NCBI GenBank assembly: GCA_964019335.1
Contig: OZ025666.1
Coordinates: 496,001-560,000 of the forward strand
Length of the DNA: 64,000 nucleotides
Reading direction: 5' to 3'
DNA from: Diplonema japonicum
Lineage: Eukaryota > Protista > Euglenozoa: Diplonemea
Of the stretch, positions 1 through 64,000 are shown one piece after another. Below the pieces are notes generated by a model that searched no databases, was not told the DNA's origin, and saw only the letters and a list, made by a program, of their open reading frames with translations. Both the position numbers and the translations under genes were made by a program. Position 1 is the stretch's first letter, and each line of letters starts with the position of its first letter.

Positions 1-477
1 ATATGTCTCTATTAATTCAAAATAAATGATTTCTTTTCTGACCTGGCCGTACCTTGCCTCAGAATCCCAATGTGAAGACTTGTTTCAGGACCTTACTCAA
101 TATCCACGGACCTTCTGACCGGGCTTTAACCCCTGTTCAGTAATTCTTTGTTGCTTTAACAACTAATTGTCTTGCTAAAAAAAAAAAAAAAAAAAGACCC
201 TGTTTTCTTTATACGTCATCTCTTGAAGCATAAAGAGGCCACCCCCTTTTTTTTTGGGTTAGATTGACGAATATGGAGTTTTACATATTTCTTCCCCGTT
301 CTCCGTCCCCCCCTTCCCCCCCTTTATTTTACTCTCCCCCCCCCCCCCCCGTTCTTATATGGTCTTTCTTTTTTTTTCTTCTTCTTTTTTTCTCTTTTAT
401 ATATTCTTTTACATCCCTTTTTCTTTTTTTTTTTAACTCCCAATCTTCCGTCTCGAGAAAAAAAACATAATAAAATA

Positions 478-915
478 ATGGCTGAACCACGCAAGCTAGT
501 AGACAGCAGCGAAATAGTCCCAGGAGTATTCCTCGGTGGTGCAAAGGCCAGCAAAGACTTGGAAGGCATGCATGCAATGGGAATACAAAATATAGTCAAC
601 GTTGCTGGGAAGCAGCACCACCCTGGTGTGTTTTGCTATCACCGGTGTTATGTGGACGATCAGCCGGAGGAATCCCTCCTGCCACTGCTCCCGAGTGCTG
701 TGTCCTTCATCCACACCTCGATGTGTAAAAATCAGAAAACGCTTGTTCACTGCAGGGGCGGGATCAGTCGGTCTCCAACTGTGGTCATCGCATACCTTAT
801 GAAGCACCATAACATGTCCCTACAAGAAGCCTTCGACCTGACCAAGTCCAAACGCTACATAAACCCCAACAAAGGCTTCAAGTCCGATCTAGCTCAATGG
901 TCCATGTGTCTTTGA
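478..915 (+). CDS. Atypical dual-specificity protein phosphatase
   Basis: HCRGGISRS P-loop (HCxxGxSRS), AYLM motif, INPNKGF motif, general-acid D in VDDQP. Confidence 0.93.
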   Translation: MAEPRKLVDSSEIVPGVFLGGAKASKDLEGMHAMGIQNIVNVAGKQHHPGVFCYHRCYVDDQPEESLLPLLPSAVSFIHTSMCKNQKTLVHCRGGISRSPTVVIAYLMKHHNMSLQEAFDLTKSKRYINPNKGFKSDLAQWSMCL

Positions 916-1044
916 ACGACACAGGACCTTTTTTTTTTTTTTTTGAATCATCTAACCCCTTGTCCAAAAAAGAAAAGCCCCCCCCCCCCTCCCCCATTAC
1001 AACAAAAAGAAAAACCCTAACAGGCATTAGGGTGGGGGTGGTGA

Positions 1045-2592
1045 ATGTACCGCCGTCTCTCGTTATTCCTCGCAGCTGTTTCGTTTTTCGAGTTGGGAAG
1101 TGGTGGTGCGGTCATAGGCCCCCACCCGGGGGTGTTTGATGTGTCAGGCACAGACGGTTACAGAAGGTGTGTGCGGGTGAACTTGAAATCCTACAACGAT
1201 TTCCATTGGAACGCCACCCACTCAAATCTCCTGGCAGGAGTGGTCTCCGAGGGCCTGCGGTTGACAGATCGGTGGGTTATAAGCTTAGGCGAAACCCCAT
1301 GGGAAGGTACCGACCTGCTGCGGTACCACCCAGGCGAAAAGGTCCCCTACGACACAGCAGTGGGTATTTGCGAAGGCCTCGGCTCATGGTTGCACGATGG
1401 GAACGACTGTGAAGAATGCTGGGGATCGAAAACCGAATTGGGAGGCTGTAGGTTAACCAACGGGGAAATCTCACCGTGTGACTCCAGCCAGCTATTCACA
1501 TGCGAACGGCACGAAGACGGACAAGGCGAACTGTCGCTCCAGGTCCAACTCCGCTCGGAAGCACACCCTGAGATGGCAGCCCCTGTGTTCACCTCGTCAG
1601 ACGAGTCTGATTTCACCGAGATCCTTGTTTCAATACTGCAGTCGGGGATTAGCAGCATCAACAAGCCGCTGGTGGCTTACAAGTCACCTGCGGTGACCTG
1701 TTTCCACAACCCGCCGCTGAACTACTATGTGAAGCGGATGAGATTCGTCGTTGAGAGCGACATAGGTGCTGTTCTCGATGAACGCGCGCAGGTGCAGTTC
1801 ATAAGAATCCTTCAAACCCTGTGGAAGTGGGAGGTGTTGCTGCAGGTGTTCGACCGCAACTCCGACACCATTATCCTAGCGAGCCTCACCGCACCCGACA
1901 GCGCCGATCGGGAAGAGGTCGCAAAGGCCGCTTCCAACATCGACACAATACTAACACCCGCTTATTGCAACAACAAACTGCACGAGGACGAACACCAGGT
2001 CACCCAGGTCATCATCGGGCTAGCTGACGTTGAAAACCCCGCACAACAGGACAAAGAGGATAACACTTCACAAAAGTTGTTTATCCCTGTCATGGCCTTG
2101 ATAGGGGTGTCTGTCGTGTCTGCAGTAGTTGTGCTGCGGCAAGCGTATATCAACTCAGAAGAAGACAGTGAAAAAGATGAGGTTGGTGTCCCTGTGGTAC
2201 CGGGTCAGGATTTCCTGAACGCCAGCAACCCAGGAGGCTCTACTGTCACCGACGCGTTGAGCATCGAAGACATTGTGGAGGCTGCGACAGAGCTTCGCAG
2301 CCTTTCGCCTCGTGAACGCAACCCTGTCACCATCCCCGTCACCGCCAGACAGGAGTCTGTTTCGACAACGCACCGCACACCTCCCCTTCCTCCAAGTGCC
2401 GCCACTCTGGAACGGCTCGAAGAGCAAGAACAGCAAAACAGCAACCTTCTCTCCGTCATGGCCCAAATGGGTATCAACCCGCTTTGCTCCGAAACTGCCA
2501 GACGAGTGTTCCCCGAAACAGAAGAGCAGCATCACCGGAGACCCCCACGACTCCTCCTTAAGAAGAAGTCGAAGTTCGACCAGGCAGCATGA
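1045..2592 (+). CDS. Type I membrane protein with signal peptide, Cys-rich C-type-lectin-like ectodomain and cytoplasmic tail
   Basis: N-terminal hydrophobic signal; YDTAVGICEGLGSWL...C...FTCE pattern; one TM segment LFIPVMALIGVSVVSAVVVL. Confidence 0.65.
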   Translation: MYRRLSLFLAAVSFFELGSGGAVIGPHPGVFDVSGTDGYRRCVRVNLKSYNDFHWNATHSNLLAGVVSEGLRLTDRWVISLGETPWEGTDLLRYHPGEKVPYDTAVGICEGLGSWLHDGNDCEECWGSKTELGGCRLTNGEISPCDSSQLFTCERHEDGQGELSLQVQLRSEAHPEMAAPVFTSSDESDFTEILVSILQSGISSINKPLVAYKSPAVTCFHNPPLNYYVKRMRFVVESDIGAVLDERAQVQFIRILQTLWKWEVLLQVFDRNSDTIILASLTAPDSADREEVAKAASNIDTILTPAYCNNKLHEDEHQVTQVIIGLADVENPAQQDKEDNTSQKLFIPVMALIGVSVVSAVVVLRQAYINSEEDSEKDEVGVPVVPGQDFLNASNPGGSTVTDALSIEDIVEAATELRSLSPRERNPVTIPVTARQESVSTTHRTPPLPPSAATLERLEEQEQQNSNLLSVMAQMGINPLCSETARRVFPETEEQHHRRPPRLLLKKKSKFDQAA

Positions 2593-2614
2593 GAGCGATC
2601 AGTGCGATCTGTTA

Positions 2615-2882
2615 GACAGACATGTGCGGCAAAGGGTAACAAAAGCGCCTTTAGTACACTCGAATCTGGGTGAACCAGCGATGCATGGCTACGACAAGAG
2701 ACCATTGTTCTCGTCTACTTTTTGGAGAGACTGCGACCGATGTTCTTAACACAGATGCCATCCATGGCTGAAAGGCAAACCCGACGCTGGCACCAAGATG
2801 CAACCGCAGAATGGTGACAGACACGTGTAGGACCCAGCACCAACAACCCACCTCAATTGATCGAGTTTTGCTTTTTGTTTTT
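2615..2882 (+). mobile_element. Degenerate 3' remnant of family-A non-LTR retrotransposon
   Basis: Clear nucleotide similarity to 11590-11905 (catggctacgacaagagacc...caaccgcagaatggtgacag), ending gatcgag plus T-rich tail. Confidence 0.88.
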
Positions 2883-3877
2883 TCTTCTGGCTCTTGATTT
2901 TTGAAGATAGTTGCTGTCTTAAACTGCCTCATTTTGTCAAGAAGGCCGCTGATCTATTTTTTAGGGTAGTCCTCGAGTGGGATTTGCCCTTAAACATCGC
3001 CTTTTTTTTTAATGTTTAAACTTTTGGGATGTAAGTGTCAGTTACTTTTGGAAGGAAAAAAAAAGGGGGGAAAAGGCGGGGGCGGGTGTTAAGCATAAGG
3101 TGTTGGAAAACGATAGAAAGAAGAAGGAAACGAAAACGAAAACGAAAATAAAAGTGATGAACTTGAAGATTTAAGCTCCGCTTGCCTCTTCCCCCCCCTT
3201 TTTTTCTTTTGTTCACTCCATTTTACACTCTTTTCCTAACAAAGAGCAAGAGTAGTTTCTAGATCTCTATTCCTCCTCCCCCCTCTCCTATTCTTTTTTT
3301 TCTTTTAGCCCGCCTTTAGTTCTAACAAGAAGCGGCAATAAGTTTGGTTTCGGTTGATGTGGTACTTAACGAAAAGGACGTTCTGAGAATAAGGTCTTTT
3401 TTTTTCTTCTCTTCTTTTGTGCGCACCGTGTAATCAAGTAGACAGTACTTGTGCTGGGAGCCACCACCACTGGCCTCCTTTATCTCTTATTCTAAGGCGT
3501 CTTTTAAAAAAAAAAGGACCACATTAGTACCATAGGCTGCAACCCAGTTTTTGGTGAGTAGTGGGAACTCCAAAAGAATGTGTGCCGGCAACACCGGCCT
3601 CCTTTAACTCATATATATATTCTTTTTTGTTTTTAACTTGCCCCCCCTCCCCCCACCTTAACATCCCCCTGTGTCTCCCCCTGTGTGCTTGTAGATGTCA
3701 CATGGCAAGCTACAAGCAATAGAAGGAGGCCCAACCTTTGTTTGCACCCCCTTGTCTTATATATACCCGGGTATAATAAGCCGAGGAGGTTGTTTCCCCC
3801 CCCCTTTTTTTTTCTTTTACGTTACGTTAATATTTTTAGAAGAGAAAAAAAAAAAGAAGAAGCGCAGTTTTTTTTTT

Positions 3878-4140
3878 AGAGTGAATAGGTGGGAAGACGG
3901 CTATGGGTTTCGCCAGGAGGCCCATCTTCGCCACCCACTCCACGCACGACAAGCTGATGGAACTGAAAGCCGCTTACAAGCGAGACCGCATCACACGACT
4001 CCGCAAGACGCTCAAGGCCTCGATTGGAACGAAAGCAATGCTCCAGAAGGGGAGTATAAATAGATAGCCCCCCCCCCCCAACCCACCCAAGGGCGGCCCT
4101 CCATGAGGGGGTTTGTCCTGCACTTTGAGTTTTTTTTTTT
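3878..4140 (+). mobile_element. 3' remnant of a third, diverged retrotransposon family
   Basis: One frame reads IGGKTAMGFARRPIF...; the 3' end reads MLQKGEYK*; homologous to IGGTKAAIGWSRRAIF...LLKGDRCR*; bounded by T runs. Confidence 0.7.
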
Positions 4141-4315
4141 CTGAAAGGTCTATTTTTAATTCTGTTTTTTTTTTAAAGAAAGATCCCTTTTATAGGTAAT
4201 GATTTTTTGTCTTTTACCCCCCCCCTTTTCCCGTGTCGGCTAAAGGGGAATATGCTTGCGAGGCATCCCTGTCCGGCGCTATGCTTTTTTTTTCTTTCTT
4301 TTTTTACAAAACAAG

Positions 4316-5050
4316 GACAGGCTCGAGAAGACCCAGCGTTACCTGCTGGCTGTGGTGGGGGAACGCGACGCAGCCCTGCAGGCAAAGAGGCAGCAGATCT
4401 ACCGGACACACCAATGGCTGGAGATCACGGAGGGGGAGGCACACCCAGCACCAACAGAGGAGGAGTTCGCGAGGCTGCAGACCGGCAACACCCTGAAGGA
4501 GTACACGAAACCGGTGCTGAAATGGCTCAAGCAGCTGCGCTGGTATGGAGGGAACAGAAGCACGGCAGTGTCGACGGTGGAGCTGGCGCTGGATTTCGAA
4601 AACGTGACCCAGAAATCCCTTGGAGGGAAGCTAGGGGAGTTGGCAGAGGTGCGACAGAAGGCCAGGAGACTGCACACGGTGATGAAGAAGGTGTGGAACA
4701 CATGGGAACTAGGGAGACTGCAGAAGAAGGTGAAAGGAAGGAGGGCCTTCCCTGCTGAACCATGCAAGAGAGTACATACGCTGCGATCAATCGGAGGGAC
4801 GAAGGCGGCGATCGGGTGGAGTAGAAGAGCAATCTTTGCATCAACGAAGACCAAGTACGACCTGGAGGAGCTGGGGAAGCAATGGGCAAAGGAAAGAAGG
4901 GAAAAAGTAGCCAAGCTGGGGAGGAGGCCGGCACGACCACCGAAGAAGGAGAAACCGCTGCTGAAGGGGGATAGGTGCAGGTAGAGCATGAGAACAAGGG
5001 GGCGTCTCACAAAGACTTCCTTTAACTCATATATATTTTTTTTTTTTTTA
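4316..5050 (+). mobile_element. 5'-truncated family-B non-LTR retrotransposon
   Basis: Encodes ORF2 C-terminal domain (WLKQLRWY..STVELALDFE..KGDRCR*); closely similar to 34810-35520; ends cctttaactcata plus T run. Confidence 0.9.
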
Positions 5051-5307
5051 CATACCCTTCGGCAACTTGGGGGGCCGACGGCTACGACAGGAGACCACTC
5101 TTCTCGAGCCAACCCGCGCCCCCTGCCTAGCACGGCACACCACGTAATGTTTCTCGACCAGATGCCGTCCATCTCATCACGACAAGCAGCCACCGCAGGC
5201 ACCAAACAGCTACTGTAGAAGGGTGACCGATTGGTGTGAATTTCTTTCTGAACAGTGAGCACCCTCGTGTTCACTGAATTTTTTTTTATCATCGAGTTTT
5301 TTTTTTT
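5051..5307 (+). mobile_element. 3' remnant of family-A subfamily matching the end of 11981-16435
   Basis: acccttcggcaacttgggggccgacg...ggtgaccgattggtgtga matches 16180-16371; 3' stem-loop then atcgag plus T run. Confidence 0.88.
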
Positions 5308-5334
5308 CCAGGGGGTTAGAGTAATCATAAACAA

Positions 5335-7734
5335 ATGAACAAGACAAACAAAGGAAGTGCCAATTCTGGTAACGGTGGGGCCTCCACGCGGCAGCCCCTG
5401 GGTGTCAAGTCCTCTAAGACTGGCAGCAAACCCACCGGGCCAGGAGGAGCAGTAGTGAAGGAAGCGGTAAGGCGTCTTGCCAAGCTGGTGGGCTTGAAGA
5501 CGCTGAGCCCAGCGGGAGCGGAAGGGGAGTGCCTGTACGAAGCGACGGCCATGTGCATACATGGCAGGGAGGGGAAGGATGCCGCAGGAGGGCTGAGAGC
5601 GGCAGCAGTGGCGGAGCTGGACAGGGAGGACCTGTCGAACCTGATGCTGGGCAGTGAGGAGGAAAAACCTGCTATGTGGCAGGAGTACAAGACGGCGGCC
5701 GCAAGGCGCGGGGCATGGGGTGATGCTCTGATGATTGCCATGATGGCGAGGGTCACCGGAAGGACCTTCCTGGTGTACACCGAGCGAGACGGGAAGCTGG
5801 CGGTGTCAACCACGAGGCCGGCAGCAGTACACGCAGACCCCAGTGCTGGGAGGATATGCTTGGGATACGCAGAGGGACACTTTGTGTGCTTCGAGGGAGA
5901 TGACGAGGACGAGGAGCCGGAGGCGACACCGTACGACCCTCCAAGACTATTCCCCGTGCCAATGCGAAGCCCTTGGAAGGGAGACAGCCGCAAGAAGACA
6001 ACTGAAGGCGAGCTGATGGAGGACGGATGGACGATGCGTGTCCTGCCATGGGAGGGAATGGAAACGCCTGTTACCAGGGCGGTCTACCAAGTACCACATG
6101 GTGAGGAAACGGCGGCGGCGAGCTGGCTGAAGGAGGCAGATGACAGGCCGACGATGGTGTCGTGGTCGCGGCTCCCCTTCTACAAAGGGACGAACATGGA
6201 GGTGCTGCTATCGGTGCAGGAAGGCAAAGGTGTCGCAGCGAGGCGGATGTTTCGGACATCAAAGACGGACGCGGCTGCGGAGCAGATAGAAGTGGAGGCC
6301 GCCGACAAAGAAGGTGACGAGGACACGGCGGCGCAGTACAGCTCGGAGCTATACTTGGTGAAGACGACGAAGGACCCGGAAGGTAAGGCCAGACTCGCCA
6401 TGGAAGCATGGGTGAAGCGCCGCCTCAAGGGGAGATTCGTGCTCGGCAGAGGCTCGAAGAGCCACGGGATGGTGCAGGTCCCGATAACGGTGAGGAGGGC
6501 CGATGCGGCGCCCCTGCTGACCAAAAGCGGGGAGGAAGACGTGATGGTCAGGCAGAGATACGAGGCCACAGACCTACTGCCCGTACTCTGGCTCGAAGGA
6601 ACCCCCCTCAAGAAGGTGCAACAGCTGGCAGTTGAGGTCGGAGGCCTGGGTGCGACGTACAAACTCCGGGGGGAGATAATCACGTACGGCATTCGTGCCC
6701 CACGGGATGCCTTACGTGACATCCAAAGGGTGATCGAAGACAGGTACGCTTCGATGCGTGTGGAGGCGGCTGCAGAGAGAGGCTCGCTTTACCAAGTGGA
6801 GGGAGTGCCCGTCGACATCAACGGGATCGAACTGGAAGGGAGGCTAGAGGCCTGGGGGTGGAGGGTCAAGGCGGTTAGAGGACTGATCACCTACGGCAGA
6901 AGAAGGTCCTGGGCGGTGTCAGCAGATGGACCACCCCCCGACCTGGCCCTCAACATCAGACGGATGCTATGGACGATACGCCCTCACACACCAATCGTGA
7001 AGGCAAAGAAGAAGACGAGAGAAGGAAGAAACACACTTCCTGACAACGTGAAGTGGGCGGGCCCGAGGAAGCAAGAGCCGGAGGCCACAGACAAGAAGCA
7101 GGCGACGACTACAGGAGTTGCGAATGATGCCGCCAAAGCCCCTGCGACGAAGAAACAGCAGACTGAGGTGGCACCCACACCGGAGCAGATTGACATTGAG
7201 ATGACAACACCAACCGAGAAGCCGCTGGCACCAGCCCCGCGACCCCCAGCACAACCTCAGCTGCCGACAAGAGGACACGGTGGCATGACGGCCGACGAAT
7301 TTGAGCTGTGGCGGAAGAAGAAGGAAGAAGAGTACGCTGTGGAACGGCGGGAGTCGGAGACGCGGATTGTGGAGCTGGAACGGAAAACAGCCAGCATGAT
7401 GCAGTCGATCGTGAGTGTCGACAACAGGATGGCGACGCTCAGCAGGGAGGTAGGCACGCTTCACGAGAAGATGGAAGGCGTGACGGGGCAGCTGGGGAAG
7501 ATCAGCAGCTTCATCGAGAAGGTCACGATGACGATGAACAGCCTGCAGGAGGATGTGCGATCCCTACGGACGACAAAGAGAACTGCGTCTTATGCGGATA
7601 GGGAAGGTGGGGAGATCCACACAGACACACCGAAAAGACGCACCCCTGGAACAGCAGAGATTGTCCCATTACAGATCACAGGCGGACCGGCCCCGATATC
7701 GCTACACCAAGGAGCCTCGACACCGAGACATTGA
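5335..7734 (+). CDS. Retrotransposon ORF1: N-terminal OTU-like cysteine protease domain, central domain and C-terminal coiled coil
   Basis: EGECLYEA (OTU Cys loop), WG motif, LGYAEGHF (His loop); heptad-rich region RIVELERK...LQEDVRSL. Confidence 0.75.
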   Translation: MNKTNKGSANSGNGGASTRQPLGVKSSKTGSKPTGPGGAVVKEAVRRLAKLVGLKTLSPAGAEGECLYEATAMCIHGREGKDAAGGLRAAAVAELDREDLSNLMLGSEEEKPAMWQEYKTAAARRGAWGDALMIAMMARVTGRTFLVYTERDGKLAVSTTRPAAVHADPSAGRICLGYAEGHFVCFEGDDEDEEPEATPYDPPRLFPVPMRSPWKGDSRKKTTEGELMEDGWTMRVLPWEGMETPVTRAVYQVPHGEETAAASWLKEADDRPTMVSWSRLPFYKGTNMEVLLSVQEGKGVAARRMFRTSKTDAAAEQIEVEAADKEGDEDTAAQYSSELYLVKTTKDPEGKARLAMEAWVKRRLKGRFVLGRGSKSHGMVQVPITVRRADAAPLLTKSGEEDVMVRQRYEATDLLPVLWLEGTPLKKVQQLAVEVGGLGATYKLRGEIITYGIRAPRDALRDIQRVIEDRYASMRVEAAAERGSLYQVEGVPVDINGIELEGRLEAWGWRVKAVRGLITYGRRRSWAVSADGPPPDLALNIRRMLWTIRPHTPIVKAKKKTREGRNTLPDNVKWAGPRKQEPEATDKKQATTTGVANDAAKAPATKKQQTEVAPTPEQIDIEMTTPTEKPLAPAPRPPAQPQLPTRGHGGMTADEFELWRKKKEEEYAVERRESETRIVELERKTASMMQSIVSVDNRMATLSREVGTLHEKMEGVTGQLGKISSFIEKVTMTMNSLQEDVRSLRTTKRTASYADREGGEIHTDTPKRRTPGTAEIVPLQITGGPAPISLHQGASTPRH

Positions 7735-7758
7735 ACGAGGGCTGACTATGAAGCAGCA

Positions 7759-10700
7759 ATGAGCGGAGGAGCGGAGTGTGGGATCCCACATGATTCACTT
7801 ACAATAACTTCACTCAATGTGGGATCCTTAGCAAATAAGATCGAAGGAGTACTGGCGATGGGGAGCGACATCACGTGCTTGCAAGAGGTGAAGCTCACGA
7901 GCGTAGGACAGGAGATGATGACGAGGCATGTCGAGCAGGACGGGAGATTCAGCCCGCTGTGGGGTGAACCACGACCGGGAATCGTGGTAGACGGACAAGA
8001 GAGCCCGAATAAAGCGCAGCGCGGAGGTGTGGGTCTGATGGTACAGAAGAACAGACCAACCATACTGCAGAAAGCTGCATCGGCGAAAGAGGACGGCAGG
8101 TGGTTACATGCAATGGTCAATCTCGACGGACGAGACACATGGCTACACTTGTTCGTGGTCTACTGCCACTCTGGGCACCAGAACAAGACGAAGAGAGAAC
8201 GGTTGCTGGACAAGATTCTGAACGAGATGCGAAGCCTGCTGGGAGAGGTGCCCATTATGGTTCTGGGAGACATGAACACTGAGGTGCAGGACTCACCAGT
8301 TCTACAACAAGCTGTCGCCAACGACTGGGTCGACGCAGCGGCACTGCAGGCACTGGATGAGGACAAGGGGCCTGAGCACACATTCGTCAGGCAAGCAACG
8401 AACACACGAACGAGGATTGACTACGCCCTACTCAACCCGATAGCTGCTGCCGGGTTGCAACGAACATGGGTCCACGACACGGTGCATACAAACGAGCATA
8501 GGTGCCTGTCAGTCAAAATATGTATACCGGGGATCAAACAGCGCACCTTCAGGTACTTCGTACCAAAAGAGCTGCCGATGAAACGTGACGACGAACTTGC
8601 GGAACGACTACTCCAAGAGGCGGGATATGACGAGCTTTGTCAAGAGGGTGACACGGACAAGCTCTACACAAAGCTAGCTGACCTGACCGAGCGATATGGT
8701 GTTACGGGAGTGGAACAACAACGGCCATATAGAGGGAGAGCGGCAGTGAACAAGCCCGTGGAGAGATGCATCACAGCGAAGTCCGCCAGAGGGGCGATAG
8801 GAGCGGTGGTGGGGAAGCAAAAAGCTGCTAGTGCAATCATGAGGAAAACACGACACCTTGACAAGGAGCTGACGACAGTGTTGAGAAACGGGTCGATTGG
8901 AGCTCTGGCGAACGCAACCATGAACACGTGGAAAAACGTGTGTGAAGGCGTCCGGAAGCTAGATTGGAACTTGGAGACAGAAAGGGACCTGCTGAAAGGG
9001 GACCTGGACGAGGCACAGATTGAAGTACAACGGCTGGACGAAGCCCTAGCACAAAGGGTGCGGGAGCTTGACAAGAGAGCGAGAATGCGGAGAGAAGCAA
9101 AGTATGAAGAGCGTTTGAACACACACTTCCGCGAGGAAAGGCGGAGGATGACGGCCTTTGTGAGGAACTCCCAAACGGCAGGAGCACAAGCCGTGGCGAA
9201 CAGCGAGGGGGCGATGACGGCGGACCTCAGAGAGATGGATGGGATGATGCACGAGGAATGGGACAGGATCTTCTGCCTGTACGAAGAGGGCGGAGAGCCG
9301 AAGTACCAAGACTTCAAAGAACGATACGGTGCATACATCGAGAAGAACGAGATGGCCTTGCTCCCGCTGACGGGGAGCGACTTGCGAGAGGTGCTGATGA
9401 AGAAAACAAAGAAGACCTCTCCAGGTGTCGATGGATGGAGAATGGCGGAGCTACGAGCCATGCCACAAGTGCTGCTTGATGCGTGGGCAAAGATGTTCAA
9501 TGTGATTGAGGTAAGTGGCAGATGGCCAGAGGCTCTGCTCACAGCTCTTGTCACCTTAGTGCCGAAAGGCGGAGAGAAGACGCCGCTGAACCACAGACCG
9601 ATAACAGTGACAAGCGCGGTCTACAGGCTGTGGGCATGTGCCAGGCTACAGAACATCATTCCGTGGCAGGAAGGATGGATACACCCAACGCAGCATGGCT
9701 TCAGGCCGAAAAGAGGAACCGACAGCTTGCTAATGGAGCTCAGCACGCAACTGGAGGAGGCGCTGCTACATCAAATACCGCTGAATGGTTTAGCGCTAGA
9801 CTTTGTCAAGTGCTTTGATCGCATCCCGCAGGAGGTGGCGTTTGGGTTGATGGAAGACCTAGGAATGCACGGCCGAATCTTGAGGCCGCTACGAGGGATG
9901 TACGCGCGCATGAAACGACGTTTCCGGTTCCCAATCGGTGTAGGGCGCGAGTTCCGTGTGACGAACGGGATTCTACAAGGCTGCCCGATATCCGTCATCA
10001 TGGTGAACGCGATGGTGTCGGTGATGGTGAGGTGTGTGACAGTTGAAGTGCCGGGGGCATGGTCCTTATCATACGCCGATGATGCCTACTTGCTCGCAAT
10101 TCTCAGGAAGGCCCTCAAAGCTGCAGCAGAAAAAACGGTGGAGTTCTGTAACGCAACGGGCATGCTACTAAATATGGACAAATCACATGCGTTCACCACA
10201 AAAACGGATGAACTAGAGGAGAAGTTAGAATGCTCTGACATGTCCTTCAAGGTCAAACAAGAGGTGAAGTCGTTGGGTGTAATGCTATGCACAGACGGGA
10301 AACACCGACTCACGAAGACAAAATCGGCGGAAGACGAACTTGCGCGACTCGGCGCGCTACCACTCACGTTTCATAACAAGACGGAAATGTTACTCGGCAC
10401 GGTGCTGCCAGCATGCCTATACGGAGCGACGTACGCTGAGCCGTCTGAAGACCTGCTGAAAAGACTTAGGACGGCGGCAGCGAAGGCCTTGTGGGGCCCG
10501 CACTTTACGATGAGGAACCCGATTGCCCTACTCAGCGTAGCGCTACCTGGCCACACAGCCCTACCTGAAGCGAAAGTTTGCTACACCGCGATCAACTGCA
10601 TCGCGAGAGAGGGGAGAGGGTCGGAGGAGCTATGGAGCCGAATCAAGAAGATAGCTCAGATATATGAAGATACGGAGCTACCAGCAGTGGGGCCAGTGGG

Positions 10701-11841
10701 AACGGCCGTACGCAGGTGGCTACCGCTAGTAGAGAAGAAGTGGCAGTTCATGGAGGGCCTGTACGAGAAGTCGGCGCACGAGAGGAAGCACCAGGTGAGG
10801 GAGGTGCTGAGACCTGCTATCATGAAACAACTCGTAAGCTGTCGGCCAACGTTTGAGGACGCAGAGAAGGGGGCACATCCTCTTACGAACAGCATGTGGA
10901 GAAAAACACTGGCCAGACACCCGCTAAGTGCTTTCAGAACGAGGAGGGTCATCTGTGGAGCGATCTTCACGGTACACCCAAAAGTATGGAGCAAGAAGCT
11001 TGATGTGGCAGACAAGCTCACATGTGATGTCTGCGACCACCAGGCGGAGACGACGGAGCAGATCACAGAGCACGCGCTGTGGGAGTGTGCCCCTGCGAGA
11101 CAAGCGCAGCAGGAAAGTGTGTACGCGGAGGTCAAAAGAGAAGGGCTGCCGAAAGCAACGGCGCTACACGGTGTAGTGGTGAGAGGAACGGGAGCGGAAG
11201 TGCAGAAACAAGCGCGACTGGTGCAGAGCTACCTGGTGCGAGTGGTGGCGTTGCGTGACAGTAGAGCAGCGGAGAGGACGGTGCATGTTATAAGACCATA
11301 TCCTTGGAAAGAGACGACGACCGGAACAAGATGCCAGGTACCGACGGAGGAGATGCTTGTTGCGCACGGAGCAACGGGTGAGATACTGAAAAAGCAGTTG
11401 AAACATGTGCTACCCTGGCTGCAAGGTCTGAGGTGGTACCTAGGATCGAAAAAGACGTCAATCACCACGATGGAGCTGGCAATTGATTTTGAGATGACGA
11501 CCGGTATATCCTTATACGGGGAACATGGGGAGAGCAGTCTGTTGGAGAGAAAAGCCGCACGTCTGCGGTACATCCTCAATAGAGTGCAAGCATGTGCGGC
11601 AAAGGGCAACAAAAGCGGCTTCCCGGCAAGAAGGATGACCAGAGTACACTCCCTGAGAAACCTGGGCGCACCAGCGATGCATGGCTACGACAAGAGACCC
11701 CTGTTCTCGTCAACCCAAACAGCCCCCTATTTGGAGGGACTGCGACCGATGTTCTTAGCGCAGATGCCGTCCATGACGGACAGGCAAACCCCGACGGCCG
11801 GCACCAGGATGCAACCGCAGAATGGTGACAGGCACGTGTAG
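7759..11841 (+). CDS. Retrotransposon ORF2: apurinic-like endonuclease, reverse transcriptase, CCHC zinc finger, C-terminal domain
   Basis: SLNVG, CLQE, GDMN, RIDY (APE); PGVDG, RPIT, QHGFR, DFVKCFD, GILQGCPIS, YADD (RT); CDVC..HALWEC. Confidence 0.96.
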   Translation: MSGGAECGIPHDSLTITSLNVGSLANKIEGVLAMGSDITCLQEVKLTSVGQEMMTRHVEQDGRFSPLWGEPRPGIVVDGQESPNKAQRGGVGLMVQKNRPTILQKAASAKEDGRWLHAMVNLDGRDTWLHLFVVYCHSGHQNKTKRERLLDKILNEMRSLLGEVPIMVLGDMNTEVQDSPVLQQAVANDWVDAAALQALDEDKGPEHTFVRQATNTRTRIDYALLNPIAAAGLQRTWVHDTVHTNEHRCLSVKICIPGIKQRTFRYFVPKELPMKRDDELAERLLQEAGYDELCQEGDTDKLYTKLADLTERYGVTGVEQQRPYRGRAAVNKPVERCITAKSARGAIGAVVGKQKAASAIMRKTRHLDKELTTVLRNGSIGALANATMNTWKNVCEGVRKLDWNLETERDLLKGDLDEAQIEVQRLDEALAQRVRELDKRARMRREAKYEERLNTHFREERRRMTAFVRNSQTAGAQAVANSEGAMTADLREMDGMMHEEWDRIFCLYEEGGEPKYQDFKERYGAYIEKNEMALLPLTGSDLREVLMKKTKKTSPGVDGWRMAELRAMPQVLLDAWAKMFNVIEVSGRWPEALLTALVTLVPKGGEKTPLNHRPITVTSAVYRLWACARLQNIIPWQEGWIHPTQHGFRPKRGTDSLLMELSTQLEEALLHQIPLNGLALDFVKCFDRIPQEVAFGLMEDLGMHGRILRPLRGMYARMKRRFRFPIGVGREFRVTNGILQGCPISVIMVNAMVSVMVRCVTVEVPGAWSLSYADDAYLLAILRKALKAAAEKTVEFCNATGMLLNMDKSHAFTTKTDELEEKLECSDMSFKVKQEVKSLGVMLCTDGKHRLTKTKSAEDELARLGALPLTFHNKTEMLLGTVLPACLYGATYAEPSEDLLKRLRTAAAKALWGPHFTMRNPIALLSVALPGHTALPEAKVCYTAINCIAREGRGSEELWSRIKKIAQIYEDTELPAVGPVGTAVRRWLPLVEKKWQFMEGLYEKSAHERKHQVREVLRPAIMKQLVSCRPTFEDAEKGAHPLTNSMWRKTLARHPLSAFRTRRVICGAIFTVHPKVWSKKLDVADKLTCDVCDHQAETTEQITEHALWECAPARQAQQESVYAEVKREGLPKATALHGVVVRGTGAEVQKQARLVQSYLVRVVALRDSRAAERTVHVIRPYPWKETTTGTRCQVPTEEMLVAHGATGEILKKQLKHVLPWLQGLRWYLGSKKTSITTMELAIDFEMTTGISLYGEHGESSLLERKAARLRYILNRVQACAAKGNKSGFPARRMTRVHSLRNLGAPAMHGYDKRPLFSSTQTAPYLEGLRPMFLAQMPSMTDRQTPTAGTRMQPQNGDRHV

Positions 11842-11980
11842 GATCCCCCGTCCACGGTGGGCACCAACCAGCGCACCGCAAAAATAGATCGAGTTTTTTT
11901 TTTTTTTTCTCTTAGTTTAGTTGTTGCTGGTGAAATATGAAATGTTGCTGGTGAAAACCAGAAACAGGTTTTTTTTTTTC

Positions 11981-14900
11981 AAGGGAACACTGGGTTCGGA
12001 TAATCAAAAGTCACGACGACAAAAATGCCACCGCAAGGCCGAGGTGGAGCCTCCACGACGGCGGTTCCTGGGCGGGCTTCCTCTCATAAGGGGAAGTCCG
12101 GCGAATCCACCAGGCCGAAGACGAGGGAAGCGGTGCAGGATCTGGCCAATAGGCTGGAGGGTTGGAAGGTGATAGACACCGGAAGAAGGCAGGGAGAGTG
12201 CTTCTTCGAAGCGGTGTCGTACGCGGTGCACGGCGCGAGGGACGAGGCGGGGGCGCTGCGGGAGGTGGTGGCCTCTCATCTTCATGGGTGGAGCTAGGGA
12301 CCCCAATTCGCTCACAATCACAACTCTCAATGTGGGGTCCCTGAGCAATAAGGTGGACGAGGTGTTGGCCATGGAGAGCGAAATCTCGTGCTTGCAGGAA
12401 GTGAAGCTGACCGCACACGGACAACACATGATTGGGAGGCATGTTGAGGACAACGGCAGGTATCGTGCGCTGTGGGGAAACCCACAGCCCGGTATCGTGG
12501 TCGATGGACTTGCTGCTCCCGACAAAGCACAAAGAGGTGGAGTCGGCATACTAGTACAGCGGTGCAGGCCGGCGATAGTCAAAGCAGTCGCTTCGATGGA
12601 CGACGGCAACAGGTGGGTCCATGCTATGATCAACTTGGACGGACGAGACATGTGGCTCCACCTCATTGTGGTATATTGCCACTCGGGAAGTTACGGCAAA
12701 CACCAGCGTGAGACACTTTTGAACAAGGTGCTGAACGAGATGAGATGTGCCCTGGGAGATGTTCCTATCATCGTCGCGGGGGACCTAAACACCGAGGTGT
12801 CGCAATCAGGTGTACTACAGCAGGCGGTTGGGTGTGACTGGGTGGATGCAGCAGCAATGCAGGCCGAGAAAGACGGGGTAAGGCCGAGCCACACCTTTGT
12901 GAGGAGAGCCACTGACACAAAGACACGCATCGACTACGTCTTGATGAACCCGATCGCTGCGGCGGGACTACAGAAGGCGTGGGTCCACGACACGGTGTAT
13001 ACCAACGAACACAGATGCCTCTCCATCAAACTGTGTATCCCTACTCTCAAGAGCAAGACACGCAAGTACTTCATCCCGAAGGAACTGCCGGTGTCGACTG
13101 CTAGTGATGACCACGTGATTGAGCTGCTACAGGCGGAGAGATTCATCCAAAAACTTGAGGACATCGACGGCGCATACCGTGTGCTGGCTGACGTCTCGGA
13201 AAGACACTGCATCACAGGCGTGCCGATGGAGCAACAGAAGACTTTCCGAGGGAGGGGCGAGGAGCGCAAACCCAAGGAGAAATGCCTGTCGGCCAAGTCT
13301 GTAAAGGAAGCCACGGGCGCAGCGGTGGGTAGACAGAAGTCGATTGCCTGTTTGCAGAGGAAGCTTGCACACATCAGCGCGGAAATCCAGGTGATGATTA
13401 ACAAGGGACAAGTGTGCAACATGCCAGTAGTTCTGTTGAAGACTTGGGCGAATGCTCTGAGTTTGCTGGAGAAACTGCCGAACCCTCCAGTATTTGATAG
13501 GAACTTGCTGAAGGATGACCTGGAGTCGATTGTCACCAGACTTCAACTGCTAGACGACAACCTCTCCTCGCTACTACGCGAGATCGCAAAGGACACGAGA
13601 GTGGAGCGGGAGAAGAAGTACGAGGCGAGGATCAACCCCCAGTTCCAGGAGGAGCGGAGGGGGATGACCACCTTTGTGAAAAACACTTCTACGTCAGCGG
13701 CGCAAGCAGTGGAGAGCGGCGGAGTGCTGACCGCAGACCTCGACGAGATGGACAGGATGATGCACGCGGAATGGGACGGCGTGCTCCAGATGTACGGTGA
13801 AGGGCATGAAGAACCATCGTACGAGGCTTTCAAGGCTAGATACGGGCCATACATCTCGACGCATGACATGGTGCTCCAGCCACTGACAGGGGCTGATCTG
13901 AGAGCAGTTCTGGCCAAGAAATCGACGAGGACAGCACCGGGAGTTGATGGGTGGAGGATGGCAGAACTTCGCGCTATGCCAAATGTATTGTTGGATGCGT
14001 GGGCGATGCTCTTCAACGCCATCGAGGTGACAGGGAAGTGGCCGAAGGCACTCCTGACGGCGTTGGTTACGCTGATCCCGAAGGGAGGCGAGGACTCCGC
14101 TCAACCACCGCCCCATCACAGTCACGAGTGCGGTCTACAGACTGTGGGCCTGTGCCAGGTTGCGTGATATATCGCCATGGCAAGAGAAATGGGCGGACGA
14201 CTCGCAGCATGGTTTTCGACCACGTCACGGGACGGACAGCATCCTGATGGAGCTCAGCACGCAGCTGGAGACGGCGATGCTGACCAACACCCCTCTTAAC
14301 GGCATAGCACTGGACTTCGTCAAGTGCTTCGACAGGGTGCCACAGAAAGTAGCGTTCGGGCTTATGCAAGACCTGGGTTTGCACCAGAGGATACTGACCC
14401 CGCTCAAAGCGATGTACGCAGGCCTCAAAAGACGTTTCCGCTTCCCTACTGGCGTGGGTTCCGAGTTCCACGTGACAAATGGAATTCTCCAAGGGTGTCC
14501 AATCTCCGTCATCCTGGTGAACGCTCTGGTGTCAGTGATGGTGAAGTGCGTGATTGCTGAGGTACCTGGCTCGCGATCGCTGTCGTACGCGGACGACGCG
14601 TACCTACTTGCGCGTTTGGTCGAGGTACTCAAGAGAGCGACCAACAAAACAATCGAGTTTTGCGAGCGGACAGGCATGCGCCTTAACGAAAACAAGTCAC
14701 AAGCATTCTCGACGAAGGATGAGATCGGCCCTTGGTTGAAGTGCACAGGCTCATCGTTCAGAGTGACGAAGGGGATCAAGGCGCTTGGCGTGATCCTGAA
14801 CATGAACGGGAAACATAGTTTGGACAAGCTAAATTCCGCCGAAGGCCGTTTGTCCCGGCTTGGTGCATTGCCATTAAGCTTCGGGAACAAGGCGTCAATG

Positions 14901-16435
14901 CTGACGGGCACTGTGCTACCATCCTGTCTATACGGTACGACCTACGCTGCGCCGTCTGACAACCAGCTGAAGAAGCTCTGTACAGCGACGGTGACTTCCC
15001 TGGGGACCGCGCTTCAGGATGAGATCCCCGATGGCTGTGCTCAATGTGCTGTTACCTGGACACACAGCATATCCACAAGCGAAGATTGTTTACAACACGG
15101 TGAACTGCCTGGTGCGAGAAAGCCTCACCTCCCCACAACTGTGGCAGCGAGTCAATGAGATTGTTACACTGTACCGGGAGCGAGAGGACGACGAGGAGAG
15201 GGGGCCGCTAGGGGTCTTGCTGAAGAGGTGGCTACCCTTCCTGAACAAGGGGTGGTCCTTCATTGAAGGTTTGCGCGCTCTGGTGCCCAGTGCGAGACGC
15301 CATGAAGTAAGACAGGCGATCAGACCGGCTGTTGCAAAGGAATTGATCCACGGCAGGTCGTCTTTTGCTGGAATGGAAGCGGGTGCATGTCCGTCCACGA
15401 ACGCCTGATGGAGGAAGCTCCAGTCACGGAGACCGCTGATATCGTACAGACTGCGGCGGATCATCAGCGGTGCAGTGTTCACGGTACACCCTCGAGTGTG
15501 GGGGAAGCAATTGGATGAACGTGAGGGTGTGGAAAGCTCGTCTCTTGCGTGCGACGTCTGCGACCATCGATGCCAGACGACGACAGAAGTCACGGAGCAC
15601 GCCCTATGGGAATGTGCACCAGCGAGAGCTGCCCTGACAAACGAAAGATATGGCGGGATGACACGAAGTGACCTACCTGCAGTGACCGCCCTCCACGGGA
15701 TCATTCCAAGGGGCGCAACGGGGGCTGCGAAGCAACAGGCGGCAGTCGTGCAACGATACCTGTTGGATGTCGTGTCAAGACGAGAGACCGCCAGAGCGGC
15801 TGAACGGAGCACCAGAATCCTCACCACCAACCCGTGGGATGAGATCACAACGGGGAAGCAGCACACTGTGCCCACAGTGGAGCTGTTGAAATCGAACGGA
15901 GCGTCGGGAAAGGTCCTAATGTTCTACATGAAGAGCGTCCTCAGGTGGCTGAAAAGCCTAAGATGGTACGCAGGCAGGAAGTTGACGTCCGTCACGACGA
16001 TGGAGCTCGCAGTAGACTATGAGCAGGCAACCCGGCAGTCCTTGGCTGGACCCCTCGACGACCAGGACTGGCTCACAGAGAAGGCTGGAAGGATGCGATA
16101 CATCTTAGGACGTATTCAGAAATGCACAGCAAAGAGTGGGAAGAATGCTTTCCCCGCCAACGCAAAGACAAGGGTACACACCCTTCGACATCTTGGGGGC
16201 CCGACGACACACGGCTACGACAGGAGACCACTCTTCTCCTCGAGCCAAACCGCCCCCTACCTAGCACGACTCCAAGCAATGTTTCTCGCCCAGATGCCGT
16301 CCATCTCATCGCGACAAACAGCCACCGCAGGCACCAGACAGCAACCGCAGAACGGTGACCGATTAGTGTGAATTTCTCCCTGAACGGTGAGCACCCACCC
16401 GCACACCGAAATTTATCAAAAGTTTTTTTTTTTCT
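11981..16435 (+). mobile_element. Second family-A retrotransposon, decayed (short ORF1, disrupted ORF2)
   Basis: ORF 12025-12297 keeps only the OTU start (QGECFFEAV); ORF2 split over 12284-14167, 14160-15158, 15019-15408 and 15475-16371; ends PQNGDRLV*, stem-loop, T tail. Confidence 0.92.
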
Positions 16436-17251
16436 TCTTCTTCTTTTCTGTGATGATTTTATTTTGTCGTTCTTCCCAAACCCACGATGGCTTCGTCCCT
16501 TGGGTAAATGCGGAACAACATTTGCAAGAGCCTCCGACCTGATCTTTTCAGTGTGAAGAGAATATTGTCGTTGGTGCGTGTCTTGTGTCGTCGCCTGGCC
16601 CACAAGGGGAAAGAAAGTGAATTTCCAGATGAATATTTGTGTTCAGGTGTTTAAGTTATGATCCCCTCCTCTTTTGAGTTAAGAGAGAGAGCTTTCTCCC
16701 TTTCCTTCTTTAAATCCGAATCGGCAGTTATTCTCCCCCTCTAGAAACCTTTCTCTTCTTCTTTTTTCAATATTTCCGGTAAGTTTCAAAAAAGAACGAT
16801 CGGTTTTCTCATTTATACATACAGCTTTTTTTTTTTCTTTTTTTTTTTCTTGCAGTTTTCTATAAAACGAAAAGAGTTGAAATAAAAGAAAATGAAAAAC
16901 CCCACAATCCCCCGTAGGTATTAGTTACAAGTCCCGCAGAATAGAACGCGGTGAACGGGAAAGGGAAAGAAAAAAAGAAATGCCCCCAAAATGAAGTTCT
17001 TCAACGTGGTGCGGGTTTTTTAAAAACCATCACTTTTTTTTTTTTTTATATCTCAAACACAAAAACGCACGAATGGAAAAAAAAAAAAAAAAAAAAGGAA
17101 AGGGAAACCATACCCAACTCCCATTCTTGTTCCCTTCCCCCACAAAACCCCCATTTTTTATAGTTGCGGTCAGGTTCTTCTTCTTCTTCTTCTTTTCATT
17201 TATTAAAAAGTGTACAAAACATCATTTGTATTGTTACATAGGAAAAGGAAC

Positions 17252-18022
17252 ATGCCGGGCATAACAAGCGGTGGCGACTTTGCAGCACGGCTGCAGGGCA
17301 GATGGTCTTCAAAGAGGGACAAACACACCTACAGTGTGCGGAATAGCAACGTGGTCTGCGATACAACGGGGGGCCGCGCCCCGCTGGGGGCGGATGGTGT
17401 CCTCATGGGCTGCAAGGTAGAAAGGGTAACCGACGATTATGTGGAATGGAGCGACGGCGATGTGTGGAAAAAGGAACTTGAAATAGCTGCTATGGACAGT
17501 AAATGGCCATTTGGTAGGGTTCCAGGGGGCCCGGGTATCAGAGCTCAACTATCAGAGCAACGGGGAGACAGACGGAAGGTGTCTCCTGCGAGGAAGCACG
17601 ACCGGCAGCAATCTCCTCCACCTCCCTCTGGTACTCCTCCTAGACAGCGTTCTGGGTCGTATTCCAACACTTATGGGAATGTGTCGCCCATGGCTATCCC
17701 TGCTTCGGTGGTCCCATCGTATAGCGCAGCAGGAAGGTATGCTAGCCCGTTGCCGATTACCAAGCGGGATTCGCCGGTGAGGAGGCCGCCTACTATTATA
17801 TCTCCTCCAGCACAGATCGTCGACAGGCTGGTTGAACAGTACCCCCCGCAGGTCGACCCGATCCTCCCCTCGCCCGCCCCTCCCCCTCCTTCCTTTGACG
17901 CACGTGAGCTCGCTGTTTTGCAAAGAGACCGCCTCGCAGCAGTCGACGCCATCCGCCACCACACCGACACTGTCACCCGTATCGATGACAAGATCGCAAA
18001 ACTCCTTGCTTCCATCAAATAG
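17252..18022 (+). CDS. Hypothetical protein with N-terminal beta-domain (VEWSDGDVW) and Pro/Ser-rich region
   Basis: ATG at 17252 after pyrimidine tract, coding-like GC content, short C-terminal coiled coil. Confidence 0.7.
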   Translation: MPGITSGGDFAARLQGRWSSKRDKHTYSVRNSNVVCDTTGGRAPLGADGVLMGCKVERVTDDYVEWSDGDVWKKELEIAAMDSKWPFGRVPGGPGIRAQLSEQRGDRRKVSPARKHDRQQSPPPPSGTPPRQRSGSYSNTYGNVSPMAIPASVVPSYSAAGRYASPLPITKRDSPVRRPPTIISPPAQIVDRLVEQYPPQVDPILPSPAPPPPSFDARELAVLQRDRLAAVDAIRHHTDTVTRIDDKIAKLLASIK

Positions 18023-18237
18023 ATTTTTTTTTTTCTTTTCCTGCGACCCTCTTCCTCACTTTTTTTCTTCTTCTTTCGTCCTCTGTTTGTACCCCCTCCC
18101 TCCGGTTGTTAAAAGACTTGATTTTTTTTCTTTAATGATATGCTGTACTTTTTTTTTTTCTGTCTCCGCTCGTTTTATTATTATTTGTGTGCACAAAGAA
18201 GCCCTCTGATGCCACTCTCCTTGCAGGCGAGGGAGAA

Positions 18238-19413
18238 ATGATAAAGCACTTGATAAGCATCGCGCTGCTCAGCGTGGCAGTGGTGGAGGGTTGCGTGAGC
18301 AGCGCTGACTGCAACTGGGCGGGAAACTGCGTGGAGGGTGCATGCCAGTGTGTAAAAGGGTTCAAGGGAACCGGGTGCGCGGAGCTGAATCTGGGAGTCT
18401 CGTGGAGGTGTGGCGCTGGGGGGCTGTGCATGAAAGGGGAGTTCCACGCACACAACACGTGGGGCGGTGGTGTGGTGCGCGGCAGTGACGGGAAGTATCA
18501 CATGTACGCCACAATGATGAGTCTCGAGTGCGACCTCAACGCCTTCTTCACCAACAGCGAGCTTGTCCATGCAGTGTCGCCCACGCCGCAAGGCCCGTAC
18601 ACCCCCCACGACATGTCCCTCACCGCCACCCCAGCCCCCTCTTCAACGTGGGACGGCCTCATCCAAGGCAACCCGAATATCGTAACCGCCCCAGATGGTA
18701 CCTACCTCCTTTACTACCTTGGAAGCACTGCGCTTAGTTCCGCTCCTGTCAACTGCTCTGCAGGGAAGGTTCCTTCAAACCCAGGTGTTAGTGTGTGCAC
18801 CAGCAACACCACGCTCCCTTATCATGCTGTGTGCAGACAGAAGATCGGGTTGGCTTACTCGTCGTCCCCAAGTGGCCCGTGGACCCGCCCCGACGTGCCC
18901 ATCCTTACTGCGGGGGACAATGGTGCGTGGGACGACCTGTTCGTCACGAACCCTGCCGTCCATGTGTTCAAGAACAACTCCGCGTTGCTGATCTACAAGG
19001 CGAGGTCGTCGGAGCACGTGGGGGCCATGTACACGGGCGTCGCTTACGCGGAGCATTGGAAGGGGCCGTACACACGCCAGGCACCTTCGGTTCCCATCAA
19101 GGTTCCTACCGACTGCGAGGATGCAGGGATTTACTACAGCGAAGACATGGGGGTGTTCCGAATGCTGATGCACTGCTCTTGTAATTACATGTACTTGTGG
19201 TCAAAGGAAGGCACAACTTGGACATCAGCAACCACGCCCAACCCGTGGTGCGATGTACACTTCACTGACAACACGACAGAAGTCTTCTCCAGAAGGGAGC
19301 GGCCCCAGTGGGTCCTTGATGCCAACGGGACCCCTACCCATATTTCCACTGCTGTGCAAGGCACAGCCGACCCGGACAACAAGCAGTGGACGATGCTTAC
19401 AGAACTCGTGTGA
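18238..19413 (+). CDS. Secreted EGF-domain plus five-bladed beta-propeller glycoside hydrolase (GH43/GH117-like)
   Basis: Signal peptide; EGF CVSSADCNWAGNC..CQCVKGFKGTGC; propeller motifs WGG, DGKYHMY, GNPNIV, SPSGPW, TNPA, CED, RRERP. Confidence 0.8.
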   Translation: MIKHLISIALLSVAVVEGCVSSADCNWAGNCVEGACQCVKGFKGTGCAELNLGVSWRCGAGGLCMKGEFHAHNTWGGGVVRGSDGKYHMYATMMSLECDLNAFFTNSELVHAVSPTPQGPYTPHDMSLTATPAPSSTWDGLIQGNPNIVTAPDGTYLLYYLGSTALSSAPVNCSAGKVPSNPGVSVCTSNTTLPYHAVCRQKIGLAYSSSPSGPWTRPDVPILTAGDNGAWDDLFVTNPAVHVFKNNSALLIYKARSSEHVGAMYTGVAYAEHWKGPYTRQAPSVPIKVPTDCEDAGIYYSEDMGVFRMLMHCSCNYMYLWSKEGTTWTSATTPNPWCDVHFTDNTTEVFSRRERPQWVLDANGTPTHISTAVQGTADPDNKQWTMLTELV

Positions 19414-19585
19414 AGCCTCCTCCCCCCGTAAGCGAGGCAGAAGATGGTAACATAGTAAAGAACCACACGCTGTTCGAACGATCCATTCATCGAAGAACTT
19501 TACAAAAGAAGAGGGAAAGAATAAAAGTAAAATAGAAAAAATATATATAGATAGAAGAAAACGCTTCTGTTGAAATTCTTTATAT

Positions 19586-21160
19586 GGGTCGATTTCAAAA
19601 ACCCCCCCCCAAAATGAGGCCAATTGACACTTTCGTTGCATCTTTGGGCATGCCGCCCCCTTTAAAAAAAATTCTCCATATTTCCCGGCCCATATTAGGA
19701 AAGAACCCGGGTCAGAAATCGCTCAAGGGTGCTATTTTGACCTATGAAAAATTCAGTCTTAGGGTCAAAATCGGGTTTTAGTGGTTTTGGTAAAGTCAGA
19801 GATTATGCTTTCAATAGCAAGAAATAGCGAAACTCACTGCTAGAAGGTGGCTGAAATGATGTTGGAAGTGGAAACCTTCATTTCCTAGTCTTCTGCGGCT
19901 GAGATGTGCTGCTGCTGAGTGGGCGACCTCGTTTCTTTTTCATACTATTAGGCCTTCTACCGCATTTTGGGGGGGGTTTTAAGAGGCTCATTCATAGGTG
20001 TACTTGTGCTTTGGGCTTGTCATGGGGTGGCGAGTATTTTCGTAATTTGGTTACTATTCTTTCTCGTTTTTCAAGTCCGGGAAGGCTATCAGGAACGTCC
20101 TCATACTCATCACAAGATTCATAGACTGGGGGCCTTTTCTCTGCCCTGTCTGCATCGAGTTCTTTGATGATGTACTTTAGTTCCTTCTAGCTCGTGGACG
20201 CACACGTAGCAAAACACCCTCCGGTGTGCTCCTGAGCTCATATGCACCTGTAAAATCCGGAAACTCAAGAATTTTCTTTTTGTACGGGCCAAAGACATCA
20301 GTAACTACGGCACACTGTATCGTATTGGTGATGTTAGCTATTTGTTCCACAGTTTTAATTGTTGTGGAACGAGGCACCCAAAACCAAACACGAGAGAGCA
20401 CACCAAAGTGGCTGTCCCTGTTGTTTTTGCCGTGTTTCTCCCCCAGAAACCACAGGGAAAACGTCCGATCGGGATATACATAACGAAGACCTAAAAGAAC
20501 AAAGTAGCAAAATTCCTTTGCACGAAAGTGACGTCCACCGTCAGTCCAGAGTATCCACTCCATTTTTTTCTTTATTTTTTTCTGTGCCCATGCTACTGTG
20601 GAACAAGACTTTTCCAACAGTAAGGCCAGCTGCCCTTATTTCATCATGTGTGATGTGGTCAAGCCTCATGCCTCTGACCAATTGGCGCCGTGTGGTGTCT
20701 TGTTGGCTACTAAATCAACCAGAAAATGATAGCAGAAGTGCCGCTAGAAGTTCCCCTTTACACACTACGTCACAAACTAGTGCAGCACAGTCGTTGCCAC
20801 TGAGCTTCTCAAAAACCTCTGTGGCAAGTGTCCTGATCGCCGTGGTGTTCCCATTTACCCTTTCTCGGTCCGAATACCATTTTTTTTTACCCCTAGCTTC
20901 TCAACAGCAAGTTTAAAAGCATCCATTTTTGTCACTCCCTCTTTTACTCAATTTGTGCAAAGTGAAAAAACCCATTTTTGCCCCTAGGATTGAATTTTCT
21001 GGGTACTAGTAACACTCACTTTCCCATTTTCTGGGGTGTTTTCTTTCCTAACCTGGGCCGGGAAAGTTGTAGAATTTTTTTTCTTTGGGAAAAAGTACTT
21101 AGAGAAATATTGAAAGTGTCAATTGGCCTCATTTTGGGGGGGGGTTTTTGAAACGATGCC
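19586..21160 (-). mobile_element. TIR DNA transposon (Sola-like), internally decayed
   Basis: ~50 bp near-perfect terminal inverted repeats (ttcaaaaacccccccccaaaatgaggccaattgacactttc / gaaagtgtcaattggcctcattttgggggggggtttttgaa) with imperfect subterminal extension; ATAT on both flanks. Confidence 0.85.
20177..20617 (-). pseudogene. Transposase catalytic-core remnant
   Basis: WTDGGRHFR...FLGEKHGKNNRDSHFG resembles the SDG..F / HGK..D motifs of Sola-type DDD transposases; no full-length ORF. Confidence 0.65.
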
Positions 21161-21386
21161 ATATATCTTTTGACTCTTTCTTTACCCCCCCCCCCCCGCG
21201 CGTAGTTCTCTGTTTCTTTACTGACCGGCCAATGGTAGATCGATAGCTTCCATTTATTCGAAATAATCTAAAAGAACCTTAAGGGTCGAATACCTCTCCT
21301 TGCTTTCTTCCTTTCCACAACGTGTTCCGCTTCCTTGTTTTCCTTTCTGACGCAGTAACCACTGTAGCAGGGCTATTCCGCGCAAC

Positions 21387-23018
21387 ATGGGAGCGGCTAT
21401 TTCAAAGAACGGACAGCCGCGGAGGTCGTTGCATAAGGTGGACACAGATCTCGTAAACATAGTGGAGGACGGAGGGCATGGGCACGGGATCGGAGCTGGT
21501 GTGGAGGATGTTGTGTTCAAGGTTGGCCTCTTCATGGGAGGTGAGACTGCTGTGGAGATGAGAAAGCTTCACATGTCGCACTCTGTGAGCTTAGATGAAC
21601 TTAGCGCAGAGCTGCGCCAGGTCTTTGTACACAGAATATGCAAGCAAGACGAATTCAGCGTGGTGTACAGAGACGATGAGGGAGATCTAATCACCCTAGG
21701 GACAGATGCAGAGTTCCGTGTCTACCTCCAAGCAGGGACCACACCTGTTAAGATCGATGTCAGGGTGACAACGCTTCCTACAGCCCCCGCCCCACCCATC
21801 CACCCCCTGTCCCCTATGCTCTCTCCCACGCCCTCTGTCTCACGTAACATCATCGTCTCGTCATCCCACGAGAGCATCATCAACTGGAATTCCACAACCG
21901 AAACGGTCAAACACATCCCCGAGATGTGCTTCAAGCAAACAGTGACTGACAACGTGATCAACAAAACACGCTACGAGGACTGCGAGATCAAATGGAAGAC
22001 GGGCAAGCAGCTGGGGCGGGGCGCTTCAGGGCAAGTGCACCTTGCCATCAACACGGTCAGCGGCAGACTCATGGCTGTCAAAAGAATCACACTCTGCGAG
22101 CATAAAGACGACCTGCTGGTACAGCTGAACAGGGAATTAAATGTTTTACGGGACCTGAGCCACCCAAGGCTCGTGCGATACCTAGGATGTGTGGTGGAGG
22201 AGCACGACGGTGTCCCATCCAACGTCGACATATGCATGGAGTACGTGTCAGGCGGGTCTATCGCTCAGACGCTGCAGCAGTTCGGTCCTTTAGGAGAGTC
22301 CATCGTGAAGCGGTTCACATCGCAGATCCTCGAGGGGCTCGTCTTTCTACATTCGCACAGCATCGTACACCGCGACGTGAAGGGAGCCAACGTCCTCCTC
22401 ACCGATCAAGGGGAGGTCAAGCTGGCAGACTTCGGCTCCTCGAAATGCCTGCAAGAGCTCAAGACCTCGAACGTACCTAAGGGAACTGTCCTGTGGATGG
22501 CACCAGAGTCTTTCTGCGGAAAGGTGTCGACGAAGTCGGACATATGGAGCCTGGGGTGTACAATAATCGAGATGGCGACAGGCAGCTACCCATGGTCGCA
22601 CTTCACAAACGAGGCCGCCGCCATGTACGGTATCAAGAACACGAAGAAGCCTCCGAAGATTCCCGAATCCTTTTCGAGAGAAGGTGCGGACTTCTTGAAA
22701 AGATGCTTTGCGATAAACCCTGACGAAAGGCCCAGTGCTGCGTCACTGCTAGAGCACCCTTTCATCATCTCATCGGGAGGGAACTTCGCTAGCGATCCGT
22801 TCACGTCAGAGGGTCTTGACGAGTCGCTCCTTAACGCCAGTGTCTCCATGAAGACAAGCAACACCACCTCCACCACCATCACTTCCCCGCCAGCCGAGCG
22901 GTCGTCCTTTCATGATTACGCCAGACTCCGTCCCTCTTCTGCACCGTCACCTCCAAAGATGTATCTAAATTCCATTCCTGTAAAGCTCATGGATACATAC
23001 ATAGGCAATAAAACTTAA
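21387..23018 (+). CDS. STE11/MEKK-like MAP3K with N-terminal PB1 domain
   Basis: GRGASG, MAVK, HRDVKGAN, DFG, GTVLWMAPE, DIWSLGCTIIEM; PB1 OPCA motif YRDDEGDLITL; MGAAIS possible myristoylation. Confidence 0.93.
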   Translation: MGAAISKNGQPRRSLHKVDTDLVNIVEDGGHGHGIGAGVEDVVFKVGLFMGGETAVEMRKLHMSHSVSLDELSAELRQVFVHRICKQDEFSVVYRDDEGDLITLGTDAEFRVYLQAGTTPVKIDVRVTTLPTAPAPPIHPLSPMLSPTPSVSRNIIVSSSHESIINWNSTTETVKHIPEMCFKQTVTDNVINKTRYEDCEIKWKTGKQLGRGASGQVHLAINTVSGRLMAVKRITLCEHKDDLLVQLNRELNVLRDLSHPRLVRYLGCVVEEHDGVPSNVDICMEYVSGGSIAQTLQQFGPLGESIVKRFTSQILEGLVFLHSHSIVHRDVKGANVLLTDQGEVKLADFGSSKCLQELKTSNVPKGTVLWMAPESFCGKVSTKSDIWSLGCTIIEMATGSYPWSHFTNEAAAMYGIKNTKKPPKIPESFSREGADFLKRCFAINPDERPSAASLLEHPFIISSGGNFASDPFTSEGLDESLLNASVSMKTSNTTSTTITSPPAERSSFHDYARLRPSSAPSPPKMYLNSIPVKLMDTYIGNKT

Positions 23019-23234
23019 GCGTCCTTGAAATAAAGTGGCCAGTCCTCTCTGCATCACGTAAGTGATGCGTTCCTTGCGAAGTGTCCGCTCGCTAAGCGTA
23101 ACACTACCGACTACCTAAGATGTGCATATTACAACACCCTAACCTGACGTGCTCGTCGCTTTCCTCTCTTTTTCTTTCTCTCTTCTTTCTTTTAATTTCT
23201 TTTGTTTTACCCCCAACAGCACAGGACGGGCACC

Positions 23235-26200
23235 ATGTCAGACGATGAGGTACGGTCCTTGAGGCAAAAGCTGGAGCTAACAGGGCGGGAGAGGGATTCC
23301 TTGAGGGAAGAGGTGGATGAATTGCAACGGGGAAAGAAGGAGCTGAAGGAGAGGTACGGCAAGCTGGATGCAACGCAGCACGAGCTGCGGGGCGGGCTGA
23401 CCTCTGCGAAACAAGACAAGGTGAAGTATGAGACAGTCGTGGAAGAGCTACGCAAGAAACTTCAAACGGAGAAGATCGATCTGCAGCATGAGAAGAACGC
23501 AAAGGCGGCGCTGCAGGAAAAGTACGATGCCCTCTACAAGGATCGCGACTCGGCGTACGAACAGGTAGACGTGTCTCGTAGGCAGCACACTGATGACCTG
23601 ACAGTAATGAACGAATCAGATCGTCGCAAGAAGTCAGCTCTCAAGCACGCTGAGGAGACCGAAAAACTGAACTTTAGGTTGCAAGCCGACCTGGAACGTA
23701 CCAGCAACCAGTGCACACTCCTTCAGGAACGAGTCAAATCCCTCACGCGAGAAAAAGAAGAGCTCGAAGGCGAAAACAGCACTTCAAAGATGGAAAAAGC
23801 ATCACTGCTGGAACGCTTCAATGCAGCAGTGCTCGCTAAGACGGAGATGGCAGCTTTATCGGAACAGCAGCAGCGCAACATATCTGCCCTGGAGACAAAG
23901 GTGGACAACCTCGCGCACCTGAAAAACACGGCCGAAGATAAAAACCAGCGCTATAAACTGTCCGAAACGGAGTACCAGACGGAGCTGGACAGCACACAAC
24001 AGTCACTCAGCACGCTGCAGGAGAAGATGGAGACCCTGTTGCGTGAGAAGACTTCACTGTCCAATGAGGTGGAGCGCTTGAAGGAGAAGGGACACAATGA
24101 AACCGAAAGGATCGAACGTTTGCTGCGTGAGCAGACGACTCTTGAGGCCGACGCCAGGAGCAAGGATGCGGAGAAGTCGCAGCTTCAAGAAAAGATCAAA
24201 AACATGCTGCAAGACATCGAGGTAGCTGACGAGAGGCACGAACGCTTGAAGCTCGACCAGTACGCTGTGGAGAGGGAGCGGGACAGCTTGCGATTCACGT
24301 CGGATGAGATGACACGAACACAGGAAGCATTGGGGAGGGAGAAGATAGATCTAATGAACGATCTAAGCAAGTTGAGAGAGACGAGCGACACTCTACGACA
24401 GGAGCTTGCGGCTGCAGTGCGGGAAAAGGAGCGGAGGGGCGACGAGCTGGACAGGGTAAGCAGGCAGAAGCAATCAGGTGACGAAAGAAATGAAGTTCTC
24501 AGTGAGCAACTACGAGACCAGCGCACTGAATTCGATGAGGTGATGCGCTCGAGGGACAGCCTGCAGGAGGAGGTCAACAAGTACCGGAGGGACCACCCAG
24601 CGGTGCTAGAAGCCTCAGAGCGTGCATGCTCTGTTGCAAGAGAGGAGCTTCTCATGTCCCAGAAGGAGGTGCACAGACTGCAAGACGCTGTTGACAAGCT
24701 GCAGCGAGAACGCGACAATTACTCCGAAAAAGCAGCGGACCACGCGAAGGCTCTGGAACACGAGAAGAGACAGCATGAAGCGTTGAAACGTGAGGCGGGC
24801 AACTTGGAGGAGAAGCTCTCCCACATCCAGAGCGACTTTATAGATGTTGAGACCGCACAACGGTCTACACAGGAGATGCTCCAGAAGAAGATACAAGAGC
24901 AACAGGGGAAGATTGCTCAGCTGGAGAACACTGTGGTCACAACGGAGCAAACGGTGACACAGGCCACTGCGCAAATCAAGTCTTTAAAAGACACTGCCGA
25001 CCACTACGAGATGGAGATCGCGTCTCTCAGGAAGAGCAAGGCAGAGGACCAGCAGCACTACAGCGAGGTTGAGCAGGGTCTGCACAATGAGGTGCGTGAC
25101 GCCAACGCTCGTTTAATGAAGGCTGAGGCAGAAGGCGCGAACGAGCAAACAACAGCCACTGCTCTGAAATCGGAGGTGTCGCAGCACAAGGAAACCATCA
25201 TGAGCCTAAACGACGATGCTGCCCTCTTGAGAACAAAACTCGAAAACCTCACTTCTGACATGAATGAGCTGAACAGACGACACGTCAACCAGACGATGGA
25301 GTGCAACAGGAAAAGCGAGGAGGTGGACACTTTGCGAGTGCAAATAGAGCTGGAGAAAAAGGACTCAGAAGCCTTGTCGGTGAAGCTTCGGAAGCTAGAG
25401 ACTGAAAGGAACGACATCGAGAGTGAGATGCGGAACATGGCGAGGAACGCAGAAAACAGCATGAACGAAGCACAAGCCGCGGACAGGAGGTTGGCAGCAG
25501 CAAGGGGAGAGGCCGACAAATTACTACATGAGTTGCGTACATCAAGAAGGGACAGAGACGACAGCAGGGCTGCTGCTGATGACTTAGACAGAGCACGACT
25601 TGCATGGTTGAGGGAAAAGGACGTGCTGCAAGGCCACCTCGATGAGGCACGGACCCAGGTGTCGGCTCTGAACGAGGCATTGAACGATCTGAGGCGGCAG
25701 ATGGGCGACATGGCAGAGGAGTTTCGCGTAGAAAAATCCACAAACGAAACGCTTGTTTCAAAGTGTTCTGAGCTACAAGATAAAGCAAACGAAGCCATTG
25801 AAAGGGAACGCCTCAGCATCGCAAACCTTGACAGCCTGAAACAGGAAACGGAGCAGATAACCATTGCTCGTGACGCAGAGCTAGGCACCGTGAAACACGA
25901 GCTCACGACATTCAAAAACGAAGCAACGGACCTAAAGTACCAGCTTTCAAACGCGCAGGTAGGTGGGGCGGAGATGCGTGCCACTCACGACGCCCTAAAA
26001 GAGAACGAACGAATGCTCAGAGTTGAGTGTGATGAAATGAAATCTATGGTCGACCGCTTGAACCTTTTGAGACAGGAAGACGCTGCTGATAACGAAAGGG
26101 AGTTGGGAAGGGCGCGAACGCAGCTCCAGAACGCACGACAGGAGACGGAAGACACACGACGAGCAATGGCCAGCACCACAGACCAGAAGGAAGTGTTGCA

Positions 26201-26930
26201 GCTGAAGGTCAGCAAACTGTCGACGGCGAACCAGCGTCTAGAGGAAGAGACAGCACGCGCGAGCAATGAGGCACGCAACATGACATCGGAGCACAGGGGC
26301 ATGCAGAGCTTGAACGTTGACTTGAAGAGGGAAAACACCAAGATACTCACCGAGCTGGAGGATCTGCGGAAAGAAAGGATGACGCTGAAGAGGAGCCAAG
26401 CGGAACTGTCGGAGCAGCTGGCGGTGATGAAGACCAAGATCTCAACGCACATGGGGACAACATCGTACAGCAGGCTGCTGAAGGAGTGCGAGGACTTGAA
26501 AGGGGCATTGGAAGCGAGTGAGCGAGCACGGGAGGATGATGCCAAGAGAGCGCAGATGAACATGCCACCAGTAGGGGAAATGCCCCCTGTCACACCAACA
26601 GCAACCTACGTGGGACAAGACCCCTCCGCCCGTCAAGGGATCAAAGTGCCAGGGCCAGGGCCAGGGCCAGGGACCCCTCGGTCTGTGTATCTCTTGTCCG
26701 AGACGCAGCCCACTTTCGGCCCTTCGACACCAAAGCCCGGCTCCAGGTTCTTCCAGCCTACTCCCTCTGCGTACACACCGGGCATGGTTCTCCCAACCGA
26801 TTCCACTCCTACACCTGGGCTCACCAGGGGCTTGGGAAGCACCCTTCCCACGGAGGTCTCCAGGCCTGTGGCCCCAGAAAGCATTATACGTAGCATACTA
26901 AGTTCCAGAAGGAACGCACGACAGCCTTAG
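23235..26930 (+). CDS. Large coiled-coil (cytoskeletal/basal-body-like) protein with Pro-rich tail
   Basis: >1100 aa of E/K/L/Q/R heptad-rich sequence; first ATG after the pyrimidine tract is at 23235. Confidence 0.85.
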   Translation: MSDDEVRSLRQKLELTGRERDSLREEVDELQRGKKELKERYGKLDATQHELRGGLTSAKQDKVKYETVVEELRKKLQTEKIDLQHEKNAKAALQEKYDALYKDRDSAYEQVDVSRRQHTDDLTVMNESDRRKKSALKHAEETEKLNFRLQADLERTSNQCTLLQERVKSLTREKEELEGENSTSKMEKASLLERFNAAVLAKTEMAALSEQQQRNISALETKVDNLAHLKNTAEDKNQRYKLSETEYQTELDSTQQSLSTLQEKMETLLREKTSLSNEVERLKEKGHNETERIERLLREQTTLEADARSKDAEKSQLQEKIKNMLQDIEVADERHERLKLDQYAVERERDSLRFTSDEMTRTQEALGREKIDLMNDLSKLRETSDTLRQELAAAVREKERRGDELDRVSRQKQSGDERNEVLSEQLRDQRTEFDEVMRSRDSLQEEVNKYRRDHPAVLEASERACSVAREELLMSQKEVHRLQDAVDKLQRERDNYSEKAADHAKALEHEKRQHEALKREAGNLEEKLSHIQSDFIDVETAQRSTQEMLQKKIQEQQGKIAQLENTVVTTEQTVTQATAQIKSLKDTADHYEMEIASLRKSKAEDQQHYSEVEQGLHNEVRDANARLMKAEAEGANEQTTATALKSEVSQHKETIMSLNDDAALLRTKLENLTSDMNELNRRHVNQTMECNRKSEEVDTLRVQIELEKKDSEALSVKLRKLETERNDIESEMRNMARNAENSMNEAQAADRRLAAARGEADKLLHELRTSRRDRDDSRAAADDLDRARLAWLREKDVLQGHLDEARTQVSALNEALNDLRRQMGDMAEEFRVEKSTNETLVSKCSELQDKANEAIERERLSIANLDSLKQETEQITIARDAELGTVKHELTTFKNEATDLKYQLSNAQVGGAEMRATHDALKENERMLRVECDEMKSMVDRLNLLRQEDAADNERELGRARTQLQNARQETEDTRRAMASTTDQKEVLQLKVSKLSTANQRLEEETARASNEARNMTSEHRGMQSLNVDLKRENTKILTELEDLRKERMTLKRSQAELSEQLAVMKTKISTHMGTTSYSRLLKECEDLKGALEASERAREDDAKRAQMNMPPVGEMPPVTPTATYVGQDPSARQGIKVPGPGPGPGTPRSVYLLSETQPTFGPSTPKPGSRFFQPTPSAYTPGMVLPTDSTPTPGLTRGLGSTLPTEVSRPVAPESIIRSILSSRRNARQP

Positions 26931-27163
26931 AGTAAAAAGAATATGCGATTTGTATTTTTAACCCCCCCCTTCACCTTTAGATTTTCTGTAGCTCCTTTTC
27001 CCCCCAACTTTTCTTTTTCCCTCCGGTTTTACTTCTTTTTTTTTTATTATCTTCGCTTGTAAATTCTTTTTTTTTTAAGATTTCTCAACAATGTGTGTTT
27101 TGTCCACTTGTTCTTCTTCCCCCTTCTGAATGCAACCGCTCATCATCTATATAATCAGGATAC

Positions 27164-27670
27164 ATGGACATAGAACAATGGAGCGTGAGGGAGGTGTCAG
27201 AGTGGGTGAAGGGGCTTGGGGAAGGTTGCAGTGGTTATGCAGATGTGTTTGAAAGACAGGCGGTGGATGGGGTTACGTTGTGTGAACTGAGCGAGGAGGA
27301 CCTGAAAGAAGGACTGGGGATATCTGAGCTAGGTGTGAGAAGGAAGATACTCAGGGGGATGGGGAGGGACAGAGGTGCCTCGAGGTCTGCGTCGCGGTCC
27401 ACCGCCCACTCACAAGCGCTGCAGCCACAGCAATGCGGTTTCTTCTCTCCACCAGCACCCCTCCCCACAAAGTCCGCAAGCCCGCAGCCCCACGACGTCT
27501 CAAGCATTCACCGGCATGGGTCCCTCTCCCTCTCCAACGTGCCAAATGGTGCTCGTCCGCTGGTGATCCAATGCTCCTGCTGTTCACATCAGTCGCTGCT
27601 GTACCCTGTGAGTAGTGAGAACTTTTGCAACACTTGTGGGTTGGACACCGAGTGGAAGTTTATGAATTGA
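27164..27670 (+). CDS. SAM-domain protein with C-terminal zinc ribbon
   Basis: WSVREVSEWV...FERQAVDGVTL..LSEEDLKEGLGI..LGVRRKI; CSCC...CNTC. Confidence 0.88.
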   Translation: MDIEQWSVREVSEWVKGLGEGCSGYADVFERQAVDGVTLCELSEEDLKEGLGISELGVRRKILRGMGRDRGASRSASRSTAHSQALQPQQCGFFSPPAPLPTKSASPQPHDVSSIHRHGSLSLSNVPNGARPLVIQCSCCSHQSLLYPVSSENFCNTCGLDTEWKFMN

Positions 27671-27822
27671 AAGAGACAAAGACCCATTATTAGACGTTTA
27701 GATTTTTTTTTTTTTTTTTACCGCCAAGTGCGCACTAACAAGCGCCAGAATAGTTTTATTCATTTCTTCAAGAGGGGTCTTTCCTAGTCGTGAAACAAAA
27801 CTGACAGAAAACACAAGAAAAG

Positions 27823-28353
27823 ATGGTGTGGAACGAAGGTGGTTTCCAAACTGTGAAGGGTAAGAGTGTTGGGCACAACTACCGTGCGCCGTGCGGGCTG
27901 CTGCTCGAGAATGGCGCGACGAAAAAATGGCATGTGTTGATCACAAGAGGGGCCACGCTGCCTCACAAGGAGGAAAAGAAGCTCGGCACTGGTTGCAACC
28001 AATCTGTGGTACCCCTGCGGCTGTTTGCAGGCAGCAAGGCGGAGGACAGGAAGGCCCTCGACACTGTTGGGTTCTTAGGTGTAACTGGGTTCGATGGTAT
28101 GGCTTATGCCTTTGTCATATCAAGGTAAACAAACAGTGTCAAGTAGCACAACTTTTACATTGATGATAGAAGTGGACGTAAAAGGTGTTTTGACCCTGAG
28201 GGCTTCTGACGACAGTACAGGTGAGGTATGTAAGCACGGGGTAGTATTTTTCTTTGAATCACTACCGCACCACAGACCCTTCTTCTTGGTCCCAGCCACA
28301 AGACGTCAATTGTCAGAAAGATATTTGACCCCTCGTACACCACTGTGAAATGA
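27823..28353 (+). CDS. Stand-alone Hsp70 substrate-binding (beta) domain protein, 3 exons, 146 aa
   Basis: Introns 28097-28136 and 28226-28275 (GTATG..CAG) give an open frame with LITRGATLP, NQSVV, LG.L.VTG and IEVDVKGVLTLRASDDSTG. Confidence 0.72.
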
Positions 28354-28976
28354 GTGAAATTCCTCCCCCCCCCAGAAAAAAAAAGAAAAAAACGCATAAA
28401 GATTCGCCCTTCTTTTTTTGCATGCGCATGTAAAAACAAAGCCCCCCCAGCCCCCTTTGTTTTTTTGGAGAAATACTGCCTTCTTTCTGAATGCAGGAGA
28501 CTAACTATGGTATCACCCACATTTAAGTTAGTCTTTTTTAAAGCCCCATTTTTTTTTTTTTTTTTTTTTTTTTTGCAAGAACGAGTCTTTGACTTGTCTA
28601 AACAAAAAGGGAATGTTGGCAACGTGTTTCAGATTGACAAACTTCTCCAGGTTTTACCCGGCACGTACAAACAACGGCCAGTTCCTCTTTTTATACGAAC
28701 TACCGGGAAAGAAAACAGTACAAATAAACCCCCCCCTTTTTTTTCTTTTTACCAACCCTCCCTCCCCTATTTTTTTTTTACGAAAAGAACGAAAGAATAA
28801 CCTTCTTTTATTTTTTTTTCCCTTCTTTTTCCAAAGAAGAGAAAAAAACCCCCCCCCGCCGAAAAAAGAAAACTCATTATTGCTTTTTTTTTTGTTTTGC
28901 AAAAAAAAAAGAAAACACAAAAAAAAAAAGAAAAGAAAAAAAAACAAGAGAGGGGCGGGGAGAGAAGAAAAGAAAA

Positions 28977-29662
28977 ATGAACGCCATTATACGGTTAGCA
29001 GTCTTCGCTTTGACAAGCTTTGCGTTTCTTTGGCCTCTGAAGATGGTATTGGCAGGCAAGAGGCATTTTGAGGTGTTCATAGGAGTTTCTCAGTTGGCAA
29101 CGTCCGTCCTGTATAACACTTGCAAAGCCCTTGACACGAATATTGTTTTGGAAGAGAAGCAATGGCACGCAATGAATAACATAATATCTACCACGTACGG
29201 TTTACTGCTCTTGATACACATGCAAGCCAACCGCAGTGAAGGCTTTGACATGTTTCTTAGGTACGTGGCCTTCTCAGCCGTTTGGATAGCACAGGAGCGT
29301 GACCACTACTGGGACGCGACCAATACGGCTGTGGTCTCCCTTCTCTTCATTATTTCCACAGTCGGTAAGTGGACTTATCTCGGCCGTCTCCCTCCCTACA
29401 ACTGGGGTAATATGATCCGAGGGCTTTTGATCATTGGGGTGACAGGATGCATTTGGTTTGCTTCCATGCAATCAGCCTTTGACGCGTATGGGATTCTCCA
29501 CGGTGTGAGCCAGATCGGTGCTGCTTGGGCATTAACGTATGAACGCGGGGGAAGGGGGAAGAAAATAAAAAAGAAAATTCATAATACAGGTATCTGTGGA
29601 GTTCTGTCCCCATGGATCGTTACAGGAAGTCGGACGTTCTCCTTCCCCATGCTTATTTCTAA
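28977..29662 (+). CDS. Multi-pass membrane protein, TMEM8/myomaker (DUF3522)-like, 2 exons
   Basis: About 7 hydrophobic helices; S.LYNTC, WHAMNNI, LHG motifs; intron 29537-29589 removes the low-complexity stretch and ends ...PHAYF*. Confidence 0.7.
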
Positions 29663-29814
29663 TAAGAAGGGAAGTGAAGAAAAGAAAGAGAAAAAAAAAA
29701 GAGAGAGGGGGGGGGGAAAAAATGATTTTTTGCTATATCGATATCATTTTTTTTTAATTTGTTGTGGTTTACATACCCTTACCTCCCCCCCTTTCTTCTT
29801 ATCCAGTACACACG

Positions 29815-30603
29815 ATGTCTTCACCGGAGGTGGTATTCCCGTTCACACAGAGTACGTATTGCTTCCTGCAAAGGTATCTGACACTGTTTGACTTCGACAT
29901 CGGCGACCGAGAAGACACCGCCCTGCCCGACGAGGAGGCAAAAAAAAAATGGTACGCGCAAGGAAAAAAATATTGGGAGGAACAACCCCCGACGATTGAA
30001 GGCATGATGCTGGGCCCTGGTGCAGCTTCCAACAACATCGACGTCCGCACCATAGGAGACGAGGAGATGAACGGGAGCATGGAATTCTTGAAGGCAAGAG
30101 GGTGCAAGGGTAAACGCGCCTTAGATGTAGGTGCCGGGATCGGAAGGGTAACGCGAGGTGTGTTCTCCCTTCTGTACAATGTTGTCGACATGTTGGAGCC
30201 CTGCGAACAATACGTTCAACATGTACTAAGGACGGGAGGAGCACCTGGTGGGGGTGAAGTGTTCAACATACCTTTACACAAACACGACCCCCGCCTCCAC
30301 GGACCGTACGACCTCATTGCGATCACATGGTGCGCAGCCTTCATAACCGATGATGACCTCATCGCTTTTCTTCGACGAGCCGGCACCGCCTTGACTCTGT
30401 CTGGGAAGATCCTTCTTAAGGACAACATTGCCACCACCTATTTTCGGGCAAGGCGGTCTTCAGCTTCCGTCGCGCGCACCGACATGCATTACAAGTCCAT
30501 TTTCAAAGAAGCTGGGTTGGGCATCGAAACGCAACAGATTCAACGAAACCTCCCCGACACATGGCTCGACGTCAAAATGTACCTTCTCTACAAGATTAAA
30601 TGA
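29815..30603 (+). CDS. NTMT1: Alpha-N-terminal protein methyltransferase
   Basis: YW..QPPTIEGMM, ALDVGAGIGRVT, YDLIAITWC, TDDDLIAFL, LKDN, SVART motifs. Confidence 0.85.
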   Translation: MSSPEVVFPFTQSTYCFLQRYLTLFDFDIGDREDTALPDEEAKKKWYAQGKKYWEEQPPTIEGMMLGPGAASNNIDVRTIGDEEMNGSMEFLKARGCKGKRALDVGAGIGRVTRGVFSLLYNVVDMLEPCEQYVQHVLRTGGAPGGGEVFNIPLHKHDPRLHGPYDLIAITWCAAFITDDDLIAFLRRAGTALTLSGKILLKDNIATTYFRARRSSASVARTDMHYKSIFKEAGLGIETQQIQRNLPDTWLDVKMYLLYKIK

Positions 30604-30688
30604 GAGTTTTTTTTTTTTTTGTGCTTTTTTTTTTTTTTTTTTTTTTTTTCTTCTTCTTTTCAAAAGTCGCGACAGGTCGGGGCAGGGG

Positions 30689-32504
30689 ATGTCCGAGCAT
30701 GAAGAAAAGGATGCGCGGCACCTCGCCGCTGTCAAAGCAGCGCGCAGCGTCGAGACGGCATGGATGAAGGAGCGCAAGGAGTACATCAAAAAGCACAATC
30801 TCCACAGAATCCTCGGCAACGTGATGGATTCCTGTCTCTGCAAGCCAGGGAACGAGCTTCCCGATAACCCGACTCTGTTCCTCGCAGAGTCCATCCTCAG
30901 GATGTTTCTGCAGGACAACCAAAACCCCGCGAAGCGTGAGAAACTGAGAGAAACAGCGTCTCTCAAAACCCTCAAAGGCTTGCACAAGACACTGGGCGTG
31001 CTGCTGCACGAGGTCGCAGACCAGGCGGAGGAAACCGGCGAGAGCAGCCCTAGAGAGGAAAGCGTGACCGAACCCCCACAAACAAAACCAAAGAATGAGA
31101 TATCCGCAGTGGTGTCTCACAAAGTTGTTGAACATGAGGAACAGGGCAAGGAACACGAGGAACAGGGCAAGGAACAGGAGAAACAGGGCAAAGAACAGGA
31201 AGAAGAAGAGAAACAGGGCAAGGAACAGAACGGCCTTGCAGTGAATGCTGAAGTGCCCGAAACGCAGGGACAACAGGTTGAAGCTGTTGTGGAGGTAGCT
31301 GCGGAGGTGAAAGAGCAAACACGGGATACCGCCGTAGAGGAGCGGGAAGAAAAGGAAAAGGAAAAGGAAAAGGAAAAGGAAAAGGAAAAGGAAAAAGAAG
31401 AACAACCAGCAGAGACCGAGCAGCCGAAGGAGGACGGGCCCAGCGACGTGCTTCTGGTAACATCAGACAGCAGCGACAAGGCAGAGCAAAAGAAAACAAC
31501 AAGAGCCCCAAAAGGAGAATCGGCAAGCGACTGGGAGGAGGTCAAAACAAACGATGGCAAAACCTTTTGGTACAACGTACGACTTAAAGAAAAGACATGG
31601 GACAAACCCGCTGAGGTGGTCACCCTGCTCGACACAAGCAGTGCCAAAGACTGGTGCGAGGTGACCAGCACCGACGGCGGATCGGTGTGGTACTTCAACA
31701 CAAAGACAGGAATGAAACAATGGCACAAACCAGACATCCTTGCAAACATCACAGTGCAAGGCTCGGTGGCAGACAAAACAGCACAACCAGAACACCCAAA
31801 AGAAACCAAGGAGGACAAGAAACGGGCAGCTAAGAAATCGGATAAATCGGTCGTTTCAAAAAAGGTTCTTTCAGAAACGTGGACGATGTACCAGCCTGAG
31901 GAAGGGCCGTCTTACTTCATAAGCTCGATCAGCGGTGCCAAGCAATGGAACAAACCTGTTGAGTTCATGGACGCGCAGATAAGAGGCCACGATTGGCAGG
32001 AATACGACTATGAGGGGGTGCCCTACTATGTGAACACCAAACATGAGGTTTGTTGTTGTTGTTCCCCCCTTCTTAAATACACACCCCACAGGACCGCACA
32101 TGGAACAAGCAACATGTACTGGACTGCATAGAAGCAGAATCAAACCAGCCTGCTGATAGGAGAAGTTTGAGCCCGACTCCAAAGAAAGGTATTCAAAGGA
32201 AGATGGAGAGGGGGGATAAAAAAAGATTTTTTTTTTAAAACAGTGAAAGCTGTTACGAATCCAGACTCGAAACTAGACTTAGGTAATGGGTGGGTCCAGT
32301 ACACAACGAAGGACAGCAGGAGGTACTTGGAAAGGGGAGGGGGAAAAGAAAAAGAGAAACCACAGGTTTTATGTTAATTCGAAGACTAAACAGAAGTCCT
32401 GGACGCACCCAGCTGACAAAGCAGGGAATGCTGCAGCTGTGCAAAGCGCCTCACCACCTCCGGCTGCTGCAGCTGTGTCTCCTCCTACCGAAAAAGGCTT
32501 ATAG
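30689..32504 (+). CDS. WW-repeat protein (about 5 WW) with N-terminal dimerisation/docking-like helix and acidic linker, 4 exons
   Basis: Repeated W..x..G..(W/Y)Y.N..T....W.KP units; introns 32048-32091, 32189-32243 and 32323-32365 complete the last two WW domains. Confidence 0.82.
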
Positions 32505-32549
<45 letters not shown>

Positions 32550-33685
32550 TTATTCCTGGGGAAAGAAAAGAGAGGGAAAGAAAAAAAAAAAAAGAAAAAG
32601 TCCCTGTAAAAGGGATTTCCCCACGTTTCTTGTTATGGTCAGGCTTGTTTCTTTTTTTTTCCTTCTTCTGTGTTTTTGAAATGTTCTTTCTTCTTTTTTC
32701 TTTTTTTTTTGTAATGAAATGTGTTCCGGCAGAACTTTAGTTTTTTGTTGCAGGCATCCTGCCACATACCGCAGGGTACCTTTAAATGTCTCTTTTTTTT
32801 TGTTTTTGTTTCTCTTGGTGGTTGCAAGCACTTCTCCCATCTTAGTAAAGCTTTTTAAGAACAAATTTTGAAAATAATTGTTATTGCAAAAAAAAGAGTA
32901 AAGGCAACTAGCTGTGTCCGTCAGTCCCTGCAGTAGGAAACGGCTTGCACAAACAATCAGCAGACTCTTTTTTTTTTGTTACAAATATTTATCTTTCAAA
33001 AAATGATTTTATAACTATATGCAACTTGTGCCGAGCAAAAGACTTTAGCAGCTTTTTAAAAAACCTTTTTTGCTCGCGCGAACAACAAAGACATATAGTC
33101 ATAAAGAATTATTTTTTTTCACGGCGTTCGAGTAATTTTCAGGGAGAAAAAGGGGAAATAAAAACAAGGAGTATTCACTTAATACCCAAGAAAAGGAGCT
33201 GAAGTTCACTTTAATACCCAAAAGTAGGTTTTTTTTGAGGCTGTCTAAGTGAGACTTGTATTTTGGCGACTTTGGTATTAAGTGAATTACCCCAAACAAA
33301 GAAAGGGGAAGGAAAGGACTCTCCAGGCTCCTGCTGGAATATTTTTTTTTATGATGCATGTACTTTTTTTTTTATCGTCTTTTTGTCCTGTCTGTTCTTT
33401 TTGAGTTTTTTGTCGTTGTCCTCCCTTTTCTTTTCTAAAGAAAAAAAAAGAAAGAGCTGCGAAGAGGAGGAAAAAAAAAAAATAAAAAAGAAAAAAAAAA
33501 AAAAAGCAAATAGAAAAAAGAAAAGAAAAGATCTTAATGAAACGAACCAAAGCCATCCCCCGGTCGTTTTCTTTTTCTTTTTTATATCTTTCTCGGTTTT
33601 TTTTTTTTTTATTCCTGCACCGAACATACCTTGCAACCCTTTTTGTAGGATCCATACAAAAACAGCTTTACACATATGAAATAAA

Positions 33686-34100
33686 ATGCCAGTCGAGCTC
33701 ATAGTACGGCTCACCTCCGGTGAAGCAGCCATCATGGAGGTTCCAGGGAGCAGCACAGTGCAGGAGCTGAAGGCACAGATCGCCCTGAAGACAGGACTGT
33801 TATGTGATATGATGAGGCTCAGCTTCGAAGGGGAAGATCTGGACGACACGCGGCAGGTGTACGAGTCCTTTCGAGGACCAGAGCGAGATCGTGGTGGGAA
33901 TGGACAATAGGATGACGGCGCTCATGAGACGGAGGAACTTGGGTACAAGGGGAAGAATGGAACTAATGTGTTTTTTGAGATGCAGGTTCTCCGGAAAAAA
34001 GGACGTCTGAACGGGAGGGCAGACGTAGCGTTCTGTGAGGTACTGGAATTGAAAGCTTCATGGGGCTGATGTGTTATTCGATACACTGCTTGGAAGGACG
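33686..34100 (+). pseudogene. Ubiquitin-like-domain gene, frameshifted and cut off by a retrotransposon
   Basis: VRLTSGE...TVQELKAQI...LSFEGEDLDD Ubl fold; continuation FEDQSEIVVG lies in another frame; retroelement sequence follows. Confidence 0.6.
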
Positions 34101-35535
34101 ACAAGCTGTGGACACGCTGCGACGCCATTGCCAAACGGTACAGCGGGAAGAAGATACCGCTGGGGCCGGTGGGCATCATGATGGAAAGGTGGCTGCCTCA
34201 GATCAAGTTAAGCTGGGCACAGCTGAAGGACACCCACGCACTGGAAAAGGAACCCTACAAGCACTACATCAGGGACCGACTCAGGCGGGCGGAAGCACAG
34301 GAAATCATGAGCAAACGGAGCACCATGGGGGCATGGAAGCTGCGGCAGCAGCGGAGACCAACGCGCTGTGGAGGAAGCTGGTGGTGACGGACCCGATTGC
34401 AGCAAGGGACGTGCGAAGGATCATCTCGGGGGCAGTGTTCTACATCAACCCACGGGGATGGCGCACGGACACGGTGGAGCACATCCCGATGGCGGAAGGA
34501 GAAGAAGACGAGGCTGAAGATGAACAAGAAGAAGAAGAAGAGGAAGGACAGGACACCGAAAAGTGGCTGATTGCGGAGGCGAGGAAGCAAGAAGCTAAGC
34601 AGGCCGAACCCACGACGGCACACTGCGACATCTGCGGTCAGGAGCAACAGCTGCCCAACATGCTGGAGCACGCACTGTGGGAGTGCGAAAAGGCCAAGGA
34701 AGTGCAACAGCGGGAAGAACACGAAGGCATGACGCGCAGGGGGCTGGAACCGTGTACGAAGCTGCATGGCATCCTGCCAAGGGGAGCAGGGAAGGATGTC
34801 AGGGAAAGGCTCGAAGGAACGCAGAGGTACCTGCTGGCGGTGGTGGGGGAGCGGGACGCAGCCCTACAAGCGAAGAGGCGGGAGGTGTACCACACACACC
34901 AGTGGCTGGAGATCACACAAGGTCAAGAACACCCAGTACCGTCGGACAAGGACTTCGGCAAGCTACCGGCAGGGGATGTCCTACGGGAGTACACGAAGGA
35001 GGTGCTGAGGTGGATGCGGCAACTGCGCTGGTATGCAGGCAGCAGGAACACGTCAGTGTCGACGGTGGAGCTGGCACTGGATTTCGAGAACGTGACCGGG
35101 AAGACCCTTGGAGGGAAGCTGGGGGATCTCGCAGAAGTACAGCAGAAAGCGAGGAGATTGCATGGACAGATGAAGAAGATCTGGCACACATGGGAGCTAG
35201 GGAGGGTACTGAAGAAGGTGAAAGGAAGGAGGGCCTTCCCAGCTGAGCCGTGCACAAGGGTGCACACACTACGATCCATCGGGAGGACAAAGGCGGATGG
35301 AACAGGAGGGCGATATTTGCATCACCGAAGACCAAGCATGACCTAGAGGCGTTGAAAGGACAATGGGCAAGAGAACGAAGAGAAAGGGCGGCCAGGCTGG
35401 GGAGAAGGCCGGCAAGACCACCAAAGGAGGAGAAACCGCTGCTGAAAGGGGATAGGTGCAGGTAGAAGATGAGAACAAGGGGGCGTCTCACAAAGACTTC
35501 CTTTAACTCATATTTTTTTTTCTTCTTCTTTTTTG
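34100..35535 (+). mobile_element. 5'-truncated family-B retrotransposon
   Basis: LGPVGIMMERWL, RRIISGAVF, CDIC..EHALWEC, C-terminal domain, same 3' UTR as 4985-5050, frameshifts present. Confidence 0.9.
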
Positions 35536-36321
35536 GGGTACCAACCCACCTCTTGTGGTGGTTCCTGGTAATTGTGGTTAGGATTCCCCAGGTCTGACAA
35601 ATAGCCTCGTGGCCTTGTGCCAGTGAAGCAAGCGTCCCATAAGTTGGTGTTCAATTGCTTCTGTAGCCACTCTCCCTATTGCAAAGCTAAGTTTCCTTTA
35701 CCACTCCACTTTTACTTTCTACGGACCACAGGACTTGTGAGGCTTCGGGGCGAAGCTTCACAAGGGTGGCTGTGTCACATACTGCATGGCACCACTAAAG
35801 TCGATTCAATTCTTATTTTATTTTTTTCTCCGCACAAAACAACGAATAATAATAACTCGCCCATTCTTTTTTGCTTGGGAACAGGGAAAGCAATATTTTG
35901 ATAACGAATTCCACTGTGATGTGGTGGGCTCACAAGTACCTCGCCCTCCAGTACTGCCCAGGGAAGGGCACCCGGTCAGCGCCGTACGAGAGGATGAGGA
36001 TGACGCTCCCCTCACGTCATTTGTAGGCCTGAACTTGTTGACAGTACCTGGTAGGGGACTGCCTTGAGCCCTCCCTACCCCTACCCTTTTGTCCCAACCC
36101 AAACTGGGGAGTCACCCACTTGGTGTTCCCCGACAGGGACTCCCAGTGCCTCGGGTGTGCGGGAGCAGGTGTGCTTAGCCCCGGAGGGGCTTGTGTTTTA
36201 GTGGTCTCGGCTGAGGCGGTCAGAACGGCAGGGGCGGCTGCGTTGTGCATGACCCAACAAAAAAAAAAAAAAAAGAAAAAAATAGGCAACACAAAAAAAG
36301 AAAAAACCCCCCCACAATGCC

Positions 36322-37115
36322 ATGTCTTACGACGAGGAGACGCACAGATCACTGAAGCTGTCGTTCACAGATGCCGGGACGGACAGCGCATCGGAGATAA
36401 CCATCACCGCGTCCAGGAACACAGAGGGCTTCGAATGGAAATGGAAACGGCTATGGAGAGCGTTGTACATCCTCAGCAACCTCGTCCTGTTGTGTATCGG
36501 TTCATTGTGTGTCATAGGTGGCTTCAGCGAAGCCGGCATAACAGGGTGGTGGGAGGTGGACTGGACGACCGGCTTGCTAATCTGCTTAGTGACCATCACC
36601 GCCATATTCTTCTGCATAGCCGCCATCGGCGGTCTCGTCCACACCAAAAAACCTATTTTCCTTAAATTCTTCATTGTCATCTATCTGTTTTCTGCCTCCA
36701 TAGCCATCACTGTTACTGGTATCGTGGTCGCAGCCTCAGGGGGTCTGAACCCTATTGACGGTGATGTTCAAAGCGCATGGGCCACTACCTCTCATGAGAG
36801 TCCTTCTAAGATCTGCTCGTTAGAGCGTGCAATGAAGTGTACAGGCTGGGCGTCACCTTGTACAGGTGTTGTTTCAGGCCTCTCGAAGGAAGAGCCTGGG
36901 TGTCCTTCGAACTGCACCTATACCAACCACAAAACGTGCTCTGAGAGGGTTTCGCAATTGAGACCTTATGTATGGAAGGGGGGGGGAGTGGGGTTAAGAA
37001 TTTTATTTTTTATATAAAAAAAAAAAAGGCAATTGGAGCCACGGCCGCCATGTTCATCTGTTGTCTTACAGCTGGTCAATATACACATTTGTTGTTGCTT
37101 TCTGTTGCTTCTTGA
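36322..37115 (+). CDS. Tetraspanin-like protein (probable intron 36970-37028; 3' end uncertain)
   Basis: Three N-terminal TMs, Cys-rich loop CSLERAMKCTGW..C..CPSNC..C, hydrophobic final exon. Confidence 0.7.
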
Positions 37116-37205
37116 GAAGGGAAAGAAAAAAAAGGGAAGGGGGGGATACAATGAAAAATATGTTTGGGGTAGCGTTTATGCGTTTCTTTTTTTTTTTTTT
37201 TTTTT

Positions 37206-38668
37206 CACACACATACGACCCGGAGGTGGCCTCGCCATACCGCGCAATGGCTCTATTCCACAGGGTGCACCAGAAGAAGGGGACAGTGTGGGAAAGATGT
37301 GAAAGGCTGGCAGTAGCATACCGCGAGGAAGGAAGAACAACACCGCTAGGTCCGGTAGGCAATATGCTGCGAAGGTGGCTTCCGAAAGTGGGTCTCGGCT
37401 GGACGGGGTTCACACAGAAGCTGAAGGAAGGGAAGGAACGTTTCGCGCACGAAATGCGGGAGAGGCTGAGGGTGGGACGCTCAAAAAGCATCGAACAGGT
37501 GAGGAGGTCGATGCGAGACCTGGGGGAAGGAGCGGACCCGAGTACGAACGAGCTCTGGCAGCGGCTGAGGAAGAGCAACGATCCGATAGCAGCCAGGGCC
37601 TTACAGCGGGTGATAACCGGGGGAGTTTTCTACATCAACCCCAGGGGGTGGCACACGGACGCCAAGAAGAACATCGAACCGCCGAAGGAGGGAGAGGACA
37701 CCACCTCAGGAGAGGAAGAAGAGGAAGAAGAAGAGGAAATGACGCGACCCACGAGGCGGCAGCCAGCACAGTACGTCAACTGTGACATATGTGAACACGA
37801 GGTGCATGAGCACGACATGCTCAAGCACGCGCTGTGGGACTGCGAGTTGGCAAGGGAAATACAAAACAAGGAAGCTAACAGAGCAGTGGTGGAGGAACGG
37901 ACGGCCATGCCGAGGTGCATGCAGCTGCACGGAGTGCTGCCGCGAGGACACGACAAAGAGCATCTCAAGAACCTGCAGCTCTACCTCCTGGAGGTGGTAA
38001 CAGAACGAGACCGCCGCCTGCAGGAAAAGAGGGCACTGGAGAGGTACACGACTCACCCGTGGGAAGTGATAGAGGAAAAAGACACCCGACACCGACATGG
38101 AGAGAACTACGACAACATGTAGGGGGGGGGCTCATGAAACAGTACGGACAGGAGATCGTCAAATGGCTAGGGCAGCTCAAGTGGTACCGGGGCCCGAGGA
38201 GAACAACGGTCACGACAATAGAGCTTGCGCTGGACTTCGAGAACAGCACAATGAAGTCGCTGGTGGGTGAACGTGGAGACCTGACACTAATAGGTAAAAA
38301 GGCGAGACGGCTACATGGCCTGCTGGTGAGGCTGCAGGAAGGCTGGCAGGACGCGCGGATAAGGAGGAAGGTCAGGGGACACAGAGCCATACCGGCGGAG
38401 CAACGGCGGAACCACGGCCTGAGGACCATAGGGGGGAGAAAGGTCTTGAGCTGGGACAGAAGACCGCTGCACGTCTCGGAACAGACGAAGAAGGACCTCC
38501 AGAAACTGAGACAGCAGTGGCAGAAGGAGCGGGTGAGCGCCATGAGGGAGCGGGCTCAGCCCAAAAAGGAAAGACCGAAGCCGCTGAAGGGAGATAGGGG
38601 CAGGTAGAAGAACAAGACAGGACGTCCCAGATCAGGGATTTCCTTTTACCTCTTTAATTTTTTTTTTT
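37206..38668 (+). mobile_element. 5'-truncated, diverged family-B-related retrotransposon
   Basis: LGPVGNMLRRWL, RVITGGVFYINP, CDIC..HALWDC, TTIELALDFE, LKGDRGR*; T runs on both sides. Confidence 0.88.
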
Positions 38669-39349
38669 TGGTGAGCGCCCCAGTGTTGGAGTGGAACGAG
38701 CAAGGGTTAGTTCACATCCAGCAAGCCGTGTGCGAAGATCCTCGGCTATTTTCATCACATTTTTTTTCCTTCAATACACCAATACCTCTCTGTCTTCATG
38801 CACTGCGGCTCTCCCCCCCCCGGCATGATGTGGTTACCGCAGATTGTTAGGTTTTGCGCAAAAAAGAAAAAGAAGAAAAACCCAACCCCCACCGCGTGTA
38901 TTGAAAAACCACACGAGGGAATGAATTGACTGCTATTATTTTTTTTTATTGCGCCGAGCGAAAAATCTTTCCTCTCCTATGACGAGAAACGAAACTATCT
39001 TCCTCAACGCGTCCCCCCCTCCTACAGGTTTACTTTTTAACCTGATTGAGATTGTGACTGTTGCCCTTTACTTTTTTCTTTTTGCGTGGGCTGTCTAAAC
39101 CAAAAAAAAAGATTAAATTTTTTTTTTCCATGTTTCATCCCGTTCTGTTAAGGAAGAAATTTACCCCCCTTTCCCCCCCCCAACATTTTTTCTGTTCCTC
39201 GGTTATGGTGCATCTTTCCAACTTGTTCGGTTTTCTTTTGAGATTTTCCTTTTGAATTTAATTGCAAGTTTTTTTTTCTTTTGACAACAAAAAAAAAAGG
39301 GAAAAAAGAAACACAAAAAACTAACACACAAAAAAAAAAAGAAAGAAAA

Positions 39350-41505
39350 ATGGTAGAAGTGTCCATTATCGGGGCGGAGGTGACCAGGATGCTAAGTGAC
39401 TCGAAGGCAGACTTGAGAAAGAGGGGGGCCGCAGAAATCGACAGGAAGGTGCAACTTCATTGCTCAGAGAAGGACTGGGGTGCAGTCCACAATCTAATCA
39501 GACTTCTGAAGAATTCCTTCACACATTCAGTACAGAATTCACTGAGAAAAGGAGGGCTGCTGGCCATTAGCGCCGTGGCGATCGCCCTAGGAAACGGGAA
39601 TATAGGAGAGGTATGGTAAAAAAAGAAAAAAGAAAACTAAACCAAACAACAAAATATAACACACAAAGTTTGTCTACGAGCTTGTTGAAGCAGCGATCGA
39701 ACTGTTCCAGGACCAAGACCCAACAGTGCGTTACCACGCGGCGGAGTGCCTGTACAACATAGCCAAGGTGGCCAGGGGTCTCTTGTTGGTGGAGTTTGGG
39801 GAGATTTTCACGGGAATCTGCAATTTGAAGTCCGATAACGACAGAGCGGTATGCCACAACAACATTGGAAAAAAAAGGAAAAAAAAAGGTGCAAAACGCC
39901 TCTGACACCCTCGACGGTATCCTCCGCGACATCGCAACTGAGAGCAAAGAGTTTAACGTGGAACTGTTCGTCCGCACCATCAGGAAGCATGTTGTCTCTA
40001 CCAAGCCCAGAATACGCCAGTACGTGCTCTCCTGGCTGCTTGTGCTGGAGACCGCCGACATCAACCTGGTTGACTACCTCCCTGAGTTCTTGGGCGGTGT
40101 TCTTGACATTCTCGCGGACCCCGACAAAAAGATTGCGGGCCTAGCTGATAAGGTACTCTCCGCGTACCTCCAACGCCTTCGCGACATGGTCAGCAAGGAT
40201 ATGCCCGTGCAGTGGCAGAGGATCATCTCCATCATCATCGATGGGTGTATGAAACGTGACGACAGAACCCGTGGCAGCGCCCTTGCGTGGGTCGTGGAGT
40301 TCCTCTGCCTCTCGAAGTACAAGATGGTTGAATCGATCCCCGAGCTTCTCAAGGTCGTCCTAACTTGTATGGCCGACAAGGAGAAGAGTATCAAAGACAA
40401 CGCCAGCGTTGCCAACGGTTACCTTGCCTCTCTGTTCGGGGCTGCAAAGGAAACCGGTGGTGAGATTGAGGAGGAGGTGAAGAAGGTTCTGCCCGACGTG
40501 TTCGACTCCCTCACAAACTCGCTTTCATCGGGCGAGATTGCCACAAAGAGCAGCGCTCTTCAATGGTTGCACATGGTCCTCGAGGCCTACCCCGACCTCA
40601 TCTCCTCATCGTACCCATCTCTCTTTCCCGACCTGCTCAGGCTGCTAGGCGATCCCTCTGACCAGGTAGTCGAATTGTCCCTCCAGGTCCTCGCCATGAT
40701 CACAAGGGGATCCAGCAGCAATTTCCATAGGTTTCTGTCTGAGCTTGTCAGTTTCTTGCAAGTCGACGGCTTCAAGCACATGTCGCGAGCAGGCATGATC
40801 GTCAAGATACTTGCCAAGATCACACCTCCAGAGGAGCTCTTCTCAATCCTTGCCTCTATTATACCCACTGTTACAGACCTGGGCTTCGTGTCTAGTCTGG
40901 TGACAAACTTGAACATCGTGCTGCTGACGTCACCCGAGCTGCTGCCGCTCAGGAACATCCTGAAGAAGGGGCTCAACGATGAGAAGGCAAAGAAGCTATT
41001 CACGGAGCTGTACTACTGCTGGTCGTTCAATGCCGTGTCGCTTGTGAGTCTGTGCCTGCTGGCGAAGGCGTACAAGCATGCTTATGACCTGATCAGAACC
41101 TTTGGTGAGCAAGAGATCACCGTCTCGATGCTGGTTCAGATAGACAAGTTGATCCAGATGCTGGAGTCGCCTGTCTTCACATACATTCGGCTGGCGCTGC
41201 TGGAGCCCAACGAGAACCCCTACCTCATCAAGGCACTGTTTGGGGTCCTGATGCTCCTCCCGCAGTCCACTGCCTTCGACGATCTCCACAAGCGACTCAA
41301 GTCGGTGAACACGGTCTGCAACCTCAACGCGCAAATCCGAAGCGACGCCGCCACCAACGGTGACGACTCGTCAATTGAATGGTATGTTTTCTGTGCCTTA
41401 ATGAAACTCGCTCACAGGGACAAGCTTCTGGAGCACTACAAATCGGTGGAGACCGACAAGGAGGCGTTTGTTAAATCCGGTGGCAACCGTGCCACAGTAT
41501 CCTAG
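39350..41505 (+). CDS. VAC14: VAC14 scaffold of the PIKfyve/Fab1 complex, 4 exons
   Basis: RKGGLLA, VRYHAAECLYNIAKVARG, QIDKLIQMLESPVFTYIRLALLEP, LMLLPQSTAF; introns 39611-39668, 39849-39888, 41382-41417. Confidence 0.95.
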
Positions 41506-41612
41506 AAGTGTATTCTAGCACCGTTTTTTCTTGGTTTTCTTTTTTAAACGTCCGAGTGGTGCGTTCCAGTTGCTTCTTATCCAACGAGATCACATCACCG
41601 CCAGGAGGTTGG

Positions 41613-44600
41613 ATGAACCCATGGGACCCTTCCCTGCTGGTGAGGCCAGCTTCGTCTGCCACGTTGAACAGGAGCACCAGCTCGACCAGCACAGACGATG
41701 GACGGGGACACAGACGCCTCGGGAGTGTGTACAGTGCGTGTACATATGACGTCGGAGGGGGAGGACAGAAGACAGGCGGTGGTGGTGGGCACTTTTCTGA
41801 AGAAGCCGTTGATTGCCTCGACGAGCTTCTCTCGTGCTGTGCTGACGAGTGGAAGGCCGACGACCGTGTGTGGCTTTTAGAGCAAGACGAAGGTCGTATG
41901 CAGTGGGAAGGACACTTCACACACCACCTCTTGCGGAGCTCGACAAAGCCAGCCAGGTCCAATACCGAGGCGCTCGAGCAGATTCGCTGCCAGAAAGAGG
42001 AAGCCGTTCACATCAAGCAAACAGCAACAAGTGGTCGCAAAGCTGCCGAAGCAAGGCTCCGACAACTCCTGTCGGCTAAAAACTCCACTTCTTCAAGCTT
42101 GCCAGTGTCAGCAGCAGGCAAGCACTGCAGAACGATCGCCCTCAACGTGAAAGAAGGGCAGATCACACTGGAGAAGCTTGGTGTCGCAATTGGCTCAGGT
42201 CTAACAGTGTCCCGTGTGCAACAAGGCACAGAGGCAGAAAGTCAGGGTGTCGCGCCCGGTGCCAGGATTGTGGAAATCAACCACAAGCCAGTGAGCAGCA
42301 AGGAAGACGTAGTCTCGATGTTGCTGCAAAATCAAAACACAGAGCTAGTCTTGACGGTGGCGCAGTCCGGTTCGCAACTGACAGGCGAGGGGTTCCCGGA
42401 AGGGCTATTCGTTACACCGCCGCCCAGTCACTCTCAGTGTGCCGGGTGGTACGGCAGGGCACTGGGACAGACCGTGAACGGGTACCCTGTGTGGGAGAGG
42501 TGCGACGACAACGATTCACGCTGGTACCTGTACGCCACACAGGACGGGCGATGGGCTGTTGCGTCATCGCAGTATGATATGGCGAACCACCTTGCTGATC
42601 TGCAGACGGAGTCTTACCACAACGGCAGTCCACCTACAGAGTTCAACGGATCGTGGCTAGAAAACACAGGCAGCCATTGGGTGCCCGTGGCAGGGATGCG
42701 AGTGACCCCTCTCGCTGTACCTGTCTCCGAGAGGATCCCGAGCACCACGTTGGTTGTGTCGAAGAGCAAGAGCCACGGCAAAGTAGACAGGATGTCTGGG
42801 CTTGATGTGGATGACAGCATGATCGTGTTGTCAGTGCAGCCCGGGTCCGCGGGGGAAAGGGCGGGCATCCTTCCTGGATCTCGAGTGCTTGCAGTTGACG
42901 GGTTAAGTGTGAATTCGAAGGAAGAAATGGAGAAAGCTTTAAAAACGAAAGACGAGAACTTCTGTGTGACGGTCGCTCAGCCTGCCTACGCAGATCGTGA
43001 CACAGGCGTCTCGATGTCGATGTGCCCTAACAAAAACAACAGCGACTCATACGCTCTGCTGGAGTCGACCACAGCATTGCGTGACTTCGGGGACAAGATC
43101 GTGTCAGAGTGGCACGGCAAGAAGAGCAATGTTCTGGAAGAGCTCGCAGCCAACCTTGTCGTGCCCCCAGGGAAGGAGCCTATGAAGGTATGATGGTTGC
43201 ATGACACACACCACACCACTACAGGCCATCGCAGAGGCTGCGTTCCATTTGCACAGAATGAAGGGTGCTGCATACCCTGATAAGAACCTAGCGGAGCTGT
43301 TGGTGATGGCAATCTATACCATGGTGTGCTGCCTTTGAGATACAACACAAACAAATACAAACAGGCAGGGCCTGACATCGATGCTTTGATGGGGTTTGAG
43401 GGCGTGCCAGTATTCCAAGGGGAGATGCCTGCGTATGTTCAAAACAGCAAAGAAAAAAAAAGAAGAAAATATCCACCAAACAGCGAATGGATCGCTTACA
43501 CGTCTGAGAAAAAGGATCGCAACGGTGCGGTGTTCAGCGCCATCAACTGGGCTAGTCGGACGGCATCTGCCCCGAAAAATAAGGACACCGACGAAGCTTG
43601 GGGGACGCTCAAGAAATGGGTGAAGTACCTCGGGCTGCTTGCAGCGCTTTCATGCGAAGAAAGAGGCGGCGACGGCATCGCAGTGTATGAAAGATTAGAC
43701 GGCGATAGGAAAGGATGGGTCACGAGGGAGGAGATCCGCCTGCACATGAAGAAATACCCTGCCGTCAGGTCGAGGTTGGGGAGCAAGTCCATCGACTGGG
43801 ATGAAGGCACCGGGAACGTCACAAAAGATGAGTTTCTTGAGCTGTGGAAAAAAGCCGACCCGGGATCAAACACAGACCTTATCGTGGCGCGTGGCATCGC
43901 AGGGCTGCCTGCTGATGTCTTCAAAGCTCACAATTCAATGGGTGTGGGGTCGACCCTCAGCTGGCCCGCTCCTGCATCGTGCGCTTTTGACCGTGCCGTG
44001 TCCGAGGCCTACATCCGAGGTGAAGCCATCAACGCCGTCAGACATAAGGGCGGCTCCATTCTGTTCTTGATCGAGAATTCCAACTGGGGGCTTCCCTTGC
44101 AAGCTATCTCAAAGTACCCCAAGGAGGCCGAGCTGCTGCTCCCGCCTCTGACGACGTTTGAGATCAAAAGGATCAAAGAAGGCACCGACCACGGACTGGA
44201 GGGCGTGCTGATCATCAACTTAGAGTGCGCGTCAGTGTTGGGGGCTTCGTCACTTAGATCCTTCACAAACGAATGCAGAGAAGATGCCGCCATTGCTGCC
44301 ATGGAAATCGCGCACGTCTTAGCTGGTGGACCCGCGCATGGCCTGATGAGCATTGCGCCTGGAACACCTGTCGAAGTGCGCACCCAGTCAAACAAGAAAG
44401 GAACAAGATGGGAACGAGCTACCGTCCTAGAAAGCACTCCCGATGGATACATAGTGGAGTGGCCTGAATGGAATGCAGAAGGTGGAATCAAGCAGGCGTT
44501 CGTGACTGCCAAAGATATGCGTGTCCTTCCTGTGTCTTCGAAGCTGAAGTCCATCCTGCTGGAGGGGGGGCTGCTGGACACGATGTCGGGGAGGTACGTC

Positions 44601-47303
44601 ACACGGGAGGTCGATGTTGACAAAGAGATAGACGGGTTGCACTTGATCGGCACAGTGGTGGACAAGGTGGAGCCGAACAGTAACGCGGCAAGGGCAGGTA
44701 TACTTCCTGGCAGCAAGATCCTTAAAATCGGTGACGACACTGTGAGCAACGAGGAGAGTGTGTATGACGCACTCGAGGCATCACAGTACGTTGTCACAGC
44801 CACGCTTCTCGTGCCCAGCGCTGCTGCAAGATTGCAAGAGCTAGAAGCGGAAGTCAACGCCCAGCCAACGGTACAGAAAACCCTGACACTGAAGAAACAG
44901 AGTGCCGTTGATGGACTCAAGCTGGTGGGCAGCACTGTGGTCTCTGTTGTCCCTGGCTCAGAAGCCGAGAAAACAGGCTTCTGTGCGGGCTGCAGGATTA
45001 TCACTGTAGATGGCTCTGCCAGCTGTGATGTGACAAGACAGCTGTCAGACGACGGCTCACGTGTGGAGGTGCTCTTCCCCGAGGCGCGCATCGCAGAGCA
45101 GGATGTTGCGGAGCTCCTCGCGCAACAGGCTTCCGTGAAAAGGGCAGTGACTCTACCCCCTTCTTCTGGTGCTTTAGGCATTAATCTAATGGGGAACACA
45201 ATCACGTCACTCATTCCTGGAAGTGTGGCGGAACGGGCAGGCCTAGCTGTGGGGAACAAGGTACTTCTCGTCAACGGGGAGGAGATCACGTCGCCTTCGA
45301 GACAGCTCAGTGACCCGATTCTATCGCAGCAAGGGGCAGAGCTTGTTGTATTGGCATCGTCGAAGGAAGAAGAGAGTGCGACGCTCATGGGCCTGCAGAT
45401 GACATACGAACAGCGCACTGCTGTGCTGACGAGGGAAGAAGAGGGTTTCGGACTGGGGCTGCACGGCCTTGCTGTGGTGGAAGTTCACGCGTCGAGCCCT
45501 GCTGGCAAGGCAGGCATCCCTGTCGGGTCTGTCATCGTGTCTGTCGACAATGTGGACGTGCACAGCAGTGATGATGTTGTCGATGCTCTTGCTGCCGTGA
45601 ACGGGTCCTGCTGCATCAGCTTCCTGGTGCCCCCGCAGCAGGTCAGCGTCAAGGACAAAGTTGAAACATCACCAGAAGAGCAGACCCTCAGCCTCAGCAT
45701 CCGTAGCGATCAGAAGGAGAGGACCCTCGGTCTCACCCTTCGCGGCACCACTATTGTATCAGTCACTCCAGGCAGCAATGCTGAACAGGCGGGCCTTACA
45801 AAGGGCAGTGTCCTCAGAGAGGTGAACGGAGTCCCTATTCAGAGCGAGCGAGAGGCAGCTAGCGAGTTAATCAGGGCTCTGAAGGGCAGTGCCACCTCTT
45901 GTCAGGTTGTTGCTCGCCTGCCGAAACCAGCAAAAGATGCTAACAAAGAAGCTCTGTTTGCAACGCAGAAGGAGCTGGCGAGCCTAAAAGACAAGCACAT
46001 GAACGAAGTGGGAAAACACATAAGCGAAGCGAGCAAGCTGCGTAGGGAGTACAGCGATGCATGTGAAGAACTGGCGGTCCTGAAATCGCGTCCGAGTGAC
46101 AGTCAGGCCAAGAAGATGTTCCAAGCAGAACTCGAGGAGCGGGATAAGGAGAAGGATGCTGCAAAGCGTGAAGCGAAGCGGCTGCAGGCCAGAGTGCAGA
46201 GCTTGGAGGCAGCACTGCAACAGGCCAGGTCGCAGCCGGCACCAGCAAGAGCAGAAGACCCACAGATTAGCGCGATCATCTCGAACTTGAAAGACGAATT
46301 GGCAGCAGCGAGACAGGAGCGTGACACAGCAGTCTCGGTATCAAAACAGAAGAGCATGTCTGTCGAGAACGAGATGCTGCGCAAGATGTGGACAGAGGTG
46401 AAGGCCATGCACACAGCACTGGACAGCATCATGGAAATCAAGACAGAGCAGGTGCAGCAGCCAACCAGCACGACGCAAATGCGACAAGAAGTCGACGGTT
46501 TGAGGCAAAGAGTGCGGAAGGCCCGACACAGCACCCCTCCGCCTAGACACACCACACCACCGTCGCGCGTTCAGCCGTCACCGTTCAAAGATCTCCCAAA
46601 ACCTGCACAGCACACCACTTTTGCACGGTTTGGGTTGTCACTATCGGAAGCACTGCGCACGGCGAACGGAACAATCGACTACAGCGGGGTGCGTGTGGTG
46701 GAGGCAGCGGCACCTGCTGCACCGGCGTTGAAGCAAGGCGACATGATCACCCATGTCAACGGTGTACTGATATCGTCTTTGGAGGACTTCAGGTGTGAGG
46801 TGGAGACAGCGACACCTGGGACCACAGTGATCTTCACCACACGGCGGTGGATGGACGGCATGATACAGCACGAGTCGGTACGAGTGCAGGCCTCTGTTAC
46901 AAAACGTGTGCCAGGATCACCCGGTGGGATGAACTTCGTCCAAATGTCAGAACGAGACGGCTGCAACGTAGTCAATGTGGAGCGACGGGACAGGTCCAAC
47001 TCCAGAGGGCGCAAGGTACGCAAGAAGCGCCCGTCCATCAACATCGAAGACCCTGTCAGGATGTTCAAAGAAAGCTCCCCCACAACGTCACCCACACACT
47101 CCTTGTCCCCTGTGCGACGGACGTCATCACCCAGGAGTTTTTACACACCTGCTGAGTACCTTAAGCGTGCAATCGAAGTCCTGAACGACCCAATGGAGGC
47201 TTATCCTTCACCAACATCACCAAGCCCCGAGCGAGGGGGTGCGTTCCTTCCGCATTACGGGTCTGCGTGGGAAACAGAGGCCCCCAGTACTAGTACGCCT
47301 TAG
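41613..47303 (+). CDS. Giant multi-PDZ protein with ADP-ribosyltransferase-like domain, EF-hands, Tudor-like domain and coiled coil, 3 exons
   Basis: Introns 43188-43224 and 43324-43364 join the two long ORFs in frame; about 8 PDZ-like units; ARG / ASC / KYPKEAELLLPP ART motifs. Confidence 0.8.
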
Positions 47304-47411
47304 ATACATATTATTTTTTTTTATTACTACTGAAAAAAGAAACGGAGTAATATTTTATACAGAGGTTGGAGGTAGAAAGGCAAAAAATAAGGAAAAAAGA
47401 GAGAGATATTC

Positions 47412-47679
47412 ATGATGACCGCGATTATTGAAGAGCGTTTGATCTGGGCTGATGATTACAACGACGAAATCGATGAGGATTTGGTCCCTCAGCTAGATCC
47501 GAGAGCAAAGTATGACAAGGGAAAAAAGAAGAAAACAAAGGGGGGGTAACAGGCCGTTCTGTCCCAGTTTGCAGTCTTGCAAGCGGGGCCTCCCTACTGG
47601 GTTGATTCCCGCCCCTCCTTGCTGTGCGCCTTTCGTGAACCAGGGCCCCTGGTTAGATGCTCCTCCTATCCAGCTTTGA
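47412..47679 (+). CDS. 74-aa PAM2-motif micro-protein, 2 exons (not in ORF track)
   Basis: Removing intron 47510-47552 (GTATGA...TAACAG) gives ...VPQLDPRAKPFCPS..., matching PAM2 LNxxAxxFxP. Confidence 0.65.
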
Positions 47680-49501
47680 GAAGCTGGAAAAAAGAAGAAA
47701 TCTCCTGTTTTTCTTTTTTTTTTCTTCCTCTTACCAGCATTCCGATTGATTTGTACCTTACGGTCCACCTCCCCTCTCCAGGCTCTCCCTTTTTTATTTT
47801 TTTATTTTTTTTTATTCTTATCTCGAGACAAAAGATTTTCTCAGTGTTTTTTTTTTTTTAAATAAAATTTAGAAGAAAAAAAAACCAAGAAATAGGGGGC
47901 AAAAAAGGAGAAACAAAAAAAAAAACAAAAAAAAACGAAGAAAAGACCTTGTTTTTTTTGGGGGGGGTTTTTTTGTTTTGCCAACATTTCTCCCCCCCGT
48001 ATCATAATGAGTTTTTTTGGAAGCTACTTAAGCTTAAGAAATCGAGAGTCGGAAAAAAGATGAATTTTTTTTTATAATCACTACTGGGGGTGTTTGTTGA
48101 CTGCTGCTCCCAATCGATAGTGAGTTCACGAAAACGGTGAAATAAAAAAAAAGAGAGATTTTAGAAGAAATCTACTATTTACTTGTACACACAAAAAAAA
48201 AAAGCTTTATTTTTTACCACCACGTTGATGACCCCCTTCTCTTTCCCCCTCCCCTCACCCTTTCTTTTTTCTTAAGATGGGAAAACACAACAATCGAAGA
48301 AAGAAGAAAAAAAAAGAAAAAGAAAAGGAGGCGAAGGTCCTTTATTTTTTTTTTCTTTCTCGCAATTTTTCAAAAAGAAAAAAATAATGAAGATGTGAAA
48401 GGGGGGGGGGGGAGAAGAAAAAAAAAAGAAAGGTGTTGTCCACCCTTTCTATACTACCGCGATTTTATCAGTAAACAGAAAAAAAAGAAAAAATAATTTC
48501 CTCCCCCCTCGTCTTCGTTTGACAATCGGCCTTATCAATGAGGCAGCTGTATTGTTGTGCGCTTGTAAGCCACTTGCGCTCCTTTCTCTGCTTTATTTTA
48601 TCCCCCCCTCCTCTCTCCTCTGTTTCTCTCCTTCTCTCTTTTCCTTTGGGCGTGTGTCTGATCTATTGTTTTAGGTAATAGAGGGTGGAGAAAAAAAAAA
48701 GTTCTGTTATCTCTTCCTCTTCTCCCCCCCCCCCCCCCCTTTCCATTATTTATCACTTAAAGGGGAAAAAAAAAAAAAAAAAAAGAGAGCTTGTGCCTCC
48801 TTCTTTTTCCCCCCCGCCGCCACTCGCCGTGCTTTTTGTGTATTTTTTTTCTTCAAAAAAAAGGAAGTCTTTTTTTTTAAAAGAAAGACACCTTTTTTTT
48901 TTTTTGAAAAACCACAGGAGCATAATGGCGCGGCCATTTTGCTACAAAAGCTCTCCCATCACAATATTCATGGAGGAAAAAAAAAAAAAAAAAAAAAAAC
49001 GATTTTTTTTTATTTGTAAAAAAGAAGAAGGGGAAAAAAAAAGAAAAAGGAAAAAAAAAAAAAAAACGAGGAATATGGTTTGGGCTGCATAAATAGTTAT
49101 ATTTACAGCAAATTTACTAGAGTTAGAAAGAACAAGAAAAAAAAAAAGGAAACGAGGAGGAGGACGAAATTAGGGTGGACTACAGGATGCAGCTCCTGAG
49201 TCACACTTTTTTTTTTCTCCCCCAAAGCAGTGTTGTTGTTGTTGTTTTTTTTTTTTTTTTTTCTTCTCTCGAAAGTCTGTAATTCGAAAAACGCATTTTT
49301 GCTACTTTCTTGTCCTGCATAGGCCCTTGGAGTGTGGTGCTCGTATCCGCAGAACCGTGGTTACCCCCCTGGTTCTCTCCTCCCTTCCTGGCCCTAGTAA
49401 TGGATTCAAAAAAGAAAAAAAAAACGAAAAGAAAAGCGCATGTATCGAAGGGTCTCCCCCCCCGTTCGAGTTCGTGTTATTTCTTTGTTGTCTTGAGAGG
49501 T

Positions 49502-49538
<37 letters not shown>

Positions 49539-49995
49539 ATAATAATAATAAAACAAGGATTCTTTCTTGTGTCTCGACTTGGGATTTTTTTTTTTTTAAA
49601 TAACTTCCCCTCTCCTTTTCTCTTCTTCTTTTTTTTCTTTTCCCCGCTTACCAAGGAGTTGTTCTTGTGGTGCCTTTTTACCCCATTTATTTTGGAAAAA
49701 AAAAAAAAGGAAAAAAAAAGATGAGACCATTACTTTATCGCGATTAAACACCTAGTTGATGGCTAGCGGTAGATGAGTAATAATTTATGAACATCAACCG
49801 CTCGGTCATGCAAGAAGAAAAAGAAATGGGCGAGGAAAAAGATCACCGAGGCCAAGAAAACACCTGGTAAAACAAGTTTTTTTTTTTCTTCTTTTTTTCG
49901 CCCCTTAACCGCTTTTTGCGGTGCTTTCGCCTCACCCCCCTTCCCCCCTCCCCTCCCTCTCACCAAAAAAGAAAAAAGATTTTTTTAAAGAAAAG

Positions 49996-50157
49996 GCAAG
50001 TAGGGGGTGTGTTGTTACGTTATGATGGTATACATTTTCACTACAAAAAAAAAAAGAAGAAAAAAAGCAAAACATTTTCCCATTCCAAACGCAGGATGGA
50101 AAAAAAAAAAAAAATGGAAAAAAAAAGAGGAATCGTGTGATAGGCAAGTAGGGTGGT

Positions 50158-50191
<34 letters not shown>

Positions 50192-51841
50192 CATATTTCA
50201 TTCCCCTTTCCCCTTTCAGTCCTCAGGCAGTGGAGTTGTCCCAAGGCTGCTAGATTGACGACCGCAGAATAAGATAAGTTATATGGAAAACCAAAAAAAA
50301 AAAAAAGAAAAGGATTACAACATGAGTTTTTTTGCTAAAGGCAAGCAGGGAGGTGTACTTGTCCCTTTATCCTTTATCATAAGGGACCACTGAATGATAA
50401 CCGCAGATTTTAAAAAAAAAAGAAAAAGAAAAGGGGGGAAATATAGGCAAGTAGGGTGGTGTTTCTTCCCCCCCCCCCCCCCCCCCTCTCAGTCCGAAGG
50501 ACTGCTAGATTGACAACCGCAGAAAAATACAAGATATAGGAAAATAAGAAATTGCTAAAGGCAAGCAGGGAGGTGTACTTGTCCCTTTATCCTTTATCAT
50601 AAGGGACCACTGAATGATAACCGCAGATTTTTTTTTAAAAAAAGAAGAAAAAAGGAATATATAGGCAAGTAGGGTGGTGTTTCTTTACTTCTTTCCCCCT
50701 TTCAGTCCTGAAGGACTGCTAGATTGACAACTGCAGAAAAAAAAGATTTTAAAAAGAAGATCCCAAAAGAAGGTTGATGGAGGCAAGCAGGGAGGTGTTA
50801 CTTACCCTTCATCCTTTTTTTTTTCTTCATAAGGGACCACACTGAATGATAACCGCAGATTTAAAAAAAAAGGAATAAAAAAGAAGAAGAAAAGGAACTA
50901 CAACGCAAGTAGGGTGTGTGTTTCTTTACTTCTTTCCCCTCTCAGTCCGAAGGACTGCTAGATTGACAACCGCAGAAAAATACAAGATATAGGAAATTAG
51001 GAAATTGCTAAAGGCAAGCAGGGAGGTGTACTTGTCCCTTTATCCTTTATCATAAGGGACCACTGAATGATAACCGCAAGATTTTTAAAAAAAAGAAGAA
51101 AAAAAGAAATATAGGCAAGTAGGGTGGTGTTTCTTTACTTCTTTCCCCCTTTTCAGTCCTTAAGGACTGCAGATTGACAACCGCAGATTTAAAAAAAGAA
51201 AAAGAAGAAGGAAAAAAAAGAAAGGATCTTATGTTGGGGTGTCGTGTCCCTTAATCTTTTATCACAAAGGGACTTTTTCCTTTTTTTTTTATAAAAATTT
51301 TTTTTCCTCTTATATAATGAATGGTATCTGAATGTGAAGAATAAACAGAGGTTGAATACTCTGGTTCTTTTTTTTTTTTTTTTTTCCAGTGTCTGGCTCA
51401 GATTGCCATTTGAATGACCACCGCAAATAAGTAATTGAAAAATAAAAGGGGGGAAAAGAAAAAAGGGTAGCGTTTTATTGACGATTCCTGTATCTCCATT
51501 GACAGGGACCTCAGAAGAGAAACTCATGCAAGTAGGTGGGTATTTTAATCGTTAAGTTGTGATATTCCTCTTTCTTTTTTTTTTTTATTCCGAAGGGGGA
51601 AGGGAAAAAAAAAAAAGAAAAGAACACTTTTTTCATCCCGATATGTAACCCAGCTTTTTCTTTTTTTTGTTTATCTTCTTTTTTGAAGAAAAGAAAAAAA
51701 AGAAAGCTGGCTTGATTGACAACCGCAGAAAGTTCTTAAAAAAAGTAAAAGAAGGGGAAGAGAGGAATCAAAATAAAAGGAGGGTTAAAAAAGAAAAGAA
51801 AAAAGAAAAGGCAAGCAGGGGGTGTTTTGGTTTTTACGCAG
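49996..51841 (+). repeat. Tandem array of alternating A/B units with GC-AG intron-like ends and internal hairpins
   Basis: Units GCAAGYAGGG...GAWTGAYAACCGCAG at 50144, 50341, 50447, 50561, 50665, 50783, 50905, 51014, 51115; diverged copies at 49996, ~51235-51425, 51528 and 51811. Confidence 0.9.
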
Positions 51842-52245
51842 AGCGCCCTCTTTCAGCAGGTGCTGCACATGTGCCTTTTTATTTTTTTCTCTTCTTCTTC
51901 TTTTTTTTTCCCCCCTCTACTTCCTTCTTTTGGAAATACGCTATTATAGTCTAATATAGCTATTCGTAAGTTTCCCCTGTGAGCAGGGCAACCTGGGTGA
52001 ATTTGAAGTTTTTTTTTTATATTCTTCTTTCTTTTTTTTTCCAGTTAAGAAAATGTTATTCTTTTTTTTTTTTTGAAAAAAGAAATAGTGCATACGAATG
52101 TAATAAGTTTTATGGGGGGGGGACTTGTCTTTTCTCCTATGTTACTCTTGGGGGGGGAGGAGGAGGGTAGCCCCTCTCATTGGTAATTCTTTTTTTTACT
52201 CATCCTGCTCTTATTCTTAACCCCTTAAGAAAAAAAAGAGTCTTT

Positions 52246-52277
<32 letters not shown>

Positions 52278-52924
52278 GAAGAAATAGTGCATTTTCCCTG
52301 GGAGTGCATTTTAAAAAAAAACAGAAATTGAAAACGAAAGAAAAGCAAAAAAAAAAAGAAGAAAAAAAAAAGAAATTGACAAAACAAGGGTTTTATCCGA
52401 AACCCTTGGTACACGTGATAGGATGCAGTCTTTATATGGCAAAGACACCAACGCTTGGAAGTCGTAGCCGTTTCTTAAGGTCCGATCGGGGGGAGAAGAA
52501 TAGGAAGGAGAAAAGAAAAGGAAAAAAAAAAAAAAAAAAAAGGAGAAAAGAAAAAAAAAAAAGAAAAGAAAGAAAAGCACGGGTATCCGTTCGTTTTCCT
52601 TCTTTTTTTTTTTCTTCTATTCTCACCACAGAGTTTTTACATAAGAACACGTTTTTTTTTTTTTTTTAAATTTTTTTAAAAGAAATATCTTTTTCTTCCT
52701 TCTTTTTTTTTTCTTCTTCTCCCCCCCCCCCCTTCCCCTCCTCTCGTTTCCTTTCATTCCCTCTCTTCTCTCTCTCTGTTCTCATTTTTTTATTCGCTTT
52801 TTTTTTTCTTCTTTTTTTTTTTCTATATTCCCGTTCCCCCTCCCCCCCCCCCCCACCCCCTGTTATTTAAAAAATCTTTTTAAAATTTTTTGTGTGAAAC
52901 CCCCCTCACTCAAACAGACAGCGA

Positions 52925-55900
52925 ATGCTAATACTGCTCATAGCAACATGTGGCTGTTTAAAGGTAGGATTAGAAATCACGACAGGAGGGAAGGTTCTAT
53001 TCGTCAAGGAGCAGTCGGATAACAGCAAGTGGTGTGAGGGGAGGACCGAGAGAAACCATCACGTTACAGCGCCAAAGGTGAGCCCATTCACAGGGGAAGA
53101 GAGAGTTATAGTCACCACGTGCACAGGAGATGAGATTCTTGCAGTCATTGATGACCCGCGATGGCTGCACGTATGCCCCCCTGAGGGCGGTTCATCTTCT
53201 GAGACTCCTGGGCGGGTGAAAAGAGAAAAGGGCATCACAGAAGTATCCGTCCCAACGGGATTTCAGTGCATCAAGCTTCTCAACCAATCTCTTTCACTGC
53301 ATGTTGGCAACAGAAGGCAAAGAAAGGCTAAAACCTTGCTCGATGGTATCACCCACAGCACCCTTCAGCGGTCTGGCCCTGTGTCCACTCAGAACAACGT
53401 GGTGTTCCTTTCATCAGGCTACCTCTCCAGCCAGCAAGACACCTTTAATAGCGACGTCCGCAGTGCTGTTGAATTCATGAAGACGCCCTCCACAGCGCAT
53501 ATCGGGTTCAAGGAAACAGTCCCTTTTGCACGATATGCTTCAGTCCTCAATATTTTCGCTGTCTTCCAGCCTTCCGAGGAGGAGGGTGGGTCACGGCCTG
53601 CCACAAACATGCATGTTCGTAGCAACTTAGACTGCACTTACGGTGACCCTTCCAAGGGGCTTCCCGAGCGTATGCTGGCTTGCAGCATGGAGCTTGTTAA
53701 CGACCTAGCGTCCACCGCCCCTTGCGGCGCACAGGACCGCAACAATGTTGTCGTTGTCACCTTCGTCAACTCCCGGATCTACGGGGGTGCCGGTGTGTAC
53801 CACACGCAACGAGGGGGTACTGTGTACCGCCAGGCATCCTTCTTCAATGGCTACTTGCAACGCCTCGGCGAGGAGGGCACCGCAGAGAAGTTCGCCTCGC
53901 TGTTCTTCCACGAGATAGGCCATGCCTACGCGAACCTCTTCGACGAGTACTCCTTCGAGATCGCCTCACGCGGCGACAAGCCCAACGTGCCGAACTGCGC
54001 ATCGGAGCCCACACGCCCACCTTGGAAGGGGTGGATCGACCTTGCAAGCACTGATGAATACAGTGCCGTGTCCGTAGAGCCGCTCCCCGTCTGTGGGTAC
54101 ACCGACCTGTACAAACCATCAGACAGGTGCATCATGAGCAAGCTTGTCGCTGGGCGGATGTGCCCCGTATGCCGCGAGGCGGGGGTTTTGGCTTTCTACG
54201 AAACAGGGCATGATATCACGAACCCACGCTGCCCGCAGCCCGCCGAGGTGGTGGTGCTTGAGCCCGGCGAGCATGTGTACCTGTACACGAACAAACGGCT
54301 TGTGATCATCGGCGACTTCAGCATCACATGGTCGCTGAACGGTGTTGTGCAGTCTACTCCAACCACACCCTCTGCTTTGAAGGTAGTAGCCGCGTCTGGG
54401 AACCAAACAGGGCTGGGCTTGGGGACGCATGTTTTCACATTAACGGTGCTGGACACCACAAATTGGGTGCTGGATGCGAACAGAGTGCCCAGCATGAAGG
54501 TAGAGAGCCTGTACACTGTTATGGTCGTGGCACAGGGCTCCCGACAAGCGATGCAAGGCATCGAACAGCGGGACTGCCACACAGGAGAAGAAGGGAAGCT
54601 CTTCGACAATAGCGCAGACGGTTCCGCACACTACTCCTACTGCGACACAAGCACGAATAAGACATGTAACTTGGAGTACACCTCGAGCCCGTATCAGAAC
54701 ACAAAGAGCTTCGAAGCCTTCGCCAACAAGATGGAAGGATACATATTCGGGATAGTGGGTGCCTGTCTCGGGGGCATGTTCGTCATCTTCCTCATCGCAT
54801 GGTGGCTCATGGCGAAGGACAACACGAGGCGTGCTAAGTGCATCTTCAAAGATGAACGCCCAAGGTACCTCGAGGTGATCAGATGGACGATGGTGGCATC
54901 GGCAGTTGTCTTCATGATTGGTGCAACCGTCGCGGTCGCGGTGGCGTTGGTGTTCTACTCCCGCTTGGGGCCAATAGGCAAGCTATTTATATTTGCAGCA
55001 TTAGCGGTGTCTGTGGTGTTGTTTGTCATCGCCTTTGTGGGGTTTTCGGGTGCGTGGTACCGATCGCGTTGTGCGCTGACGATCAACGGTGTGCTGTTGG
55101 GAGGGTGCTTGTCGATGACAATCTCGTGGTTGGTGTTTGCAGTTGTATTTCACAATACACACCAATCGAAGGATTCTTGGGCACAAGGGTGGATGGAGGA
55201 TATATGGGTGTACCTTGCCGATGCCAACGATGCCATGCTGTGCAGCTTGCAGATAGCGCTGAAGTGCTCTGGGTACGCCACAAGTTGCCACCGTTTACAG
55301 TCGCTGAAATACTGCCCGGAGAACTGCGAGGCCACGCACGCCGAGTCATGGGCGAACATCCCTTGCAAGATTGTGCTGCGCGACAAGTTCGAGGACAAGT
55401 TTTCAAGTATCATCGCTGTCACAGTAGTGCTTCTTGTGTCCCTGTCCGCTGCTTGCATTCTAAACTACATCCTGCGTCGCAGCATCAACACATTTGGAAA
55501 GAACGTCTCCAGGAACATCGCGAAGAGGGATTCTGTCGTGCCTGTTGTGAAGAAGTACAACGCTCTTGACAACTCCCCCACCGGTGCAGAGGAGGTCCTC
55601 GCTCTCATCGGCGGGCTGTCCAAGGACGAACGCGTGAGGCTGAAGGACGAGTTCGTCAGAAACGACAAAGGCGGCAACGGGACCATGGACAAACGCGAGT
55701 TTCAATTCTTCATAAAAACAGCGTTAATGTACAAGGCGACGGATAAGGAGATCGACGGTGTGTTTAGTATAGTTGACAGGAAGGGTGACGGGAGGGTGAC
55801 GTTTGTGGAATTCGTGGATATGCTCGGGCTTGGGGTCGAGGAGGCACGCGGCATGCTGCAACATCCTGCAGCGCCATTGTCCTCTGTCCGCACCGACAAC

Positions 55901-56497
55901 CCGATAGACAGTCTAGGCGAGGCGAAGCTACCGCCCGTCCCGATCTCCATCTGGGAGCACAACGAGTTGGACCCTTCGCAACGGCAACGCTTCGCAAACA
56001 AGAAAACAGGCGCCATCACACACACACCACCGACAAACACGGCGAAGCATTATAACGTCAGTTACATGGAAGATTGGGAAGCACGCGGTTCGGCAGCCAC
56101 ACCACCACCACCCTTAACCCTCTCACGCATACAAAGCAATGAAAAGACGAAATGGGTGGAGGAGCTCCGTCTTGATGGGACAGCTTACTATTGGAATTCT
56201 GACACAGGGGAGGTTTCAGATACCAACCCAGAGCCGCAGCCATCTGTCGAGTCCGGTGGAGTGGCGGTGGTGAAGCAGCGGTATCAACGGCCACCTAGAA
56301 GGCAGCAAAGGGGAGGGCCGAATCGGCCCCGTACACCTCCTATTGACCCACCAGGAGGACAGCCTGCCAGAATGTTCCCCACACCCCCTGCGCACCCTTT
56401 GGTGCCGTACAGAGCGTCGCCTTTTACAGAACCGCTGCTGAGCAACAACAGCACGTTCGGGTCCACACCGGAGAAGATGACGTTGATTTCAATGTGA
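52925..56497 (+). CDS. Peptidase M64-like metalloprotease fused to a TM helix, tetraspanin-like module, EF-hand pair and WW-like domains
   Basis: HEIGHAYANLFDEY, CIM..CPVCRE (M64); 5 TMs with LKCSGY..CPENC loop; DKGGNGTMDKREF and DRKGDGRVTFVEF; WVEE..DGTAYYWN. Confidence 0.85.
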   Translation: MLILLIATCGCLKVGLEITTGGKVLFVKEQSDNSKWCEGRTERNHHVTAPKVSPFTGEERVIVTTCTGDEILAVIDDPRWLHVCPPEGGSSSETPGRVKREKGITEVSVPTGFQCIKLLNQSLSLHVGNRRQRKAKTLLDGITHSTLQRSGPVSTQNNVVFLSSGYLSSQQDTFNSDVRSAVEFMKTPSTAHIGFKETVPFARYASVLNIFAVFQPSEEEGGSRPATNMHVRSNLDCTYGDPSKGLPERMLACSMELVNDLASTAPCGAQDRNNVVVVTFVNSRIYGGAGVYHTQRGGTVYRQASFFNGYLQRLGEEGTAEKFASLFFHEIGHAYANLFDEYSFEIASRGDKPNVPNCASEPTRPPWKGWIDLASTDEYSAVSVEPLPVCGYTDLYKPSDRCIMSKLVAGRMCPVCREAGVLAFYETGHDITNPRCPQPAEVVVLEPGEHVYLYTNKRLVIIGDFSITWSLNGVVQSTPTTPSALKVVAASGNQTGLGLGTHVFTLTVLDTTNWVLDANRVPSMKVESLYTVMVVAQGSRQAMQGIEQRDCHTGEEGKLFDNSADGSAHYSYCDTSTNKTCNLEYTSSPYQNTKSFEAFANKMEGYIFGIVGACLGGMFVIFLIAWWLMAKDNTRRAKCIFKDERPRYLEVIRWTMVASAVVFMIGATVAVAVALVFYSRLGPIGKLFIFAALAVSVVLFVIAFVGFSGAWYRSRCALTINGVLLGGCLSMTISWLVFAVVFHNTHQSKDSWAQGWMEDIWVYLADANDAMLCSLQIALKCSGYATSCHRLQSLKYCPENCEATHAESWANIPCKIVLRDKFEDKFSSIIAVTVVLLVSLSAACILNYILRRSINTFGKNVSRNIAKRDSVVPVVKKYNALDNSPTGAEEVLALIGGLSKDERVRLKDEFVRNDKGGNGTMDKREFQFFIKTALMYKATDKEIDGVFSIVDRKGDGRVTFVEFVDMLGLGVEEARGMLQHPAAPLSSVRTDNPIDSLGEAKLPPVPISIWEHNELDPSQRQRFANKKTGAITHTPPTNTAKHYNVSYMEDWEARGSAATPPPPLTLSRIQSNEKTKWVEELRLDGTAYYWNSDTGEVSDTNPEPQPSVESGGVAVVKQRYQRPPRRQQRGGPNRPRTPPIDPPGGQPARMFPTPPAHPLVPYRASPFTEPLLSNNSTFGSTPEKMTLISM

Positions 56498-56627
56498 AAG
56501 AAAGTTCTCCACTCACTTCCCTTGTTTACATGAGGGTTGTTGTTGTTCTTGTTGTTTTTTTTTTTTTTTTGTTTGTTTGTGAAAAAAAAAAAAAAAAAAG
56601 AAAAGAAAAGGGAAAAAGAAACAAATT

Positions 56628-57199
56628 ATGGCAACATACGAACGGAGGCTGCAGCGGGAGCTGGATAAATTTAGGGAGAACCCGCCTCCGGGGCTGTACA
56701 TCTGCGACGGGGATGTGCCGAACCTGACGGAGTGGAGGATCACTTTGAACTACAAGGACACGTCTTCTCTGTACGACGGGCAAACCTTCAAGCTGAGGTT
56801 TCGATTTTCCGAAAAATACCCCATGGACTCGCCAGAGGTGATCTTCCTGGACCCCATCCCCCTTCATGAGCACATTTACTCGAACGGGCATATTTGCATG
56901 GACATCCTATATGACGCTGCGTGGTCACCGGCGATGACTGTTTCTACCATTGCGCAGTCTATTTACTCAATGCTGGCAGGTTTGGAAGAAGGGGAAGGGG
57001 GGGGGAATTTAAAAAAAAAAAAAATAAAAAAAAAAGGTGCCTCCGAGGAATCCTATAAAAAGCCATCCGATGACGAAATGTACTGTGCGCGGTGCCGGGA
57101 GACAGGGCAGGGTCCCAAGCAAACGGTGTGAGAAAGAAAAGAAAAAAAAAAAAAAGAAAAAATAAACAGAAATGGGATTTCCATGATACGAAAGCATAG
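56628..57199 (+). CDS. UBE2W: Ubiquitin-conjugating enzyme E2 W, 3 exons
   Basis: HEHIYSNGHICMDIL, WSPA; introns 56980-57036 and 57126-57169 yield the family-typical tail PKQTKWDFHD. Confidence 0.9.
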
Positions 57200-58707
57200 G
57201 AGAAAAGGGGGAAAAGGAAAAAAAAGAAAATGTTTTTTTTTTCACTCCCAAATGGTTTTTTTTTTTATTTTTGTTTTTTTTTTTTTTTTTCTGTCCCTTC
57301 CCCCCTTTGGAACTATATCTGTGGCGCAGTTTTTCTTTCTTTCTTTTTTTACGACAAAGGTGCGCTTCATCCTCGAACTCGCAACCGGCTCACGGGGAGA
57401 GACGACTGGAACAATATATTCGTGCCGACCTACCTCGAACCTACCAGAAGAATTCCCACCCCATCTGCCGATAAAAATGCAGCGACGCAGAAGGGTAACA
57501 ACACAAGATAGACCCTCCACCACGCTGCACACTTAACGCCAAATAGTGTTGCAACCAAAACCCCATTTTTTTCTTTTTTTTTTTTTTTTTCGTGTGGGTG
57601 AAAAAAAAAATCAAAAGATTTTCACTTTCATTGATCTCTGTAAACTTGTAGCACCCCCCACATGGAGAAAAAAAAAAGAAAAGAAAAAAAAAAAAAAAAA
57701 AACGTATTTTATGAAAAATACGAACTTGTGTTTCACTGTGGTAGCAGTTTTTGACGTTAACCGTCGCAACTCAATGCCACCTCTCCGTGAAATTATGGGA
57801 TCTTACATAAATAAAAATAGTTCTTCCTTTTTTCTTTGTTTTTACACACGCATTCTGCTACAGACCATAACAACGCTAGAAACGGAAACATGAACAACTG
57901 CCGGAAATAGTTTCTTCAAAAGTGTGTTTTTTTTTTTTTTTACCCCCTTTTTTTTTTGATACCAGTTGTTGTTGTTGTTGTTGTTGTTGTGAATATACTG
58001 GGCACAGATAGCTACTTTGTTTAAAGAGGGGAAAAAAAAAAAAAAAAACAAAGGGAATCTTTCCCAAGAGGGGGAAGGGGGTGGCAGAAGATGAGGTTTT
58101 AATCCCAGACCCTTGACCCTTTGCAATGTGTATGAGTATAACCGTACACCTACAGATTTCTAAGGGGGCAAGACAACTGGCTTCTTTTAAGGAATGGAAA
58201 GATGTTTGTTTAATTTTTTTTTTGTTCTTTTGAAACCAATCTTTTTCTCACAAGAGATATCCACACAACACGCAAAGTTTTAAAAAAAAAGAAATGAGGA
58301 GAGCCTGCTTTTTTTTTTTTTTTGTCTCTCATTCAAAAGGGAGAAGCAAAAAAAAGAAGAAGAGGAAGAGAAGGAAAAAAAAAAAAAAGAATGACCTCAT
58401 CCCTATCCCCCCCCACACCACCCCGTCTCTTTATTTATATCTCCCAGTCTTTGAATTACATTTGACGTCTGGCTTGTCCAACTTGTTCAGGGGACCACCA
58501 CAGTCGGCTCCAAGAATAACCAGCCCATCCCACAAAGCCCTGGATAGGCTAATGCAGACAGGACCATTTTCAGCAATAAAAGAAAGAGAGAGAAAAGAAA
58601 ACCAGTTTTTTGGAGCGCTATGAGCTGAATAACCCTCCAAAAGAAATACCCCAAAAAGAAAAAGAGAAAAGAAAGAACTAGTTACCCTACAGGAATATAA
58701 TGTCCAA

Positions 58708-61632
58708 ATGGCGGCTCTGCTTATGTACATTGCGGTGGTGAGTGTGGCCCCTGACCCCAGTGTGTGTACTAGTTATGAGATGGTGTCCGGTTCGGCGATC
58801 GACCACTCGTCTGGGTACGGAGCAGGTGAGGTGAAGTGCTGGCGGATCCCTTGCAGCGGTGGCTATGTGTCGCTCACATGGAACACCTTCGAGACTGAGG
58901 ACAGTGAACACTGCTACGACATTGGAGGGTGCTCCTCAGGGTGTCCTGGATGCAACTGTGACTATGTCATAATCTACACCACAGCAGGGAATTCTGAGCG
59001 GATGTGTGGGACGAGCCTGCCGTCTTATACCATTGCTGATGTAGGTGACGTTGTAATTCACTTCAAGTCGGACAACCTCAAGCACCGTGCTGGCTTTAGT
59101 CTCGGCTTTACCTGCTCCGTTACCGCTCCCACCGACCCCCACACTGCCATCAAAGCTGCCACCAGTGTCGACGCCGATTGCCACCACTCCTACACGGACC
59201 TCACCCTCACTCCAGCCTCCACACTATCGGTCCCTGCCTCTGGAACATACAAGCCAGGCCTGTCCCAGTGCTACCGCGTCGCTTGCAGCCACCAGCTGCA
59301 GCTGACGTGGAACCGCTTCGACATCGAGGGCGGCGCTTCTTGTCCCAACGACAAGGTGGTCCTCTACACGACGTCGGGGAAGACAGACCACTGTGGGTCG
59401 ATGTCTCCTTCTCTCACACCTCCGATGGGCTCCGATGTCGTGCTGCTGATGGAGAGTGATGGTGCCACAGAGCTCACGGGGTTTGAGGTGATCTTCGAAT
59501 GTTTGACACCCGCCCCAGATACTCCTGCTCCAGACACACCTGCTCCTGATACTCCTGCACCGGACACACCTGCCCCTGATACACCTGCACCAGACACACC
59601 TGCTCCTGATACTCCTGCACCGGACACACCTGCCCCTGATACCCCCGCACCGGACACACCTGCCCCTGATACACCTGCTCCAGATACTCCTGCACCGGAC
59701 ACACCTGCTCCTGATACTCCTGCACCAGACACACCTGCTCCTGATACTCCTGCACCGGACACACCTGCTCCTGATACCCCCGCACCGGACACACCTGCCC
59801 CTGATACACCTGCACCAGACACACCTGCTCCAGATACTCCTGCACCAGACACACCTGCCCCAGATACTTCTGCTCCAGACACACCTGCTCCTGATACCCC
59901 CGCACCGGACACACCTGCTCCTGATACTCCTGCTCCTGATACTCCAGCCCCTGACACAACAGCCCCTGATACACCCGCACCTGACACACCTGCTCCTGAT
60001 ACTCCTTCCCCTGACACACTGGTACCTGATACTCCAGCACCGGACACACCTGCTCCTGATACACTGGTACCTGATACCACCGCTCCAGATACACCCGCTC
60101 CTGATACCCCTGTACCGAGCACTCCATCTCCTGATACGCCAGCACCAGCTACTTTCGCTCCTCAAACTTCAGCACCCACAGCAGTACCAACCACTGCGCC
60201 TGTCAAAGTCTCTCCTGACACTCCAGCACCGGTGACATCTGTTCCCGATACCCTTTCTCCATCGACCTCTGCACCTTCAACAGAGCTCACATCGCAAGCT
60301 ACACAATCGCCTCCCTCTACCGCACCCGACACTGCCACCCCGCTTGTGACACTCATGCCGGCCACGCCGGTGCCTGCTGTGCTGTCAAAAGGCGAGAAGA
60401 AGACCATCGAAGGCACCAATGCGGCGACAGGTATTACCACTGTTGTGGCATCGGCCTCACTGAGCACCATGTCCACTGGGGGTGCGGCATTGGGGAAGGG
60501 GAGTGCACGTGCGGTTCGGAGCTCCTTGTACCTGTCGATGCTCGACTGTCCCAACACTGGCTTGGTGGAGACCGACCGCGCACTGAGCCCTCTGGGGATT
60601 TCAATAGGCGACGGGGACCTGCAGGAACTACGCGGGATGCTGGTGGGGAACTTCATAATCATCTCTACCTTCGGAGTGGTGATGCTGTGCGTAGGGTGGT
60701 ACATGGCGTTCAAGGGGGCAGGCTTCGACATCGTCATGTGCAGACTGCCTGCTGCAACATTCTTCATTCTACTAGAGTTCCTATGGGGCGGAACAGCAGA
60801 AGGAGCGGCCGCGGTGATAATATACGACGATAGGTTCAGAGTGATGGGGCTGATCGTGGCAATGTGTGGACTAGGGTGCCTGGGATGGCTGGTATACATA
60901 GTGAGGGAGGTTAAACACATCGCGAGGATGAAGCCCACATACGTGACTGGGACATGGAGATGGGTACGCGCCGCATATGTGTGGGAGGCCACCACAGAGG
61001 AAAACGAGGCAAAGGTGGGGTGGCAGAGCGCAGTTTTCGACTGCTACAAAAGCCAGCATTGCGGGTATTTCGTAATACAACTGAGTTTGATGAGCGTGGC
61101 GGCTGTGCTTGGCGCGTGGAACCCGCAGACGACGTTGTCCTGTGCTTCGCGTGCTGGGGTCATGACGGGGGTGGCAGGTTGTTGGCTTTCTTACCTTGTC
61201 GTGGCGCATCCTTACGTTCGCCCTTTAGAGAATTTTGTGGAGGTGGTTGTGGCTGCATTTGAATTTACATATATAACGATGGTCCTAGCTGCCATCACGA
61301 AGCAGGATGTGGAGCTTCAGGACACAGCTGCATCTATGGGTTTTGCCCTCGTCATGGCCAACGCTGCGAAGTTTCTTTTCGACATTCTGTTTTTGCTGTT
61401 TGACGTGTTTCACTCCCGAAGGGTGCACGGCACCTTCAAGGGGAGGCCGCTTGTTATGTGCAACCCGCCTTACGGGTGTTACCAGTGTTACCACCTTAAG
61501 CAGACCGGCTTTGAAAATGATTCTGCGGTCACTTTGCTTCCCATCCCTCATGCCTCTTCTGAGAACTGTGATTCCTCATCCCGTTCCTGCGTGCTGACTG
61601 CGAAGAAGCCTCTCAAAATATTCTATCTCTGA
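58708..61632 (+). CDS. Surface protein: two CUB-like domains, PDTPA mucin-like stalk, multi-pass membrane domain
   Basis: CWRI..F.TE..CDYV..CG..FKSD..GF pattern twice; long PDTPA run; multiple hydrophobic helices at C-terminus. Confidence 0.88.
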   Translation: MAALLMYIAVVSVAPDPSVCTSYEMVSGSAIDHSSGYGAGEVKCWRIPCSGGYVSLTWNTFETEDSEHCYDIGGCSSGCPGCNCDYVIIYTTAGNSERMCGTSLPSYTIADVGDVVIHFKSDNLKHRAGFSLGFTCSVTAPTDPHTAIKAATSVDADCHHSYTDLTLTPASTLSVPASGTYKPGLSQCYRVACSHQLQLTWNRFDIEGGASCPNDKVVLYTTSGKTDHCGSMSPSLTPPMGSDVVLLMESDGATELTGFEVIFECLTPAPDTPAPDTPAPDTPAPDTPAPDTPAPDTPAPDTPAPDTPAPDTPAPDTPAPDTPAPDTPAPDTPAPDTPAPDTPAPDTPAPDTPAPDTPAPDTPAPDTPAPDTPAPDTPAPDTPAPDTSAPDTPAPDTPAPDTPAPDTPAPDTPAPDTTAPDTPAPDTPAPDTPSPDTLVPDTPAPDTPAPDTLVPDTTAPDTPAPDTPVPSTPSPDTPAPATFAPQTSAPTAVPTTAPVKVSPDTPAPVTSVPDTLSPSTSAPSTELTSQATQSPPSTAPDTATPLVTLMPATPVPAVLSKGEKKTIEGTNAATGITTVVASASLSTMSTGGAALGKGSARAVRSSLYLSMLDCPNTGLVETDRALSPLGISIGDGDLQELRGMLVGNFIIISTFGVVMLCVGWYMAFKGAGFDIVMCRLPAATFFILLEFLWGGTAEGAAAVIIYDDRFRVMGLIVAMCGLGCLGWLVYIVREVKHIARMKPTYVTGTWRWVRAAYVWEATTEENEAKVGWQSAVFDCYKSQHCGYFVIQLSLMSVAAVLGAWNPQTTLSCASRAGVMTGVAGCWLSYLVVAHPYVRPLENFVEVVVAAFEFTYITMVLAAITKQDVELQDTAASMGFALVMANAAKFLFDILFLLFDVFHSRRVHGTFKGRPLVMCNPPYGCYQCYHLKQTGFENDSAVTLLPIPHASSENCDSSSRSCVLTAKKPLKIFYL
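59506..60145 (+). repeat. Coding 15-nt minisatellite (PDTPA)n, roughly 40 units
   Basis: ccNgaYacNccNgcN repeated with synonymous variation. Confidence 0.95.
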
Positions 61633-63084
61633 TAAAACGCTGGAGCGTTGTGTTTTTGTTTTTCTTGTTTTACTGCTTACAACAAAACAAGAAACATGCA
61701 GCTTATGTGCCGCAACTAGTCCACCAATACGGAATCTCAAGTTCCGTGCACAGTCCCAATATTTTTTCGGATTTTTTCGGCACCCCCATGCACACTGAAA
61801 TTTTATCGAGTTTTTTTTTTTCCACCTTAGTATTTTCTGCATTCACTTCACCTAACCAGCTTTCGTTTTTTATTTTTATTTTTTATTTTTTTTTTACCTC
61901 GTTTCCTTGAGAAAACAAAAAGAAAAAAAGAAGAAAGGGGGTGGGGGGAGTGTTTTCTTTTGTTTCAAGGGCTTTTGCTTTCTGACAACCCGCAAACCCC
62001 TCCTGCCCTCACTGAAAATTCAGGAAAAGGAAAAAGAAAAGAAAAAAAAAAGGAAAAAAGAACGAGAGGGCTGGTTAGCTGATATTCGCTTTTAACAAGA
62101 AGAAAGAAAAGAGTAATAGAGTAAAGAAAAAAAAAGAAAAGAAAAAGGAAGAGAAAAAAAAAAGAAATCATATATCATCTCAGCCGAGAGGACGTTCTTT
62201 ACAGGCTGGGAATAGGATAGTAATGTACTTAATGTCCCCCTCCCCGTCCCAATCGAAATCTAGCCCCTTCTTTAGAAGTTTACTTTTGAAAAAACGAAAA
62301 AGAAGGGAATTTTTTCTTCTTATTTTTTGTACACCTCCTTTTTTTTCCCCCAACCTAGAAGACACACCTACCTCCACCCTTCTTGGTAACACTTAAAAAC
62401 GATTTTAACATCGGAAACGGTTTGCCAGAAGGGCCCATCAACAACGCACACTGTGGGAACGTTCGTAGCAATTAAGTACGAAACACAAACGGAGTCTTCT
62501 AAGAAAAAAAAAAAAAAAAAAAGAAATCACTCACGCAACCACCATCATCTGTGGAAGAATTGTCTCAACGTTTTTTATTTATTTATTTTTTTACTTCGTG
62601 CCTAATCACAGTGAATTTCCCCTTCCCCGCCCCTCCACACAGGTATTCCCTCTTCTTCTCTATCCTAACCCTTTTTTGCTTTCGGAAGAGCTGAGATGGT
62701 GTATTTGAAATTTCTTTCTTCATTACGTGCACGCACTCTGTCCCTATAGGGGATTTTAGTCGGGTTTAAGGGATCTATGATACGGTCCCTTTTTTCTTTC
62801 TTTCTTTTTTTTTTTTTTTTAAAAGAGTAGAACTGATTCTGCCCCTGGGCAGAAAAAAAAACCTTTTATATAACTCCAGTCAGATTTTCAAGGGTGGGAG
62901 TGAATATAATATTTCACATTATTTCACGCTTCACTTTATTTTCATTGCAGATTTCAGGCTTGTTTTAGGAAGAAAACAGGGGCAGAAATGAAAATTACTT
63001 TATGAGTGAATATAAAGTACTTTATATTCACGCTTGCCCTATTTTCACTGCACAGCAAGGGTTGGGGGCGCAAACACGGAAAAG

Positions 63085-63330
63085 ATTGGCTAGCCTTCGG
63101 GCTAGTGGTAGTCTGGCCGGCTACCAATCCCCAAGGCCCGGGATCGATTCCCTCCTCTCGGTATCTTTCGGGGAGTCGACCCGTGATCTCTTCCTCTCAC
63201 ATCATCTCCAACGCCAACATTCGGCTCCGGGCGGGGCCAACAAATCCTTCCACGGTGGAATAACGCAGAAGGCGGCTCGATCCGTAAGTGACCACTGGCC
63301 TCTAGGCAACCAGTTAAAAACAGAACCGTC
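63085..63330 (+). mobile_element. Possible tRNA-derived SINE or structured ncRNA
   Basis: A-box-like tagtggta and B-box-like ggatcgattcc; ctagcc-TTCG-ggctag hairpin; no complete cloverleaf. Confidence 0.4.
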
Positions 63331-63794
63331 CCCCGTAGGGATGGGCAGTAAAGGAACACTATGGCAGGAGAACCGGGGTTTCCGATACAAGTGCACTTAT
63401 AGCAAAAAAAAAAAAAAAAAAAAGAAAAAAACGGAAAAGAAATCACCTAAGTGGTTACCACACAGGCCTCTTGTTTTGGAAACCCCGGTTCGAATCTGGG
63501 AATCTCACTTTTTACGTCACTCAAGGATCTGGTCGCCTCTCAACAGAAGGGGAGAGAGGTGGGCTTGGCAAGCCAGCAGCGGTGACAGCTGCTAGTGGGG
63601 CAACCTCAGCAACCCAGGCAGCAGCCTCACAGGTCCAGACCGAGGTCCTGTCAGCACTCATGGACGCACAGCCCGCACCACACAGGATATGCCTTGACAA
63701 TCAATATCAACCATAAGCACCCCAGTAAAATTTTAACTTGTAACTTGTAATACCCCACCCTTTCAAATCTGACTGACGTTAAATAAAACAACGG

Positions 63795-63979
63795 ATTTAG
63801 TGAAAATAGATCCGATTTTCACTTGTGGTGGCATGTTTAACTCATTGATGTTACTTCACTCGCTTCGCTCGTGAAGTAGACATTCATGACTGCACTCGCT
63901 TCGCTCGTGAAGTCATATACCCACTCGTTAAACTACTGCCACCACGCGTGAAAATCATACGATCTTATTTTCACTAAAT
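63795..63979. mobile_element. Foldback/MITE-like palindromic element
   Basis: atttagtgaaaatagatc..ttttcac..gtggtggca..gtttaac mirrored by gttaaac..tgccaccac..gtgaaaa..gatcttattttcactaaat; two internal cactcgcttcgctcgtgaagt repeats. Confidence 0.7.
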
Positions 63980-64000
63980 AAATAGTTATTCCTTGTATTT

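Follow-up and report, generated by a model that had tools for sequence, protein, structure and literature searches.

A single-locus array of alternating units with GC-AG intron-like ends in the diplonemid Diplonema japonicum

An array of about 1.85 kb (positions 49996-51841 of the window, the 64,000-nt stretch of Diplonema japonicum contig OZ025666.1 analyzed here) is built of two kinds of ~70-base unit that begin and end like introns, and the locus raises the question of whether these units are introns, genes for small RNAs, or simply a local repeat. The array is intergenic: a low-GC gap of 5.6 kb, flanked by a PDZ gene and an M64 peptidase gene that are both on the + strand, contains it, and its host is a diplonemid with spliced-leader (SL) trans-splicing. 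Nine well-kept units (A1 to A5 and B1 to B4) alternate between type A and type B with a period of ~220 nt, the start-to-start distances being 303, 218, 240, and 210 nt for type A and 220, 222, and 231 nt for type B, and five diverged members (U0, B5, an A-like remnant, U12, and U13) adjoin them (Table 1). An earlier sequence-only reading of the locus had described the same alternation and period, counting about four diverged members, and had rightly picked out the type A stem, CAGTCC/GGACTG, with its loops of GAA, TGAA, or TTAA. Type B units carry the signature GTCCCTT(T)AT...ATAAGGGAC, and the two types are homologous over their entire length.

Table 1. Coordinates and features of the array units, of one spacer, and of the tract 5' of the array
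Feature	Position	Strand	Description
Long pyrimidine tract	49875..49965	+	Just 5' of first unit; 49875-49907 and 49924-49965 each at least 90% pyrimidine, then several AG
U0	49996..50094	+	99 nt, diverged first unit; 5' GCAAGTAGGGGGTGTG and 3' ACGCAG kept; without TGAY or hairpin
A1	50144..50267	+	124 nt, long type A; T33 run; hairpin enlarged/disturbed; 3' terminus TTGACGACCGCAG
B1	50341..50406	+	66 nt, type B; no difference from B2 or from the first 65 nt of B4
A2	50447..50522	+	76 nt, type A; C-rich tract; loop GAA
38-nt A-to-B spacer (putative mini-exon)	50523..50560	+	Stops in all three frames; second copy at 50976-51013, with 3 differences
B2	50561..50626	+	66 nt, type B
A3	50665..50736	+	72 nt, type A; loop TGAA; 3' terminus AACTGCAG
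B3	50783..50858	+	76 nt, diverged type B; stem reduced from 7 to 5 bp without compensating change
A4	50905..50975	+	71 nt, type A; AAC, not TAG, directly before unit
B4	51014..51080	+	67 nt, type B; 3' terminus CGCAAG because of an extra A; AG retained one base later
A5	51115..51186	+	72 nt, type A; loop TTAA; CT preceding AGATTGAC lost
B5	about 51224-51333	+	Decayed type B; GTCCCTT/AAGGGAC stem kept; both end motifs gone; insertion
A-like remnant	about 51340-51426	+	T-run, CCAG/CTGG hairpin, AGATTG...TGAATGACCACCGCAA; without 5' motif
U12	51528..51728	+	201 nt, long diverged unit, from GCAAGTAGGTGGG to GATTGACAACCGCAG
U13	51811..51841	+	31-nt mini-unit; both ends kept, nothing else

The ends are the best-kept part of the units. 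In the nine kept units and in three diverged ones, the sequence begins with (A)G|GCAAGYAGG (the bar marks the unit border) and closes with CGCAG, or with CGCAAG in B4; 11 of these 12 units have AG|GCAAGY, A4 having AC|GC, and all 12 donor-like sites are GC, with GT at none. Within the window, GCAAGYAGG has 14 matches, 12 of which lie on the + strand within the array, compared with 1.63 +/- 1.18 in shuffled sequence, and TGAYAACYGCAG, with at most 1 mismatch, has 11, all but one of them within the array (0.90 in shuffles). In ten units with interiors of 31 to 124 nt, the columns without variation are (A)GGCAAGYAGGGNG..GT at the 5' end and CGCA(G) at the 3' end, and the ends are still the best-kept part when interiors of up to 201 nt are included, the 3' end taking the form YTGAY-N5-9-CAG|. 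TTGAC or ATGAT/ATAAC stands 6 to 9 nt 5' of the CAG in A1 to A5, B1 to B4, and U12; U0 and U13 keep ACGCAG alone. The edges of the conserved blocks fall within ~3 nt of the AG|GC and CAG| positions, and, judged by sequence, the units have the putative branch site (YTRAY) and 3' YAG of a U2-type intron. The earlier description of splice-site-like motifs at the unit borders is sound, and both motifs stand far above shuffle levels.

The array is non-coding. Checks of the reading frames of each exon in turn found no single open frame through the spacers: the 38-nt spacer, already recognized as present twice with stops in all three frames, is closed, and the remaining chains break too. Short-read contigs of two studies match 50673-51034 with zero differences, an independent confirmation of the sequence. 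A repeat-protein gene with duplicated introns, which the sequence-only reading had named as the alternative should one open frame emerge, was rejected on these grounds. The reverse assignment, with the spacers as poly(A) introns of the host type and the units as exons, was also rejected, the spacers beginning with AT or AA and not with GT or GC. The five sequencing runs that contain the stretch gave DNA-like contigs colinear with the genome; homopolymer joints in the run contigs are low-complexity artefacts, with sides of ~20 nt. The appearance that units are better kept than spacers holds only in part, because a recent 453-nt duplication (about 50487-50740 versus 50945-51190) copied spacers too and left them nearly as well kept as the units; in older comparisons, most spacers are less well kept than the units.

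We tentatively prefer to read the array as a single-locus, locally amplified cassette of non-coding mini-exon and GC-AG intron, in which the conserved ends would be splice signals, and we give this slightly less than an even chance of being right. An ancestral short A/G-rich mini-exon with one GC-AG intron would have given rise by duplication to types A and B, which diverged; tandem amplification of the A+B pair (about 220 nt) would have followed, with the 453-nt duplication as the final step. The array would be transcribed from the + strand together with its neighbors, and a U2-type spliceosome would remove the units, now or until recently; we infer both transcription and splicing from sequence. 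The 5' block, AG|GCAAGYAGGGNGGTGT, would comprise a donor and a G-run enhancer, branch site and acceptor would be fused in the 3' block, YTGAY-AAC-CGCAG, and both blocks would have been preserved because they are splice signals, while the unit interiors would drift. Several observations argue for this cassette: the crowding of both end motifs into 1.85 kb when only 1.6 and 0.9 copies are expected per window, the invariance of the end columns even though the interiors vary so much in length (in U13 only the ends are left), the coincidence of the block edges with splice positions, and the absence of a single frame from spacers whose sequence is corroborated by contigs of two studies. U1, U2, and U6 are present in the genome, U2 with the usual GUAGUA branch-pairing box, and a few GC-AG introns have been reported in another diplonemid, D. 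papillatum, where the major spliceosome removes them (PMC10161547). In addition, the 90-nt pyrimidine tract with its AGs 5' of the first unit resembles that before the neighboring gene, and a non-coding transcript might receive its spliced leader there. The tract before that downstream gene, which encodes an M64 peptidase, is longer but similar (52685-52864).

The host's own splicing weighs against the cassette. Host introns have the donor consensus G|GTATG and are A-rich before the final AG (PMC12621601), and the clear introns of the Vac14 gene in the window (39611-39668 and 39849-39888) follow this pattern, with GTATG, A-rich sequence, and AG but without TGAY. The 5' arm of the host U1 is ACAUACCUG, five intact U1 copies beginning (A/G)UACAUACCUG. 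Against this arm the array donor pairs at -2, -1, +1, +3, and +5 (in type A also at +6 and +7); given the arm and the G|GTATG donors of the host, GCAAGY is therefore mismatched at +2 and +4 and poor for a GC donor. The sole U1 copy with CUUACC, a variant that would suit GCAAG, proved to be a deletion pseudogene that has lost ~51 nt, its promoter fused to +7, and the genome shows no enrichment of the canonical AUACUUACCUG arm (5 matches versus 10 for the control). Nor does the cassette readily explain why every one of the 12 donors is GC, why the G-rich conserved 5' block (GGCAAGYAGGGNGGUGU), at 16 to 19 nt, exceeds the length that a donor requires, or why the pyrimidine tract of type A is found 5' of the putative branch site, with a second PPT+CAG acceptor-like site within the unit. 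The runs that contain the stretch look like DNA assemblies, and much of the similarity among units comes from recent duplication, for which no selection is needed.

The last of these points would suit a neutral, minisatellite-like repeat, in which a 220-nt unit, never processed, would have spread by unequal crossing-over and gene conversion in a low-complexity intergenic gap, its splice-like look being a chance inheritance from the ancestral unit. We think this unlikely. The 453-nt higher-order duplicate retains spacers as well as units, the array decays towards its edges (B5, the A-like remnant, and U12), its donor suits the host U1 poorly, the searches for structure or a known family were negative, and the shared ends are partly a matter of common descent, the homology of A and B extending from end to end. 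Harder to reconcile with neutrality are the identity of B1 and B2 over 79 nt (100%), although their upstream spacers (73 and 38 nt) are unalignable, the reduction of U0 and U13 to the two end motifs, and the joint presence at block edges of AG|GCAAGY, YTRAY, and CAG, which is unlikely in a random unit. The restriction to a single locus is also as expected of a neutral repeat. The pair of 5' and 3' motifs occurs only here in the whole 62.5-Mb genome; a whole-assembly DNA search gave matches at the array locus only; a 16-mer search with 1 mismatch allowed returned only chance or coding matches elsewhere in the genome, the inspected near-matches being coding or unrelated; and a loose two-ended pattern had 7 matches, all within the array, against 0 for the control. 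In metagenomes, one scan gave 0 matches and the other 29 single matches, with no tandem array. An introner-like mobile element, amplified in tandem with its own splice sites, had been offered as one possibility by the sequence-only reading, and the donor, branch-like, and acceptor motifs do all lie within the unit, but because there are no dispersed copies we regard the array as not an introner, an origin that now seems extremely improbable.

Small RNAs could be involved in either of two ways. The units may belong to an unknown class of small RNA genes or processing units, non-intronic and clustered in tandem, that would be released from a polycistronic precursor as are the snoRNA clusters of kinetoplastids and euglenids, with the end blocks as protein-binding or processing motifs, which we consider rather improbable. 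Euglenozoan snoRNA repeat units are comparable in unit size (66-76 nt), short spacers, A/B alternation, and ~220-nt period; small-RNA families typically combine conserved termini with an interior that varies; the 5' block exceeds a donor site in length; and runs of T3-T9 follow the type B units, although A runs, not T runs, follow type A. A type A 11-mer, CAAGTAGGGTG, is shared with U1 stem-loop I, and GGCAAGTA recurs 59 nt upstream of one U2 gene. Searches for known families were, however, negative: Rfam at gathering thresholds returned nothing in the whole window, at E<=10 over 49700-52100 it returned low-complexity noise only, and Vault and snoRNA Rfam models were absent or at noise level. 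By C/D box snoRNA criteria on both strands, C and D boxes in their proper places and a terminal stem are all missing, and the sole CUGA is at the type B 3' end, with AUGAUAA directly after it, the wrong order for C/D. A reading as euglenozoan AGA-box pseudouridine guides, single hairpins whose AGA box stands 3 nt from the 3' end and about 14-16 nt from an internal pocket, was made by eye; it finds CGC-AGA-NNN at every unit end, with the type A hairpin stopping 16 nt before it, but demands a hypervariable 5' pocket strand of 25 to 60 nt (T33, C run) over a lower stem of 5 bp (A) or 4 bp (B). For antisense elements of C/D or H/ACA guides, the search covered Watson-Crick matches: in the 7.1-kb rDNA unit the longest were 8 to 11 nt, within the range of shuffles (10 to 15), apart from one 17-mer pairing poly-C with poly-G in the spacer; complementarity to U1, U2, U6, and SL was nothing beyond chance. 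The other way, the main proposal of the sequence-only reading, is that a non-coding host transcript exists to release the units as two structured intronic RNAs, whether stable intronic, mirtron-like, or guide RNAs. Its attractions are the better keeping of units than of most spacers in older comparisons, the constancy of the type A stem under a changing loop, and the GTCC...GGAC pairing kept in both types. Yet the unit folds are no better than those of shuffles (z of -0.15 to +0.49), and with a consensus fold of only -3.64 kcal/mol and a covariation term of +0.19, neither a consensus structure nor covariation is evident; the B3 stem has lost 2 bp without compensation, and U13 and U0 retain ends only. 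Mirtrons were rejected outright, the stems of 6 bp (A) and 7 to 9 bp (B), compared with ~20 bp or more, being too short for Dicer-type processing and the MFE equaling that of shuffles, and guide RNAs gain no support from the searches for Watson-Crick complementarity. We found no supporting evidence for excised units as separate small RNAs, so far the argument for intronic small RNAs of a new class is a weak one, and we judge this proposal very unlikely. Two further candidates were set aside: tRNA-like units (no tRNA was found in the window) and a Pol III A-box/B-box reading of the end motifs (by-eye agreement at 5-6 of 10-11 positions).

The 11-mer that type A units have in common with stem-loop I of the host U1 (CAAGTAGGGTG / CAAGUAGGGUG) is matched in ~0.3-1% of shuffles and was one of ~40 comparisons. 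On this single short coincidence after many comparisons, the array might be a non-coding gene in its own right, conserved in the G-rich block at each unit start and serving as a multi-site platform or decoy for U1 snRNP/U1-70K, or keeping weak GC donors in reserve; U1 stem-loop I is the U1-70K binding region in other eukaryotes. We regard this as a long shot. If true, it would imply a role in an organism that balances cis-splicing against SL trans-splicing.

The array resembles several known systems in part. U2-type GC-AG introns, of which a small number is reported for D. papillatum, share with it an AG|GCAAGU-type donor in which the bases around the C follow the consensus strongly, a branch-like YTRAY, and CAG as acceptor, and the diplonemid intron length range includes its units (31-124 nt); the array, by contrast, is a non-coding tandem array, not a gene, from which excision is only putative, its donor is GCAAG where the host U1 arm calls for GYAUG, and its branch-to-acceptor distance would be only 6 to 9 nt. 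Non-coding snoRNA host genes of the UHG/GAS5 type likewise combine conserved "introns" with short, poorly conserved "exons" repeated many times per transcript, whereas the array units yielded no snoRNA boxes, guides, or Rfam match and consist wholly of putative splice signal and filler. The tandem snoRNA repeats of kinetoplastids and euglenids offer an alternating ~70-nt pair with short spacers and a ~220-nt period in a polycistronic cluster, but the array lacks C/D architecture, an AGA-box architecture is doubtful, and the rDNA search gave no complementarity above shuffles. Introns of Giardia and Trichomonas have a fused branch-site/acceptor motif, ACTAACACACAG, and thus, like the array, a conserved 3' block of ~12 nt with a branch-like A 6 to 9 nt before CAG; the array sequence is TGAYAACCGCAG, however, in an unrelated lineage, and the motif does not extend genome-wide in D. 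japonicum. Introner elements are repeated units with built-in splice sites, as here, but the array sits at one locus and is not dispersed.

If the units are not spliced, the array is simply a local tandem repeat. If they are, it would show that a cassette of exon and intron, wholly without coding capacity, has been amplified in tandem in a protist with SL trans-splicing, which would be a rare case. The GC-AG signals of the array are of the textbook kind and unlike the GTATG/poly(A) intron style of its host, and a spliced array would thus be a natural system in which to test how unusual donors, and branch sites very close to the acceptor, are read by the spliceosome of diplonemids.

The array at 49996-51841 is real, and as a local structure it is unusual. 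It lies in a 5.6-kb gap between two + strand genes of the window, with a G+C content of ~36% and abundant homopolymer runs. The sequence-only reading had described nine kept units plus diverged ones alternating between types A and B, and unit coordinates, spacings, and motif counts all agree with this. Start-to-start distances are 303, 218, 240, and 210 nt for the A units and 220, 222, and 231 nt for the B units. Of 14 GCAAGYAGG matches in the window, 12 lie in the array on the + strand (dinucleotide shuffles, 1.63 ± 1.18), and TGAYAACYGCAG, with at most one mismatch, occurs 11 times, 10 within the array (shuffles, 0.90). The interiors are also as described: type A units carry a pyrimidine tract followed by CAGTCC-loop-GGACTG with loops GAA, TGAA, and TTAA, and type B units carry GTCCCTT(T)AT...ATAAGGGAC. 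Directly 3' of the multi-PDZ gene is a 45-codon ORF (47412-47546, + strand; MMTAIIEERLIWADDYNDEIDEDLVPQLDPRAKYDKGKKKKTKGG) with an acidic head and a lysine tail, for which there was no Pfam match.

Features of the array and its borders (window coordinates)
Feature	Position	Strand	Length	Remark
Multi-PDZ gene	ORF end 47303	+		upstream border of gap
U0	49996-50094			diverged
A1	50144-50267		124 nt	well kept
B1	50341-50406		66 nt	well kept
A2	50447-50522		76 nt	well kept
B2	50561-50626		66 nt	well kept
A3	50665-50736		72 nt	well kept
B3	50783-50858		76 nt	well kept
A4	50905-50975		71 nt	well kept
B4	51014-51080		67 nt	well kept
A5	51115-51186		72 nt	well kept
B5	~51224-51333			decayed
A-like remnant	~51340-51426			diverged
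U12	51528-51728			diverged
U13	51811-51841		31 nt	diverged
M64-peptidase/tetraspanin gene	ORF start 52925	+		downstream border of gap

Checking the spacers exon by exon, we found no single open frame through them. None of the three frames of the 38-nt A-to-B spacer, which occurs twice, is free of stops, as had been noted, and in chains omitting it the frames break elsewhere. Contigs from independent public runs of two studies match 50673-51034 with zero differences, so that the stops are not explained by homopolymer errors in the assembly, and we rejected the named alternative of an ordinary repeat-protein gene. Five public runs from the two studies contain the array, none recorded as RNA; four of the runs gave only contigs colinear with the genome, at depths similar to that of the neighboring gene. 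Contigs from all four short-read runs are broken at homopolymers A33, T33, C19-21, and T35, exact or near exact and within 3 kb (49504-49536, 50159-50191, 50469-50487, and 52243-52277), and apparent joints there are spurious. At 50626, the final base of B2, one contig of run X1 has A for G (CAG to CAA), the state found in B4; this is probably a collapsed B2/B4 assembly path rather than a polymorphism.

Aligning 50407-50864 with 50859-51330 showed that ~50487-50740 and ~50945-51190 are near-identical, both spacers included; this is a recent 453-nt duplication. The claim that the spacers vary more than the units therefore stands only for older comparisons (B1 and B2 do not differ over 79 nt, with upstream spacers of 73 and 38 nt that cannot be aligned), and the impression that units are better kept partly reflects history, not selection. 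Homology between types A and B extends over their length, with ACTT, a pyrimidine-rich stretch, AAGG(G)AC, and the 3' block in common, so that the array grew from a single ancestral unit. At its opposite edges, U0 and U13 have the common flank AAAGAAAAG/GCAAGYAGGGGGTGT (repeat family D16), which fits expansion from inside one original element. A neutral tandem repeat, a reading to which the duplicated spacers lend themselves, is a lesser but appreciable possibility; against it stand U0 and U13, which have kept their two ends and lost all else. An introner-like element amplified in tandem, as had also been proposed, is very improbable, since searches of the whole assembly (62.5 Mb, 132 contigs) return this array alone: 400 nt of it found only itself, and a loose two-ended pattern also allowing GT donors gave seven matches, all in the array (control, 0). 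With one mismatch allowed, the 16-nt 5' motif found the array and one exact match within a coding region elsewhere on the same contig, the outside matches being coding or unrelated where inspected; the 3' motif recovered the array, its other matches lying on a start codon and within a gene for major vault protein. Of two metagenome scans, one gave no match and the other 29 single ones, none in tandem. Two major vault protein gene copies (L024 and L025; C3, ~219869 and ~226294, - strand) are separated by ~6.4 kb, and domain matches to Vault, Vault_3, and Vault_4 reach an E of 6e-24; this diplonemid is thus expected to have vault particles and, with them, a vault RNA.

The suggestion that the units are introns releasing functional structured small RNAs is now distinctly improbable. 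Folding of six units read on the + strand and two read on the - strand was no better than that of dinucleotide shuffles (z, -0.15 to +0.49), the RNAalifold consensus of seven units had an energy of -3.64 kcal/mol and a covariation term of +0.19, and the B3 stem has lost two pairs without compensation. Rfam gave no match in the whole window at gathering scores and low-complexity noise only at E ≤ 10; no tRNA was found. A non-intronic small RNA of unknown class is unlikely, though less so. In type A, CGC-AGA-NNN 16 nt past the hairpin superficially allows an AGA-box reading, but one demanding a hypervariable pocket strand of 25-60 nt, and both strands lack a C box near one end, a D box near the other, and a terminal stem. 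The suggested test for complementarity to other RNAs was negative: against the 7.1-kb rDNA unit from C119 the longest stretches were 8-11 nt, inside the shuffle range (a single longer one is a poly-C/poly-G artifact), and local alignments gave no antisense match to U1, U2, U6, or the spliced leader (SL) exon. The rDNA period on C119 is 6825 nt; outside the rDNA, other contigs carry five partial matches to SSU rRNA, 266-591 nt long (C37:500460, C78:225662, C80:201742, C18:611890, and C34:455893). In the sense direction, type A units (50447-50462 etc.) have the 11-mer CAAGTAGGGTG in common with U1 stem-loop I (L031:1500-1660), a match that ~0.3-1% of shuffles attain; the A3-A5 pyrimidine tract matches the SL exon at 11 of 12 positions, and GGCAAGTA also occurs 59 nt upstream of a U2 gene (L040, upstream of 1500). 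Given ~40 comparisons, these coincidences are leads rather than evidence, and the array at present offers no support for a new RNA class.

The 3' end of the diplonemid SL exon followed by GT occurs at 256 genome sites (control pattern, 0), and at least two copies (L036 and L038; C1:890279 and C2:842504) share the continuation GTGGTGGGGATAACATGG..., which suggests retrocopies or a dispersed SL-headed element and not SL RNA genes.

The Vac14 introns in the window (39611-39668 and 39849-39888; GTATG, A-rich, AG) agree with the published description of D. japonicum introns, which have a (G)/GTATG donor, a median length of 41 nt, A in place of pyrimidines ahead of CAG, YTRAY in just 13.9%, and GT-AG ends in 98.3% (PMC12621601). 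All five intact U1 genes start with (A/G)UACAUACCUG, an arm that pairs perfectly with G/GUAUGU; the canonical arm AUACUUACCUG shows no genome-wide enrichment. All 12 array donors are GC and none GT, and GCAAGY mismatches this arm at +2 and +4. GC donors normally require pairing at all positions but +2. Another U1 match (L035, C81:424862-428021; match at 426362-426521) has a variant 5' arm, GAUCUUACCUG, that could fit a GCAAGY donor. Comparison of upstream regions showed a ~51-nt deletion fusing the promoter GGCAAAGATCTT to position +7, and we rejected it as an alternative U1; it is probably a pseudogene of an ordinary U1 gene and could mislead searches for alternative U1 arms.

In an alignment of ten units, with interiors of 31-124 nt (up to 201 nt counting U12), the (near-)invariant columns are a 5' block, (A)GGCAAGYAGGGNG(T)GTGT, and a 3' CGCA(G), their edges at most ~3 nt from AG/GC and CAG/. 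Type A units have TTGAC and type B units ATGAT or ATAAC, all of which fit YTRAY; base pairing between these motifs and the U2 GUAGUA box of this genome is possible and would put the branch A just 6-9 nt ahead of CAG. The type A acceptor is ambiguous, as the pyrimidine tract precedes the branch-like motif and has its own CAG after it. It is mainly the poor donor fit to the genome's own U1 that keeps us from rating splicing higher. The most economical reading, which we favor tentatively, is that the array may be a non-coding mini-exon and GC-AG intron cassette, locally amplified, whose conserved ends are putative splice signals.
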